Assembly (NCBI GenBank): GCA_963735785.1
Contig: CAVTMH010000001.1
Span: 78,824 to 142,823 of the forward strand
Direction of reading: 5' to 3'
Source: an uncultured Chloroflexia bacterium
GTDB taxonomy: Bacteria > Chloroflexota > Limnocylindria > Limnocylindrales > CSP1-4
DNA: 64,000 nt
Every line of letters starts with the position of its first letter. Position 1 is the first letter of the stretch. Positions 1 through 64,000 of the stretch are shown here, in pieces. Under the pieces are notes generated by a model. The model had not been told where the DNA came from. It did no database searches and worked only from the letters and a program-made list of their open reading frames with translations. A program made the translations under genes and the position numbers.

Positions 1-664
1 ACTGGAGTCCGAACAGCAGCACGAGCAGCCAGCCCGTGCCGCTTCGCCACGGCAACCGCCGGGCCGTGGGATCGAGCCTGGGGACTCTCCCTTCCCCTCG
101 AACCAGCAGGAGCCACGCCGCGATCGACAGCAACGACGCCCCGGACAACAGCACTAGCGACATCCGCCAGTCGCCGCCGATCGCCAGGGGGATCGCCGCC
201 CCGGCGGCGATCGTCGAGCCCGCCACGATACCGCCGGCATAGGCCCCCGTCCCGAGCGCCGGCCGGTCGGGAAGGCGTTGCGATACCACCATCGAGGGGA
301 TCGCCCCCGCAACGCCGATGCCGATCCCGAGACCCAGCGTGGCCAGCAGGATCAGGGGGTAGGCCGGGGCCACGGCGCGCAGCAGGCCGCACGCCACGAT
401 GACCCCGAGACACGCCCCGAAGGCGGTCCGCGGCCCGAGCCGGGCAGCCACCCGCGGGCCGATCGGCGCAAAGATCCCCATGCACAGCACCGGGATCGTC
501 GTGAGCAGGCCGGCGAGACTCGCGGGCAGGGCGAGATCCTCGCGGATCAGCGGCAGCAACGGCCCGATGGCGAGGATCTGCGGCCGCAACGCAAGCGATG
601 CCAGGAACAGCCCGGCGACGACACCCAGCGGGAGCCGGATGTGTGGCGCGGACCGTTCGGGCAT
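1..664 (-). CDS. CynX/NimT-like MFS transporter (3' end runs off the window)
   Basis: Hand translation from ATG 664: MPERSAPHIRLPLGVVAGLFLASLALRPQILAIGPLLPLIREDLALPASLAGLLTTIPVLCMGIFAP, the typical CynX N-terminus. TAGCGT -10 lies 6 nt upstream. Confidence 0.85.
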   Translation of the reverse strand, partial: MPERSAPHIRLPLGVVAGLFLASLALRPQILAIGPLLPLIREDLALPASLAGLLTTIPVLCMGIFAPIGPRVAARLGPRTAFGACLGVIVACGLLRAVAPAYPLILLATLGLGIGIGVAGAIPSMVVSQRLPDRPALGTGAYAGGIVAGSTIAAGAAIPLAIGGDWRMSLVLLSGASLLSIAAWLLLVRGEGRVPRLDPTARRLPWRSGTGWLLVLLFGLQ

Positions 665-769
665 CTGCGCACGCTACCGCAGCCCGATGGTGACGCGCAT
701 GGCGCAAGATGGTCCGCCACGGGTCCGGACGAACACGCGCGTGAGGACGAACAGGCGATGGAGGCGAGG

Positions 770-2203
770 ATGACGGACGGGGTGATGCGCTCGACGCGAC
801 GGTCGACCGACCGGCTGCTGCTGCACGCGACCGCGGAGCTGGCGGCCGACTTCCTCGAGTCGTTGGACGAGCGGCCCGTCGCGCCGCGAGCCGGGCGGGA
901 TGCGCTCCTGGCTGAGCTCGGGGGTCCCCTGCCCCCCGAAGGCGTACCGGCATCCGATGTGATCGAGGATCTCGCCCGCATCGCCGAGCCCGGCGTGGTG
1001 GGGATGGCCGGTCCACGTTACTTCGGGTTCGTGATCGGCGGTTCGTTGCCGGCCGCGCTGGCCGCCGACTGGTTGACCTCGACCTGGGACCAGAACGCGG
1101 GTCTCTTCGCGGCCGGTCCGTCGGCATCCGTGGTCGAGGAGGTGATCGGGTCGTGGCTCGTGGACCTGCTCGGCCTGCCCGACGGCACGAGCATCGGCCT
1201 GACCACGGGCTGCCAGATGGCGCACGTCACGTGCCTCGCCTCCGCCCGCCATCGCGTCCTCGAGGCCGCCGGGTGGGACGTCGAGGAGCGCGGGCTGTTC
1301 GGCGCGCCCGAGATCTCGGTGGTCATCGGGTCGGAAGCGCACGCGACGATCCCGACCGCGTTGCAATACCTTGGGATGGGTCGCTCACGGGTCATCCCCG
1401 TCGACTCCGACGAGCAGGGGCGCATGCGTCTGGAGTCGCTCGCCGCCGCCCTCCCGAGCGGCGACGGCCCGCTCATCGTGTCGTTGCAGGCCGGGAACGT
1501 GAACACGGGTTCGTTCGACCCCATCGGCCCGGCCATCGAGCTCATCCGAGCGCGGCACGCGGGGGCGTGGATCCACATCGACGGCGCATTCGGCCTGTGG
1601 GCGGCCGCCAGCCCGCGGTACCGCCATCTCCTGGAGGGCCACGACGGCGCGGATTCGTGGGCCACGGATGGCCACAAGTGGCTCAATGTGCCCTATGACT
1701 GCGGGTATGCCTTCGTGCGCGACCCCCGGGTCCACGCCGAGGCGCTGTCCCCACCCGGCGCGGCCTACATCGTGTACGGAACCGCGGAGCGCGACGAGTT
1801 CCGCTGGGTGCCGGAATACTCGCGGCGAGCTCGTGGCTTCCCGACCTACGCGGCGCTGCGCTCACTCGGGCGGGACGGGGTGGCCGACCTGGTCGAGCGG
1901 TGCTGTCGGCTGGCGACGCGCATGGCCGACGGCCTGCGAGCGGGCGGCATGGGGATCGAGGTGCTCAACGACGTGGTCCTCGACCAGATCCTCGTCCGAT
2001 TCCATCCCGCCGACCGCGGTGACCCGGATGCCTGGACGCGCGAGGTCATCGCGCGTGTTCAGGCGGACGGGACGTGCTGGCTGTCCGGCACGACGTGGCA
2101 CGGCATGGCCGCCATGCGCATCTCGATCGTCAACTGGTCGACGACCGAGGAGGACATCGATCGATCGCTCGAGGCGATCCTGGGAGCGGCGCGCCCCTCC
2201 TGA
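770..2203 (+). CDS. Group II PLP-dependent decarboxylase (aromatic amino acid/glutamate decarboxylase family)
   Basis: PRYFGFV, HIDGAFG and ATDGHKWLNVPYDCG (PLP lysine). Start set at ATG 770 after GGAGG. Confidence 0.9.
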   Translation: MTDGVMRSTRRSTDRLLLHATAELAADFLESLDERPVAPRAGRDALLAELGGPLPPEGVPASDVIEDLARIAEPGVVGMAGPRYFGFVIGGSLPAALAADWLTSTWDQNAGLFAAGPSASVVEEVIGSWLVDLLGLPDGTSIGLTTGCQMAHVTCLASARHRVLEAAGWDVEERGLFGAPEISVVIGSEAHATIPTALQYLGMGRSRVIPVDSDEQGRMRLESLAAALPSGDGPLIVSLQAGNVNTGSFDPIGPAIELIRARHAGAWIHIDGAFGLWAAASPRYRHLLEGHDGADSWATDGHKWLNVPYDCGYAFVRDPRVHAEALSPPGAAYIVYGTAERDEFRWVPEYSRRARGFPTYAALRSLGRDGVADLVERCCRLATRMADGLRAGGMGIEVLNDVVLDQILVRFHPADRGDPDAWTREVIARVQADGTCWLSGTTWHGMAAMRISIVNWSTTEEDIDRSLEAILGAARPS

Positions 2204-2216
2204 TCCTGCCGCCCGG

Positions 2217-3329
2217 TCAGAACGTGGACTCGACCGCGTGCGAGCGTCCGTCGGCGATCGATTCGTACGCCGCGAGCGTGATCTCAAGCACGTGCCGCGC
2301 GTGCTCCGCTGTGAGGACCGGTTCGGTCTCGCCGCCCAGGCAGTCGATGAAATGCCGTACGCCGGCCTCGACGACCGCGACATCGTCCGCCGGGATCTCG
2401 ATGCCGTGCTGCCATCCCTCGCGTGCCAAAGGGCTGTCGTCGTCGACGTAGAGGCTGACCGGGTCGGCAGCGTCGTAGCCCGGGCCACTGAAGCTGAGCG
2501 TGGCCATCGGGAAATGCAGCTCGAGCCACGGCGCGAGACTGCTCGGTGTGCCGAAGCTCGCCAGCAGCTGACCCAATGCGCCATCGGCGAACTGCAGGTT
2601 GATCAGGACGTGGTCTGGCGTCGTGACCTCGATGGTCTTGCCGGCGAGCGGCCCGCCGCGGACAACCCTGGCGGGCGTCGCGACCGCGCCCATGGCCTGG
2701 ACCCGCACGACGGGTCCGAGCAGCATCGTGAGCGCGTGCAGGCGATACACGCCGTGATCGAAGACGGGGCCCACGCCCTCCCGGTAGAACGGCGTCGGGT
2801 CGCCCGTGTACTCGCGCCACGCGGCCGGGCCGGGATCCGCGTGATGCGTGACCGCCAGCGTCGGGTGGCCGTACCGACCGGAGGCGATCAACTCGGCGAT
2901 CCAGCGGAAGCGAGCCGTCACGGCGACGCCCGGCGCACACAGGAACGAAACGCCACGCCGGGCGGCCGAGGCGATCAGCGCGTCGGCTTCGGCGACCGTG
3001 CCCCCGAGCGGCTTCTCCGAGTACAGGTGCAGGCCGGCCTCGAGGATCGCCGCGTTGATCGTGCCGTGGCGTGGGGCCGGGGCCAGGTCGATGGCGGCCT
3101 CGGCGACGCCGTCGGCCAGCATCGCCTCGAGATCGGTGTAGGGCGCCGCCCGGGGCGACCAGTCCGCGACGCTTGCGGCCGCCCGCTCCGCGGCGCCGGG
3201 TCGCGGGTCCACGAACGCGGTGATGGCGACCCCGCCGGCGAGCTCCGCCAGCGCGGGCAGGTAGTGGCGGTACGCCACGTCGCCGGCGCCGACGATGGCG
3301 AGCCGTAGCTTTGGGGCGGCGGCAGGCAT
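2217..3329 (-). CDS. Gfo/Idh/MocA family oxidoreductase
   Basis: Rossmann IVGAGDVA, SEKP and DHGVY motifs. Confidence 0.9.
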   Translation of the reverse strand: MPAAAPKLRLAIVGAGDVAYRHYLPALAELAGGVAITAFVDPRPGAAERAAASVADWSPRAAPYTDLEAMLADGVAEAAIDLAPAPRHGTINAAILEAGLHLYSEKPLGGTVAEADALIASAARRGVSFLCAPGVAVTARFRWIAELIASGRYGHPTLAVTHHADPGPAAWREYTGDPTPFYREGVGPVFDHGVYRLHALTMLLGPVVRVQAMGAVATPARVVRGGPLAGKTIEVTTPDHVLINLQFADGALGQLLASFGTPSSLAPWLELHFPMATLSFSGPGYDAADPVSLYVDDDSPLAREGWQHGIEIPADDVAVVEAGVRHFIDCLGGETEPVLTAEHARHVLEITLAAYESIADGRSHAVESTF

Positions 3330-3382
3330 GGGCGGAGCCTACCCGCCGCCGACGCCGGTTGCCGGGCGACCCCGGCTCGGCA

Positions 3383-4720
3383 TTACGCCGCGGATTCCTC
3401 CACGGGCTCGCCAACCTCGATCGGGTTGTTGATCGGGTCCTGGCTCCATTCGAACCAGCCCCCGTCGTACACCGCAACCCGCGGCCAGTCCTGCAGGTAC
3501 GCGTAGAACCAGGTCTCACTGGCCCGCCAGCCGGTGCCGCAGTAGAACGCCACCCACTTGTCGGCGGTGATCCCGGCCTCGGCCCAGTGGGCCGCGATCT
3601 CCGGGTACGCACGCATCGTGTTGTCGACGTTGCGGTAGTGCTGCATGTGGTACGCGTCCGTCCCGCAGTTGCCCCAAACGTCGCCCTTGATGCGGCCCGC
3701 CGGGCCGATGTAGTTGTAGCCGCTGACGTTGCCGATGTGCTCGCGCCACGTCCGGATGCTCACCAGGGCCGCGCCCTCGGGGTCGGCGATGATCTGCTTG
3801 GCCTCGTCGATGTCGACGATGACCTCGGGGCGGAGTGGGATCTGCACCCCGAAGCTCGCGACCGGTGTCGGCTCCCGCAGGAACGTCTCGACGGGATTGC
3901 CGCTCCGGACCCACCAATCGTACCCGCCGTCGAGCAGGCGGACGTCGTCGACGCCTGCGTAGCGGAGGATCATCAACGCGCGCGTGGCGGCGATCTGACC
4001 CGCCCGGCGGCCGGGCCACTTCTCGTTCGCGTGACCCTCGGTGTCGCGGCCGTAGACCACGATCGTCGTGTCGTTGGTGATCCCCAGGGCGCGCAACGCG
4101 ATCTCGAGCGCCTCGGGCGAACGGCGGTTCCAGTCGGCCGGGTCCTCGAGCCAGTTGGTGTCGAGGTAGACCGCTCCCGGGATGTGCGCCTCCGCGTACT
4201 CCTCGGGCACCCCGAAGTTGACGTGGAAGAGGAGGAATTTGCCTTCGGGCGCCGCCTCGGGACGCTCGCCCGCGAGGACCCCCCGCAGCCAGTCGATGTG
4301 GACCAGCCGGTCGTACCTGGGGAGGCGATCGATCGGCAGGTCCGGATCGGCCGCCCAGGCGGTGAAGCCATCGGTATACACACGCACGTGCTCGATGCCA
4401 AGGCTGGCCAGGCTCGTCGCGACCGCGTCGGCCTCGGCGAGGGCCGTGCCGTAGACGACCACCTCGCGGCCGGGGACAACCCCCTTCTCGTCGAGGATGC
4501 GCCGGATCTCCGGAGCGTCCACGCTGGTCAGCCAGGCGCTCGGGAATGCCACAGCGCCAGGGATGTGGCCGCCGCGTGCCTCGCCGTCGAGGCGCCAGCC
4601 GTTGTAGCCCGTCAGCGGCCGCGCGTCGATGACGGTCAGGTCGGGATCGCCGAGACGGTCGCGGAGTTCGGTGGTGGAGATCCCCGGTCGCTCGGTCGCG
4701 ACCTCGTGGAGGATGGTCAT
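3383..4720 (-). CDS. Three-domain rhodanese sulfurtransferase, YnjE-like
   Basis: GHIPGA and AHIPGA repeats, active-site loop YCGTGWRAS (CGTGWR as in YnjE), C-terminal YDGGWFEWS. Confidence 0.9.
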   Translation of the reverse strand: MTILHEVATERPGISTTELRDRLGDPDLTVIDARPLTGYNGWRLDGEARGGHIPGAVAFPSAWLTSVDAPEIRRILDEKGVVPGREVVVYGTALAEADAVATSLASLGIEHVRVYTDGFTAWAADPDLPIDRLPRYDRLVHIDWLRGVLAGERPEAAPEGKFLLFHVNFGVPEEYAEAHIPGAVYLDTNWLEDPADWNRRSPEALEIALRALGITNDTTIVVYGRDTEGHANEKWPGRRAGQIAATRALMILRYAGVDDVRLLDGGYDWWVRSGNPVETFLREPTPVASFGVQIPLRPEVIVDIDEAKQIIADPEGAALVSIRTWREHIGNVSGYNYIGPAGRIKGDVWGNCGTDAYHMQHYRNVDNTMRAYPEIAAHWAEAGITADKWVAFYCGTGWRASETWFYAYLQDWPRVAVYDGGWFEWSQDPINNPIEVGEPVEESAA

Positions 4721-4755
4721 GTCGCCGTGTCCCTCGTCGGTGGTGCGGTCCTGGG

Positions 4756-4785
4756 CAAAACAAAGACCCCTGCCCGGCAGGGGTC
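4756..4785 (-). terminator. Intrinsic terminator of leader attenuator
   Basis: Minus strand GACCCCTGC-CGG-GCAGGGGTC followed by TTTGTTTTG, 35 nt upstream of the sulfurtransferase start. Confidence 0.85.
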
Positions 4786-4825
4786 GGAAGGTGCGTGGCG
4801 TGCGGGATTCATGCTGATCGCACGC

Positions 4826-4897
4826 CTAGGTACACCACCTGCCCTGCTCGGCGAGGGTGGGACAGGGACAGCACACGGCGGTCGCGTGACGGTGCAT
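4826..4897 (-). CDS. Cys-rich leader peptide (23 aa) MHRHATAVCCPCPTLAEQGRWCT
   Basis: Hand-translated ATG..TAG uORF with Cys at positions 9, 10, 12 and 22, upstream of the terminator and a sulfur-transfer gene. TGT-CACACT extended -10-like element at 4907-4915. Confidence 0.75.
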   Translation of the reverse strand: MHRHATAVCCPCPTLAEQGRWCT

Positions 4898-4951
4898 CGT
4901 CGGCGGAGTGTGACAGTCGATGCCGGTTCTGGCAACCCTGGTTCTCGGCGG

Positions 4952-5464
4952 TCACCCCGCCGCGAGGATCCAGTGGTTGCAGCGCAAGAGGCGGCCGGCA
5001 TATTCGACGACCTCCTCCCCGAGGTTCGCGAACCCGGCCTTGCGGCAGACGGCATTCGACGGCCCGTTCGTCACGCCCGGAAAGGCGTGGATGTCGCCCC
5101 AGCGCCCGTCCGAGACGGCTCGCTCGAGCAGCAGGCGCAGCGCTTCCGTGGCGAGACCGCGGCCCTGGAACTCGTGCAGGATCGCCCAACCCGCCTCGCT
5201 TCGCTGACCGCCGTCGACCGCATCCGACCAGAGACAGATCGTGCCGACGGCGTGGTTCTCAGGCTCGAGCTCGATCGTGAAGTACCACAGGCGATCCGCT
5301 GCCATCCCCTCGAGACGTCGCTGGTGGATGCCGGGGATGTCGGCGGGCGGCAGGGGCCCACCGAGGTCTGCCATCATCACCGGGCTCGTCTCGATCGACT
5401 CGGTCAGCCAGCGATCGGCGTCGGTGTACGGCCGGAGTCTGATCGACGGTCGGGGCGACGACAC
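4952..5464 (-). CDS. GNAT (RimJ/RimL-type) N-acetyltransferase
   Basis: EAGWAILHEFQGRGLATEA and NGPSNAVCRKAGF. GTG start 6 nt after TATCGT. Confidence 0.85.
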   Translation of the reverse strand: MSSPRPSIRLRPYTDADRWLTESIETSPVMMADLGGPLPPADIPGIHQRRLEGMAADRLWYFTIELEPENHAVGTICLWSDAVDGGQRSEAGWAILHEFQGRGLATEALRLLLERAVSDGRWGDIHAFPGVTNGPSNAVCRKAGFANLGEEVVEYAGRLLRCNHWILAAG

Positions 5465-5527
5465 GCATGCACGATAGCGGAGCCCGACCGGCGCGTCCCG
5501 TGGACCTCGGCTACGCTCGGCGACGTC

Positions 5528-5938
5528 ATGCCGACACGACAATTCGCCATCCGTCTGGGTGCTCGGTCAAGGCTGGTGCTGCGCCTGTTCGGGGTGCGCG
5601 GGCCGGACGACGCCTGGGTCGACCTCGGCGACGAGGCCCTCGAGGCCCGGTTCGGGCGGTTCGGGGCCACCAGCCCCGTCTCGAACATCGTCGGCTGGCG
5701 GATCGAGGGGCCGTGGCGCTGGATCACCGCGATCGGCGTCCGGCGCAGCGTACGTCATGGCGACGTCACGTTCGGCGGTTCGCATCGCGGCGGCGTGCGG
5801 CTCGACTTCGCCGAACGAGTCCGGGTCGGGCCATTCCGGACGCCGGCCTTGTACGTCTCGGTCGAGGACCTCGAGGGCCTGGCGGCGGCGCTCGCGGCCC
5901 GCGGGATCGCCGGGGTCGATGCGCGCCGAGCCGGCTGA
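5528..5938 (+). CDS. Hypothetical protein
   Basis: ATG 5528, MPTRQFAIRLG...; protein-like end of the long 3311..5938 ORF, with GC3-biased codons. Confidence 0.7.
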   Translation: MPTRQFAIRLGARSRLVLRLFGVRGPDDAWVDLGDEALEARFGRFGATSPVSNIVGWRIEGPWRWITAIGVRRSVRHGDVTFGGSHRGGVRLDFAERVRVGPFRTPALYVSVEDLEGLAAALAARGIAGVDARRAG

Positions 5939-6007
5939 CCGCTGCAACGGTACGGTATGCGTCCGGGACTGACGTTGAGACCCGACCCGCCGGAGGCTAT
6001 CCGCACC

Positions 6008-6649
6008 GTGAACGAGACCACCGACCATGAGCCGACGACCCGTGCGGACCGCGCGCTCGACGCCGGGACCCTGGTGGCCAAGATGGCGACCATCGGATTC
6101 GGGATCGATGCGCTGATCAACCACGCCTCGCCACGGTTGCGGGGCAAGGCCATCCGGACGCGCGCCATCGGCTACACGGCGGCGCTGCTGCTCGTCCCCC
6201 TGGCCTGGCGCTTGCTGCCCGGTCCGCGCGACCCGTACCCGCGCGCGCTGGACCTGGCGGTCACGGTGCCCTTGCTCGCGGACGCGGCGGGGAACGCCTT
6301 CGGCATCTACGAGCGGGTCCGCGTCGACGACGCCGTCCATGTCGCCAATGCGGCGATCCTCGCCGGCGTCACCGGTTCGCTGATCGCGCCGCATGTCGAC
6401 GAGCGGTGGCAGGCGGCACTCGCGGGCGGGGCGATCTCGATCGCCGCCGAGACCCTGTGGGAGACCATGGAATACGTGGCGTGGCGGTTGGGCCAGGACG
6501 GCATGGACCTGACGTACGAGGACACCATGGACGACATCATCGGCACATGGGTCGGTGCGGTCGCGGGCGCGGCCTACATCCTGACCCGAGCGCCGCGCCA
6601 CAAGTCCACGCGCGTTCGGCGTGGCTGGCGCGCCATCCTGGGTGCCTGA
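6008..6649 (+). CDS. Membrane protein, DUF2238-like putative metal-binding hydrolase
   Basis: GGAGG then GTG 6008. Several TM segments with DDAVH, WETMEY and EDTMDD motifs. Confidence 0.7.
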   Translation: MNETTDHEPTTRADRALDAGTLVAKMATIGFGIDALINHASPRLRGKAIRTRAIGYTAALLLVPLAWRLLPGPRDPYPRALDLAVTVPLLADAAGNAFGIYERVRVDDAVHVANAAILAGVTGSLIAPHVDERWQAALAGGAISIAAETLWETMEYVAWRLGQDGMDLTYEDTMDDIIGTWVGAVAGAAYILTRAPRHKSTRVRRGWRAILGA

Positions 6650-7514
6650 TCCGCTGCGGCTCACCTGGATCGGTCACTCGACAGTCCTGCTGGAGCTGGC
6701 CGGCCGTCGGTTCCTGACCGATCCATTCCTGCGCGATCGTCTCGGCCCGTTGCGCCGACGGGGACCGTCGGTCGACGTCGACGCCATCGGCAGGCTCGAC
6801 GCTGTCCTCCTGTCCCACGCCCACCCCGACCACTTCGACCGGCGATCGATCCGGCGGCTCCAGGGCGACCCGGTGATGATCGTGCCGGCAGGTCTCGGCC
6901 GAGTCGTGGAGCGGATGGGGTTCTCGGCCCACGAGCTGGCGGAAGGCGAGCGACGGACGGTCGGCGGCCTCGGGGTGACGGCGGTTCCGGCCCACCACGG
7001 ACGCTGGCCGCCTCACCGCGGCGCGGCTACCCTGGGCTACCTCATCGAGCGGTCACCGAGCTCCCCGAGCGTCTACTTCGCCGGTGACACCTCGGCGTTC
7101 GCGGGGCTCGGGGCGCTGGCCGGGCAGGTGGACGTTGCGCTGCTGCCGATCGGGAGCTGGGGACCGCATTCGGCGCCCTGGCATCTGGGCCCGCGAGGCG
7201 CCGCCAGGCTGGCCGACACGATCGGGGCTCGCGTGGTCGTGCCGATCCACTGGGGCACGCTCTACCCGGCCGGCCTGGCGCGCGTCTGGGGCGGACCGCT
7301 GGACAAGCCGGGCATCCAGTTCCGCGGCGCGTGCTCGGAACTGGCAAGGGGGACGGAGCTGCGGCTGCTCGCCCCGGGTGAGGGCACGACGGTGCAGCTC
7401 CCGAACGTGCCCCGGGCGCGTCGCCGGTCAGATCCGGCGGACCACCATGCCCAGGAGGAGGAGCACGGTCGCGACGACGAACGCGAGGATGCCGAGCTGG
7501 TCGGACACGACTGA
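6642..7514 (+). CDS. MBL-fold metallo-hydrolase
   Basis: TWIGHST, LTDP, SHAHPDHFD, YFAGDT and PIHWGT motifs. Confidence 0.88.
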   Translation: MPDPLRLTWIGHSTVLLELAGRRFLTDPFLRDRLGPLRRRGPSVDVDAIGRLDAVLLSHAHPDHFDRRSIRRLQGDPVMIVPAGLGRVVERMGFSAHELAEGERRTVGGLGVTAVPAHHGRWPPHRGAATLGYLIERSPSSPSVYFAGDTSAFAGLGALAGQVDVALLPIGSWGPHSAPWHLGPRGAARLADTIGARVVVPIHWGTLYPAGLARVWGGPLDKPGIQFRGACSELARGTELRLLAPGEGTTVQLPNVPRARRRSDPADHHAQEEEHGRDDEREDAELVGHD

Positions 7515-7601
7515 GCCGAACGTCCCCAGCAGGCCGACGATGATGAACACCAGTGCGACGATGATGGTCCGCGCGGTCGGGGCGTGGTTGGTCCGGTTCA
7601 T
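7428..7601 (-). CDS. Small two-TM membrane protein (57 aa), absent from the ORF track
   Basis: MNRTNHAPTARTIIVALVFIIVGLLGTFGSVVSDQLGILAFVVATVLLLLGMVVRRI; starts 4 nt after the upstream stop and resembles the upstream protein. Confidence 0.7.
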   Translation of the reverse strand: MNRTNHAPTARTIIVALVFIIVGLLGTFGSVVSDQLGILAFVVATVLLLLGMVVRRI

Positions 7602-7605
7602 GCGC

Positions 7606-7836
7606 TCAGATCCCGGGCAGGAGTGAGCCCACGACGAGCAACGTCGGACAGGCGAAGAGCGCGAGGTACGCCAGTTCGCGATCGAGCGCGATGCCGACCA
7701 TCGACATGGCCTCTCGCACGGGTTCGAGGATCGGTAGCAGCGGCTCCACCGGCCAGAGGAACACGAACCCGATGACGCCCAGCGCGAGCGCGATCGCGAC
7801 CGTGATGAGGCGCGGCGGGTTGGGCCGGAGTCGCAT
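7606..7836 (-). CDS. Small two-TM membrane protein (76 aa)
   Basis: Two hydrophobic helices; GATACT -10-like element 7 nt before ATG. Confidence 0.75.
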   Translation of the reverse strand: MRLRPNPPRLITVAIALALGVIGFVFLWPVEPLLPILEPVREAMSMVGIALDRELAYLALFACPTLLVVGSLLPGI

Positions 7837-7879
7837 GGGCGCGAGTATCGCAGACCGGCGATGGTCGCCGCCCTACGGA

Positions 7880-8889
7880 TCAGCCCGGGTCGGCGGACGC
7901 GGAGCGTGTGGTCTGGATGATCGTGCTGGGCGTGTTGTGCACCGCCGGGATGCTGCCCAGCCGGCCCGCCTGATAGTCGGCCACAGCTTGCAAGATCTCC
8001 TCGCGGGTGTTCATCACGAAGGGGCCCATCCAGGCCACGGGCTCGCGGATGGGACGGCCGCCCAGCACCAGCACGTCCAGGTTGGGCGTGTGGCGATCCT
8101 GCAGGGTCGACGCGGCCACGGTCAGGGCGTCGCCCGGACCGAGCACCGCCAGCTGGCCTGCCCCGATCGGGCGTCCCTCATCGCCGACGCTCCCCCTCCC
8201 GCCATGACGTAGACCAGCGCGTTGTAGTCCGGTCGCCAGGGCAGGGCCAGTCGCGCGCCCGGGCTGAGCGTGGCGTGGACCAGCGTCATCGGGCTGTACG
8301 TGGAACCGGGCCCTGCGTGGCCGGCGACGTCCCCCGCGATCACCCGGACGAGCGCTCCGCCGTCGGGCGACGAAACCAGCGCGACTTCCCCCGCGCGGAT
8401 GTCCTGATAGCGCGGCGGTGACCACTTCTGGTCCGCCGGGAGATTGACCCATAGCTGAAAGCCGTGGAAGAGCCCGCCGCTTCGAACCAGCGCCTCCGGC
8501 GGCTTCTCGATGTGCAGGATGCCCGAGCCAGCGGTCATCCACTGCGTGTCGCCGTTGGTGATGAGCCCGCCGCCACCGTTCGAGTCGCTGTGCTCGAACG
8601 TGCCGTCGATCATGTAGGTGACCGTCTCGAACCCGCGGTGCGGGTGCCACGGCGTGCCCTTGGGCTCGCCTGGTGCGTAGTCGACCTCGCCCATCTGGTC
8701 GAGGTGGATGAACGGGTCGAGATCCTCGAGTGCCACCCCGGCGAAGGCGCGGCGGACCGGGAACCCCTCCCCTTCGAAGGCGTGCGGGGCGTTCGTGATG
8801 CTGCGGACAGCGCGTGCACGCGCGACGGCGGGGTCGGGCGCGGGGATCCTTGGGAGGATCGAGATGTCATCGACGACGACGGCGGGCAT
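7880..8889 (-). CDS. Pirin family protein (one frameshift near 8195, probably a sequencing error)
   Basis: DPFIHLDQMG, HPHRGFETVTY and WMTAGSGILHIE in one frame; GPFVMNTREEILQA in another. The break is in a G run. Confidence 0.88.
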
Positions 8890-8984
8890 GGGTTCGAGCT
8901 CCTTGGGTACTCCCACGACGATAGCAGGGATGTAGTTGCGGTGTCAACGACAATGCACGCCGGTCGGGTCGTAGACTCGCCGAC

Positions 8985-9842
8985 GTGACCCCCGACCGAC
9001 CGCATCCGCAGATCCGCCCAGCCACGGCCGCGGAGCGCGCCGACGTCCGCGGGATGCACGCCGCGAACCGGCACGCGTGGGACGAGGCGGCCGAGCGCTA
9101 TGCCGGTTGGTACGACGAGGCCCTCGCGCTGATCTCATCGGGTGGCACGAATCTCCTCCCGCCGGAGCTCGAGCTCATCGGGGACCTGCACGGGCGTTGC
9201 CGTCGGGCCATCCACCTGCAATGCGCCGGGGGTCGCGACACGCTCTCGCTCTGGAACCTGGGAGCGGACGAGGTCGTCGGGGTCGATTTCAGCCCGCGCA
9301 TGCTCGAACTCGCCAGGCGGCTCTCGGCGGCCGTCGGAGCGCCCGCGCACTGGATCGAGGCCGACGTCCTGGACACGCCCGACGAACTGGACGGCACCGC
9401 CGACCTTTTGTACACCGGCCGAGGCTCGCTGATGTGGTTGCAGGACCTCGATGCCTGGGCTGCGGTGGTGTCCCGCCTGCTGGCGCCCGGTGGCCGCTTC
9501 GTGCTGTTCGAGGGCCACCCGGCTGAGTGGCTGTTCGACGTGGACTCGGGCGGCGGCTGGGTCGCGACCGACTACGACTACTTCGCCGGTCCCGAGGCCT
9601 CGAAGGGCTGGGCGCCCGAGTACATCGACCGCCTCTCACTCGATGACGACGAGCAGGCCTGGAAGTTCGCTCGAGCGTGGACGCTCGGCGAGATCCTCAC
9701 GGCGATCCTCGGTTCCGGGCTCACCATCGAACGGGTCACGGAGCACCCGACGGACTGGTGGAACGGCCACGCCGACGTCCGCGAGGACGAACGGGGCCGG
9801 ATCCCGCTGTCGTTCTCGGTGCTGGCCCGACGCGAGGGTTAG
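8985..9842 (+). CDS. Class I SAM-dependent methyltransferase
   Basis: HLQCAGGRDT, GVDFS and LLAPGGRFVLFEGHP. TAGACT 7 nt before GTG. Confidence 0.88.
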   Translation: MTPDRPHPQIRPATAAERADVRGMHAANRHAWDEAAERYAGWYDEALALISSGGTNLLPPELELIGDLHGRCRRAIHLQCAGGRDTLSLWNLGADEVVGVDFSPRMLELARRLSAAVGAPAHWIEADVLDTPDELDGTADLLYTGRGSLMWLQDLDAWAAVVSRLLAPGGRFVLFEGHPAEWLFDVDSGGGWVATDYDYFAGPEASKGWAPEYIDRLSLDDDEQAWKFARAWTLGEILTAILGSGLTIERVTEHPTDWWNGHADVREDERGRIPLSFSVLARREG

Positions 9843-11794
9843 CTCGCCGGGCTTGCCGGCCGATCGACGGAGACCCACGCCCGGTCGAGCGCGAGCTGGA
9901 TGACCGTCGAGCGTTCCTCCACGAGCGCCTGCCGGATGGCCGGTTCGACGTCCGCGTCGCGATCCACGCGCACGCCACGGGCGCCCAACGCGCGCCCGAT
10001 CGCGGCGAAGTCGACCGGTCCGAGCTCGGTGGCCACGCCCTCGCCGGTCCCGCGGGTCTCCTGCCACATCCGGATCGTCCCGTAACGCTCGTTGTCGAAC
10101 ACGAGGACGATGATGCGGGCGTGCTCGCGGGTGGCCGTCTCGAGCTCCGCCATCGTCATCGCCATGCCGCCGTCCCCGACGAGCGCCACGACCGGCCGGT
10201 CGCGATGCACCAGCGAGGCCGCGATGGCAGCCGGGATCCCGTAGCCCATGGCTCCCGAGGTCGGTCCCAGGAACGTGCCCGGCTTGCGGAACCGAAAGCC
10301 GCGGCCGGCCCACCCGGCGAAGTTGCCGGCGTCGGTCGTGATGATGGCGTCATCGGGGAGCACGTGGCGGAGGGTGGCTACGACGCGGCCCGGGTGGACT
10401 CCCGGGCCCGTCCAGGCGTCCGCGTCGGCGTCGACGATCGTTGCAACCTCCCATGCGGCACGGTCTGCCGCGTTGCTGGCCTGGCGACGTCGCACCAGCT
10501 CCGCATCGAGGACCGCCTTGCCGAGGAGCCGTTCGTTCGCCGCCCGCAGGAACGCGCGCGCATCGGCGACGACCGTCAGGGAGGGCTTCGGCAGGGCGTC
10601 GGGTCGTGTGGGCTCCAGATCGACATGCGCCCAGCGGGTCGTCGCCGCCGGGATCGTGTCGTCGTAGGACGTCGGCTCGTTCAGCCGCGACCCGATCACG
10701 AGCAGGGCATCGGCGACGGCGAGCCGCTCACGCACGGCCGCGGGGGCGCCGAAGCCCGCCATGCCGAGGTACAGCGGGTGATCGTTCGAGATGACGTCCG
10801 CTCGTCGCCACGCCGCGATGACGGGCACCTGCAGCAGCTCGGCGAAGCGGAGGAGCTCGGTCGACGTGCGGGCGCGCAGGACACCGCCGCCGGCGAGGAT
10901 GACGGGTCGCTCGGCGGACGCGAGCAACTCGATCGCCGCTCGCAAGTCGTCGTCCGTGGGCCGGGCCGGGCCGGGCCGGGCGCTCTCCACGCGCGCATCG
11001 GTCGGCGCCGGCTGGTCGAGCAGGTCTTCGGCCATCGACAGCAGGATCGGGCCGGGTCGGCCACCGAGGGCCTGGCGGATCGCCTCGGACAGGGCCGCCG
11101 CGACGTCCGTTGGCTGGCGTGGCTCAGCGGCCCACTTCGCCAGGCCACCGATGGTCGCGACCTGGTCGATCTCCTGGAACGCCTCGTGACCGCGATGCGC
11201 GCGCTCCACCTGGCCGACCACGGCGAACATCGGGGTCGAATCCTGGCGGGCCGTGTGGATGCCGATGGCCAGGTTCGCCGCACCCACGCCGCGGGTGCCG
11301 AGACACGCCGCCGGGCGACCGGTGAGCTGTCCGTGTGCCTCGGCCATGAACGCCGCGCCGCCCTCGTGGCGCGTGGCCACCACGCGGATCCCGGCATCGC
11401 CGAGGGCGTCGAGCAGGCCGAGGAACGATTCGCCTGGCACGGTGAACGCGTAGCGCACGCCGGCCGCGCGCAAGCCGTCGGCGACCAGCCTCCCCACGGT
11501 GCGTGGTGGTGCTTCTGCAGCCTCCCCCGTCGCGGTGTCGCGCGCCTGGATCGAGGGCACGTCGGTCGGCGCTCCTGGCGCCTCCATCGGCGGATGCTCC
11601 GACGGCATCTGGGGCTCGTCGATCGGTGTCGGCGGTTCCTCGATGGGGGGCGTCGGCACGTCGGTGGGCGCGGGCGGCTGCTCGGTCGGCGGCAGGTCGA
11701 CCGGCGCGGGTGGCTCCTCGATCGGGGTCGGCGGCTGCTCGGCCGGGGACTCGCCGGCGGGCACGCGGGGCGTCTCGGTCAGGGGCTCCGTCAT
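9839..11794 (-). CDS. TPP-binding enzyme (acetolactate synthase-like) with a Pro/Glu/Thr-rich N-terminal extension
   Basis: VPGES, RHEGGAAFMAEA, AFQE, GAMGYG and the GDGG...DN TPP motif. Confidence 0.9.
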   Translation of the reverse strand: MTEPLTETPRVPAGESPAEQPPTPIEEPPAPVDLPPTEQPPAPTDVPTPPIEEPPTPIDEPQMPSEHPPMEAPGAPTDVPSIQARDTATGEAAEAPPRTVGRLVADGLRAAGVRYAFTVPGESFLGLLDALGDAGIRVVATRHEGGAAFMAEAHGQLTGRPAACLGTRGVGAANLAIGIHTARQDSTPMFAVVGQVERAHRGHEAFQEIDQVATIGGLAKWAAEPRQPTDVAAALSEAIRQALGGRPGPILLSMAEDLLDQPAPTDARVESARPGPARPTDDDLRAAIELLASAERPVILAGGGVLRARTSTELLRFAELLQVPVIAAWRRADVISNDHPLYLGMAGFGAPAAVRERLAVADALLVIGSRLNEPTSYDDTIPAATTRWAHVDLEPTRPDALPKPSLTVVADARAFLRAANERLLGKAVLDAELVRRRQASNAADRAAWEVATIVDADADAWTGPGVHPGRVVATLRHVLPDDAIITTDAGNFAGWAGRGFRFRKPGTFLGPTSGAMGYGIPAAIAASLVHRDRPVVALVGDGGMAMTMAELETATREHARIIVLVFDNERYGTIRMWQETRGTGEGVATELGPVDFAAIGRALGARGVRVDRDADVEPAIRQALVEERSTVIQLALDRAWVSVDRPASPAS

Positions 11795-11822
11795 CGAACG
11801 TCGGTCCAGCGCACGGCCGCGC

Positions 11823-11927
11823 TCAGACCGCGACCGGATATGCGACGGCCGATGCGATGAGGCCCAGCACGATGAGGACGGTGACGATGATCATGACGAT
11901 GCGGGCGAACCGAGCTCCGGGCAACAC
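11823..11927 (-). CDS. Small single-TM protein (34 aa), DUF4044-like
   Basis: GAGGTG then GTG TTG..., giving MLPGARFARIVMIIVTVLIVLGLIASAVAYPVAV. Fills the gap between yajQ and the TPP gene. Confidence 0.6.
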   Translation of the reverse strand: MLPGARFARIVMIIVTVLIVLGLIASAVAYPVAV

Positions 11928-11935
11928 GCAGCACC

Positions 11936-12427
11936 TCAGCGGTAGTTCTGGAACTGCAGGGGAACGGCCTCATCGAGCTCGCGCAGGCGGGTGATGACCT
12001 TCTGGAGCTCGTCCTTGCTCTTGCTCGATACGCGGACGGCATCGCCCTGGATCTGCGACTTGGCCTTTGGGAACTCATCGCGGATGAGCTTGGTGATGCG
12101 TTTGGCGATGTCCTCGGACAGCCCGCGGCGGAGCTTGATCTCCTGGCGCACCTTGTTCCCACCCGCGGGCTCGACCTTGCCCCAATCGAAGATCTTCAGC
12201 GACAGGTTGCGCCGGATGGCCTTCGATTCGATCAGGTCCTTGACCGCGCTGGCCCGATACTCGTCGTCCGTGACCAGGACGAGCTCCTCTTTCGCCTGGG
12301 TCAGGTCGACCGTGACGCCCTTGAAGTCGAAGCGCTGGCCGACCTCGCGCCGGACCTGATCGAGCGCATTGCGCAGCTCCTGTTCGTCGAAGTCGCTGAC
12401 GACGTCGAAGGACGCATCACCTGCCAT
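11936..12427 (-). CDS. yajQ: YajQ family nucleotide/c-di-GMP-binding protein
   Basis: SFDVVS...NALDQ...RFDFKG, QIQGDAVRV, LQFQNYR. Confidence 0.95.
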   Translation of the reverse strand: MAGDASFDVVSDFDEQELRNALDQVRREVGQRFDFKGVTVDLTQAKEELVLVTDDEYRASAVKDLIESKAIRRNLSLKIFDWGKVEPAGGNKVRQEIKLRRGLSEDIAKRITKLIRDEFPKAKSQIQGDAVRVSSKSKDELQKVITRLRELDEAVPLQFQNYR

Positions 12428-12439
12428 CGGTCTCCTCTC

Positions 12440-12823
12440 CTACCCGGTCACCGGCGCCTCGCGCCGGTGCCACCACTCACGGAACCGACGGATCCTGCCA
12501 TCGCCGGCGATCTCGAGCGTCATGAAGCCGGCGAGTCGGACCCGAGCGCGGTTCGTGCGATGGACGTAACTGGCATGCCACGCCGCGAGGATCGTGTCGC
12601 CGACCACCCAGTGTCGTTCGACGGTCATCTCGACCTGATCCTGGGCCTCGGCCGCTTCGAGCAAGTATGCCCTGAGCGCATTCGACCCGACGAGAGCGGG
12701 CTCGAACGGGTCTTCGTGGTACTCGGCGTCGTCGGTGAACAGCTCGACCCAGGCATCACCGTCGAATGTCTCCCAGGCGCGCTTGTACCGATCGAGGAGG
12801 TCGGCGGCGGAAGCGTGATCCAC
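12440..12823 (-). CDS. NTF2/SnoaL-like protein
   Basis: YKRAWE...LFTDDAEYHEDPF...FREWW; GGAGG before GTG 12823. Confidence 0.85.
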   Translation of the reverse strand: MDHASAADLLDRYKRAWETFDGDAWVELFTDDAEYHEDPFEPALVGSNALRAYLLEAAEAQDQVEMTVERHWVVGDTILAAWHASYVHRTNRARVRLAGFMTLEIAGDGRIRRFREWWHRREAPVTG

Positions 12824-12825
12824 GG

Positions 12826-14389
12826 TCAGTCCTCCGATCCGAGTCGTCGCAACAGTCCTTCGCCGATCCGGTAGCTGAGTCCGCCACCCATGACGAGGAC
12901 GGCGTCGCCGGCACGTACCTCGTGCGCGAGCCAGTCCGCGGTCGCTTCGACATCGCCGGGTGCCTCGACGCGGATCCCGGAGCGGGCCTGCGCCACGGCC
13001 TCGGCAAGACCGGCGGCGGAGGCGACCGTCGTGTCGGGGTCCCGCCCGGCCCAGATGTCGGCGACGACCACCGCGTCGGCTGCAGCCAGCGCTTCGGCGA
13101 ACGCGGGCAGGAGCGCGGCCGTCCGATGGTACGTCAACGGTTCGTAGACCGCCCACACGCGGCGGCCCGGCTCACGCTGGCGGAGCGCGGCCAGGGTCTC
13201 CCGGATGGCGGTCGGATGGTGCCCGTAATCGTCGTAGACCACGACACCGGCCGCTTCGCCCTTGCGTTCGAGACGTCGCCCGACCCCCGGGAACGTGCCC
13301 AGGGCGACGACGATGTCGGCGACCGGCACGCCCAGCGCCAGGGCCGCCCCCGCCACGCCCAGGGCGTTGGCCACGTTGTGGCGTCCGGCACTGGAGAGGC
13401 GGACCGGAACGGAGCGATCCTCGAGGTCCAGGCCGAGCACCTCCACGGTCGTTCCGGCGGGATCGCTCGCGACGATGCGACCCAGGACCGGCTGGGCGGC
13501 TCCCGCCCGGGTCCGGTAGCGCGCCTCGATCGCCCCGGCGGCCCGTACCAGGCCCGACGGTGGCTCGTCGAGGACGCCTGTCCCGACGATCCGCAGATGG
13601 CTGTCCGTCAGGTGCTCGGCCACGGCCGCCCCGCCGGGATCCCCGACGTTGATGACCGCCACGGTCCCGTCAGGGCGCGGCGCAGCCACGCCACGAACGT
13701 GTCGACGACCGCGGCCTCATCGGCGAACACATCCGGGTGGTCCCATTCGGCTCCGGTCACGATCGCGACGTCGGGTCGGTACGCGTCGAAGTTGCCGGCG
13801 TACTCGTCGGCTTCGACCACGAACGGCGCCCCGTTCCCGATCCGGGCCGTCGACGCGAGTCCACCCGTGATCGACGGCGGGAGCAGCGCGCCGACGAAGG
13901 CCGACGGGTCGAGGCCCGGTCTCGACGAGAACATGAACGAGCCAGCCTGCCGTCGTGCTCTTGCCGTGCGTCCCTGCCACGCCGACCAGCGTGCGGCCCG
14001 CGGCCGCATCCGCGACGACCTGCTGCCACGACTCGATGGCGATCCCGGCCGCACGCGGCGGCGCCAAGCTCGGGGTGGTCCGGGTCGATCGCGGTCAGGG
14101 CCTTGGTCACGGCCACCCGTTCGGGGACTGGTGGGCCAGTGATGTGCGCGTGCGTCGTGTCGCCAGTCGAGGGTGATGCCGGCGGCTTCGAGCGGCCGGT
14201 GTGTACGGCGATGCGCCCCCGGCGTCGCAGCCGCTGACGAGCGCACCGGCATGATGGGCGAGAAGGGCGGCCGCACTCGCGCCGGCACCGCCTGCGCCGA
14301 CGACGTGGACCCGCTGGCCGGCGGGGATCGGGTCGGGCGCGGCGAGCCGGCGCGAGGCCCGCGCCGATGGCGGCCGCGTCGCGCGTCAC
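12826..14389 (-). CDS. murC: UDP-N-acetylmuramate--L-alanine ligase (MurC/Mpl family), several frameshifts
   Basis: Colinear fragments in different frames: [46 protein letters not shown] and DDYGHHPT. Confidence 0.85.
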
Positions 14390-14907
14390 GAGTCGGTCTG
14401 GGCCAGGCGCTCGAGCACGAGCGACAGCGCGGCCGCCGCGCTCGCCCGCTTGTTGCCGGCGCGATCGGCCGACCAGACGTGCCGTCGCACGTCGTCGCCC
14501 TCGCGCGTCGGCGACCGCCACGTAGGTCAGACCCGACGGGCTTCGCGTCGACTACCGCCGTCGGGTCCCGGCGATGCCCGTGACCGCCACGGCGACGTCG
14601 ACACCGAGCCGTCGGCGGGCGCCCTCGGCCATCGCGACGGCGACCTGCGCCGAGACGGCGCCGTGGGCGTCGAGCACGGCCGGCGGGACGTCGGCGAGCG
14701 TCGGTCTTCACCGCGTCCGCGTACGTGACGAGGCCGCCGAGGAAGTACGCGCTCGAGCCGGGGACCTCGGTGATCAGGTGCGCGACGAGCCCGCCGGTGC
14801 AGGACTCGGCGGTGGCGAGCGTCGGGACCGCGGCACGGCAGGCGGCCCCGACCCGCTCAGCGAGGTCCAGCAGGTCCTCGTCCGTCGGTGGACGTTCGTC
14901 GCTGCAC
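14386..14907 (-). CDS. CinA C-terminal/PncC nicotinamide mononucleotide deamidase, frameshifted
   Basis: [32 protein letters not shown] and HGAVSAQVA motifs. The stop overlaps the murC start (GTGA). Confidence 0.8.
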
Positions 14908-14912
14908 GTCCG

Positions 14913-16280
14913 TCAGCGACGCTGGGTCATCTCGGGCTTGGCGGGCGGCTGGAAGAGCCACGTCTCGGGTGTGCCGCTGCGGCCCAGCGCGCCAAGCGAC
15001 GTCCCGTTGAGCGCGAACTTCGTCACGCCCGACGAGCCGGTGCGGACCTCGATGGACTCCTTGGCGTTGAACGTCAACTTCTTGCCGTTGCCGTAGACGC
15101 GGCCCGCCGGCCCCGATGTCCGGATGGATCTTGCCGTCGACCCAGACCTTGATCCAGGCCCGCCCGCCCTCGATCGACACGACGAGGTTGACGCCCTTGA
15201 AGGCGACCGTGACGGCCCGCGTCAGGGATGCCGTCTTGCCCTCCGGGCTCGATGCGGTCACCGTGATCGCCCAGCGTCCGGCGGTCAGCTCGAACGGGGT
15301 CGTGAACGTGCCGTCCTCGGCGACCGTCGACGGTGACCGGGGCGGGGACGGCCGGTGGGGCCGGCGTGGCGGCCCCGGCACCTGTGGCCGGCGCGGCGCG
15401 GACCGGAATACGTGGCGCTCACCACGACCGAGTCGGCGTTCGTCGTGCGGCCCTGGACCGGGATCGCGCCGTTCTCGAACGTCGCGCTGTCGGCCGGCTG
15501 GTCGACCGTGAGGGTCGGCGCCTCGATGACCAGGAACGGCACCGTGATGAACAGGCTGACCGGGCTCTCCGACTGCTTGCCGGTGTCGGGGTCGACCGCG
15601 CGCACCTCGAACTGGTTCCGGCCGCGCCGCAGCTCGACACTCGCGCTCCAGTCACCATCGGCGTCGGCGCTCACGCTGTACGGGTCACGACCGGGCGTCG
15701 CGATGGAGATCGTGGCGCCCGCGCTCGAGGTCCCGCGCAGGACGTACTCGGTCGCCGATTCGTCGACGTCGACGACGGCCGCTGCTGGGCTCGTGACGGC
15801 GATCGTCGGCGGCTTGGCGAAGCGCAGCAGCTGGACGCCGAGGTACGCGGCGAACGCGAGCACGGCCACCGTCAGCAGCGCGAAGACGACCAGGCTCGGG
15901 CGAGAACGTCAGGCCCTTGCGCGGCGTGGCGATGGGCCGCGGCACGGTGATGACCGCCTGCGGCTCGCGCGGGTCTCCCCGCTCGCGACGCCACTGGAGG
16001 AGGACGTCGTCCGGATCGAGGCCGAGGTACAGCGCGTAGTTGCGCAGGAAGCCCTTCGTGTAGACGCGCCCGGCAGCTCGCGGTAGTCGCCGCGCTCGAG
16101 GGCGGCCAGGTAGCGAACGCGGATCTTCGTGTCGCGCTCGGCGCGATACAGGTCGACGCCCTTGCGCTCGCGTGCGGCCAGGAGCCGCTCAGGCAGGCCC
16201 GGGGTGGGTTCGGCCGGGATCGCGCGCGTCTCGCCGCGATCGGCCCTGACCGCCCGCCGGACCTGGTCCCGTGTCGTCAT
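14913..16280 (-). CDS. RodZ-like HTH protein with TM, two Ig-like repeats and a DUF4115-like C-terminus, frameshifted
   Basis: ARERKGVDLYRAERDTKIRVRYLAALERGDY...KGFLRNYA HTH; TM; two Ig-like blocks; AWIKVWVDG...VRTGSSG. Confidence 0.75.
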
Positions 16281-16416
16281 CGCGCAGTCCCGTCCTCATC
16301 GCGCCCGGTCGTGTCCGGCCGTCCTGGTCCCGCGCCGCCCCGACGACCACCGTCGGCACAGGATACCCCAGCCCTGACCGGGACCACATCGGAGACCCAT
16401 GGCCGCGCGCGTCGGC

Positions 16417-18876
16417 TCAATCACCGGGATCATCGATCTCGTCCTGTGTCCGGAACCAGTTCTCCGGCCCGTAGATCTGGCGGGGCGTGGCCGGATTGCG
16501 CGGATCCTGCGGACCGATGATGCCGTAGCGCTCCAGCTCGTCCATGACCCGGCTGGCCCGCGAGAAGCCCGAGCTTGAGCTTCGTCTGGAGCATCGAGGT
16601 GCGACGCCTTCTGCATGGTCATCACCAGCTCGGCCGCCGGGCACGGTCATCTCGTCGACGCCGAGCTTGCGCAGCCAGGCGAACTGGCCGTTGTCGGAGC
16701 CGACCCCATCTTCCGGGTCCGCGAAGGCGAGGATGCCCTCGTCGTAGAAGGTGCGACCGCCGGTCTGGTCGAGCCAGTGCTCGGTGACCGCGCCGACCTC
16801 CTGGTCGCTCACGAAGACGCCCTGCATGCGGACCGGCCGCGGCAGGTCGACCGGCTGGTAGAGCATGTCGCCGCGACCGATCAGGTCTTCGGCGCCCGGA
16901 GCGTCGAGGACCGTCCGCGAATCGATCATCGAGGCCATCGCGAACGCGATGCGCGACGGGACGTTGGCCTTGATGAGGCCGGTCACGACGTTGACCGATG
17001 GACGCTGCGTCGCGAGCACGAGATGGATGCCGACCGCGCGGGCCTTCTGGGCGATCTTGACGACCGGGTCCTCGACCTTGCGGCCCTCGCGCATGATCAG
17101 GTCGGCGAGCTCGTCGATGATCAGGACGATGTAGGGCATCCGCTCCGCGCTGGTGTCGGCCGCCGTCCCCGACCCGCCGCCGGCGGCGTCTCGTGTCCCG
17201 ATGGCCGGGTCGAACGGGCCGTTGGCCTCGGGCCGGGCGTTGAACGCGGCGATGTTGCGGACGCTGTGGGCGGCCAGCAGCTTGTAGCGGTCCTCCATCT
17301 CGCGGACCGCCCAGTTCAGCACGGCCTTGGCCTCGGCCGGTTCGACGATCACGTGCTGGAGCAGGTGCGGCAGACCGTTGTAGGGCGCCAGCTCGACGCG
17401 CTTGAGGTCGACCAGGATCATCCGGACCTCGTCTGGCCGCGCGCGCATCAGCAGGCTCGTGATGAGCGCGTTCACGCACACGCTCTTGCCGGAGCCCGTG
17501 GCACCGGCCACGAGCAGGTGCGGCATCTTGGCCAGGTCGACCGCGTACGCCTTGCCCGACACGTCGCGCCCGAGGGCGAACGTCAGCGGGCTCGTCGAGT
17601 CGAGCATCTGGCTCTCGTCGACGAGCGGCTGGAAGCCGACCACCTCGCTGACCGAGTTCGGGATCTCGATGCCGACGACGTCCTTGCCCGGGATCGGCGC
17701 CTCGATGCGGATCGAGCGGGCGGCGAGGGCCATGGCCAGGTCGTCGGCGAGCGCCTCGATGCGCGAGACCTTGACGTGGTGCTCGGGGCGGACCTCGTAC
17801 TGGGTCACGACCGGGCCGGAGTTGACGGCCACGACCTTGGCCGGGATCGAGAAGCTCAGCAGCTTCTCCTCGATGCGGCGGGTGTTCGAGGCGTGGTCGA
17901 CCGCGTTCCCGACACGGGCGGCCGCACGAGGCTCCAGCAGATCGATGGCGGGCAGGGTCCAGTCGATCGCATTGAGCGACTCGAGGGCGGTGGGCGCATC
18001 GCCGATGAGGGCGGTCGCGCCCCGCGCGGCACTGCCATATGCCGGCCGGACGGATCCACCGGCGCCACCGTCCGTCGGGCCGGTCCAGACGGTCTGGCTC
18101 ATGGGCGATTGGCCGGACCGAGGCGCCGGTTCGTCGAGGATGCTCCGCGCCGCGTCGTCGACGGATTCGATCGGGACGGCGACCGCGTCCCGCGTGGACG
18201 GCTTCACCCTGGAGGTACCGTTTGTGGCAGCGTCGGCCCCTGCCGGACGCGCCTCCTGTGCGCGACGCAGGGATTCGGCCGTCGTCGAGCCGACCCAGCG
18301 GGCGGTCCCGGTGAACGGAGCTACGAGCTGGCGCAGCTGCAGGTTGAAGGCCACCATCAACCCGAGCAGGCCGATCGCCACCAGCAGCACGATCGCGCCA
18401 GGTCCGGTGAGCAGCGGCTCGAGGTTCGCGGCCAGGAAGCGGCCGATCCGCCCACCGCCGCGCTCGGCGTTGAAAAGGTCGCTGGCGAGGATCTCGAATG
18501 CCCCGAGACCTGCCACATAGGCGATCGCGAGCCCACCGAGGGTCATCCCCCAGCCGGAGCCCGCCTTCTTGCCCGGTCCGGCGGCGATCCACCAGCCGCC
18601 GGCCAGGAGCAGGAACGGCAGGAGCCAGCGCCCGGTCTCGAACCACGGGGCGATCGAGTCGCGCCACCAGTCGGTCAGGGCGCCTTCACCCGGCAGGACG
18701 AGCGCGATGAGCGTGATCGCCCCGAGGGCCATCATCGCGGTCCCCAGGATCGAACGCACGACCTCCGGGCTTACGCGGCTCGCGAAGCCGCTCGACCGGC
18801 GGCGCCGCGGCGTCCGGCCGGCGGTGCTCCTCGTGGTGCTGGAGCGGGTCGTGCTCGCCCGTCGACGTGTCGCCAA
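16417..18876 (-). CDS. ftsK: DNA translocase FtsK/SpoIIIE (compensating frameshifts in the gamma domain near 16560-16640)
   Basis: N-terminal TMs, PHLLVAGATGSGKS, IIDELADL, ATQRPS and LIGRGDML. Confidence 0.95.
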   Translation of the reverse strand: MATRRRASTTRSSTTRSTAGRTPRRRRSSGFASRVSPEVVRSILGTAMMALGAITLIALVLPGEGALTDWWRDSIAPWFETGRWLLPFLLLAGGWWIAAGPGKKAGSGWGMTLGGLAIAYVAGLGAFEILASDLFNAERGGGRIGRFLAANLEPLLTGPGAIVLLVAIGLLGLMVAFNLQLRQLVAPFTGTARWVGSTTAESLRRAQEARPAGADAATNGTSRVKPSTRDAVAVPIESVDDAARSILDEPAPRSGQSPMSQTVWTGPTDGGAGGSVRPAYGSAARGATALIGDAPTALESLNAIDWTLPAIDLLEPRAAARVGNAVDHASNTRRIEEKLLSFSIPAKVVAVNSGPVVTQYEVRPEHHVKVSRIEALADDLAMALAARSIRIEAPIPGKDVVGIEIPNSVSEVVGFQPLVDESQMLDSTSPLTFALGRDVSGKAYAVDLAKMPHLLVAGATGSGKSVCVNALITSLLMRARPDEVRMILVDLKRVELAPYNGLPHLLQHVIVEPAEAKAVLNWAVREMEDRYKLLAAHSVRNIAAFNARPEANGPFDPAIGTRDAAGGGSGTAADTSAERMPYIVLIIDELADLIMREGRKVEDPVVKIAQKARAVGIHLVLATQRPSVNVVTGLIKANVPSRIAFAMASMIDSRTVLDAPGAEDLIGRGDMLYQPVDLPRPVRMQGVFVSDQEVGAVTEHWLDQTGGRTFYDEGILAFADPEDGVGSDNGQFAWLRKLGVDEMTVPGGRAGDDHAEGVAPRCSRRSSSSGFSRASRVMDELERYGIIGPQDPRNPATPRQIYGPENWFRTQDEIDDPGD

Positions 18877-18878
18877 GC

Positions 18879-28226: not shown

Positions 28227-29246
28227 TCAGCGAACGACCTCGGCGGCGAGGCGGTCCGCCTCGGCGAGGACCGCGGGGCGTGCCTGATCAACGGGGAGCG
28301 GAACCGTGGCTCCGGCCGCGCGGGCGTGGCCGCCGCCACCGAACTTCCCGGTCAGCACCGTCGCGTCCACGCCGCCAGGCCTCGTCCGGACGCTGATCCG
28401 GGTCGACTCGCCGGCCTCCTTGAACAGGATCGCGACCTCCGCGTCGTCGGCCTGAGCGAGCAGGTCGATGATGCCCTCCGATTGTGGAGGGAGCGTCCCG
28501 GTCGCGGTGAGATCCGCATCCAGCAACGTCGAATGGATCACGCGCCCGCCATCGACGCCATCGAGCCGGTCGAGGATCCGCCCGAACAACCGGAGCTGCG
28601 CGGCGGGCTTCGACCGGTAGAGCCGGCGCGAGATGTCGGACAGGGGCGCGCCGGCCTCGACCAGGGCCGCCGACACGGCCAGTGTCCGCGGCGTCGCGTT
28701 GGGGTGCGCGAAGGTGGCCGTATCCATGACGATCCCGGCCATCAATGCGGCAGCCAATGACCCGTTCCCCGAGTCGAGAGGCACGTCCAGCCGGGTCGCG
28801 AGCAGGGCCACCATCTCGCAGGTCGCCGCTGCGGACGGCTCGATCCAATCGGTGGCACCGGCGGCGTCGTTGGAGGCGTGGTGGTCGATGACGACGCGCG
28901 GCAGGCGCTCGAACAATCCCGGATGACGACCGCGGACGTCGCCGATCCGGTCGAGCGATCCGCAGTCCGACACGACCAGCAGGTCGTAGTCGGCGGCAGG
29001 ATCGGGGTCGGTGCGAAAGCGCTCCACGCCGGCCAGGAAGTCGTACAGCGGCGGGATGGGGTCGGTGCAGACGGCGTCGGCGACCGCGCCGAACGACTCG
29101 ACGATATGGACGACGCCGAGCGTCGCGCCGAGCGTGTCGGCATCGGGATTCTCGTGGCCGACCGCGAGCACGCGGCGCGCACCACGGAGCCGCTCCACGA
29201 CGGCATCCGGCACGTCGTCCAGGTACGTGCCGAGGTCGATGCTCAC
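28227..29246 (-). CDS. nrnA: DHH family phosphoesterase (NrnA nanoRNase/pAp phosphatase)
   Basis: HENPDAD, IDHH and GGGGHARAAG; conserved rbfA-nrnA-truB order. Confidence 0.9.
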   Translation of the reverse strand: MSIDLGTYLDDVPDAVVERLRGARRVLAVGHENPDADTLGATLGVVHIVESFGAVADAVCTDPIPPLYDFLAGVERFRTDPDPAADYDLLVVSDCGSLDRIGDVRGRHPGLFERLPRVVIDHHASNDAAGATDWIEPSAAATCEMVALLATRLDVPLDSGNGSLAAALMAGIVMDTATFAHPNATPRTLAVSAALVEAGAPLSDISRRLYRSKPAAQLRLFGRILDRLDGVDGGRVIHSTLLDADLTATGTLPPQSEGIIDLLAQADDAEVAILFKEAGESTRISVRTRPGGVDATVLTGKFGGGGHARAAGATVPLPVDQARPAVLAEADRLAAEVVR

Positions 29247-29785
29247 CGACGCGGACCCGCGCGTCGTCTCGAGCCGGTCTTGGATCCAGGGGCACCGGCG
29301 CTCTTCGGGCCGGTTCGGCGGCGGCCGCGTGGCTTCGGCGGGATGACCGCCGACGGCGGCTCCTCGGGGTCGTCGCCTTCGTGGTGGACCCGCGCGACCG
29401 GGGTCGGAAGCGTTTCGCCCAGGGGCAGGTCGCCGTCAGGCGCGGAGCCTGCGCCGAGCTCGTTGAGGAGCTGGAGGACGCGGGTACCCCGTTCCGCCGT
29501 CTCGTCGAGGGAGACGTGCAGGTCCGGGATGCGCTTGATGCGCAGGGAGCGGCCCAGCTCGTGGCGGACGAACGGCATCGCCCGTTGGAGAGCGGCGACG
29601 GTCCCGCGTCGCTCCGCCGGCTGGCCGATGACGCTCACCCAGACCTTGGCGTGCCGCAGGTCCGGTGTCGTCTCGACCTTCGTGATCGTCACGAAGCCGA
29701 TCCGGGGATCGGCCACATCGCGAGTCACGATGGCGCCGATCTCCTGGCGCAGGAGCTCGTCGACTCGGTCCGTCCGCTGGGTCAC
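29243..29785 (-). CDS. rbfA: Ribosome-binding factor A, extended C-terminus
   Basis: DPRIGFVTITKVETTPDL...RIPDL. Confidence 0.95.
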   Translation of the reverse strand: MTQRTDRVDELLRQEIGAIVTRDVADPRIGFVTITKVETTPDLRHAKVWVSVIGQPAERRGTVAALQRAMPFVRHELGRSLRIKRIPDLHVSLDETAERGTRVLQLLNELGAGSAPDGDLPLGETLPTPVARVHHEGDDPEEPPSAVIPPKPRGRRRTGPKSAGAPGSKTGSRRRAGPRR

Positions 29786-29791
29786 GGGCGG

Positions 29792-31699
29792 CTAGTTGCT
29801 AGGTGCCCGTGAGACGGTCTGGGACGTGAAGCATTCGATGATGTCGCCCTCTTCCAGCTCGTGGAAGCTGGTGAGCCCGATGCCGCACTCGTAGTTGGCG
29901 AGGACCTCGCGGACGTCGTCACGGAAGCGCCGCAGCAATTCGATCCGGTCGGTCGCGATGATCTTGCCGCCACGCCAGATGCGGGCGCCACCTCGGATGA
30001 TGCGTCCGTCGGTCACGTAGGAACCCGCGATCTGGGTGTTCTTGCCGACCTTGATGACCTGGCGCACCTCGGCGCGGCCCTCGACCACCTCGACGACCAC
30101 CGGCTCGAGCAGGCCCTTGAGCGCGGCGTCGATGTCGTCGGTGAGCTTGTAGATGATGTCGTACATGCGGACGTCGACACCCTCGGCCTCGGCGGCCCGA
30201 CGAGCCGTCTCGGTGATGTTCGTGCTGAACCCGACGATGATCGCGTCGGACGCGGTCGCGAGCATGATGTCGTTATCGGTGATGTCGCCGGCGGCCTCAT
30301 GGAGGACGTTGATCCGGACCTCATCCTGGTCGAGCTGTTCGAGCGCATGGGTGATCGCGCCGAGCGAGCCCGACACATCGGCCTTGAGGATGATGCGCAG
30401 CTCCTTGGCCTGGCCAGCCTGGATCTGGCGATAGAGGTCTTCCAGGGTCGCGCGTCCGCTCCCGTCCCCGGTCTTCGCGGCGACGGTCGCCTTGCGACCC
30501 TCGACCAGGGCACGTGCCTCCTTGTCATCGGCAACGACACGCAGGATGTCGCCGGCTTGGGGGACCTCGGATAGGCCCAGGATGACCACCGCGCTCGCGG
30601 GGCCGGCCTGCTTGACCCGCTTGCCGCGGTCGTTCTCGAGCGCGCGGACGCGGCCGAACGTCTCTCCGACGACGATGATGTCGCCGACCCGCAGGGTGCC
30701 GGTCTGGACCAGGGCCGTCGCGACGGCGCCGCGGCTCTTGTCCATCTGCGCCTCCACGATCGTGCCGACGGCCGGACGATCGGGATTCGCGGTGAGCTCC
30801 TGGAGGTCCGCCACGAGCAGGACCATCTCGATGAGCTCGTCGAGGCCCTGACGGCTCTTGGCCGAGACCGCCACGAGCGGCACGTCCCCGCCGTATTCCT
30901 CGATGACGACGCCCGCCTCGGTCAGCTCGGTCTTGACGCGGACCGGGTCCGCATCGGCCTTGTCGATCTTGTTGAGGGCGATGATGATCGGGACCTTGGC
31001 CGCCTTCGCGTGGCTGATCGCCTCGAGCGTCTGGGGCATGACGCCGTCGTCCGCCGCGACCACGATGATCGCGATGTCGGTGACGCGGGCGCCGCGGGCG
31101 CGCATCGCGGTGAACGCCTCGTGGCCCGGGGTGTCCAGGAAGACCACGCGCTTGCCGTCGTGATCGATCTCGCTCGCGCCGATGTGCTGGGTGATGCCAC
31201 CACGTTCCCCGGCAGCGACTTCGGTCGAGCGCAGGGCGTCGAGCAGGCTCGTCTTGCCGTGGTCGACGTGACCCATGACCGTGACGATCGGGGCGCGTGG
31301 CTGCAGCGCCGCGGCGTCGTCCTCGTCGAAGAGGGTTTCCTTGGTCGCTTCGGGCGCCGGGCCGTCCGTCTCGCCGTCGGGTCCGGTGCCGTTCGTCGAT
31401 GCCGCGACCGTCTCGGCCACCTCGTAGCCGAGCTCCGACGCGACCAGCGACGCGGTGTCGCGGTCGATGAGTTGGTTGATGGTGGCGAAGATCCCGCTCT
31501 TGATCAGCTCGCGGATGATGTCCGCGACGTTGACCGTCAGCAGCTCGGCCAGCTCCTTGACGGTGATCGTGCCCGGCAGCTCGATCGCGCCTCGCTCACT
31601 GGGATCGATCGTCTGGACCTGCGAGGCGAGTGCGCCCTCGCGACGCGGCGGCTTGCGGGGGCCGCGACGGCCGCGGGTGCCGCTCCTACTCCTGGCCAC
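29792..31699 (-). CDS. infB: Translation initiation factor IF-2 (short N-terminus)
   Basis: [22 protein letters not shown] and NKID. Confidence 0.98.
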
Positions 31700-32021
31700 G
31701 GGCTTCTCCTTGTGTGGTGTTCGTTGTGAGGACCCCCGACGTCACGGCCTCGAGGAACGTGGCCGGGAGCGGGATCTCGAGCGCCCGCGCGAGGGCGCCT
31801 TTCTTGATCGCGAGGTCGAGGCAGTCCGTGCCCTGGCACACGTAGGCGCCACGGCCGGCGAGCCGTCCGGTCGGGTCGATGACGACGTCATGGTCCGGCG
31901 TCCGGACGACGCGTTGCAAGTCGCGCTTGGGCCGGGCGGTCCGGCAGGCCACGCAGGTCCGGACCGGCGCCCGGTGCGCGGTGCTGACCGATCGCGCCGC
32001 CGGACGGGCGGCCGCGGCTAC
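31686..32021 (-). CDS. ylxR: YlxR/RnpM family RNA-binding protein (start probably non-canonical)
   Basis: PVRTCVACR...GRGAYVC between nusA and infB. No ATG/GTG/TTG precedes the conserved motif. Confidence 0.85.
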   Translation of the reverse strand, partial: VAAAARPAARSVSTAHRAPVRTCVACRTARPKRDLQRVVRTPDHDVVIDPTGRLAGRGAYVCQGTDCLDLAIKKGALARALEIPLPATFLEAVTSGVLTTNTTQGEARGQE

Positions 32022-33484
32022 GACGCCACCTCCTCGGGGGCGGGAGCGACGGCATCGGACTCGGCCTTCTTGGTCTTGGTGGTCCGCTTGGGCGTTGCGG
32101 GCGCGACGTCGGTCCCGTCGGCGGTGGCCGCGCTCTTGGCCGCGGCAGCCTTGGGCTTGGCGGCGGCCCTGGGCTTGGCGGCCGCCTTCGGCTTCGCGCT
32201 CGCGGTCGGCGTGGCCCCGGCCTCGGCGGTCGCGGTGTCGACCGCGCCCTCGTCACCGGCGGTGGCCGCCTTCGTCTTCGTCGCCCGCTTCGGCTTCGCG
32301 GCGGCTTCCACCGGCTCGGTTCCGGTGGCCTCCCCCGTCGTGGCGGCCACGGGCTCAGCGACCGGGGCATCGTCGTCGGTCGTGCCGATCTCAGCCGGCG
32401 TCGCGGCCGCACCGTCGTCGGGCGGCGCGTCGGCAGCGGCCTTGGCCTCGGCGACGGATACGTCGCTTCGGATGTCGATGCGCCAGCCGGTGAGGCGGGC
32501 GGCGAGGCGGGCGTTCTGACCCTCGCGGCCGATCGCGAGCGAGAGCATCCGCTCAGGCACCGTCACGGACGCGATGCGGTGTTCCTCGTCGATGTCGACC
32601 GACAGGACCTGCGCGGGACTCAGGGCATTCGCCACGAAGATGCCGGCGTCGTCGCTCCACGGGATGACGTCGATCTTCTCGCCGGCGAGCTCCGCGACCA
32701 CGGCCTGGACGCGCGCGCCGCGCTGACCGACGGTGGCGCCCACGGGGTCCAGCCCTTCCTGGCGAGAGGCGACGGCGACCTTCGAGCGGCTGCCGGCCTC
32801 CCTGGCGATGGCCTTGATCTCGACCGTGCCGCTGTGGATCTCGGGCACCTCGAGCTCGAACAGCCGGCGAAGGAACCCCTTGTGGGTGCGGCTCACGAAG
32901 ATCTGCGGGCCGCGGACCGAGCGGCGCACCTCCAGGACGAACGCCTTGACGTTCTGGCCGATACGGTGGTGCTCGAGCGCGCTCTGCTCGGTGGTGGCCA
33001 GGATGGCCTCGACCATCTTGCCGACGTCGAGGATGATCGCCCGCGGCTCGACGCGATTGACCGTGCCCGTGATGAGCTCCCCCTCGCGGCTCGCGAACTG
33101 GTCGAAGACCTGGTCGCGCTCGACCTCTCGGATCCGCTGGAGGACGATCTGCTTCGCGGTCTGGGCGCCGATCCGGCCGAACACGTCGCCGTCGAGCTGC
33201 TCCGTCTCGACCATGTCGCCGACCTTCGCCTCCGCCACATGCGTGCGCGCCTCATCGACCGTGATCTCGGTCATCTCGTCCTCGATCTCGTCGACGACGC
33301 GGCGGGCGCGATAGACACGGATGCGACCGGACTCGGCGTCGATCTGCACGTGGATGTCCTCGTCGCCGGCGACGCGGCGATAGGCCGACTGGATGCCGTC
33401 CTCGACGGCCCCGATCAGCTGCTCACGGGAGACCTGCTTCTCCGCGTTGAGCTGGAGGAGGGCGCCCACGAAGTCTCGACTCAC
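32018..33484 (-). CDS. nusA: Transcription factor NusA with a Lys/Ala/Pro-rich tail
   Basis: FGRIGAQTAKQ, LEVPEI, REAGSRSKVAV and AIGREGQNARLAA. Confidence 0.97.
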   Translation of the reverse strand: MSRDFVGALLQLNAEKQVSREQLIGAVEDGIQSAYRRVAGDEDIHVQIDAESGRIRVYRARRVVDEIEDEMTEITVDEARTHVAEAKVGDMVETEQLDGDVFGRIGAQTAKQIVLQRIREVERDQVFDQFASREGELITGTVNRVEPRAIILDVGKMVEAILATTEQSALEHHRIGQNVKAFVLEVRRSVRGPQIFVSRTHKGFLRRLFELEVPEIHSGTVEIKAIAREAGSRSKVAVASRQEGLDPVGATVGQRGARVQAVVAELAGEKIDVIPWSDDAGIFVANALSPAQVLSVDIDEEHRIASVTVPERMLSLAIGREGQNARLAARLTGWRIDIRSDVSVAEAKAAADAPPDDGAAATPAEIGTTDDDAPVAEPVAATTGEATGTEPVEAAAKPKRATKTKAATAGDEGAVDTATAEAGATPTASAKPKAAAKPRAAAKPKAAAAKSAATADGTDVAPATPKRTTKTKKAESDAVAPAPEEVAS

Positions 33485-33530
33485 GATCGCCTCCTCTTCT
33501 GCGCACGAATGTCAAATCACGGCCGGTCCG

Positions 33531-33558
33531 AAAAAAAGACGCGGGGGTCACCCACGTC
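33531..33558 (-). terminator. Leader terminator of the nusA operon
   Basis: GACGTGGG-TGACC-CCCGCGTC followed by T7, between a TATACT -10 (33584-33589) and nusA. Confidence 0.8.
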
Positions 33559-33609
33559 ACGGAGCGGCCGTTCAGTTGCGAGGAGTATACACCCGGACGC
33601 GTGGACGGC

Positions 33610-34872
33610 TCAAACGGCGGGAGCGACTCCCACGGCGGCGCCGGGGCTCGGATAGCGACGCGCCACGTAGTCTTCGAGGATCTCGATGAACTCCGCGACG
33701 AGACCGTCGCCGCGCAGCGTGCGGTCCAGCTTGCCGTCGATGAATACGGGCGCCACCGGCTCCTCGAACGTGCCCGGCAGGCTGATCCCGATGTCCGCGT
33801 GCTTGCTCTCGCCGGGCCCGTTGACGACGCAGCCCATGACCGCGACACGGAGCTCCTCGGCGCCCGGGTGCGTCGCCTTCCATTCAGGCATCCGGTCCTT
33901 CAGGTAGGTCTGGATCTGCTGGGCCATCTCCTGAAAGAACGTGCTCGTCGTGCGGCCGCAGCCGGGACATGCGCTGACCTGCGGCAGGAACGAGCGCAGG
34001 CCCATCGATTGGAGTACCTGCTGGGCGATCTCGACCTCGCGCTCGCGCGGCGCACCCGGTTCTGGGGTCAGTGACACCCGGATGGTGTCCCCGATCCCCT
34101 CGTTGAGCAGGATCGCGAGCCCGGCGGTCGACGCGATGACACCCTTGTCGCCCATCCCCGCCTCGGTGAGGCCCAGGTGCAGCGGGTAGTCGCAACGTGC
34201 TGCCAGGAGCCGATACACGTCGACGAGGTCTCGGACCCCGGACACCTTGGCGCTGATGATGATCCGGTCGTGCCCGAGCCCGGTCCGTTCGGCCAGCTCG
34301 GCGGACCGGAGGGCCGACTGCAGCATCGCCTCGATCATCACGTCGCGCGAGTCGAGCGGCTCGGGAAGCCGCGCGTTGGCGTCCATCAGCTCGGTGAGGA
34401 TGGCCTGGTCGAGCGAGCCCCAATTGACGCCGATGCGGACGGCCTTATCGTTCTCGATGGCGACTCGAACGATCGTCACGAAGTGCTCGTCATGGCGCTT
34501 CGCGCCGACATTGCCCGGATTGATGCGGTACTTCGCGAGCAGGGCAGCCATCTCGGGGTAGTCCACGAGCAGCTTGTGCCCGTTGTAATGGAAGTCGCCG
34601 ATGATCGGCACGTCCACACCGAGACCGCGGACCTTGCGCACCATCTCGGGAACCGCCGCCGCCGCCTGTTCCGTGTTGACCGTCACGCGGACCAGCTGCG
34701 AGCCAGCATGGGCCAACCGCGCGACCTGGATCGCAGTGCCGTCGGCCTCCGCCGTGTCGGTGTTCGTCATCGATTGGACGACGATCGGATGGGCGCTGCC
34801 GACCAGCACGCCACCGACGTCGACCGTGACCGTGGCCCGGCGCCGTGGCCGTAGCGTGTCGGGTGATGTCAT
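33610..34872 (-). CDS. ispG: HMBPP synthase
   Basis: [28 protein letters not shown] and [10 protein letters not shown]. Confidence 0.97.
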
Positions 34873-35990
34873 GGGGTGGGTGCCGGGCCTCCCCCGAGGC
34901 TGCGGATGATGTCGTAGCCCGTCACCCAGATGATGAAGGCGAAGAGGAACACCATCCCCACGACGTACGTGAGCTGCTCCGCACGAAGGCTGATCCGCGC
35001 ACCGAAGATCCGCTTGAGCGTGATCATCAGCATCCGCCCGCCGTCGAGTGGCGGGAACGGCAGGATATTGACCAGGGCGAGGTTGGCCGAGAGGATCCCC
35101 GCGACGTAGAGCGTGAGGATCGGCCCGGCGTTCCAGAACACGTCACCGATCTGGGTCGCGATGCCGACCGGGCCCGCGACCGGCGGTGGGCCCGTCGGAT
35201 CGGCGGCGAAGCTGGACACGAGCGTTCCGAGGCCGCCCAGGATGAGGCCCAATGCCGCGACGGTCTGGTCCGCACCGATCCTGATCGCTTCCGGCAAGGG
35301 GTTGGTCGTCGTCGCGCCGTCGAAGGCAGCCTCCCAGGGCCGTTCCTCCTGCGAGATCCCGAGGGCGCCCTGGCCCGCGTCGATCGCCGCCTGGTCACGC
35401 AGGGTGACCGTCACGTCGCGTCGAACGCCCGCTTCGTCGTCCACGGTCAGGACGACCGTCTGCCCGGCTCGCGCGCGCAGGCCGTCGAGGATCGTTTCGC
35501 CGGTGATGAACTGGTACCGCTGACCGTCGACGGCGACGATGGCATCGCCCGGCCTGAGGCCGGCGACCTCGGCCGGTGACCCCGGCACGATCTCGTAGAA
35601 CCGGACGCCCATGAGCGGCGAGGCCAGCCACGCGATCCCGGCGAAGATCACGAAGGCGAGGACGACGTTCATGACGACACCGGCCGCGAGGATGACCATC
35701 TTCTTGAGCCAGCGTTGGGCCGCGAAGGAGCGCGGGTCGTCCGCGTCGTTCCCATCCTCGCCGGCGAGCTTCACGAAGCCGCCGATCGGCAACCAGTTGA
35801 GTGTGTAGAGGGTCTCGCCCTTCGAGCGCAGGACCCTGGCTCGCGGCGGGAACCCGATGCCGAACTCGAGCACGCGGACGCCGAACAGGCGGGCGGTCAC
35901 GAAATGGCCGAGCTCGTGGATCACGACGAGGATGCCCAGGATCGCCAGGAACAGGACGATGGTGACGATCGACTGGAGGAACCCGGTCAT
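34869..35990 (-). CDS. rseP: RseP-type M50 intramembrane metalloprotease with PDZ
   Basis: HELGH and [11 protein letters not shown]. Confidence 0.92.
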
Positions 35991-37216
35991 GACGCGCCGC
36001 CGATCGGTCCGCTCGCGAACACGGCCCGGACCTCAGCATCCAGGGCGACCAACGCCTCGACGTCGGGACGTGGATCGCCGCCCTGGCCGAACCGCTCGAC
36101 AGCGGTCTCGAGAAGCCGCGGTATCCCGTTGAAGTCGAGCGAGCCTTCGAGGAATCGTGTCACGGCCACGTCGTCGGCCGCGATCAGGGTCGCAGAGGCG
36201 CGTGGACCGGCGATCCCCGCCTCGCGCGCGATGCGCAGCGCCGGGAACCGAGCGAGATCGGGCGCGCGAAAGTCCAGTCGAGCCGTCGCGATCAGGTCGG
36301 GCGGTGCGGCCGGCGACGGCCGGCGGTCGGGATAGGTCATGGCGTACTGGATGGGGAGTCGCATATCCGGGGTGCCCAGCTGGGCCTTCAGGGAGCCGTC
36401 GACGAACCGGACGGCCGAGTGGACGACGCTCTGCGGGTGGATGACCACCTCGATCGCCTCGTACTCGACATCGTACAGCCAGTGCGCTTCGATGACTTCC
36501 AGGCCCTTGTTGGCGAGGGTCGCCGAATCGACGGTGATCTTGGCGCCCATGGTCCAGATGGGATGCCGCAGCGCACCTTGCGGGGTCGCCGCCGCGAGGT
36601 CGTCGGGACTCGCGTCCAGGAATGGCCCGCCGGACGCGGTCAACACGAGGGCAGCAACGGTCGACATGGATTCGCCCACGAGGCATTGCCAGATGGCCGA
36701 ATGCTCCGAATCGATCGGTCTGAGCCAGGCGAGTGGGCTCCCGAAGGGGTCGCCCGGCCCGCCCGCGGCGCGCACCGCGGCCAGCCTGCGCGCCTCCGGC
36801 ATGACCAGGTGGCCACCGGCGACCAGCGTCTCCTTGTTGGCCGTGGCCACGACCTTGCCAGCGCGCAGCGCAGCGAGCACCGGCCGAAGGCTCACGATGC
36901 CGCCCGTCGCGACGACCACGATGTCGACGTCCTCCCGCGTCGCGAGCTCGACGAGCGAATCGTGGCCCGACGTCCGTTCCGTGCCGGCCGGGAGATCCAG
37001 GCCTGCAAGGGCATCCGCATCGGCAAAGGCCACCACGGCGGGTCGGAGCCGCCGGGCCTGTTCCGCGAGCGTCGCGCCATCGCGTCCGGTCGCGAGCGCC
37101 ACCACCATGAAGTCGTCAGGGAGTGCCGCCAGGACGTCGACCGCCTGGGTCCCGATCGAGCCGGTCGATCCCAGGAGCGCGACACCGCGGCGCTCAGGCA
37201 AGGAGCGCGACGACAT
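35987..37216 (-). CDS. dxr: 1-deoxy-D-xylulose-5-phosphate reductoisomerase
   Basis: LGSTGSIG, ANKE, PIDSEH and HPIWTMGAKITVDSATL. Confidence 0.97.
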   Translation of the reverse strand: MSSRSLPERRGVALLGSTGSIGTQAVDVLAALPDDFMVVALATGRDGATLAEQARRLRPAVVAFADADALAGLDLPAGTERTSGHDSLVELATREDVDIVVVATGGIVSLRPVLAALRAGKVVATANKETLVAGGHLVMPEARRLAAVRAAGGPGDPFGSPLAWLRPIDSEHSAIWQCLVGESMSTVAALVLTASGGPFLDASPDDLAAATPQGALRHPIWTMGAKITVDSATLANKGLEVIEAHWLYDVEYEAIEVVIHPQSVVHSAVRFVDGSLKAQLGTPDMRLPIQYAMTYPDRRPSPAAPPDLIATARLDFRAPDLARFPALRIAREAGIAGPRASATLIAADDVAVTRFLEGSLDFNGIPRLLETAVERFGQGGDPRPDVEALVALDAEVRAVFASGPIGGAS

Positions 37217-38021
37217 AGAGCGTCATGACGGGCGCGGCGAACAGGAATGAATCCACGCGGTCCAGCATCCCACCGTGCCCCGGGATGAGCGTGCCCGAAT
37301 CCTTGGCACCCGCGGCGCGCTTCAGCATCGATTCGGCGAGGTCGCCCGCCTGCGCGGCGAGTGCGACGAGCGGGCCGAGCAGCAGGGCATGGATCGGCGA
37401 CTGACCGAGCCCCCACAGCAGGACCCCGACCACGACCGTGGCCGCCACGACCCCGCCGACAAGCCCGGCGTACGTCTTCGACGGGGAGATGTGGGTCAGG
37501 AATCGTTGACGACCGAACCGGCGCCCGACGAAGAACGCTCCCGTGTCGTACGACCACACGGCAAGGAGCAACACGAGGATCCAGCCGCGCTCGGCGCCGA
37601 GTTCCTCGAGCGGGGCGCCGTCGGGCACAGTCGGGGCCGCATGGCCCAGCCGGACCACGAACGCGAGCAGGCCCACGTAGAGGGCGCCGAAGACCGTCGC
37701 CATCCACGTCGCGATCCCCTCGCGCGGGTTTGCCTGGGCGAACGCCGCGACCGCGATGAGGACGATCCCGACGGCCATGAGCAGGAGACCGCTCCCCTCC
37801 AGCACGCCCGGAAACGTCGCATCGAGGACGACCGTCAGCGCCAGGAGGGTGCCGAGCAGCGGCAGTGTCGGGAACGTCGCGTCCGCGAGGAGCCTGAAGA
37901 CCTCTCGCGCGGCGAACACGGTCACGACCGCCACGGCCGCCGCCAGGACCATCCCGCCGACGGCCAGGACCAGGAGCAGGACCGGGACGAGGATCGCCGC
38001 GCTGGTGGCTCGGTCGCGCAC
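37194..38021 (-). CDS. cdsA: Phosphatidate cytidylyltransferase
   Basis: ISPSKT and GDLAESMLKR...KDSG.LIPGHGGMLDRVD. Confidence 0.95.
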   Translation of the reverse strand: MRDRATSAAILVPVLLLVLAVGGMVLAAAVAVVTVFAAREVFRLLADATFPTLPLLGTLLALTVVLDATFPGVLEGSGLLLMAVGIVLIAVAAFAQANPREGIATWMATVFGALYVGLLAFVVRLGHAAPTVPDGAPLEELGAERGWILVLLLAVWSYDTGAFFVGRRFGRQRFLTHISPSKTYAGLVGGVVAATVVVGVLLWGLGQSPIHALLLGPLVALAAQAGDLAESMLKRAAGAKDSGTLIPGHGGMLDRVDSFLFAAPVMTLYVVALLA

Positions 38022-38032
38022 CAGACCCCCGC

Positions 38033-38851
38033 CTACCGTCCGAACCGGCGCTGGCGCCGGGCGAACTCGAGGAGGGCGTCGTCGAAGGCCGCTGGCCCGA
38101 AGTCCGGCCACAGGTCCTCGCAGAAGTAGAACTCGGCGTAGGCCGACTGCCAGATGAGGAAGTTCGAGAGCCGTTGCTCCCCGCCGGTCCGGATCACGAG
38201 GTCGGGATCGGGGAGGCCGGCGGTGTAGAGGGCCGCGGTGACACGGGCCTCATCGATCGATTCGGGGGTCGCGCCGGACGCGACGAGGGTACGGACCGCG
38301 TCCACCAGCTCGGTTCGCCCGGCGTAGTTGAACGCGATGTTGAGAAGCAGCCGCCGGCCGTCGGACGTGGCGTCGAGCGCCTCATCGATCGAGCTGCGCG
38401 TCTCCGCGGGCAACTCGTCGAGCCGTCCCAGCAGTCGGACCCGGACGCCCTGGCGACGAAGCTCGTCGGTCTCGCTGCGGATGGCCGCCTCGAGCAGGCT
38501 GAACAGGCCATGGACCTCGTCGTCCGAGCGTGCCCAGTTCTCGCGACTGAACGCATACAGGGTCATGACCGGCAGGCCACGCCGCACGGCATGGCGCAGG
38601 ATCTCGCGGATCGCCTCCACGCCGGCCGCGTGGCCATCGAGCTCCGGCAGTCCCTGCTGGCGGGCCCAGCGGCGGTTGCCATCCATGATGATCGCCACGT
38701 GCCGGGGCAGCTCGTCGGGCGGCAGGAACGTCGCCTCGGCGGGGTCATCGTCCGGCGTCGGGATGGTCGGTGCGTCGCCGGGCGGCGTCGCCGCCGGTTC
38801 GTGAGCGGATGGCGGCGCGTCGGTCGGCCGGGCCAGCGGTACGCGGGCCAC
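38033..38851 (-). CDS. uppS: Undecaprenyl/isoprenyl diphosphate synthase
   Basis: HVAIIMDGNRRW, AFSRENW and RTGGEQRLSNFLIWQ. The GTG overlaps the frr stop. Confidence 0.95.
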   Translation of the reverse strand: MARVPLARPTDAPPSAHEPAATPPGDAPTIPTPDDDPAEATFLPPDELPRHVAIIMDGNRRWARQQGLPELDGHAAGVEAIREILRHAVRRGLPVMTLYAFSRENWARSDDEVHGLFSLLEAAIRSETDELRRQGVRVRLLGRLDELPAETRSSIDEALDATSDGRRLLLNIAFNYAGRTELVDAVRTLVASGATPESIDEARVTAALYTAGLPDPDLVIRTGGEQRLSNFLIWQSAYAEFYFCEDLWPDFGPAAFDDALLEFARRQRRFGR

Positions 38852-39408
38852 TAGACCTCGAGGACCTCCTGTTCCTTGGCGGTTCCGCGGCGATCGACGT
38901 CGGCGATGTGGCGGTCGGTCGTCTTCTGGAGGACGTCGACCTGGCGATGACCCTCGTCCGCGCCGACCGTGCCGTCGCGCTCCTCCTTCTTGAGGTGGTC
39001 GTTGGCATCGCGTCGGATGTTGCGGATCTCGACGCGCGCGTCCTCCATGCGCTTGTGGACGATCTTGACCAGTTCCTTGCGACGTTCCTCGGTCAGGGGC
39101 GGGATGTTCAGCCTGACGACGGCGCCATCCACATTGGGCGTGAGGCCGATGTCGGACTTGGTGATCGCCTTCTCGATGGCGCCGAGCACTCCACGGTCCC
39201 ACGGCTGGATCACGATCTGGTGCGGCTCGGGCACGCTGATCCCGGCGAGCTGATTGAGCGGGGTCTGGGTGCCGTAGTAGTCGACGGTGATACGTTCCAC
39301 GAGCGCGGTCGACGCCCGGCCGGTGCGCACGCCCTGGAAGTCGCGCTCCATCGCCTCGACGGCACGCGCCATCTTGTGGTCAGCGTCGGCGAGGATCTCG
39401 GTGCTCAT
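38851..39408 (-). CDS. frr: Ribosome recycling factor
   Basis: [19 protein letters not shown] and RNIRRD. Confidence 0.97.
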
Positions 39409-40165
39409 ACGAGCGTACCTCCGCTCGAGATCACGGTCCCGACCGGTTCGCCGGCCGCGACCCTCGTGATGTTGTCTGGTGAATTGAGGTCGAACACGAC
39501 GATGGGCAGGTCGTTCTCCATGCACAGGCTGACGGCGGCCGCGTCCATGACCTTGAGCTGGTCACGAAGCAGGTCCGCGTAGCTCAACTGAGCGTAGCGC
39601 CGGGCATCCGGGTGCGTCAGCGGGTCCCGATCGTAGACCCCATCGACCTTGGTGGCCTTCAGCAGGACCTCGGCATTGATCTCGACGGCGCGCAGCGCGG
39701 CGGCCGTGTCGGTCGTGAAGTACGGATTGCCGGTGCCGGCAACGAAGATCGCGACTCGACCCTTCTCGAGGTGGCGGATGGCGCGGCGGCGGATGTACGG
39801 CTCGGCGACCTCGTTCATCGCGATGGCCGACATGACCCTGGTCGTGATGCCGGCCTTCTCGAGCGCGTCCTGGAGGGCGAGGCCGTTCATGACGGTCGCC
39901 AGCATGCCGATGTAGTCGCCGGTCGCGCGATCCATGCCGGCCGCGGCCGCGGCCATGCCCCGGAAGATATTGCCGCCGCCCACGACGATGCCGACCTGCA
40001 CGCCGAGCTGATGGACCTCGGCGACCTGCTTGGCGATGAACGTGCAGTACGCGGGGTCGACGCCGTAGGCCCGATCCCCGAGCAGGGCCTCTCCGGACAG
40101 CTTGAGCAGGATCCGGCGATATCGAACCGCCGAGTCCGGGGCAGCCCTGCTGGTCGCGGCCTGGG

Positions 40166-40169
<4 letters not shown>
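39405..40169 (-). CDS. pyrH: UMP kinase
   Basis: [19 protein letters not shown] and GNPYFTTD. Confidence 0.97.
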
Positions 40170-40762
<593 letters not shown>

Positions 40763-40885
40763 GTGGGTGTGTGCTCCTGTTCGTGTGTCGGGCGGGTGCG
40801 CGGGGCGCCCGCTGGGTCTTGTCGTGGCCTCGCCCCCCGGCAGCTGTCCACGGTTCGGACGTTTTCGACCGCCGCCGACGTCCGG

Positions 40886-41854
40886 TCAGGCCGGGTTATC
40901 GCCCTCGGCCTTCTCGGCCGCCTCGCGCGCGAGCTCGGCGGCGATCTCCTCCGGGGTCGCCTCCGACGGCGGCTCTGCGACGGCTGCCTCGGCCCGGGCG
41001 ACACGGTCGCCGGGCAGGAGGTCGTCGTCGTCGGCATCGGGCTCGAAGGTGAGCGCGGCTCCGCCGGCGAGGGCGGCCACGAGCTCGTCGGACGCGCCGG
41101 CCGCCTCTTCCTCGGTCTCGGGCATGGGCATCGCCTCGCCGACCTCGGGCTCACTTGCGGCCCGCGCAGACCGCTGCTCGGCGCCTTCGATGGCGGCTTC
41201 CGCGACCAGGGTGCAGAGCAACCGGATCGCGCGGATGGCGTCGTCATTGGCGGGGATGATGTAGTCGAGCTCGTCGGGGTCGACGTTGGTGTCGCCCGTG
41301 CCGACGACCGGGATCTCGAGCTTGTTCGCCTCGGTCACCGCGATGCGCTCGCGATGGGGATCGATGATGAAGACGGCCCCGGGCAGACGCTTCATCTTTC
41401 GCATCCCGCCGACTGTGCCCTGCAGCTTGACCATCTCCTCGGTCAGCTTCGCGGCTTCCTTCTTCGTCATGCGCTCGAAGTCGCCCGCCCCCTGGCGGGC
41501 CTCGAGCTGCTCGAGCAGGCCGATGCGCTTCTTGATGGTCGAGAAGTTCGTCAGCATGCCGCCGAGCCAGCGCTTCTGGACGTAGGGCATGTTGGCGCGC
41601 GTCGCCTCGGCGACGATCGGCTCCTGGGCCTGCTTCTTCGTCCCGACGAAGAGGACCTGGTCGCCGCGGGCGACCGTCTCGCGGACCGCCTCGAGGGCGA
41701 CGTCGAGCCGCTGCACGGTCTGGGCGAGATCGATGATGTGGATCCCGTTGCGCTCGGCGAAGATGAATGGGCGCATCTTGGGGTTCCAGCGGCGGGTCTG
41801 GTGGCCGAAGTGGACTCCGGCTTCCAGCAGCTGCCGCATCGAGACGGACGGCAC
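40886..41854 (-). CDS. rpsB: 30S ribosomal protein S2 with an acidic tail
   Basis: [18 protein letters not shown] and IPANDD. Confidence 0.98.
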
Positions 41855-41869
41855 GGTGTGAGACCTCCT

Positions 41870-41968
41870 GTTGGTTTCGACCTCCGCGGACCCCTGGTGT
41901 CGACGGGGACCCTGGCTCCGTCGCGGACGGGCTGGGCACCACCCCGGTCGGGACGGTCCGCGTGTGGG
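41870..41968 (-). ncRNA. rpsB leader (t44/S2-leader-like cis-regulatory RNA)
   Basis: CACACGCGGAC...GGTG...GTCCGCGGAGG..AAACC pattern directly upstream of rpsB. TGC-TACACT promoter at 42040-42048. Confidence 0.65.
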
Positions 41969-42099
41969 CTCCGCTCAGCGTTCACGCCGGCGGGCAGTGC
42001 GATGATGGGCGTGGTTCGGACGGTTCCGGACCGCGGCGGAGTGTAGCACAGGGTCGGTTTCGGGCCGGCAGGGCGAACGCGGAGATCCGACCGGCTTAC

Positions 42100-42516
42100 T
42101 CAGAACGCCGCCCGGTGATGCCGGACCAGTGGCTCCCCTCCCCGGTCGCCTGGTTCGATCACCACGAGGTCGAACCGGAGGGGCAGGCGCGGGATCGGGT
42201 TGCCGTCGGGCATCGCGCCTCGATCGAGCAACCCGAAGGCCGCCTGGCGGACGCGCGCGCGCTTGCGATGGTCGACCGTCTCCTCTGCAAGGCCGAAGCT
42301 GCGCGATCGCCGCCAGCGGACCTCGACAATGACGAGTGCGGCCGGCGGGCCCGGGTCGACTGCCACGAGATCGAGTTCGTAGCGGCCGACATGGACGTTC
42401 CGGGCGAGGATGGTCCAGCCGGCCTCGAGGAGCCGGGTCAGGACCAGCGTCTCGGCGGCGTCACCCGCCAGCTGGGCCGCGGTCCGGCTTCGGTCGAGCG
42501 GCGGCGGACCATCCAT
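42100..42516 (-). CDS. YraN family PD-(D/E)XK protein
   Basis: GDAAE...GWTILARN...ELDLVA...VEVR...RFD; downstream of rnhB. Confidence 0.85.
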   Translation of the reverse strand: MDGPPPLDRSRTAAQLAGDAAETLVLTRLLEAGWTILARNVHVGRYELDLVAVDPGPPAALVIVEVRWRRSRSFGLAEETVDHRKRARVRQAAFGLLDRGAMPDGNPIPRLPLRFDLVVIEPGDRGGEPLVRHHRAAF

Positions 42517-42673
42517 TCCGCCATCGTGACGCTCAGGGCTTACCCGGCCCTCAACGGTTCCTTGCCGGAGAGTCATCGGTGGGCGGTCGAATCATCGCGG
42601 CTCAACGCCGGCGACGCCCCGCGGGACGCGCCATCGACGCCCGGAGCCGGCGACGCGCCGTCGACGACGGAGC

Positions 42674-43447
42674 TCAGGCCGGCGAGACCTCCATGGACGT
42701 CAGATCGGCCAGGTCGAACGCCGCATCGTCCGCCATGACCGGCGTCAGCTCCCGGTCGAGCAACTCGTGGGTCGACGGCGACGCCGCAGGGTCGGCCAGC
42801 AGGTCGAGGTCGAGCTGATCGCCGGCGAGGGTCCGCTGGAGTGCCAGGAACGAGCGCCGGTGGAAGGGTGTCAGGCCCATCGCTCGGATCGCATCGCGAT
42901 GGTCTCGCGTGGCGTAGCCCTGGTTGTGCTCCCAGCCGTAGCCCGGGTAGCGGGCAGCGAGCTTGATCATCATCCGGTCGCGCACGACCTTGGCGACCAC
43001 CGACGCGCACGCGATCGAATAGACCTTGGCGTCGCCGTCGACCACGTTGCTGTACGGCCCGACCTGGGCCTCGAAGCCGGCGATCCGGTTGCCATCCACG
43101 ATGACGTGTTCGTGGCCGCCCAGCCGGGCGATCGCCCGTCGCATCGCCAGGTGGGTGGCGTGATAGATGTTGAGCTGGTCGATCTCGCGGACGGACGCCG
43201 CGCCGACACCGACGGCGACGGCACGCCGGCGGATGAGCGGCGCCAGGCGCTCACGCTGGGCCATCGACAGGGTCTTGGAGTCGCGCACGCCGGGGATCCG
43301 ATGGCAGCCGGGTTGCATGATCACGGCCGCTGCGACCACCGCGCCGCAGGTAGGGGCCACACCGACCTCATCGACCCCGACGACCCGGGTGAGCCCGTCA
43401 TTCCAGAGGCGGCGCTCGTAGCGGAGGGTCGGAACGATGACGGCCAT
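42674..43447 (-). CDS. rnhB: Ribonuclease HII (atypical GVA in place of GRG)
   Basis: GVDE, RDSKTL, IVDG, GDA..SIACASVVAKVVRD, GY and HRRSF; conserved position after rplS. Confidence 0.9.
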   Translation of the reverse strand: MAVIVPTLRYERRLWNDGLTRVVGVDEVGVAPTCGAVVAAAVIMQPGCHRIPGVRDSKTLSMAQRERLAPLIRRRAVAVGVGAASVREIDQLNIYHATHLAMRRAIARLGGHEHVIVDGNRIAGFEAQVGPYSNVVDGDAKVYSIACASVVAKVVRDRMMIKLAARYPGYGWEHNQGYATRDHRDAIRAMGLTPFHRRSFLALQRTLAGDQLDLDLLADPAASPSTHELLDRELTPVMADDAAFDLADLTSMEVSPA

Positions 43448-43508
43448 CGGACGCAAGGGTACCCCGAGTCGATGGTCCGTCGCCTCCGTCGGGACCCGGG
43501 GGGCCCGG

Positions 43509-43538
43509 AATTGAAGACCCCGCCGGTGGGGCGGGGTC
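43509..43538 (-). terminator. Probable terminator after rplS
   Basis: GACCCCGCC-CCACC-GGCGGGGTC-TTCAATT. Confidence 0.6.
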
Positions 43539-43560
43539 ACGGATCATCGAATGGCGGGGG

Positions 43561-43905
43561 TCAGCTACGGCGTTCGCGCAGGGTGGCCGCCTTGCCGACG
43601 CGCTTGCGCAGGAAGTACAGCTGCGCACGGCGGACCTGGCCGTGCCGGACGACCTCGATCTTCTCGATGCGCGGGCTGTTGATCTTGAATGTCCGCTCGA
43701 CGCCGACGCCGGAGGCGATCCGGCGGACCGTGATCGACCGGGTGATGCCCCCGCCACGCAGTCGCATGATCGTCCCCTCGAAGACCTGGATCCGCTCGCG
43801 GTTACCCTCGACGACCTTGGCCGACACCTTCACGGTGTCACCCGTGGCGAGTTCCGGCAGGTCGGTGCGGAGCTGGTCCTGGACGATCTCGTCGAGCACG
43901 TTCAC
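43561..43905 (-). CDS. rplS: 50S ribosomal protein L19
   Basis: GDTVKV...[15 protein letters not shown] and [19 protein letters not shown] promoter at 43987-43995. Confidence 0.97.
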
Positions 43906-44057
43906 GCGGCGGTTCCTTGCGTCGTGGACAGCCGAAGCTGGGGGCTGGGCGTGTGGAACGGCCGCGAAAGTGGCGACCGGTGCGGGAGTATAGCACGGGC
44001 ACCAGGTCCGGCTGACCTGGACCCGTCCGGGGCGGCGCTCGGTTGGGTCGCCGCTTC

Positions 44058-44233
44058 GACGTGCGTGTGACGCACGTATCGGCCAACGAAGGGCTCCCCG
44101 CCCACCATCACGGACCGAATCCGGCCTGAATCGCGCGCTTTGGTCTTCGATTGGTGCATGCGGTGCACGAATCGACAACGGTTGTGGCCTCGTCCGTTGC
44201 CATTCGCCGATACGTGCGAGCCCTGCACGCGTC
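44058..44233. repeat. Long imperfect fold-back element
   Basis: CGCACGTATCGGC (44071-44083) is the perfect inverse of 44206-44218, with nested inner matches. Confidence 0.65.
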
Positions 44234-44248
44234 GGGAGGGCGGTCGTC

Positions 44249-44932
44249 CTAGCCGCCGGCGTCGGGAGGCAGGAGGTCGGGGCGGCGCTCGCGCGTTCGG
44301 GCGCTCGCCTGCTCCGCGCGCCAGCGAGCGACGGCGCCGTGGTCACCGGAGGTGAGGATCTCGGGGACGTCCATACCCCGGAACGACGGCGGGCGCGTGT
44401 ATTGCGGGTACTCGAGCAAGCCGCCACTGAACGACTCCTCGGCCGTCGACAGGTCGTCGATCGCGCCGGGAAGGAGCCGGATCACCGCATCGATCACCAC
44501 GAGCGCCGGCAGCTCCCCGCCGGTCACCACGTAGTCGCCGATGGACAGCTCGAGGTCGACAAAGGCACGGATGCGTTCATCGACTCCCTCGTAGCGCGGA
44601 CACACGAAGACGAGGTGCCTGCGATCGGCGAGGTCGGTGGCCCGTTCGTGCCGGAAGACCTCGCCACCGGGGTCGAGCAGGATCACCGTCGACTCGGGCC
44701 GGCGCACCGATTCGATGGCGGCGACGACGGGCTCCACTCGCATCACCATCCCGGCGCCACCGCCGTACGGCGTGTCGTCCACCGACTTGTGGCGGCCGAG
44801 GCCGAAGTCGCGCAGGTCGTGGACCCGGATGGTGGCCAGCCCCTGCTCCTGGATCCGGCCTGGGATGCTCTGCGAGAGCGGTCCCTCGATCATGGGCGGG
44901 AACAACGTCAGGACCTCGATCTCGAGGGTCAT
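44249..44932 (-). CDS. trmD: tRNA (guanine-N1)-methyltransferase
   Basis: [30 protein letters not shown] and YPQYTRP. Confidence 0.97.
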
Positions 44933-45621
44933 GCCGGAGGCTCGGCCGCGTCGGGGCGCTCGGGACTGCCGGCCGACTCGGACCCGCCGGCCGGCTCGTC
45001 CCGGCCGGCGACCGCCCCGACCGATCGCTTCCGCGACGTCCGCCGCGGAGCCCTGGGTCGATCCGGGTCCGCCCGGCGCTGCCTGGGCGGCTCGAGTCCC
45101 AGCGCGTCGGCGTCCACCACGATCTCGCCCCTACGTGGGGCGAAGATACGGATGAACGCCCGCACCGCCGGCAGGTCGAACGTCCCGAACGCGTCCCCGC
45201 TCACGACATAGACCTCGTTCTCGGCAACTCGATAGATGTCCGTGACGACGCCGAGCTCCGCACCATCGATTCCGCGCACCGCCACGCCGAGGACCTCGTG
45301 CCAGTACACCTCGCCGCGGGCCAGGTCAGCATCGGGCCGGACGCCCATCTCGAGATAGGCCCCCCGCAGCGTGTCCGCTGCATCGCGCGATTCGATCTCG
45401 CGGAATCGGATCCGCCAGCCCGGGCCATCCGCGACCGCCTCCGCCGAGGCGACCGTCAACGGCTTGTCGGAACCCTCCCGATAGACGACGGCTCCCGGCA
45501 CGAAGCGGGCCTCCGGGCGGTCCGTCAGGACCTCGACCCGGACCGCACCCCGCAGCCCGTGGATGCCCCGGACGAGGGCGACCGCGAGCCGTTCGGTAGC
45601 GATGGCCGGGGCCTCGTTCAG
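44929..45621 (-). CDS. rimM: Ribosome maturation factor RimM (start probably CTG)
   Basis: [16 protein letters not shown] and LPAVRAFI; lies between khpA and trmD. Confidence 0.88.
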
Positions 45622-45851
45622 ACGATCTCGAGCTGGACCGGCTCGCCGTCGCGGGCCGCCGTGACCTTGAGCAACGTCCGCAACGCCTTGGCGACGCTGC
45701 CGTTGCGCCCGATGACCTTGCCCATGTCGTCCTCGGCGACGTGGAGCTCGATGACGGTCGCGCCGTCCTCTTCGACGACCTCGACCTTGACCGCGTCGGG
45801 ATCGTCGACCAGCGACTTCGCGACGTACTCGACCAGTTCCTTGGCTGCCAT
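45618..45851 (-). CDS. khpA: KH-domain RNA-binding protein
   Basis: LVEYVAKSLVD and DMGKVIGRNG. Confidence 0.93.
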   Translation of the reverse strand: MAAKELVEYVAKSLVDDPDAVKVEVVEEDGATVIELHVAEDDMGKVIGRNGSVAKALRTLLKVTAARDGEPVQLEIV

Positions 45852-45862
45852 GGTGGGTGCTC

Positions 45863-46117
45863 CTACTTGCCGTTGGGCAGGATGCCGGCCTGTTTGAACA
45901 GGCGGACGACGGTGTCGGAGGGCTGGGCGCCCTTCGCCAGCCACGCCTTGGCCTTCTCCTCGTCGACGTTGAACTCGATCGGCTCGGTCCGCGGGTTGTA
46001 ATGACCGAGGGTCTCGATCGCCCGGCTGTCGCGGGCACTTCGGGAGTCGGCGACGACGACTCGATAGCTGGGCTGCTTCTTCGCGCCGACGCGCGTCAGC
46101 CGGATACGAACTGCCAT
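45863..46117 (-). CDS. rpsP: 30S ribosomal protein S16
   Basis: [20 protein letters not shown] and GAQPSDTV. Confidence 0.98.
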
Positions 46118-46160
46118 GGATGCTGTGGTGCCTCCTTCGAGCTGGGATGCTGGGTTGTGT

Positions 46161-48008
46161 CTACTTGACGGTGATGATCGCGTGCTGCTGGTCGAGCCCA
46201 TCGCCGGTGACCCCGGCCCCGACGAACGCGTCGAACGGGGTCAGGAACGGCTTGACCGACTCCTCGTACTCCGCGCGCTCCTCGGGCGTTGCCTCTGAGA
46301 GGAGACCCTCGACGAGGCCACGAACGGCGGCGATGTCGACGAAGCTGACACCGGTATGCGCCGCCCCGACCCGGCCGACCAACGCGGCGTACCGGGCGTC
46401 GTCGGCGAGGGACTCGCCTGCACCGGCATCGAGCACGTGCCTGACGAATGCGGGTCCGCTGCCGATGACGACGACGCCATCGGTGGCGGCATAGGAGATC
46501 TCGACGCGCCCCTCGGGCAGGTCCGCCGTTGCGTCGTTCGGCACCGGGACGCCGCCGAGGCCGCCTGCAAGGGCGGCCAGGTCCTCGGCAGTGCCGAGGT
46601 CGATGATCGTGATCGTGGTGCCGGCATGCTGCTCTTCGCGGACGTCGATGCCGTACTGGCCGCCGGCCAGCGTCGCGAAGCTGCGCAGGGTCGTCAGCAG
46701 CTGTCGACCGGCGGCGGCATCGGCCGGGATCGAGACGATGCCGCCCTCGACCGACTCGCCGTCGCGCGCGATCACGATGCCCGTGTCGCCCATCCATCCG
46801 ACGCTCGTCTCGAGGCCGCCGAGCAGGGCCGCGGCGTCGTCGATGCCCTTGAAGGTCTCGGCAAGGGCGGGATCGTCCCGGTAGAGGGCGATCGACTCGA
46901 CGAGCGTCGCCCCGTAGTCATTGCCGGCGGCCAGGACCAGGGTCGTCGGCGGCGCGAACGCCGCGACGCCGTTGGAGTGGTTCTCGCTCGGACCCGGGGC
47001 GCCTTCGACGTCTGCCATCGCACCGTCCATGACCAGCGCATCGCCCTCGACACGAAGACGGAACGCAGCCCAGTCCGGGACGAAGGCCGCGAGGTTGTCG
47101 CTGATGGGCGGCGCGGACGCGGCCGACTCGGTCAGCGCGACGGCGGCATCGACGACCGCCCGCAGGTCGACGAAGACGAACCCGAGGTCGTCGCCCGTCA
47201 TGGCTGCGCGCGCCGCGACGAAGGCGTCGCCCTTCGCCAGCGGGCTCGTCCCGGCGGTATCGATGGCGACCCTGACGGACGCCACGTCACCGAGGATCGC
47301 GACCTTGCCGCCGACGAGCGCGAACGCCGCCTGGCCCCCGGGCTTCTCCGGGCTCGAGAACACGGTCAATTCGACGCCCTGGTGCGTCTCCTTCGTGCCG
47401 GTGACGCCCATCTCGGTGAGCGCGTTCGTGAACCAGGTCCGAGCCAGCGCCTCGTCCTTGATCGACAGCAGGACCACCGCCCTCGTCTGGTCGGCGGCTT
47501 CGAGGGCGGCGGCGTCCGCGGGCAGCGGCCCCATCGAGAACGCGAGCTCGCCGTCGAACCACGGCTTGATGTCGCGGGTGTAGGTCTGCTTGCCTTCGGT
47601 GCTCTCCGACAGCAATCGGTCCAGCACTTCGTCGAGCTTGCTTTCGAGGGCGGCCTGATCGGCGAAGCCCGGGAACTTGCTCAGGAACTCGCCGACTTCC
47701 TGGCGCTGGTCGCCCGGCAGATCCAGACGCAGTTCACCGTACGCGACGCTGTCGGCGGGGACGTACCCGACGACCGTCGACGCCGGTGACGCGCCGGTGA
47801 GGGAGAGCGTGGCAATGGCCGTGACGGCCACGATGAGCGCGACGATGCCGGCAGCGGCCAGCCATCTTGCGCGACTCTGGCGCGGCGCGGCTGCGGGACC
47901 GGGTTGCCCCGGTGTCGCGAGCGGCGTCGTGGCGATCGGCGTCGGGTGCACCTCGGTGGAGGTGGTATCGGTCGTCGGGTCGTGGACGGGTCGCTGATCG
48001 TCGGTCAT
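46161..48008 (-). CDS. Membrane-anchored DUF3352-like protein
   Basis: N-terminal TM, YVPADS.AY and DIKPWFDGE; internally duplicated halves. Confidence 0.7.
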
Positions 48009-48027
48009 CGCGTGGTCTCCCCGGCGC

Positions 48028-49362
48028 TCAGCGCCGATTCCCCATGAGGCTGCCGAGCGCACCGCGCTTGCCGCCTCCCGAAAGCTGCTTCATGAGCTTC
48101 TGCATCTCGCTGAACTGCTTGACGAGCTTGTTGACTTCGGGCAGGGCCGTACCGGCCCCCGCCGCGATCCGGCGACGGCGGGAGGCATTGAGGACGGTCG
48201 GGTCTCGACGTTCCGCCGGGGTCATCGCCCGGATGATCGCCTCGGTCCGCTTGAGGTCGCCGCGGTCCACCGCGGCCTGGGCCTCCCCCGCCATGTTGCC
48301 CATCCCCGGGATCATGCCCATGAGTTGACCGATCGGGCCCATCTTCTGGACCGCCTGGAGCTGCTCGAGCATGTCCTCGAGCGTGAAGCTCGCCATTCGG
48401 AGCTTCTCCTCCATCTTCTCGGCCTGGTTGACGTCGAACGTCTCCTGCGCTCGCTCGACCAGCGTCAGGATGTCGCCCATCCCGAGGATCCGGCCGGCGA
48501 GCCGGTCGGGGTGGAAGACTTCGAGGGCGTCGGTCTTCTCGCCCGTGCCCAGGAACTTGACCGGGATCCCGGTCACGGCCGAGATGCTGAGCGCGGCGCC
48601 ACCGCGAGCATCCCCGTCGATCTTGGTGAGGATCAGGCCCGTGACGGGCACCGCCGCGACGAAGGCCTGGGCGACGCCGACCGCCTCCTGGCCCGTCATC
48701 GCGTCGACGACGAGGAGGGTCTCGACGGGCTTCACCGCCGCGTTCACGGCGGCGATCTCCTGCATCAGCGTCTCGTCGATGCTGAGTCGACCGGCGGTGT
48801 CGAGGATGACCACGTCGCGCACCTGGCGTCGGGCCTCGTCCACGCTCTGCCGCGCGATGTCGGGCACGCTGGTGCCGATCGGGGCGCGGTAGACCGGGAT
48901 GTCGAGCTGCTTGCCGAGGGTCTCGAGCTGGTCGGCCGCGGCGGGCCGGTACGGATCGGCCGCGACGAGGAGCGGCCGTCGCCCCTGCTTGACGATGTGG
49001 CGGGCGAGCTTGGCCGTGCTCGTCGTCTTGCCCGAGCCCTGTAGCCCGACCATCGCGACGACCGCGGGGTTGCCCGACAGGTGGAAGACGCGGTCGCCGG
49101 CACCGAGGAGGTCGACGAGCTCATCGTGGACGATCTTCACGACCTGCTGGCCGGCGGTCAGGCTCGCGAGGACGTCACCGCCGATGGCCTTCTCGCGGAC
49201 TCGGGCGATGAAGTCCTTGACCACCTTGAAGTTGACGTCGGCTTCGAGCAGCGCCAAGCGGACCTCGCGCATGGCCGTCTCGACGTCGGCCTCGCTGATC
49301 CGGCCGCGGCCGGTCAGGTTGTCAAGTGTGGCTCGGAGACGCTCGCTGAGGGTGTCGAACAC
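48028..49362 (-). CDS. ffh: Signal recognition particle protein
   Basis: GLQGSGKTT, DTAGR, TKIDGDARGG and SRRRRIAAGAG. Confidence 0.98.
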   Translation of the reverse strand: MFDTLSERLRATLDNLTGRGRISEADVETAMREVRLALLEADVNFKVVKDFIARVREKAIGGDVLASLTAGQQVVKIVHDELVDLLGAGDRVFHLSGNPAVVAMVGLQGSGKTTSTAKLARHIVKQGRRPLLVAADPYRPAAADQLETLGKQLDIPVYRAPIGTSVPDIARQSVDEARRQVRDVVILDTAGRLSIDETLMQEIAAVNAAVKPVETLLVVDAMTGQEAVGVAQAFVAAVPVTGLILTKIDGDARGGAALSISAVTGIPVKFLGTGEKTDALEVFHPDRLAGRILGMGDILTLVERAQETFDVNQAEKMEEKLRMASFTLEDMLEQLQAVQKMGPIGQLMGMIPGMGNMAGEAQAAVDRGDLKRTEAIIRAMTPAERRDPTVLNASRRRRIAAGAGTALPEVNKLVKQFSEMQKLMKQLSGGGKRGALGSLMGNRR

Positions 49363-49526
49363 GGCCCGATCAGGACTCCCGTGGTTGGTGATGGCCGGTC
49401 GGTCGTGGCACAAACCACGCCCGATCCGGGTGGTGCGCGGGTTCTGACGCACTCAAAGCGTGCGCAGTGTAGCGCAGGGTCCCGCGGGACGCCCCGGGAG
49501 CATCGGCCGATGTAGGCTCCGCGTTC

Positions 49527-50837
49527 GTGCGTAATCCCTTCTCGTCCCCGCTCTGGAGCAACGGCGCCTTCGTTCGGGTATGGACGGCGGCGAGCATCTC
49601 GATCTTCGGTTCGCTCATCACGCGGATCGCCTTGCCGCTCGTGGCGATCCTGACCCTGAACGCGGGCCCGATCGAGGTCTCTGTCCTGCGCAGCATGGAT
49701 CTCGCCGCGGCGCTGATCGTCGGGCTCGTCGCCGGCGCTTGGGTGGATCGGCTGCGACGGCGGCCCGTGCTCATCTGGGCGGACCTCGGCCGAGCGGCGC
49801 TGCTGAGCGCGATCCCGATCTCGTTCGTGCTTGGCACCCTGGCCCTGTGGCAGCTCCTCGCCGTCGCTGGGCTCACCGCGGTTCTCACCACGTTCTTCGA
49901 CGCCGCGGACAATGCCTACCTGCCGACGATCGTCGAGCGGGAGCGCCTGCTCGAGGCAAACAGTGCGCTCGCGGCAAGCGGTTCCGTCGCCGAGTTCGCG
50001 GGCTTCGGCATCAGCGGCATCCTCGTCCAGCTCCTGACCGGCCCGATCACGATCGTCATCAACGCGGTCACCTACCTCGTCTCGGCGGTGCTGTTGCTGA
50101 CGGTCCGCCACACGGAGGCACCGCCGCCGCTTCGCGAGGATCGCGAGCCCGTGCTCGATGAGATACGCCATGGGATCCGCCTGGTCCGCCACGATCCGGT
50201 GCTTCGGGCCTTCGCGGGTGCACAGATGCTCATGTCGATGTTGTGGGGGATCTTCGGCGCGACCTGGTTCCTGTTCGCGATCGACGAGCTCGGCGTCGGC
50301 CCGGCGCTCGTGGGCATCGTGGCCGGGGTCGGCGGGGCGTCTTCGTTCATCGGGGCCATCGTGGCGACGCGATCGACCCGTCGGTGGGGGATCGGGCCCG
50401 TGGCGATCGCCGCCATGCTGCTGGCCGCCCTGGGGAACCTGTTCATCCCGCTCGCGCCTGCCGGCCTGCCGCTCATCGCGGTCGCGTGCCTGGTCGCCCA
50501 GCAGCTCATCGCGGACTCCGCGATCACCGTCTACGACGTGACGGAAACCTCGGTGCGACAGGCACTCGTCGCCGACCGGGAGCTCGGCCGTGTCGCGTCG
50601 ACGTTCCAGGTCCTATCGGCGGGAGCCCAGCTCGTGGCGACCATCGGGGCGGGCCTGCTTGCGGAGGTCATCGGGCTGCGGGCGACCTCGTTCCTGGCGC
50701 CACTGGGCGGGCTCCTGGCCGGCGCGATCCTGTATTGGTCGCCGGTCCGCAGCCTGATCGAGCTGCCCGTGACGGACCATCGGTCGGCGGCCGAGGTCGC
50801 CCTGGACGCGGAGCGGGATCAGCCGGTCGGCGCCTGA
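49527..50837 (+). CDS. MFS transporter (H+ antiporter-like)
   Basis: About 12 TMs; GAWVDRLRRRPV motif A. Confidence 0.9.
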   Translation: MRNPFSSPLWSNGAFVRVWTAASISIFGSLITRIALPLVAILTLNAGPIEVSVLRSMDLAAALIVGLVAGAWVDRLRRRPVLIWADLGRAALLSAIPISFVLGTLALWQLLAVAGLTAVLTTFFDAADNAYLPTIVERERLLEANSALAASGSVAEFAGFGISGILVQLLTGPITIVINAVTYLVSAVLLLTVRHTEAPPPLREDREPVLDEIRHGIRLVRHDPVLRAFAGAQMLMSMLWGIFGATWFLFAIDELGVGPALVGIVAGVGGASSFIGAIVATRSTRRWGIGPVAIAAMLLAALGNLFIPLAPAGLPLIAVACLVAQQLIADSAITVYDVTETSVRQALVADRELGRVASTFQVLSAGAQLVATIGAGLLAEVIGLRATSFLAPLGGLLAGAILYWSPVRSLIELPVTDHRSAAEVALDAERDQPVGA

Positions 50838-50844
50838 AACAGAG

Positions 50845-51945
50845 TCAGGCGAACAGCGCCTCGACGAAGGCGTCCGGGTCGAACGGCAGCAGGTCGCCGA
50901 CCCCCTCCCCCACCCCGACATATCGAACGGGGATCCCGAGCGAGTGCTCGATCGCGAAGACGATGCCGCCCTTGGCCGTCGAATCGAGCTTCGTGAGGAC
51001 GATCCCTGTCAGACCGACCGCCTCGTGGAAGGCCGCAGCCTGCGCGAGGCCGTTCTGGCCCGTGGTGGCATCCAGCACGAACAGGGTTTCCGGCTCCGCG
51101 CCCGGCAATCGCTTGTCGACGATGCGGCGGACCTTCGTCAGCTCGTCCATGAGGTTCGATTTCGTGTGCAATCGACCGGCGGTGTCGGCGATGACGAGGT
51201 CGGCGCCCCTGGCCAGGGCCGCATCGAGGGCGTCGTACACGACCGCGCCCGGGTCGGCGCCCGGAGCGTGCGCGATCATGGGGACCGCGGCACGGTCGGC
51301 CCAGATCCTGAGCTGGTCGATGGCGGCTGCACGGAACGTGTCCGCGGCGGCGAGGATGACGCTCCGCCCTTCACCCGCATAGCGCGCGGCAAGCTTGCCG
51401 ATGGTCGTCGTCTTGCCGGTGCCATTGACGCCGACGACGAGGACGACCGCCGGCCCCCCCGCGACCGCCGAGCGGGGTTGCCACTCGATGTCGCGTTCGA
51501 CGAGCAACGCCGCTAGCTCCGCCCGGATCGATGCCTCGGGACCGCCCGCTTCACGTCGCCGGCGGGCTCGGTCGACGAGATCGATGGCCAGCGCGGCGCC
51601 GACATCGCCGGCGATCAGCGTCTCCTCGACCTCGTCCCATCGGGGTCCGTCGGCGGTCCCGAGGTACCCGCGGAGCTGGGACACGAAGCCGCTGCGGGTC
51701 TTCTCCAGACCCGTTTCGATCGACGCGGGAGCTACGGCCAGGAACGCGGTCGGATCGAATGGTGCGACAGGCGGCGCTTCGGGCTGGAGGGGCGTCGCGA
51801 GCTCGGTCGTGCCCTCGACTGCTGGCGCCTCTGGCTCGAACACCTCCTCGGGCGCCGGCGCCTCCGGCTCGACCGGCAGCTGGGGCTCGACCCGCTCGGG
51901 CGCAGCCTCGGGTTCCGACTCGCGGCGGCGGCGCCAGAAGGCCAT
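50845..51945 (-). CDS. ftsY: SRP receptor
   Basis: GVNGTGKTTT, DTFRAAA, DTAGR and TKLDSTAKGG; acidic N-terminus. Confidence 0.97.
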   Translation of the reverse strand: MAFWRRRRESEPEAAPERVEPQLPVEPEAPAPEEVFEPEAPAVEGTTELATPLQPEAPPVAPFDPTAFLAVAPASIETGLEKTRSGFVSQLRGYLGTADGPRWDEVEETLIAGDVGAALAIDLVDRARRRREAGGPEASIRAELAALLVERDIEWQPRSAVAGGPAVVLVVGVNGTGKTTTIGKLAARYAGEGRSVILAAADTFRAAAIDQLRIWADRAAVPMIAHAPGADPGAVVYDALDAALARGADLVIADTAGRLHTKSNLMDELTKVRRIVDKRLPGAEPETLFVLDATTGQNGLAQAAAFHEAVGLTGIVLTKLDSTAKGGIVFAIEHSLGIPVRYVGVGEGVGDLLPFDPDAFVEALFA

Positions 51946-54900
51946 CAGCCCGCCACGCTGAGCTCGCGACCGCGATCGGCCGCCAGCGCCTGGGCCTCCT
52001 CCAGCCGCAGGCTGATCACCCGCGAGACCGAATCGTCGCCGACGGTCACGCCGTAGAGCGCGTCGGCGGCCTCGATGGTGCCGCGGTTGTGCGTGATCAC
52101 GATGAACTGCGTCTGGTGGGCCAGGCTGCGGAGCGCCTCGGCGAACCGGTCGATGTTCGCCTCGTCGAGCGCGGCATCGACCTCGTCGAGCACGCAGAAC
52201 GGCACCGGTCGCACCTCGAGCATCGCGAAGAGCAGGGCGACCGCTGTCAGGGCCCGTTCACCGCCCGACAGCATCGCCAGTGCCTGGGCCTTCTTGCCGG
52301 GTGGCCGCGCGACGATCTCGACACCGGTCGAGCCGAGGTCGGTCGGATCGGTCAGCGACAGCCGCGCGAACCCCCCGCCGAAGAGCTGCTCGAACCGACG
52401 CTCGAATGCCGTCTCGAGCGCGCGGAACGTCGACTGGAACTGGTCGGCGATCATCGTGTCGAGCTCGGCCATGAGCTCGCGGGTCTTGCCGATCGCCGAC
52501 CGCAGGTCCGCGTCCTGCAGTTCGAGGGTCTCGAGCCGGACCTTGAGCTCGGCGTATTCGTCGACCGCGAACGGATTGGCCGCGCCCAACTCGTGGTACC
52601 GGCGGCGCAATCGCGCGAGCTGCCCTGGCGAGGGCACGGCCGTGGTCGGTGGCTCGATGGCCCACCGTTCGGCCACGGCCGCCAGGGCCGATTCGAGCGC
52701 CGCGGTGTCCTCGGCCGGGAGGTCGCCGTCGACGTCCGCATCGGGCGCGTCCGGCGTGTCCTCGGCGATCGGAGGCCGGTCGGACCCCGTGGCCTCGCCC
52801 GGACGTTCCGCGACTGGCGCCACTCCAAGGCTGGTCAGCGCCAGGCCGCCCATCCCGGCGAGCTCCACCAGCACACCCTCGCGCAACGCGTCGAGTCCGA
52901 GCCGAGCCTCGAGCTCGGCGTGGTCGGTGGCGCGCAGTCGATCGTCGGCCGTCCGGAGGCGCTCACGGGCGGTCGACGCCGCCCGTTCAGCCTCCGCCAA
53001 CCGGCTTCGATCGACGTCGTCGGCCTCGCGCAGGGCTGCCAGGATCTCGCGCGCCGTCGATTCGGCGGAGGCGGCGGTCGTCAGCTCCCGTCCCAGGGCC
53101 TCCCGCTCGGCCGTCAGGCGCGCCTCGCGCTCACCGAGCGCGGCCAGTTCGCGTTCGGCGCGGGCGACGCGTTCCTCGGACATCGTCGCGGCGGCCTCGG
53201 CTCGAGCGCGTCGGTGCTCCGCTTCCAGACGTGCCGCGTCATGGGTCGCGAGACGGCCGGCGAGCCGGTCGCGTCGTTCCCGGAGTTCCGTGGATCGGGA
53301 CTCCCACGCAGCGACGGCGGATCGGACGTCGTCCGACGGGCTCGGGATCGGACCGGTCGTGCCCCGGACATCTGGCGCCGTCATGCCCTCGATGGCCTCG
53401 CGCAGCCGGCCCAGCTCCGCGTCGAGCCGCGTGCGTTGCGCCTCGTGCCAGGCCGCTTCCCGGGCGATCGACTCGGACTCCCGCGCGACGGCCCGCTCGG
53501 CCTCCTCGGCCCCGCGTCGGTCGGCCGTCAGCCGTGCCTCCTCGGCTCGCGCGTTCTCCAGTGCGCCACGCGCCTCGCCGGCATGTGCGACCGTCACGGT
53601 GGCCTCACGCTGCAATCCGGCCAGCTCCGCCTCCGCGCGTTCCAGGTCCGCGGCCAGGCGGGCGTGCTCCGCGCGACGTTCGAGGACGGTGTCGGCCGCC
53701 CCCAGCGCGATACCGGTGTCATCCACGAGGGCGGATCCGTCCCGGGCGACGGCGACCCAGCCCGCGGGAAGGAGCGACTGGATCGCCAGGCACGCAGCCA
53801 GGTCGGGCAGCCACACGGCCCGGGCCAGCAGGCGCCGCACCGCACCGGTGGCGTCGCGACGGACCGCGTCGGCCAACGGGCCCCCGCCCTTCTCCGCCAC
53901 GGCGTCGAGGCAGCGCCGCGTCGAAGCATCCTTGGTGCCGACCTCGCCGGACAGCCGCTCCTCGATGAGCAACCGCCCTCGCTCGTCGGCGAGCCCCGCG
54001 ACGCTCGCGGCGGGGACCAGGTAGGCCCTGGCCCGATCCGCGAGCACGGCCTCGACGGCAGCCCGGAGCTCCGGGTCGACGGCGAGATCGTCGTCGAGTC
54101 GGCGGCCACCGGCCCTGCGGGCTGCCCTGGCGATCGGTCGCCGCTCCTCCTCGGCGAGTCGCTCGGCCAGGGCCTCGGTCCGGCCGCGCAGCCCGGCAAC
54201 GGCGGCGGATGCCGCGGCGGCGCGGTCCGTGGTGGCCGCTCGCTCCGCCTCCGCCGATTCGAGCCCGGCTCGCGCTGCCTCCCGGGTCGCCAGCGCGCTC
54301 GCCTCCGCGCTCAAGGCCGTCTCGAGGGCGACCCGGGCCGCCTCGTGCCGCGCCACGACCTCGACCCGCCGATTCTCGACGGCGCTGGCCGCGGCCGTCT
54401 CCTCCGCGGCCCGCCGTTCAGCCTCCGCAAGCCGGCGACGCGCTGTCTCGGTCTCCCCCTGCCGTGCGGCCTCCGCCCGGCGCAGCGCGGCCAGCTGCTC
54501 TCCCTGCGCCTGGGAGGCAGTCCGCAGGGTCGCAAGTTCCCCGAGGGCTTCGGCGAGATCGCGATCGGCCTCCGTGACGGCGGCCTCCAGGTCCAGGTCG
54601 CGCGCCAGGAAGGGGACCGCCATGGTCCGTCGCTGGAGCGCGCCGTCCGACTCGGCCGCCGAGCGTTCGTCCGCCAGCCTCGCCCGATCACGGCCGATGG
54701 CGTCCACGTCGGCGGCCAGCCGCCCGTCGCGCAACTGCAGGGCGGTCAGCGTCGCGCGGGCCGTCTCGTGGGCCTCGCGGCGCTCGCGTTCCTGGGACGC
54801 TCGCACGGACAGTTCGTCGGCCAGCGCCGATGCCGCGGCCTCGGCTGCTTCGAGATCGCCCATCGCCCGCTGCGCCTCGGCCTGTGCCCGCTCCCGCCGT

Positions 54901-55721
54901 GCGCCGGCCGCCGACAGACTCGTCGCCGCCTCGTGCCAGCGCGCGTGCGTCGCGGCGAGGAGTGCGCTGGCCAGTTCGTCGCCGACCGTCGACCGTGTCG
55001 TCTGCTGCTCGGCCTGAGCCGCCAGGCGGCGGGCCTGCGGCCGGAGCTCGGCCAGGATGTCCTCGACGCGTGCGAGGTTTGCCTCCGACTCGGCCAGCTG
55101 CTCTTCGGCCTTGCGGCGTCGACGCTCATGCCGGCGAACGCCGGCGACTTCCTCGAACAGCGGCCGGCGCTCCTCCGGTCGAAGCGCGAGCGCCTGGTCG
55201 ACCATCCCCTGCCCGATGAACAGGAATGCGTTGTCGGCCAGGTGGGCGCCATCGAGGAGGTCGACGAGGTCGCGCAGGCGGATGCGTTGCTTGTTGAGCA
55301 GGTACTCGTTCTCACCGCTGCGGAAGAGGCGGCGCCCCAGCTCGAGGACCTGGAAGTCGACCGGCAGCAGCCCATCCGCGTTGTCGAGGACCAGCGTGAC
55401 GTCGGCCATGCCCTGCGCGGCACGTTTCTCCGATCCGGCCCAGATCACGTCCTCGGCCTTGCGCGAGCGGAGCGCTCGGCCCTGCTCCCCCAGTGCCCAG
55501 CGCAGGGCGTCGGCAAGGTTGCTCTTGCCGGAACCGTTCGGCCCGACGACCGCGCTGATGCCGCCACCGAATTCGACGTTGGTTCGTTCCGCAAAGGACT
55601 TGAACCCCTGCAGACGCAGGGCCAGCAGGCGAGGTCCGGACGGCGGGGGCCCGGCCGCCGACGCTCGCGCGCCAGCCGGCGGGCGCACGGCCGTCACGTC
55701 CGGGACCCGGCCGTCGGTCAT
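51945..55721 (-). CDS. smc: Chromosome segregation protein SMC
   Basis: GFKSF, GPNGSGKSN, coiled coils, LSGGE and LDEVDAALD; rnc-smc-ftsY order. Confidence 0.93.
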   Translation of the reverse strand: MTDGRVPDVTAVRPPAGARASAAGPPPSGPRLLALRLQGFKSFAERTNVEFGGGISAVVGPNGSGKSNLADALRWALGEQGRALRSRKAEDVIWAGSEKRAAQGMADVTLVLDNADGLLPVDFQVLELGRRLFRSGENEYLLNKQRIRLRDLVDLLDGAHLADNAFLFIGQGMVDQALALRPEERRPLFEEVAGVRRHERRRRKAEEQLAESEANLARVEDILAELRPQARRLAAQAEQQTTRSTVGDELASALLAATHARWHEAATSLSAAGARRERAQAEAQRAMGDLEAAEAAASALADELSVRASQERERREAHETARATLTALQLRDGRLAADVDAIGRDRARLADERSAAESDGALQRRTMAVPFLARDLDLEAAVTEADRDLAEALGELATLRTASQAQGEQLAALRRAEAARQGETETARRRLAEAERRAAEETAAASAVENRRVEVVARHEAARVALETALSAEASALATREAARAGLESAEAERAATTDRAAAASAAVAGLRGRTEALAERLAEEERRPIARAARRAGGRRLDDDLAVDPELRAAVEAVLADRARAYLVPAASVAGLADERGRLLIEERLSGEVGTKDASTRRCLDAVAEKGGGPLADAVRRDATGAVRRLLARAVWLPDLAACLAIQSLLPAGWVAVARDGSALVDDTGIALGAADTVLERRAEHARLAADLERAEAELAGLQREATVTVAHAGEARGALENARAEEARLTADRRGAEEAERAVARESESIAREAAWHEAQRTRLDAELGRLREAIEGMTAPDVRGTTGPIPSPSDDVRSAVAAWESRSTELRERRDRLAGRLATHDAARLEAEHRRARAEAAATMSEERVARAERELAALGEREARLTAEREALGRELTTAASAESTAREILAALREADDVDRSRLAEAERAASTARERLRTADDRLRATDHAELEARLGLDALREGVLVELAGMGGLALTSLGVAPVAERPGEATGSDRPPIAEDTPDAPDADVDGDLPAEDTAALESALAAVAERWAIEPPTTAVPSPGQLARLRRRYHELGAANPFAVDEYAELKVRLETLELQDADLRSAIGKTRELMAELDTMIADQFQSTFRALETAFERRFEQLFGGGFARLSLTDPTDLGSTGVEIVARPPGKKAQALAMLSGGERALTAVALLFAMLEVRPVPFCVLDEVDAALDEANIDRFAEALRSLAHQTQFIVITHNRGTIEAADALYGVTVGDDSVSRVISLRLEEAQALAADRGRELSVAG

Positions 55722-56449
55722 GCCGTCACCGTCTCATCCTGTGTCCGACTCGCGCCCCGCCTCGCGCGGATGCGGTCGATGGCCTGCGCCGCCGCGTCCG
55801 TCTCGGCGATGCGGCGCGACGATCCCTGCCCGACACCGAGGAGCTCGCCATCGATCCAGACCTCGATCCGGAAGGACTTCTCGTGGTCCGGACCGGTCGC
55901 CTCGACGAGGCGGTACTCCGGCCGCTCCCCTGTCCGCCGCTGGGTGTACTCCTGCAGGCGGCTCTTGGGGCTCTTCAGGCTCAGGATGGGTGCCTCCAGG
56001 GCAAGCTCGGGCGAGGCGAGCTCGATCAGCCAGTCACGAATGAGGTCGTACCCGAGGTCCAGGTACAGCGCCCCGATGAGCGCCTCGAACGACGAGGCCA
56101 GCAGGGATGGACGTCGGCGTGCGCTTCGTTGCGATTCCCCTTCGCCCAGGAGCACGTCCGCCCCGAGGCCGATGCGCCCGGCCAGGCGAGCGAGGCCAGC
56201 CGTGGACACGATCGCCGCCCGGCGAGCCGAGAGCGCGCCCTCATCGTCGTCCGGGTGGCGGGCATAGAGCGCCTCGGAGATGGTGAGATTCACCACCGCA
56301 TCACCGAGGAATTCGAGGCGTTCGTTGTGGCCGACCGCTTTGTCGGGGTGCTCGTGCAGCCAGCTGGAATGGACCAGCGCCTGTTCGAGGAGGTCGTAGT
56401 CCCGGACCGGAAGGCCAAGCCGCTCCGCGACGGCCCGTCCCTGTCGCAC
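55718..56449 (-). CDS. rnc: Ribonuclease III
   Basis: NERLEFLGDAV, FEALIGALYLD and the dsRBD KSRLQE. Confidence 0.97.
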   Translation of the reverse strand: MRQGRAVAERLGLPVRDYDLLEQALVHSSWLHEHPDKAVGHNERLEFLGDAVVNLTISEALYARHPDDDEGALSARRAAIVSTAGLARLAGRIGLGADVLLGEGESQRSARRRPSLLASSFEALIGALYLDLGYDLIRDWLIELASPELALEAPILSLKSPKSRLQEYTQRRTGERPEYRLVEATGPDHEKSFRIEVWIDGELLGVGQGSSRRIAETDAAAQAIDRIRARRGASRTQDETVTA

Positions 56450-56471
56450 CGCCGGCCTGGCCGAGACCGGC

Positions 56472-56708
56472 CTAAGTCGACTTCTCGTCGATGTAGTCGA
56501 CGGCGTCCTGGACGGTCCGGATCTTCTCAGCGTCCTCGTCCGAGATCTCTGTCCCGAACTCTTCTTCCAGGCTCATGATGAGCTCGACCAGGTCGAGCGA
56601 GTCCGCGTTGAGGTCGTCGACGAACGACGCCTCCGGCTTGACCTCATCCTCGTCGGCGCCGAGCTGCTCGACGACGATCTTCTTGAGCCGGTCGTACGTT
56701 GTGGCCAC
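56472..56708 (-). CDS. acpP: Acyl carrier protein
   Basis: [12 protein letters not shown]; strong SD before GTG. Confidence 0.97.
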
Positions 56709-57144
56709 TGACTCCCTCCTCGGAGCTGGGTGCTGGGGAGATCGTCCCGAGGACGCCATTCATGAGGCGCCGCATCGGCTCTCCGCTGTAGGTGCGTGCC
56801 AGCTCGACCCACTCGGCGATGGCCACCCGGGCCGGCGTGCCGGAGTGTAGCACCTCACCAAGGGCGGTTCGGAGCAGGGCGCGGTCCATCTTGGCGAGCC
56901 CGGTAACGGGGTACTGCGGGGCGACCTCGCCGATTCGCGCGTCGATCGCGTCGCGGTAGGCGACGACCGCTGCGACCAGCTCGCGCGCCAGTTCGGCGGC
57001 GGTCTCGTCGCGTTCCGACTCGGCGAGATGGCGCTCGAGGATGGCGTCGGCGGTGCGCTGTCCGAAGTCGGCCTCGAAGATGGCGGCCAGCGCGAGTCGA
57101 CGTCCCGTCCGTCGTCCGCGCTGGCGATCAGCCTCCGACCCCAT
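56644..57144 (-). CDS. nusB: Transcription antitermination factor NusB
   Basis: [28 protein letters not shown] and NGVLG. The C-terminus overlaps acpP. Confidence 0.85.
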
Positions 57145-57442
57145 CGACGATGACGGTGACGGCACCGAGGTCCAGACCGAGCAGCCGCTCGACGGTGGCG
57201 GCCACGGCGGTCCGGACCTGCGCGGTCAACGGCGCGAGGGCCTGGCCCGGGCGTGTGACGATGCGCAGGCGCACCACGACCCGGTCGTCACGGACGCGCA
57301 CGGTGACCGCCGGCCCCGCCAGCCAGCCGCGCCAGATCGGCCCGCCGTGGCCGACCCGAACCACGCCCGGTACCTCGAAGGCGGCCAGGCGGACGAGCTC
57401 GGCGATGACGCCCTTGCCGACGCTGAGTTCCGGTCCGCTCAC
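57128..57442 (-). CDS. Asp23/Gls24 family protein
   Basis: AAFEVPGV...QVRTAV..VERLLG..VTVIV; upstream of nusB. Confidence 0.8.
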   Translation of the reverse strand: MSGPELSVGKGVIAELVRLAAFEVPGVVRVGHGGPIWRGWLAGPAVTVRVRDDRVVVRLRIVTRPGQALAPLTAQVRTAVAATVERLLGLDLGAVTVIVDGVGG

Positions 57443-58536
57443 GTGGCCACCTCCTGGGTCGGGCTCGCTTCCGGCGGCGTCGTGTCCGCGGCCGCGCGGC
57501 GTGACGCCCGGTCGGCCGCCATGGCCTCCGCGATGAGCTCCGGCACGCGCGTCCGGGCAGTGGTCGCGGCCACCTCACAGGCATAGCCGATCATCCGTCG
57601 TCGGGCGCGACCGTGGGTGATGATGGCCGTGCCCTTCACGCCGAGCAACGGCGAGCCGCCGACCTTCTCGTAGTCGAACACGCTCCGGATCCTGGCGACG
57701 CTGGGGCGCATCAGCAGATAGCCGAGCCTGCCTCGCCACGACCCCTCGAATTCCGACCGCCACAGGTCAAAGATGAATCCCGACAGGCCCTCGAAGAACT
57801 TGATCACGACGTTGCCCAGGACCGCATCGCAGACCACGACGTCGGCCGGGTGTTTCGTGAGGTCCTTGCCCTCCACGTTGCCCTCGAACCGGAGCCCGGA
57901 TACGTCGAGCAACTCGGTGGCGCCCTGGATCCGGGTGTCGCCCTTGCCCTTCTCCTCCCCGATCGACAGCAGCGCGACCCTCGGGTTCGGGACGTTGAGC
58001 ACCCGTTCCGCGAAGATGGCGCCCATCCGGGCGAACTGGGCCAGGTTCTCGGCCGTCGAGTCGGGGTTGGCGCCGATGTCCAGGAGGACCATCGGCCCGG
58101 AGTCCGTGATCATCTGCACCGCCAGCGCGGGGCGATCCACGCCGGGCAGTCGGCCCAAGCGGAGGACCGCGGCCGCCATGCCGGCGCCGGTGTGGCCGGC
58201 GGTCACGACCGCATCCGCCTCGCCGCGGCGCACGAGGTCGGTGGCCACGAGGATCGTCGCGTCCTTCTTCTCGCGCAGCGCCAGTGCCGGGTGCTCGTCC
58301 ATCCCGATGACCTGGCTGGCGTGGACGATCCGCACGTTCGGTGGCAGGTCACCTCCGAGGCTCCGCACGATTGCCTCGTCACCGACAAGGATCAGGGTGT
58401 CATGAGGATGACTGCGCGCGAAGTCGAGCGCGCCCGGTACGACTTCCGATGGGCCGTGATCGCCGCCCATGGCATCGACGGCGACGCGAACTGCGTCGCG
58501 GGTCGCCTCGGTCGGCGCTGGCCGAGGCTCGGTCAC
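57439..58536 (-). CDS. plsX: Phosphate acyltransferase
   Basis: AVDAMGGDHGP, DIGAN, GNVEG and LLGV...HG. Confidence 0.95.
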   Translation of the reverse strand: MTEPRPAPTEATRDAVRVAVDAMGGDHGPSEVVPGALDFARSHPHDTLILVGDEAIVRSLGGDLPPNVRIVHASQVIGMDEHPALALREKKDATILVATDLVRRGEADAVVTAGHTGAGMAAAVLRLGRLPGVDRPALAVQMITDSGPMVLLDIGANPDSTAENLAQFARMGAIFAERVLNVPNPRVALLSIGEEKGKGDTRIQGATELLDVSGLRFEGNVEGKDLTKHPADVVVCDAVLGNVVIKFFEGLSGFIFDLWRSEFEGSWRGRLGYLLMRPSVARIRSVFDYEKVGGSPLLGVKGTAIITHGRARRRMIGYACEVAATTARTRVPELIAEAMAADRASRRAAADTTPPEASPTQEVAT

Positions 58537-58540
58537 CGCG

Positions 58541-58750
58541 TCAGCGCGGCGTGTCGTCGGTGCCGCCGCCGGTCGGCTTCGGCGGGACCGCGAGGCGTCC
58601 CTGGTAGTAGCCGCAGTTGGGGCACACGCGGTGCGGCAGCTTCATCTCGTGGCAGTGCGGACACTCCTCGAGCTTGGGCAGGTCGATCGCGAGGTGCGAG
58701 CGGCGCTCGCCCTGGCGGGCGTGCGAGACGCGTCGCTTGGGTACACCCAT
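58541..58750 (-). CDS. rpmF: 50S ribosomal protein L32 (Zn-ribbon form)
   Basis: MGVPKRRVS...CPHC...HRVCPNCGYY. Confidence 0.97.
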   Translation of the reverse strand: MGVPKRRVSHARQGERRSHLAIDLPKLEECPHCHEMKLPHRVCPNCGYYQGRLAVPPKPTGGGTDDTPR

Positions 58751-58918
58751 GGGGTCGTGGGCTCCTTGTGTCGTGTGTCGTGGTGCGCCGCGGGGTCATC
58801 AGCGCGGGGGTTCGTTGCGCAGGGCCGCACCGACCGCGGAGTCTACCGCGAAACGCCCCCCACCGTCCGTCGCTCCGTCCGTCCGTGGGCTCGAGTGCGC
58901 ACGCCGGGGCGGGCAGTC

Positions 58919-59476
58919 CTAGCCTGCGTCATCCGGCCGGAAGGCACGCAACGCCTCGAGCCGTGGGTCGACGTCATCGTCGGGATGATCATGGGCGCCC
59001 TCGTCCAGCGGGAGGCCGCAGATGGGACACAGGCCGGGACAATCCGGCCGATCGAGCGGGGCGATCGGCTCGGCCAGGGAGATCGCGTCCCTGACCGACG
59101 GCCCCAGGTCCAGCTCGTGATGGTCGGTCAGGCGCAGCGCCTCGGGTTCCTCGTCCGTCGGGACGGGCTTCCCACTCGCGAGGTCGAGCGATGGCAGAAA
59201 CTCGTCCTCGATGAACAGCTCCAGCGGCACCGTCGTGGGCCGCAGGCAGCGGACGCACTCCATGGCGAGCGCCGTTCGAAGGGTCGCTCGTGCGAGGACG
59301 CCCCGGTTGGTGTGGGTCAGGCGGACGTGTCCGTCGATCGGCTGCGCGAGAACCAACTCGTCGGGGAGGGTGACCCGGGCGTCCGCGATGTCGTATGTGC
59401 GGTCGGCGCCGACGGTGTCGCCGAGCAGCCCGGCGACGTTCCAGACGAAGGGACCGTCGGCGGCCGAGGCGCTCAT
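58919..59476 (-). CDS. DUF177/YceD family protein
   Basis: CVRCL, CPGLCPICG and DPRLEAL; upstream of rpmF. Confidence 0.92.
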   Translation of the reverse strand: MSASAADGPFVWNVAGLLGDTVGADRTYDIADARVTLPDELVLAQPIDGHVRLTHTNRGVLARATLRTALAMECVRCLRPTTVPLELFIEDEFLPSLDLASGKPVPTDEEPEALRLTDHHELDLGPSVRDAISLAEPIAPLDRPDCPGLCPICGLPLDEGAHDHPDDDVDPRLEALRAFRPDDAG

Positions 59477-59486
59477 AGCCGCCGGG

Positions 59487-60035
59487 TCACGACCTGGCGG
59501 GCGCGGCGGCGTCCTCCTCCTCATCGTCCCAGTCGCCGTCCTTGAAGTCGCCGCCCTCGACCTCTTCGGGCGGCGCGGCGAGCAGGGTCGCCCGGCGATC
59601 GTCCAGCATGGCGATGCCCTTCTCGATGCTCTGCAGGGTCTTGCGGACGTCGCCTTCGAGACCCTCGAGCACGCTCACGGCGTACTCGTCTGCGCCCCCC
59701 CGGATCCGTTCCGCGTCGTCGTGCGCCTCCGCGATCATCCGGCGACTCTCGACCTCGGCGGACTGGGTCAGGCCACGCTCGTCGATGAGGAAAGCCGCCT
59801 GCTCCTGGGCGCGAGCCACGATGCGCTCCGCCTCCTCCTGGGCCTTCTCGATGATCCGCTCGCCCTCGGAATTGATGCGTTTGGCGGCACGCACCTCCTC
59901 GGGGACGGCGACGCGCAATTCGTCGATGAGCCCGAGCGCGGCGTTCTGATCGACGACGACATTCGTGGTGAGCGGCAGCTTCTTGCCGTTCGCGATCAAT
60001 GACTCGAGGCGCTCGACGAGGAAGATGATGTCGAT
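59487..60035 (-). CDS. DivIVA-like coiled-coil protein (start probably ATC)
   Basis: IDIIFLVERLESLI...KLPLT...PEEVRAA, then coiled coil; usual coaD-X-yceD position. AGGAGG precedes ATC 60035. Confidence 0.8.
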   Translation of the reverse strand: MDIIFLVERLESLIANGKKLPLTTNVVVDQNAALGLIDELRVAVPEEVRAAKRINSEGERIIEKAQEEAERIVARAQEQAAFLIDERGLTQSAEVESRRMIAEAHDDAERIRGGADEYAVSVLEGLEGDVRKTLQSIEKGIAMLDDRRATLLAAPPEEVEGGDFKDGDWDDEEEDAAAPARS

Positions 60036-60172
60036 GGCTCGTGCCCTCCTGCCTGGGCTGTGCCGGTCCGTTCGGATGCGCGCCGGGTCGGGCCGATTAT
60101 GGCACGGGCCGGTCGCTCGGCGACGGCTGATCGACGGCCGCTCGACCCCCCTCGGGCCGTGTCGTCGGCCCG

Positions 60173-60667
60173 TCAGCCTTGGCCGAGTGCGGCCGCCAGG
60201 GCCGCCGCAGCGGGGCCGGGCAACATCGCCGATACGTCCCCGCCGAAGCTCGCGATCTCCTTGACCAGACTCGAGCTGACGTAGCCGTTCGCGATCGAGG
60301 TCATGAAGAAGACGGTGTCGATATCGGGCGCGAGGACCCGATTGTTGTGGGCGAGCTGCATCTCGGTCTCGAAGTCGCTGATGGCACGCAGACCCCGGAC
60401 GATGGCGGTCGCGTCGTGGGCGTGACAGAAGTCCACCGTGAGCCCATCGAAGCTCGCGACGTCGACGCGCCCGGCCTGCCCCCCGCCTTCGCCGAGCGCG
60501 TCGCGAATGACCCGGATCCGCTCGTCCACGGGGAGCAGCGGGGTCTTGCGGGGGTTCGCCAGCACGGCGACGATGACGCGGTCGAAGACGTTCGCCGCCC
60601 GACCGATGATGTCGAGGTGGCCGTTCGTGATGGGATCGAACGAACCCGGGTAGACCGCGACGCTCAT
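60173..60667 (-). CDS. coaD: Phosphopantetheine adenylyltransferase
   Basis: YPGSFDPITNGH, RGLR and SSSLVKEIA. Confidence 0.97.
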   Translation of the reverse strand: MSVAVYPGSFDPITNGHLDIIGRAANVFDRVIVAVLANPRKTPLLPVDERIRVIRDALGEGGGQAGRVDVASFDGLTVDFCHAHDATAIVRGLRAISDFETEMQLAHNNRVLAPDIDTVFFMTSIANGYVSSSLVKEIASFGGDVSAMLPGPAAAALAAALGQG

Positions 60668-61338
60668 GCGCCCTCCATCTTGTCGCTGGATCCCGCGGCT
60701 TCCGCGACGTCTCGTGCCTCCGCGGTCTCCGCTGGTCGTTCCGCGGCCCGTATGGTCTCCGCGTCCTCCGTCGGTTCGTCCGCCCGTCGGTAGAACGTCA
60801 GCGCCGTCTCCCCGAACCGGCGGCTACGGTCCGATGCTAGCAGCCTCACCCTCGCCGGCGGAGCGTCGCGCCAGAAGTGCTTGGCGACCACGCGGGCCGC
60901 CGGGGCGAGGAGTGGGCCGACGGCGTCGAGCGCGGCGACCAGGACCTCGGCGTCCCCATACGGTGGGTCGAGGAAGACGACGCCGCGAGCAGGCTCCGCC
61001 GCGCGGGCGGGATCCCGCAGCCAGGCGAGGACGTCATGCCTTGTGACCGTGGCGCGGTCCGCCAGGCCCGTCCGCTGCAGGTTGGCCTTGATGGTCCGGA
61101 CCGCGCTCGCGTCGCGCTCCACGAAGGTGGCGTGGGCGGCGCCCCGTGACAGCGCCTCGATGCCGGCCGCCCCGCTGCCCGCGAAAAGGTCCAGGACCGT
61201 GGCCCCGCGCAGGTCCGGTTCGAGGATGGCGAAGAGCGTCTGCTTGACCCGATCGCCGAGCGGGCGGGTCCCCTCACCCGGCGCCTCCAGGCGGATCGAC
61301 CGGGCCGTGCCCGCGATGACCCGACCGGCGTCAGCCAC
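60664..61338 (-). CDS. rsmD: 16S rRNA m2G966 methyltransferase
   Basis: RVIAG, LDLFAGSG..GIEALSRGA and FLDPPY. Confidence 0.93.
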   Translation of the reverse strand: MADAGRVIAGTARSIRLEAPGEGTRPLGDRVKQTLFAILEPDLRGATVLDLFAGSGAAGIEALSRGAAHATFVERDASAVRTIKANLQRTGLADRATVTRHDVLAWLRDPARAAEPARGVVFLDPPYGDAEVLVAALDAVGPLLAPAARVVAKHFWRDAPPARVRLLASDRSRRFGETALTFYRRADEPTEDAETIRAAERPAETAEARDVAEAAGSSDKMEGA

Positions 61339-61617
61339 GGACGGCCAGGCCACGAGGCATCTGGGCACGATGTGCACCCCACGAGAATTCGGGCGATCGA
61401 CGCTGGTCGAACGGCGCGAACCATGTCCGGATCGTGCTCAATGCGCACCTAACGGCGAACGGAACGCGCCAAACGACCCCTCGTTCGCCAAGGGGTGTGC
61501 CCCACGCTCGGATTGCCCTCGAATGGCGGCCCGTCGGCCGCTCGCTCTCCCGAAGGTGCGTCATGCGCACACGACGGGACTCGGCATCAGGGAGTAGCCG
61601 CGCGGGTCTGGCCGCCC
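61339..61617. repeat. Long imperfect fold-back element
   Basis: Ends 61339-61358 and 61597-61617 are imperfect inverses; inner GGCGAACG (61454-61461) pairs with CGTTCGCC (61482-61489). Confidence 0.6.
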
Positions 61618-61627
61618 TTGTCCCGCT

Positions 61628-61658
61628 GTCACGTGCCGCTCGCCGGTTCCGCGGCCAC
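61628..61658. repeat. 31-bp exact direct repeat of the recG 3' end (other copy 61952-61982)
   Basis: GTCACGTGCCGCTCGCCGGTTCCGCGGCCAC occurs twice. Confidence 0.95.
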
Positions 61659-61689
61659 GAACCGCCCGCCGCGCCTCGGGTGCCCCTGA

Positions 61690-61922
61690 GACGTCGCGTC
61701 ATTGCATCCCCAAACGTTCGACACCGCCTTGCGCCAAACGCACATTCCGACGGCCGCGAGCACGGGACTCGGGCGTCATGTTGCGCGCGGCGCACAAGAC
61801 CGACGTTCTCACCTGTACCCGACGCCGGATCGGTCGCATCCGTGTGTCTCGTGCAAGGATCTGACTTGGTAGGCCGGGTCGCGAGCGTCCTCGGCGGAGA
61901 AATGTGCAATTGACGCAACGTC
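61690..61922. repeat. Long imperfect fold-back element
   Basis: GACGTCGCGTCATTGCA (61690-61706) versus TGCAATTGACGCAACGTC (61905-61922); inner TTGCGCGCGGCGCAC pairs with GTGTGTCTCGTGCAA. Confidence 0.7.
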
Positions 61923-61952
61923 GATGGCCGTGGAGCGCCCGCAGCGGGTCCG

Positions 61953-64000
61953 TCACGTGCCGCTCGCCGGTTCCGCGGCCACCAGATGGCGGAGCCAGCC
62001 GCGTTCCAGCTCCGCGGCGAGCAATGACTGCGGAGGAGCCATCGCACCCTCGGCGTCCAGCAGGGTTTCGGCATGAGCCCGCGCCCGCGCGGCGAGGTCG
62101 CGATGGGCCTTGTTCTGGAGCGACGCGACGCGCAAGCGCGGCAGACCGCTCTGAGCGAGTCCCAGGACGTTCCCCTCCCTGCGCAGCTCGAAGTCCTTCT
62201 CGGCCAGGGCGAACCCGTCGTGCGTCTCGGCGACCGCCTTCAAACGAGCCTGGGCCACCTCGTCGCTCGACTCCGATACCAGCACGCAGTACGACTCGAC
62301 GGAGCCCCGGCCGACACGACCACGCAGCTGATGGAGCTGTGCCAGACCGAACCGATCGGCCCCCTGGATGACCATCATCGTTGCAGCCGGGACGTCGACG
62401 CCGACCTCCACCACTGTCGTGCCGACCAGCACGTCAAGCTCGCCGTCCCGGAACCGGGTCATCTCGGCATCTCGTTCGGCCGGCTTCATCCGTCCATGGA
62501 CCATTCCAACTCGGAGCGGGTCGAGCACGGCGCGTAAGCGGACCGCCTCGCTCTCGGCGGCGACCGCACCATCCGTCTCGTCCAGACCTTCTTCGATGAG
62601 TGGGACCACCACGAAGGTCCGGTGACCAAGCGCGGCTTCCTCCCCGACCTTGCGCCACGTCCCATCGAGCTCATCCGGGCGACGGATGCCGGTCCGGATC
62701 TGGACCCGCCCGGCCGGCGGCGTCCGGAGGTCGGAGACGTCGAGGTCGGCGTAGAGGACCTGTCCGAGGGTCCGCGGGATCGGCGTCGCGGTCATCAGGA
62801 GCACGTGTGGCGAACGCCCACCGGCCTTGGCCTCGAGCTGTCCGCGCTGGTCGACCCCGAACCGGTGCTGCTCGTCGATGATGACGAGGCCCAGGTCGGC
62901 GAATGAGACCGCATCCTGGATGAGGGCATGCGTCCCGACGACCACGAGCGCCTGACCGGACGCGATGGCCTCTTGCGCCTTCGCCTTCACATCGGCCTTG
63001 AGCGAGCCCGTCAAGAGGGTCACGCCGATGCCGACGCCTTCGAGCAGGGCGCCGACGGACTCGAGGTGCTGTCGGGCCAGCAGGTCGGTCGGCGCCAACA
63101 GGGCGCCCTGAAGCCCCGCCCGGGCCGTGGCCGCCAGGGCATATGCCGCGACCGCTGTCTTGCCCGAGCCGACGTCGCCTTGGAGGAGGCGGAGCATCGG
63201 GGTCGGCCGCGCGAGATCATCGCGGATCTCTGCCATCGCGGAGACCTGATCGACCGTCAAGTCGATCGGTCGCCCGACCCGCGCCCCGATCGCGTCGACG
63301 AGCGCCGTCCGGACGGCCTCGTCGGCAGTCGCGTCGAGGGTCACGACCGGTGCCGCATAACGGACCTGTTGACGACGACGCTGGACCATCCCGAGCTGGA
63401 GCGCGAGGAGCTCGTCGAAGGCGAGCCGGTCGAGCGCCGCGTCGCGGCCCTCGAAGGTCTCGGGGTAGTGGGCCTCCTCGATCGCTCGGGCGATCGGCGC
63501 GAGTCGCTCCTCGGCCAGGATCGACGGTGGCAGGTACTCGGGATAGGCGTGCCCGGCCTTGTCGAGCGCCTCGCGGATCGCGCTCCGAAGGCGGGCCGCG
63601 GGAAGCCCCGAAGTCAGCGGGTACACCGGCACGATCCGACCCGCGTGGAGGATCTCGGTCTCGCCGGCGAGCACCTCGAACTCGGGATTGTCCAGGGTCA
63701 GCCTGCGGCCGAAGTGCTTGACTTTCCCGGACACGACCACTTCCCCACCGACCGGAAGGCGCCGTTCGATGAAGCGCCGTCCGAACCAGGTCGCGTCGAT
63801 GCTGCCGGTGTCATCCTCCAGCCGCGCGATCGTTCGCTGGATCCGCCCCCGGAACCCTGGCTGCACGCGAACGTCGCCAACGGTCGCCTGGACCGACACG
63901 ACGGTGCCGTCCTGTTCCATGTAGAGATCGCGAACCTTGCGCATCTCGCGCAGGTCGTCGTAGCGGCGGGGCAGGTGGAACAGGAGATCGCGGACGGTGT
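61953..64000 (-). CDS. recG: ATP-dependent DNA helicase RecG (5' end outside the window)
   Basis: LLQGDVGSGKT, DEQHRFG, MTATPIPRTL and QLHQLRGRVGRG. Confidence 0.97.
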   Translation of the reverse strand, partial: TVRDLLFHLPRRYDDLREMRKVRDLYMEQDGTVVSVQATVGDVRVQPGFRGRIQRTIARLEDDTGSIDATWFGRRFIERRLPVGGEVVVSGKVKHFGRRLTLDNPEFEVLAGETEILHAGRIVPVYPLTSGLPAARLRSAIREALDKAGHAYPEYLPPSILAEERLAPIARAIEEAHYPETFEGRDAALDRLAFDELLALQLGMVQRRRQQVRYAAPVVTLDATADEAVRTALVDAIGARVGRPIDLTVDQVSAMAEIRDDLARPTPMLRLLQGDVGSGKTAVAAYALAATARAGLQGALLAPTDLLARQHLESVGALLEGVGIGVTLLTGSLKADVKAKAQEAIASGQALVVVGTHALIQDAVSFADLGLVIIDEQHRFGVDQRGQLEAKAGGRSPHVLLMTATPIPRTLGQVLYADLDVSDLRTPPAGRVQIRTGIRRPDELDGTWRKVGEEAALGHRTFVVVPLIEEGLDETDGAVAAESEAVRLRAVLDPLRVGMVHGRMKPAERDAEMTRFRDGELDVLVGTTVVEVGVDVPAATMMVIQGADRFGLAQLHQLRGRVGRGSVESYCVLVSESSDEVAQARLKAVAETHDGFALAEKDFELRREGNVLGLAQSGLPRLRVASLQNKAHRDLAARARAHAETLLDAEGAMAPPQSLLAAELERGWLRHLVAAEPASGT

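What the first reader, a model, noticed from the sequence alone, without database searches (positions are those of the whole stretch)
4756..4915. Cysteine-sensing leader peptide with a trp-style transcription attenuator upstream of a YnjE-type sulfurtransferase
Seen: an unannotated 23-aa uORF (4897-4826), MHRHATAVCCPCPTLAEQGRWCT, 9 nt after a TGT-CACACT -10-like element and without an SD. Four segments pair in mutually exclusive ways. Segment 1, CUGUCCCUGU (4871-4862, over the Cys codons), pairs with segment 2, GCAGGGCAG (4847-4839). Segment 2 can instead pair with CCCUGC of segment 3 (4785-4777), brought close by an 8-bp hairpin GGCGUGCG/CGCACGCC (4826-4819/4804-4797). Segments 3:4 form a 9-bp terminator followed by UUUGUUUU. 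Established: ribosome-stalling attenuation (trp), and poly-Cys leaderless uORFs regulating sulfur genes in mycobacteria. Inference: Cys-tRNA shortage stalls the ribosome on segment 1, frees 2:3 and allows read-through into the sulfurtransferase. This suggests a role in sulfur acquisition for cysteine synthesis, in a lineage where I know of no such attenuator.
Basis: partly seen in the sequence, partly recalled or inferred. Interest (0 to 1): 0.82.

Follow-up and report, generated by a model that had tools for sequence, protein, structure and literature searches.

The report
Cysteine-sensing leader peptide transcription attenuator
A tiny cysteine-rich reading frame and a switchable stop signal lie before a sulfur-transfer enzyme gene in soil Chloroflexota, and probably switch the gene on when cysteine runs short; the mechanism is a known kind, seen here in a new lineage and before a new gene.

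Summary
On the minus strand, a conserved promoter is followed 9 nt later by an ATG with no Shine-Dalgarno sequence. This opens a 23-codon uORF (4897-4826) with Cys codons 9, 10, 12 and 22. A hairpin starts at its stop codon, and a 9-bp terminator with a U-tract ends 36 nt before the sulfurtransferase gene. The same leader stands before the same gene in 24 of 29 orthologous loci of the genus, in 57 named Limnocylindrales MAG species, and in 15 of 49 sampled genera of the family. The C-x-C codons keep a fixed distance from a GCAGGG box that can pair with the terminator's 5' arm. Cys makes up 14.2% of leader residues against 0.78% in the genome. The hairpin after the stop covaries. The antiterminator pairing is kept (96-99%) but does not covary. 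The enzyme is closer to the ergothioneine synthase EanB than to YnjE, yet no EanA/EgtD partner was found in 81 family genomes. Cys-codon uORFs with terminators were already predicted before cysS in Rhodobacterales, so this is a new member of a known kind. There are no expression data.

The parts
4930..4935 (-). -35 box TTGCCA
   Evidence: In 72 distinct leaders my picker's best -35 hexamer began with TTG in 67, and the spacer was 17-18 nt in 69.
4907..4915 (-). Extended -10 box, TGT-CACACT
   Evidence: My picker was biased towards NANNNT and chose such a hexamer in 72 of 72. It ended 8-12 nt before the ATG (8: 19, 9: 41, 10: 9, 11: 2, 12: 1). TG stands at the extended position in 42 of 72. The transcription start is not mapped.
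4826..4897 (-). Leader ORF of 23 codons, MHRHATAVCCPCPTLAEQGRWCT, no SD
   Evidence: The ATG is at the aligned column in 72 of 73 distinct complete leaders, and the frame is kept to the conserved stop in 70 of 73. Indels in the variable N-terminal part come in threes.
4862..4873 (-). Regulatory Cys codons 9, 10 and 12 (TGC TGT CCC TGT), the conserved C-x-C
   Evidence: At least 2 Cys codons lie upstream of the GCAGGG box in 70 of 73 leaders. The C-x-C codons end 20 and 14 nt before the box in nearly all. Cys is 14.2% of leader residues against 0.78% of genome codons. TGT:TGC is 190:56 in leaders, against 17.7% TGT in the genome.
4834..4847 (-). Antiterminator 5' strand, tandem GCAGG-GCAGG-UGGU, inside uORF codons 17-22
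   Evidence: Register 1 (GCAGGG with CCCUGC) is pairable in 98.9% of cells over 74 sequences and 96.2% across genera. Register 2 (GCAGGUGGU with ACCCCUGC) is pairable in 96.3%. Neither covaries. The codon before CAG varies at its first two bases but keeps its third-base G. The rare Arg codon AGG (5.4% of Arg codons in the genome) is kept.
4832..4834 (-). Conserved penultimate Cys codon (TGT), two codons before the stop
   Evidence: Present at the aligned position in most leaders, as TGC in L111. Its role is unexplained.
4797..4826 (-). Hairpin P2 that starts with the last base of the stop codon (GGCGUGCG, 14-nt loop, CGCACGCC)
   Evidence: Covaries. 4 of 7 pairs change on both sides in 74 sequences, with 0 of 500 shuffles as high. 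5 of 7 pairs and 27 cells do so in 31 cross-genus sequences. These alignments were fitted to the model's structure, which leans towards it.
4786..4796 (-). C-rich spacer between P2 and the terminator
   Evidence: It can extend the antiterminator duplex (median -20.45 against -12.0 kcal/mol for the arm alone). Shuffled spacers do nearly as well (-19.5), and only 2 of 74 beat 95% of shuffles. Only its composition is supported.
4757..4785 (-). Intrinsic terminator: 9-bp stem GACCCCUGC/GCAGGGGUC, loop CGG, then UUUGUUUU
   Evidence: 98.6% of cells are paired in 74 sequences and 98.1% across genera.
4730..4735 (-). Shine-Dalgarno GAGGGA of the sulfurtransferase gene
   Evidence: Sequestration by the Cys-codon region is not conserved: median duplex -12.0 against -12.6 kcal/mol for shuffles, and 8 of 80 beat 95% of shuffles.
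3383..4720 (-). Regulated gene: 445-aa sulfurtransferase with three rhodanese domains (EanB/YnjE family)
   Evidence: Pfam Rhodanese, 3 stretches. PDB 6h98/6ktv E 3e-120 and YnjE E 3e-89. The alignment keeps the Tyr, Cys and Arg that fit EanB Tyr353, Cys412 and Arg417 (residue names from PMC10903977).

Best explanation
This is a ribosome-mediated (leader-peptide) transcription attenuator that reads the supply of charged tRNA-Cys and controls an EanB/YnjE-family sulfurtransferase.

Transcription starts at a conserved sigma-70-type promoter, a few bases before, or at, an ATG that has no SD. A ribosome translates a leader of 21-24 codons.

- Cysteine plentiful (inferred): the ribosome runs over the tandem GCAGG-GCAGG-UGGU box (codons 17-22) to the stop codon and melts hairpin P2, which begins there. 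The box is then covered when RNA polymerase makes the terminator, so ACCCCUGC pairs with GCAGGGGU and transcription ends at the U-tract.
- Cys-tRNA scarce (inferred): the ribosome stalls on the C-x-C codons, 14-20 nt upstream of the box. The box is free and pairs with the terminator's 5' arm as soon as that arm emerges, with P2 closing the loop. The terminator cannot form, and polymerase reads into the sulfurtransferase gene.

Shown here: the anatomy, its conservation, the Cys-codon enrichment and spacing, covariation of P2, and preserved pairing potential of the terminator and antiterminator. Inferred: translation of the uORF, stalling, the timing, and the response to cysteine. In my reading the switch has three elements. 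An untranslated leader is predicted to read through, unlike the E. coli trp leader.
For: 1. Anatomy at the stated coordinates.
2. Conservation with the gene.
   - 24 of 29 orthologous loci in the genus carry the leader.
   - 57 named MAG species hold the exact core pattern. For 50, my script confirmed the same sulfurtransferase downstream. Three had too little flank, and in 4 my ORF picker gave no hit.
   - Model R2 finds it in 34 of 151 family genomes, in 15 of 49 genera. 29 of 31 aligned cross-genus leaders precede the same gene.
   - Neighbouring genes are not conserved: GFO downstream in 6 of 29 loci, GNAT upstream in 4 of 29.
   - There is a single copy in the own genome.
3. Coding signature. 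ATG is at the aligned column in 72 of 73 leaders and the frame is kept in 70 of 73. The N-terminal part varies freely with indels in threes. At least 2 Cys codons lie upstream of the box in 70 of 73, with both TGT and TGC used. Cys is 14.2% of residues against 0.78% in the genome.
4. Geometry. The C-x-C codons end 14 and 20 nt before GCAGGG, and the stop codon begins 19 nt after the first base of the box (13 nt after its last base). A ribosome stalled on the Cys codons leaves the box free, and one at the stop covers it.
5. Folding of RNA cut before the terminator's 3' arm. The 5' arm pairs with a uORF stretch in 22 of 24 leaders when a ribosome sits on the last central Cys codon, with GCAGGG or a close variant in 21 and GCAGGUGGU in 1. 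It does so in 5 of 24 when a ribosome sits on the stop.
6. RNA-level constraint inside the ORF. The third-base G of the variable codon before CAG is kept. The rare AGG codon and the GGC codon are kept.
7. P2 covaries.
8. One lineage (L170) changed GCAGGG to GCCAGG together with CCCUGC to CCUGGC. This keeps six pairs in the antiterminator, while the new G has no partner in the terminator's 3' arm (my reading of the printed rows).
9. In some species a homologous sulfurtransferase gene (paralogue or orthologue, 40-76% identical) sits behind a second conserved leader that is shared with MetY-like Cys/Met enzymes. This places the enzyme in sulfur-assimilation control.
Against: - There are no expression data. 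No RNA run holds the stretch, and the transcription start, 3' ends and translation are all unmapped.
- The antiterminator shows no covariation in a fixed register. Both strands are almost invariant, so the pairing is compatible but unproven.
- At equilibrium the terminator conformer is more stable, by a median of 4.1 kcal/mol over 24 leaders. Four rows gave 0.0 (in L015, L020 and L021 the box lay inside the masked stretch), so those rows are uninformative. Read-through must therefore rest on co-transcriptional kinetics.
- The -10 box ends 8-12 nt before the ATG, so the mRNA probably has a 1-4 nt leader rather than none. Initiation there without an SD in Chloroflexota is assumed.
- Only two non-adjacent Cys codons are conserved. 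L013 and L163 have a single central Cys.
- The conserved Cys codon two codons before the stop would, if it stalled a ribosome, cover the box and favour termination. Its role is unexplained.
- 3 of 73 leaders break the frame or use another start (L064, L087, L113). L169 is frame-shifted. These may be assembly indels.
Confidence: 0.7

Rival explanations
1. A true trp-style four-segment attenuator. The Cys-codon segment 1 pairs with segment 2 as an anti-antiterminator, so an untranslated or released leader terminates.
For: CUGUC-type words in the Cys region can pair with GGCAG: 87.4% of cells are pairable. A local CUGCC/GGCAG hairpin is pairable in 91.9%. TGT is preferred over TGC (190:56 against 17.7% TGT in the genome), which could reflect pairing of the U.
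Against: One of the six pairs forms in only about half of the sequences, and nothing covaries. In 22 of 24 leaders the minimum-energy fold of free RNA, cut before the terminator's 3' arm, still pairs a uORF stretch with the terminator's 5' arm rather than with segment 1. That stretch is GCAGGG or a close variant in 20 and GCAGGUGGU in 2. The window's own sequence lacks the CUGCC word.
Confidence: 0.12
2. The small Cys- and His-rich peptide is itself the product, for example a metal- or persulfide-binding partner of the sulfurtransferase. The terminator then only sets the ratio of peptide to enzyme.
For: The C-x-C motif, the penultimate Cys and the QGRWC tail are conserved in the genus. His is 9.0% of residues against 2.3% in the genome, and some leaders read HHHCMCH. 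Leader peptides with functions in trans are known (peTrpL, PMC7298713, abstract seen in the listing).
Against: Across genera the tail varies as a peptide (RWC, RRC, SRC, RCC, GSC, RAA) while the RNA box stays. The N-terminal half is free to vary. His enrichment is limited to one clade. Synonymous positions are constrained by RNA pairing. Nothing excludes a dual role.
Confidence: 0.08
3. A riboswitch or protein-binding RNA. The three-way junction (2:3 helix, P2, spacer) binds a sulfur metabolite or a protein, and the ORF is incidental.
For: The GCAGGGCAGGUGGUGU box and the P2 stem are almost invariant within the genus, more so than a plain helix needs. No Rfam family matches, so an undescribed aptamer is not excluded.
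Against: The ATG, frame and stop are kept in 70 of 73 leaders. Cys codons are kept with synonymous changes and small shifts of position. Loops, junctions and spacer vary freely, so there is no conserved unpaired core of the kind aptamers have. The invariance is explained by one strand having to pair with two partners while also coding.
Confidence: 0.06
4. A TnaC-like arrest peptide. The conserved C-terminal residues stall the ribosome at the stop codon in response to a small molecule, and the position of that ribosome decides termination.
For: The conserved tail lies next to the stop. TAG is the stop in 61 of 73 leaders. Hairpin P2 abuts the stop.
Against: The tail is not conserved as a peptide across genera. 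TAG becomes TGA where the first P2 base changes, so the stop follows the hairpin sequence. A ribosome held at the stop would cover the box and give termination, so an inducer would switch the gene off. This does not explain the upstream C-x-C at fixed spacing.
Confidence: 0.04

Closest known systems
uORFC-8-2 motif before cysS in Rhodobacterales (Brewer et al. 2021, PMC8632094; passage read)
   Same: A predicted ribosome-mediated attenuator: a conserved AUG, a short uORF with conserved Cys codons, two stems and a U-run read as an intrinsic terminator. The proposed logic is that low Cys-tRNA gives read-through.
   Different: It belongs to another phylum and is a different sequence family. It has tandem Cys codons at positions 14-15, inside the first stem, and regulates cysteinyl-tRNA synthetase. 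Here the conserved motif is C-x-C, the start has no SD and lies next to the promoter, a hairpin abuts the stop, and the gene is a three-rhodanese sulfurtransferase. I could not score the window against that motif's model. The Rfam scan found no family.
Polycysteine leaderless short ORFs of mycobacteria (Canestrari et al. 2020, bioRxiv 10.1101/834739; abstract and sections 9 and 10 read)
   Same: Unannotated short ORFs without an SD at the 5' end of the mRNA, with Cys codons as sensors, placed before sulfur and cysteine metabolism genes and shown to respond to cysteine.
   Different: The studied Ms5788A case acts on translation, by unmasking the downstream ribosome-binding site. The authors contrast it with terminator-based attenuation and leave the mechanism of the other loci open. 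Here there is a conserved intrinsic terminator, and sequestration of the SD by the Cys region is not conserved. They required at least two consecutive Cys codons, and here C-x-C is the conserved form. Mycobacteria have several such loci, whereas this genome has one.
Candidate cys leader peptides in Actinobacteria (Seliverstov et al. 2005, PMC1262725; passages read)
   Same: Short ORFs with runs of Cys codons before cys or cbs operons.
   Different: The authors found no terminator hairpins and suggested Rho. Here the terminator is the best conserved part.
E. coli trp operon attenuator (recalled textbook knowledge, no call)
   Same: A leader peptide with regulatory codons. Ribosome position chooses between an antiterminator (2:3) and a more stable terminator (3:4).
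   Different: I find no supported 1:2 anti-antiterminator. The start has no SD and lies at or next to the 5' end. The predicted behaviour of an untranslated leader is read-through.
EanB, the oxygen-independent ergothioneine synthase of Chlorobium limicola, and YnjE of E. coli (for the regulated gene)
   Same: Three rhodanese domains. The best solved relatives are 6h98/6ktv (E 3e-120, residues 14-439) and then YnjE (E 3e-89). The Tyr, Cys and Arg that fit EanB Tyr353, Cys412 and Arg417 are kept (PMC10903977 passages).
   Different: The PDB titles say only 'Sulfurtransferase'. That 6h98/6ktv are EanB is my recollection, supported only by the numbering offset of 15. No EgtD/EanA-type histidine methyltransferase (PF10017) was found in the own genome or in any of 81 family genomes searched, so a complete ergothioneine pathway is not evident. 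EanB-like enzymes of unknown function are noted in PMC9516567 (passage read).

Membership tests
Leader-peptide (ribosome-mediated) transcription attenuators | Short translated ORF in the 5' leader, enriched in codons for the sensed amino acid | tested here: met
   The 23-codon ORF is conserved in frame in 70 of 73 leaders. Cys is 14.2% of residues against 0.78% in the genome. Translation itself is not shown.
Leader-peptide (ribosome-mediated) transcription attenuators | Intrinsic terminator between the leader ORF and the structural gene | tested here: met
   A 9-bp GC-rich stem plus UUUGUUUU, paired in 98.6% and 98.1% of cells.
Leader-peptide (ribosome-mediated) transcription attenuators | Antiterminator that shares a strand with the terminator and is exposed or covered according to ribosome position | tested here: inconclusive
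   Pairing potential is kept in 96-99% of cells, and the geometry and folds fit. There is no covariation in a fixed register. One lineage (L170) shows matched changes.
Leader-peptide (ribosome-mediated) transcription attenuators | Anti-antiterminator (segment 1:2) as in the trp, his and leu leaders | tested here: not met
   87.4% pairable, with one pair forming in about half of the sequences, and no covariation. It does not compete in folds. It is not needed for the class, only for the trp-type subform.
Leader-peptide (ribosome-mediated) transcription attenuators | Read-through rises when the cognate amino acid or charged tRNA is limiting | not testable with these tools
   The organism is uncultured, and no RNA run holds the stretch.
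Mycobacterial polycysteine leaderless short ORFs (translational attenuators) | mRNA starts at the AUG or GUG (leaderless) | tested here: inconclusive
   The -10 box ends 8-12 nt before the ATG, which suggests a 1-4 nt leader or none. The transcription start is not mapped.
Mycobacterial polycysteine leaderless short ORFs (translational attenuators) | At least two consecutive Cys codons | tested here: not met
   The window has CC, but the conserved motif is C-x-C, and many leaders have no adjacent Cys codons.
Mycobacterial polycysteine leaderless short ORFs (translational attenuators) | [quoted passage not shown] | tested here: not met
   The window's minimum-energy fold does pair GUCCCUGUC with the SD region. 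Over 80 leaders, however, the duplex is no better than shuffles (median -12.0 against -12.6 kcal/mol; 8 of 80 beat 95% of shuffles).
EanB (ergothioneine synthase) | Catalytic Tyr353, Cys412 and Arg417 equivalents | tested here: met
   The alignment to 6h98_A keeps Y, C and R at chain positions 338, 397 and 402, which is an offset of 15. Residue roles come from PMC10903977. The identity of 6h98 as EanB is recalled.
EanB (ergothioneine synthase) | Co-occurrence with the histidine methyltransferase EanA/EgtD, which supplies trimethylhistidine | tested here: not met
   PF10017 was found in 0 of 1 (own genome, 91.7% complete) and 0 of 81 family genomes.
YnjE-type three-domain rhodanese | Three rhodanese domains with a C-terminal active-site Cys loop | tested here: met
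   Pfam Rhodanese in 3 stretches. YnjE chains 3ipo/2wlr match at E 3e-89 over residues 21-441, which is weaker than the 6h98/6ktv match.

The most novel reading that the evidence does not exclude
The leader marks this EanB-like enzyme, which lacks an EanA/EgtD partner, as a cysteine-starvation gene. In that reading its job is not to make ergothioneine. It would instead win sulfane sulfur for cysteine synthesis, from polysulfide or thiosulfate, or by running the EanB chemistry backwards on ergothioneine-like thio-imidazoles released by soil fungi and actinobacteria. The His runs next to the Cys codons in one clade would then make sense. Together with the second conserved leader found before MetY-like, OsmC-like and rhodanese genes in the same genus, Limnocylindrales would run sulfur metabolism through ribosome-sensed leaders rather than through protein regulators.
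Probability: 0.12. Interest if true: 0.75.

Novelty: new member of a known kind. Interest (0 to 1): 0.48.

Why it matters
- It gives a well-defined, comparatively well-supported cis-regulator for an uncultured soil lineage (Limnocylindrales, Chloroflexota). In the listings of three literature searches I saw no leader-peptide attenuator described for this lineage.
- It offers a functional hint for an EanB-like sulfurtransferase of unknown role. Being switched on by cysteine shortage points to sulfur acquisition rather than to antioxidant synthesis.
- The predicted 'read-through by default, termination only when translated' behaviour can be told apart from the trp scheme with a start-codon mutant.
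- It is not a new principle. Cys-codon leaders are proven in mycobacteria and predicted with terminators in Rhodobacterales.

Tried and rejected
1. Rfam scan of window 4300-5400 at E up to 10 gave only chance-level hits, so no known riboswitch or leader is present.
2. The local CUGCC/GGCAG hairpin is pairable in 91.9% of cells but is absent in the window itself.
3. Extension of the antiterminator into the C-rich spacer is no better than shuffled spacers.
4. SD sequestration by the Cys region (mycobacterial model) is suggested by the window's own fold but is not conserved.
5. Equilibrium folds of full leaders with masked ribosome footprints gave mixed results. The terminator is usually more stable, so only a kinetic reading works.
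6. Other copies in the own genome: model R1 found none beyond this locus at E below 0.01. My scan for Cys-rich short ORFs before terminators found only this one.
7. Expression: the look-up of sequencing runs listed no RNA holder. The best DNA holders share at most 0.19 of words and the three possible RNA runs 0.05. I did not lay reads, because contigs cannot show RNA ends. No RNA holder is listed, and this is no evidence either way.
8. Terminator as the end of the upstream GNAT gene: rejected. GNAT is upstream in only 4 of 29 loci, while the leader always travels with the sulfurtransferase.
9. Ergothioneine pathway: PF10017 was not found.
10. A literature search for the PDB codes together with EanB found nothing, so that identification stays recalled.
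12. Supplementary files of the cited papers were not opened. Table S3 of Canestrari et al. and the motif files of Brewer et al. might hold related leaders that I could not see.
13. The tally (34 of 151) includes one match in the unpublished genome G297. No sequence of it was read or used.
Full report
**Observation.** I read window 3000-5400 on the minus strand and listed the ORFs. The layout is as follows:
- a GNAT acetyltransferase gene (5542-4952; Pfam);
- a 231-nt spacer;
- a 445-aa protein with three rhodanese stretches (4720-3383);
- a GFO/IDH/MocA oxidoreductase gene (3329-2217).

- TTGCCA (4935-4930), a 17-nt spacer, then TGT-CACACT (4915-4907);
- nine bases later an ATG (4897) with no SD;
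- a 23-codon ORF, MHRHATAVCCPCPTLAEQGRWCT, ending in TAG (4828-4826);
- the hairpin GGCGUGCG/CGCACGCC (4826-4819 and 4804-4797);
- the terminator GACCCCUGC-CGG-GCAGGGGUC followed by UUUGUUUU (4785-4757).

The terminator is the only terminator-like site in 3000-7000. Rfam has nothing here. Folding energy alone is not unusual (z = -0.66).

**Lineage and distribution.** The window lies in a 3.1-Mb, 3-contig genome with 70% G+C. An exact search for the core pattern in one genome per GTDB species found 57 records. Almost all are titled Candidatus Limnocylindrales, 'uncultured Chloroflexia' or Chloroflexota soil MAGs, and a few carry other bin labels. So the lineage is Chloroflexota, not Actinobacteria.
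- Within the genus, orthologues of the sulfurtransferase (62-96% identity, some broken by frameshifts) were found in 29 of 37 genomes. 24 of these 29 loci carry the leader.
- The five without it are L009, L025, L026, L028 and L029. L009 keeps the promoter, a stop-hairpin remnant and the terminator but has lost the ORF. L026, L028 and L029 carry a different leader, described in the paragraph 'A second leader'.
- A covariance model of the leader found one copy in the own genome and strong matches in other genera of the family.
- A second model found it in 34 of 151 family genomes, in 15 of 49 genera. This tally includes one match in the unpublished genome G297, which I did not read.
- The gene downstream is the same sulfurtransferase in 50 of 57 pattern hits. 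Three had too little flank, and four gave no hit with my crude ORF picker and were not examined further. It is also the same gene in 29 of 31 cross-genus leaders.
- The neighbours are not conserved: GFO in 6 of 29 loci and GNAT in 4 of 29. The leader and the sulfurtransferase form one unit.

**Is the ORF real?** I examined 73 distinct complete leaders.
- 72 have ATG at the aligned column, and 70 stay in frame to the conserved stop.
- The exceptions are L064 and L087, which have 1-nt indels and are long-read MAGs, and L113, which starts at another ATG.
- Lengths are 21-24 codons in 68.
- The N-terminal part varies at all codon positions, with indels in threes.
- At least two Cys codons lie upstream of the GCAGGG box in 70 of 73. 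The conserved form is C-x-C, and TGC and TGT are both used.
- Across genera the motif persists in varied forms (CMCC, CICPCPCP, CSCP, CTCR, CLCCLCP, CCCPC).
- Cys is 14.2% of leader residues against 0.78% of codons in 1,355 long ORFs of the genome.
- TGT is used 190 times against 56 for TGC, although TGT is only 17.7% of genomic Cys codons. This points to an extra RNA-level or decoding constraint.
- The promoter is conserved. My picker's best -35 hexamer began with TTG in 67 of 72, and the spacer was 17-18 nt in 69 of 72. The -10 box ended 8-12 nt before the ATG. The mRNA is therefore leaderless or has 1-4 untranslated bases, and this is unmapped.

**RNA structure.**
- The hairpin that begins at the stop codon (P2) covaries. 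Four of 7 pairs change on both sides in 74 sequences, with 0 of 500 shuffles as high. Five of 7 pairs do so in 31 cross-genus sequences. Examples are GCGUGCG/CGCACGC becoming GCGCGGG/CCCGCGC, GCGCCGG/CCGGCGC and GCGUGUG/CACACGC. These alignments were fitted to the model, which leans towards the structure.
- The terminator is paired in 98-99% of cells and hardly varies.
- The antiterminator can form in two registers. GCAGGG (4847-4842) with CCCUGC (4782-4777) is pairable in 98.9% and 96.2% of cells. GCAGGUGGU (4842-4834) with ACCCCUGC is pairable in 96.3%. Neither shows covariation. That is expected if one strand must pair with two partners while the other also codes, but it leaves the pairing unproven.
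- Indirect support comes from three observations. The codon before CAG varies in its first two bases (GAG, ATG, GTG, AAG, AGG, GGG, ACG) but keeps its third-base G, which is the first base of the box. The rare Arg codon AGG (5.4% of Arg codons in the genome) is kept inside the second GCAGG. In L170, GCAGGG became GCCAGG while CCCUGC became CCUGGC, and the new G has no partner in the terminator's 3' arm.

**Mechanism.**
- The C-x-C codons end 20 and 14 nt before the box, and the stop begins 19 nt after its first base. A ribosome with a Cys codon in its A site would therefore leave the box just free. One at the stop would cover register 2 fully and register 1 in part, and would melt P2.
- In RNA cut before the terminator's 3' arm, the 5' arm pairs with a uORF stretch in 22 of 24 leaders with a ribosome masked on the last central Cys codon. 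That stretch is GCAGGG or a close variant in 21 and GCAGGUGGU in 1. The same count, 22 of 24, holds with no ribosome, and it falls to 5 of 24 with one on the stop.
- With the full RNA at equilibrium, the terminator conformer wins by a median of 4.1 kcal/mol (four rows uninformative). By my recollection the same holds for the E. coli trp leader. The choice must therefore be kinetic.
- I conclude that this is a three-element switch set by ribosome position. It predicts that an untranslated leader reads through.
- Sequestration of the SD by the Cys region, the mycobacterial mechanism, appears in the window's own fold but is not conserved.

**The gene.**
- The best solved relatives are 6h98 and 6ktv, both titled only 'Sulfurtransferase' (E 3e-120), and then E. 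coli YnjE (E 3e-89).
- I recall 6h98/6ktv as EanB of Chlorobium limicola. A search of the paper library for these codes found nothing.
- The alignment does place Tyr, Cys and Arg at chain positions 338, 397 and 402. With an offset of 15, these match the Tyr353, Cys412 and Arg417 named for EanB in PMC10903977.
- No EgtD/EanA-type methyltransferase (PF10017) was found in the own genome or in 81 family genomes. A complete ergothioneine pathway is thus not evident.
- The regulatory logic suggests a role in winning sulfur when cysteine is short. This is an inference.

**What is known.**
- Canestrari et al. (bioRxiv 10.1101/834739; abstract and sections 9 and 10 read) proved cysteine-responsive leaderless polycysteine ORFs in mycobacteria. 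The studied case acts on translation.
- Seliverstov et al. (PMC1262725; passages read) found cys leader peptides without terminators in Actinobacteria.
- Brewer et al. (PMC8632094; passage read) predicted a Cys-Cys uORF with a terminator before cysS in Rhodobacterales.
- The listings of my searches showed no such element in Chloroflexota or before an EanB/YnjE-type gene. This covers only the held library and only listings.

The element is therefore a new member of a known kind.

**A second leader (noticed in passing).**
- In L026, L028 and L029 a homologous sulfurtransferase gene follows a different conserved leader. It has a promoter, then a GTG or ATG about 9 nt later, then a uORF of about 22 codons ending ...MCMRWRPRRAEDGV, then a long structured region and a strong terminator.
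- Its core pattern occurs in 51 of 131 genomes of the genus. It lies before MetY-like Cys/Met PLP enzymes, OsmC-like proteins, a beta-carbonic anhydrase and rhodanese proteins.
- It has no Rfam match.
- A diverged copy lies in the own genome outside the window, at contig C3 about 2007400-2007640.

**Verdict.** Confidence in Cys-sensing, ribosome-mediated transcription attenuation is 0.7. The main gap is the complete lack of expression or biochemical data.

Noticed in passing
Outside the window: G000 contig C3 about 2007400-2007640 (-), locus L091. Also L026, L028, L029 and L125-L154.: A second, unrelated conserved leader is found in 51 of 131 genomes of the genus. It has an SD-less uORF (...MCMRWRPRRAEDGV), a long structured region and a strong terminator. 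It lies before MetY-like Cys/Met PLP enzymes, OsmC-like proteins, a beta-carbonic anhydrase and three-rhodanese sulfurtransferases, and it has no Rfam match. It is a candidate new sulfur-related attenuator or riboswitch.
   Followed up: partly
window 4832-4834 (-): A Cys codon two codons before the leader's stop is conserved in most leaders and across genera, once as TGC. A ribosome stalled there would cover the antiterminator box and favour termination. I have no explanation for it.
   Followed up: partly
Loci L005, L007, L016, L017, L031, L033, L040, L042, L052-L054, L074, L079 and others: One clade of leaders has runs of 3-5 His codons directly before the C-x-C (for example HHHHCMCH). His is 9.0% of leader residues against 2.3% in the genome. 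This is curious next to an enzyme related to one that acts on a histidine derivative, but it is not conserved across genera.
   Followed up: partly
L009 (G009:C162): An orthologous locus keeps the promoter, a stop-hairpin remnant and the terminator but has lost the whole leader ORF. This is either a natural deletion, which under my model should leave the gene terminated or differently regulated, or an assembly fault.
   Followed up: no
Whole genome G000: My strict scan found only 69 intrinsic-terminator-like sites (perfect stem of at least 6 bp plus a T-run) in 3.1 Mb at 70% G+C. Canonical terminators seem rare in this organism, which makes the one in the leader stand out.
   Followed up: no
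window 3330-3382 (-): The 53-nt gap between the sulfurtransferase stop and the GFO/IDH/MocA gene holds a GC hairpin (GCCGGG-GUCG-CCCGGC) with no T-run. The two genes may be co-transcribed here, but this neighbour is present in only 6 of 29 loci.
   Followed up: partly
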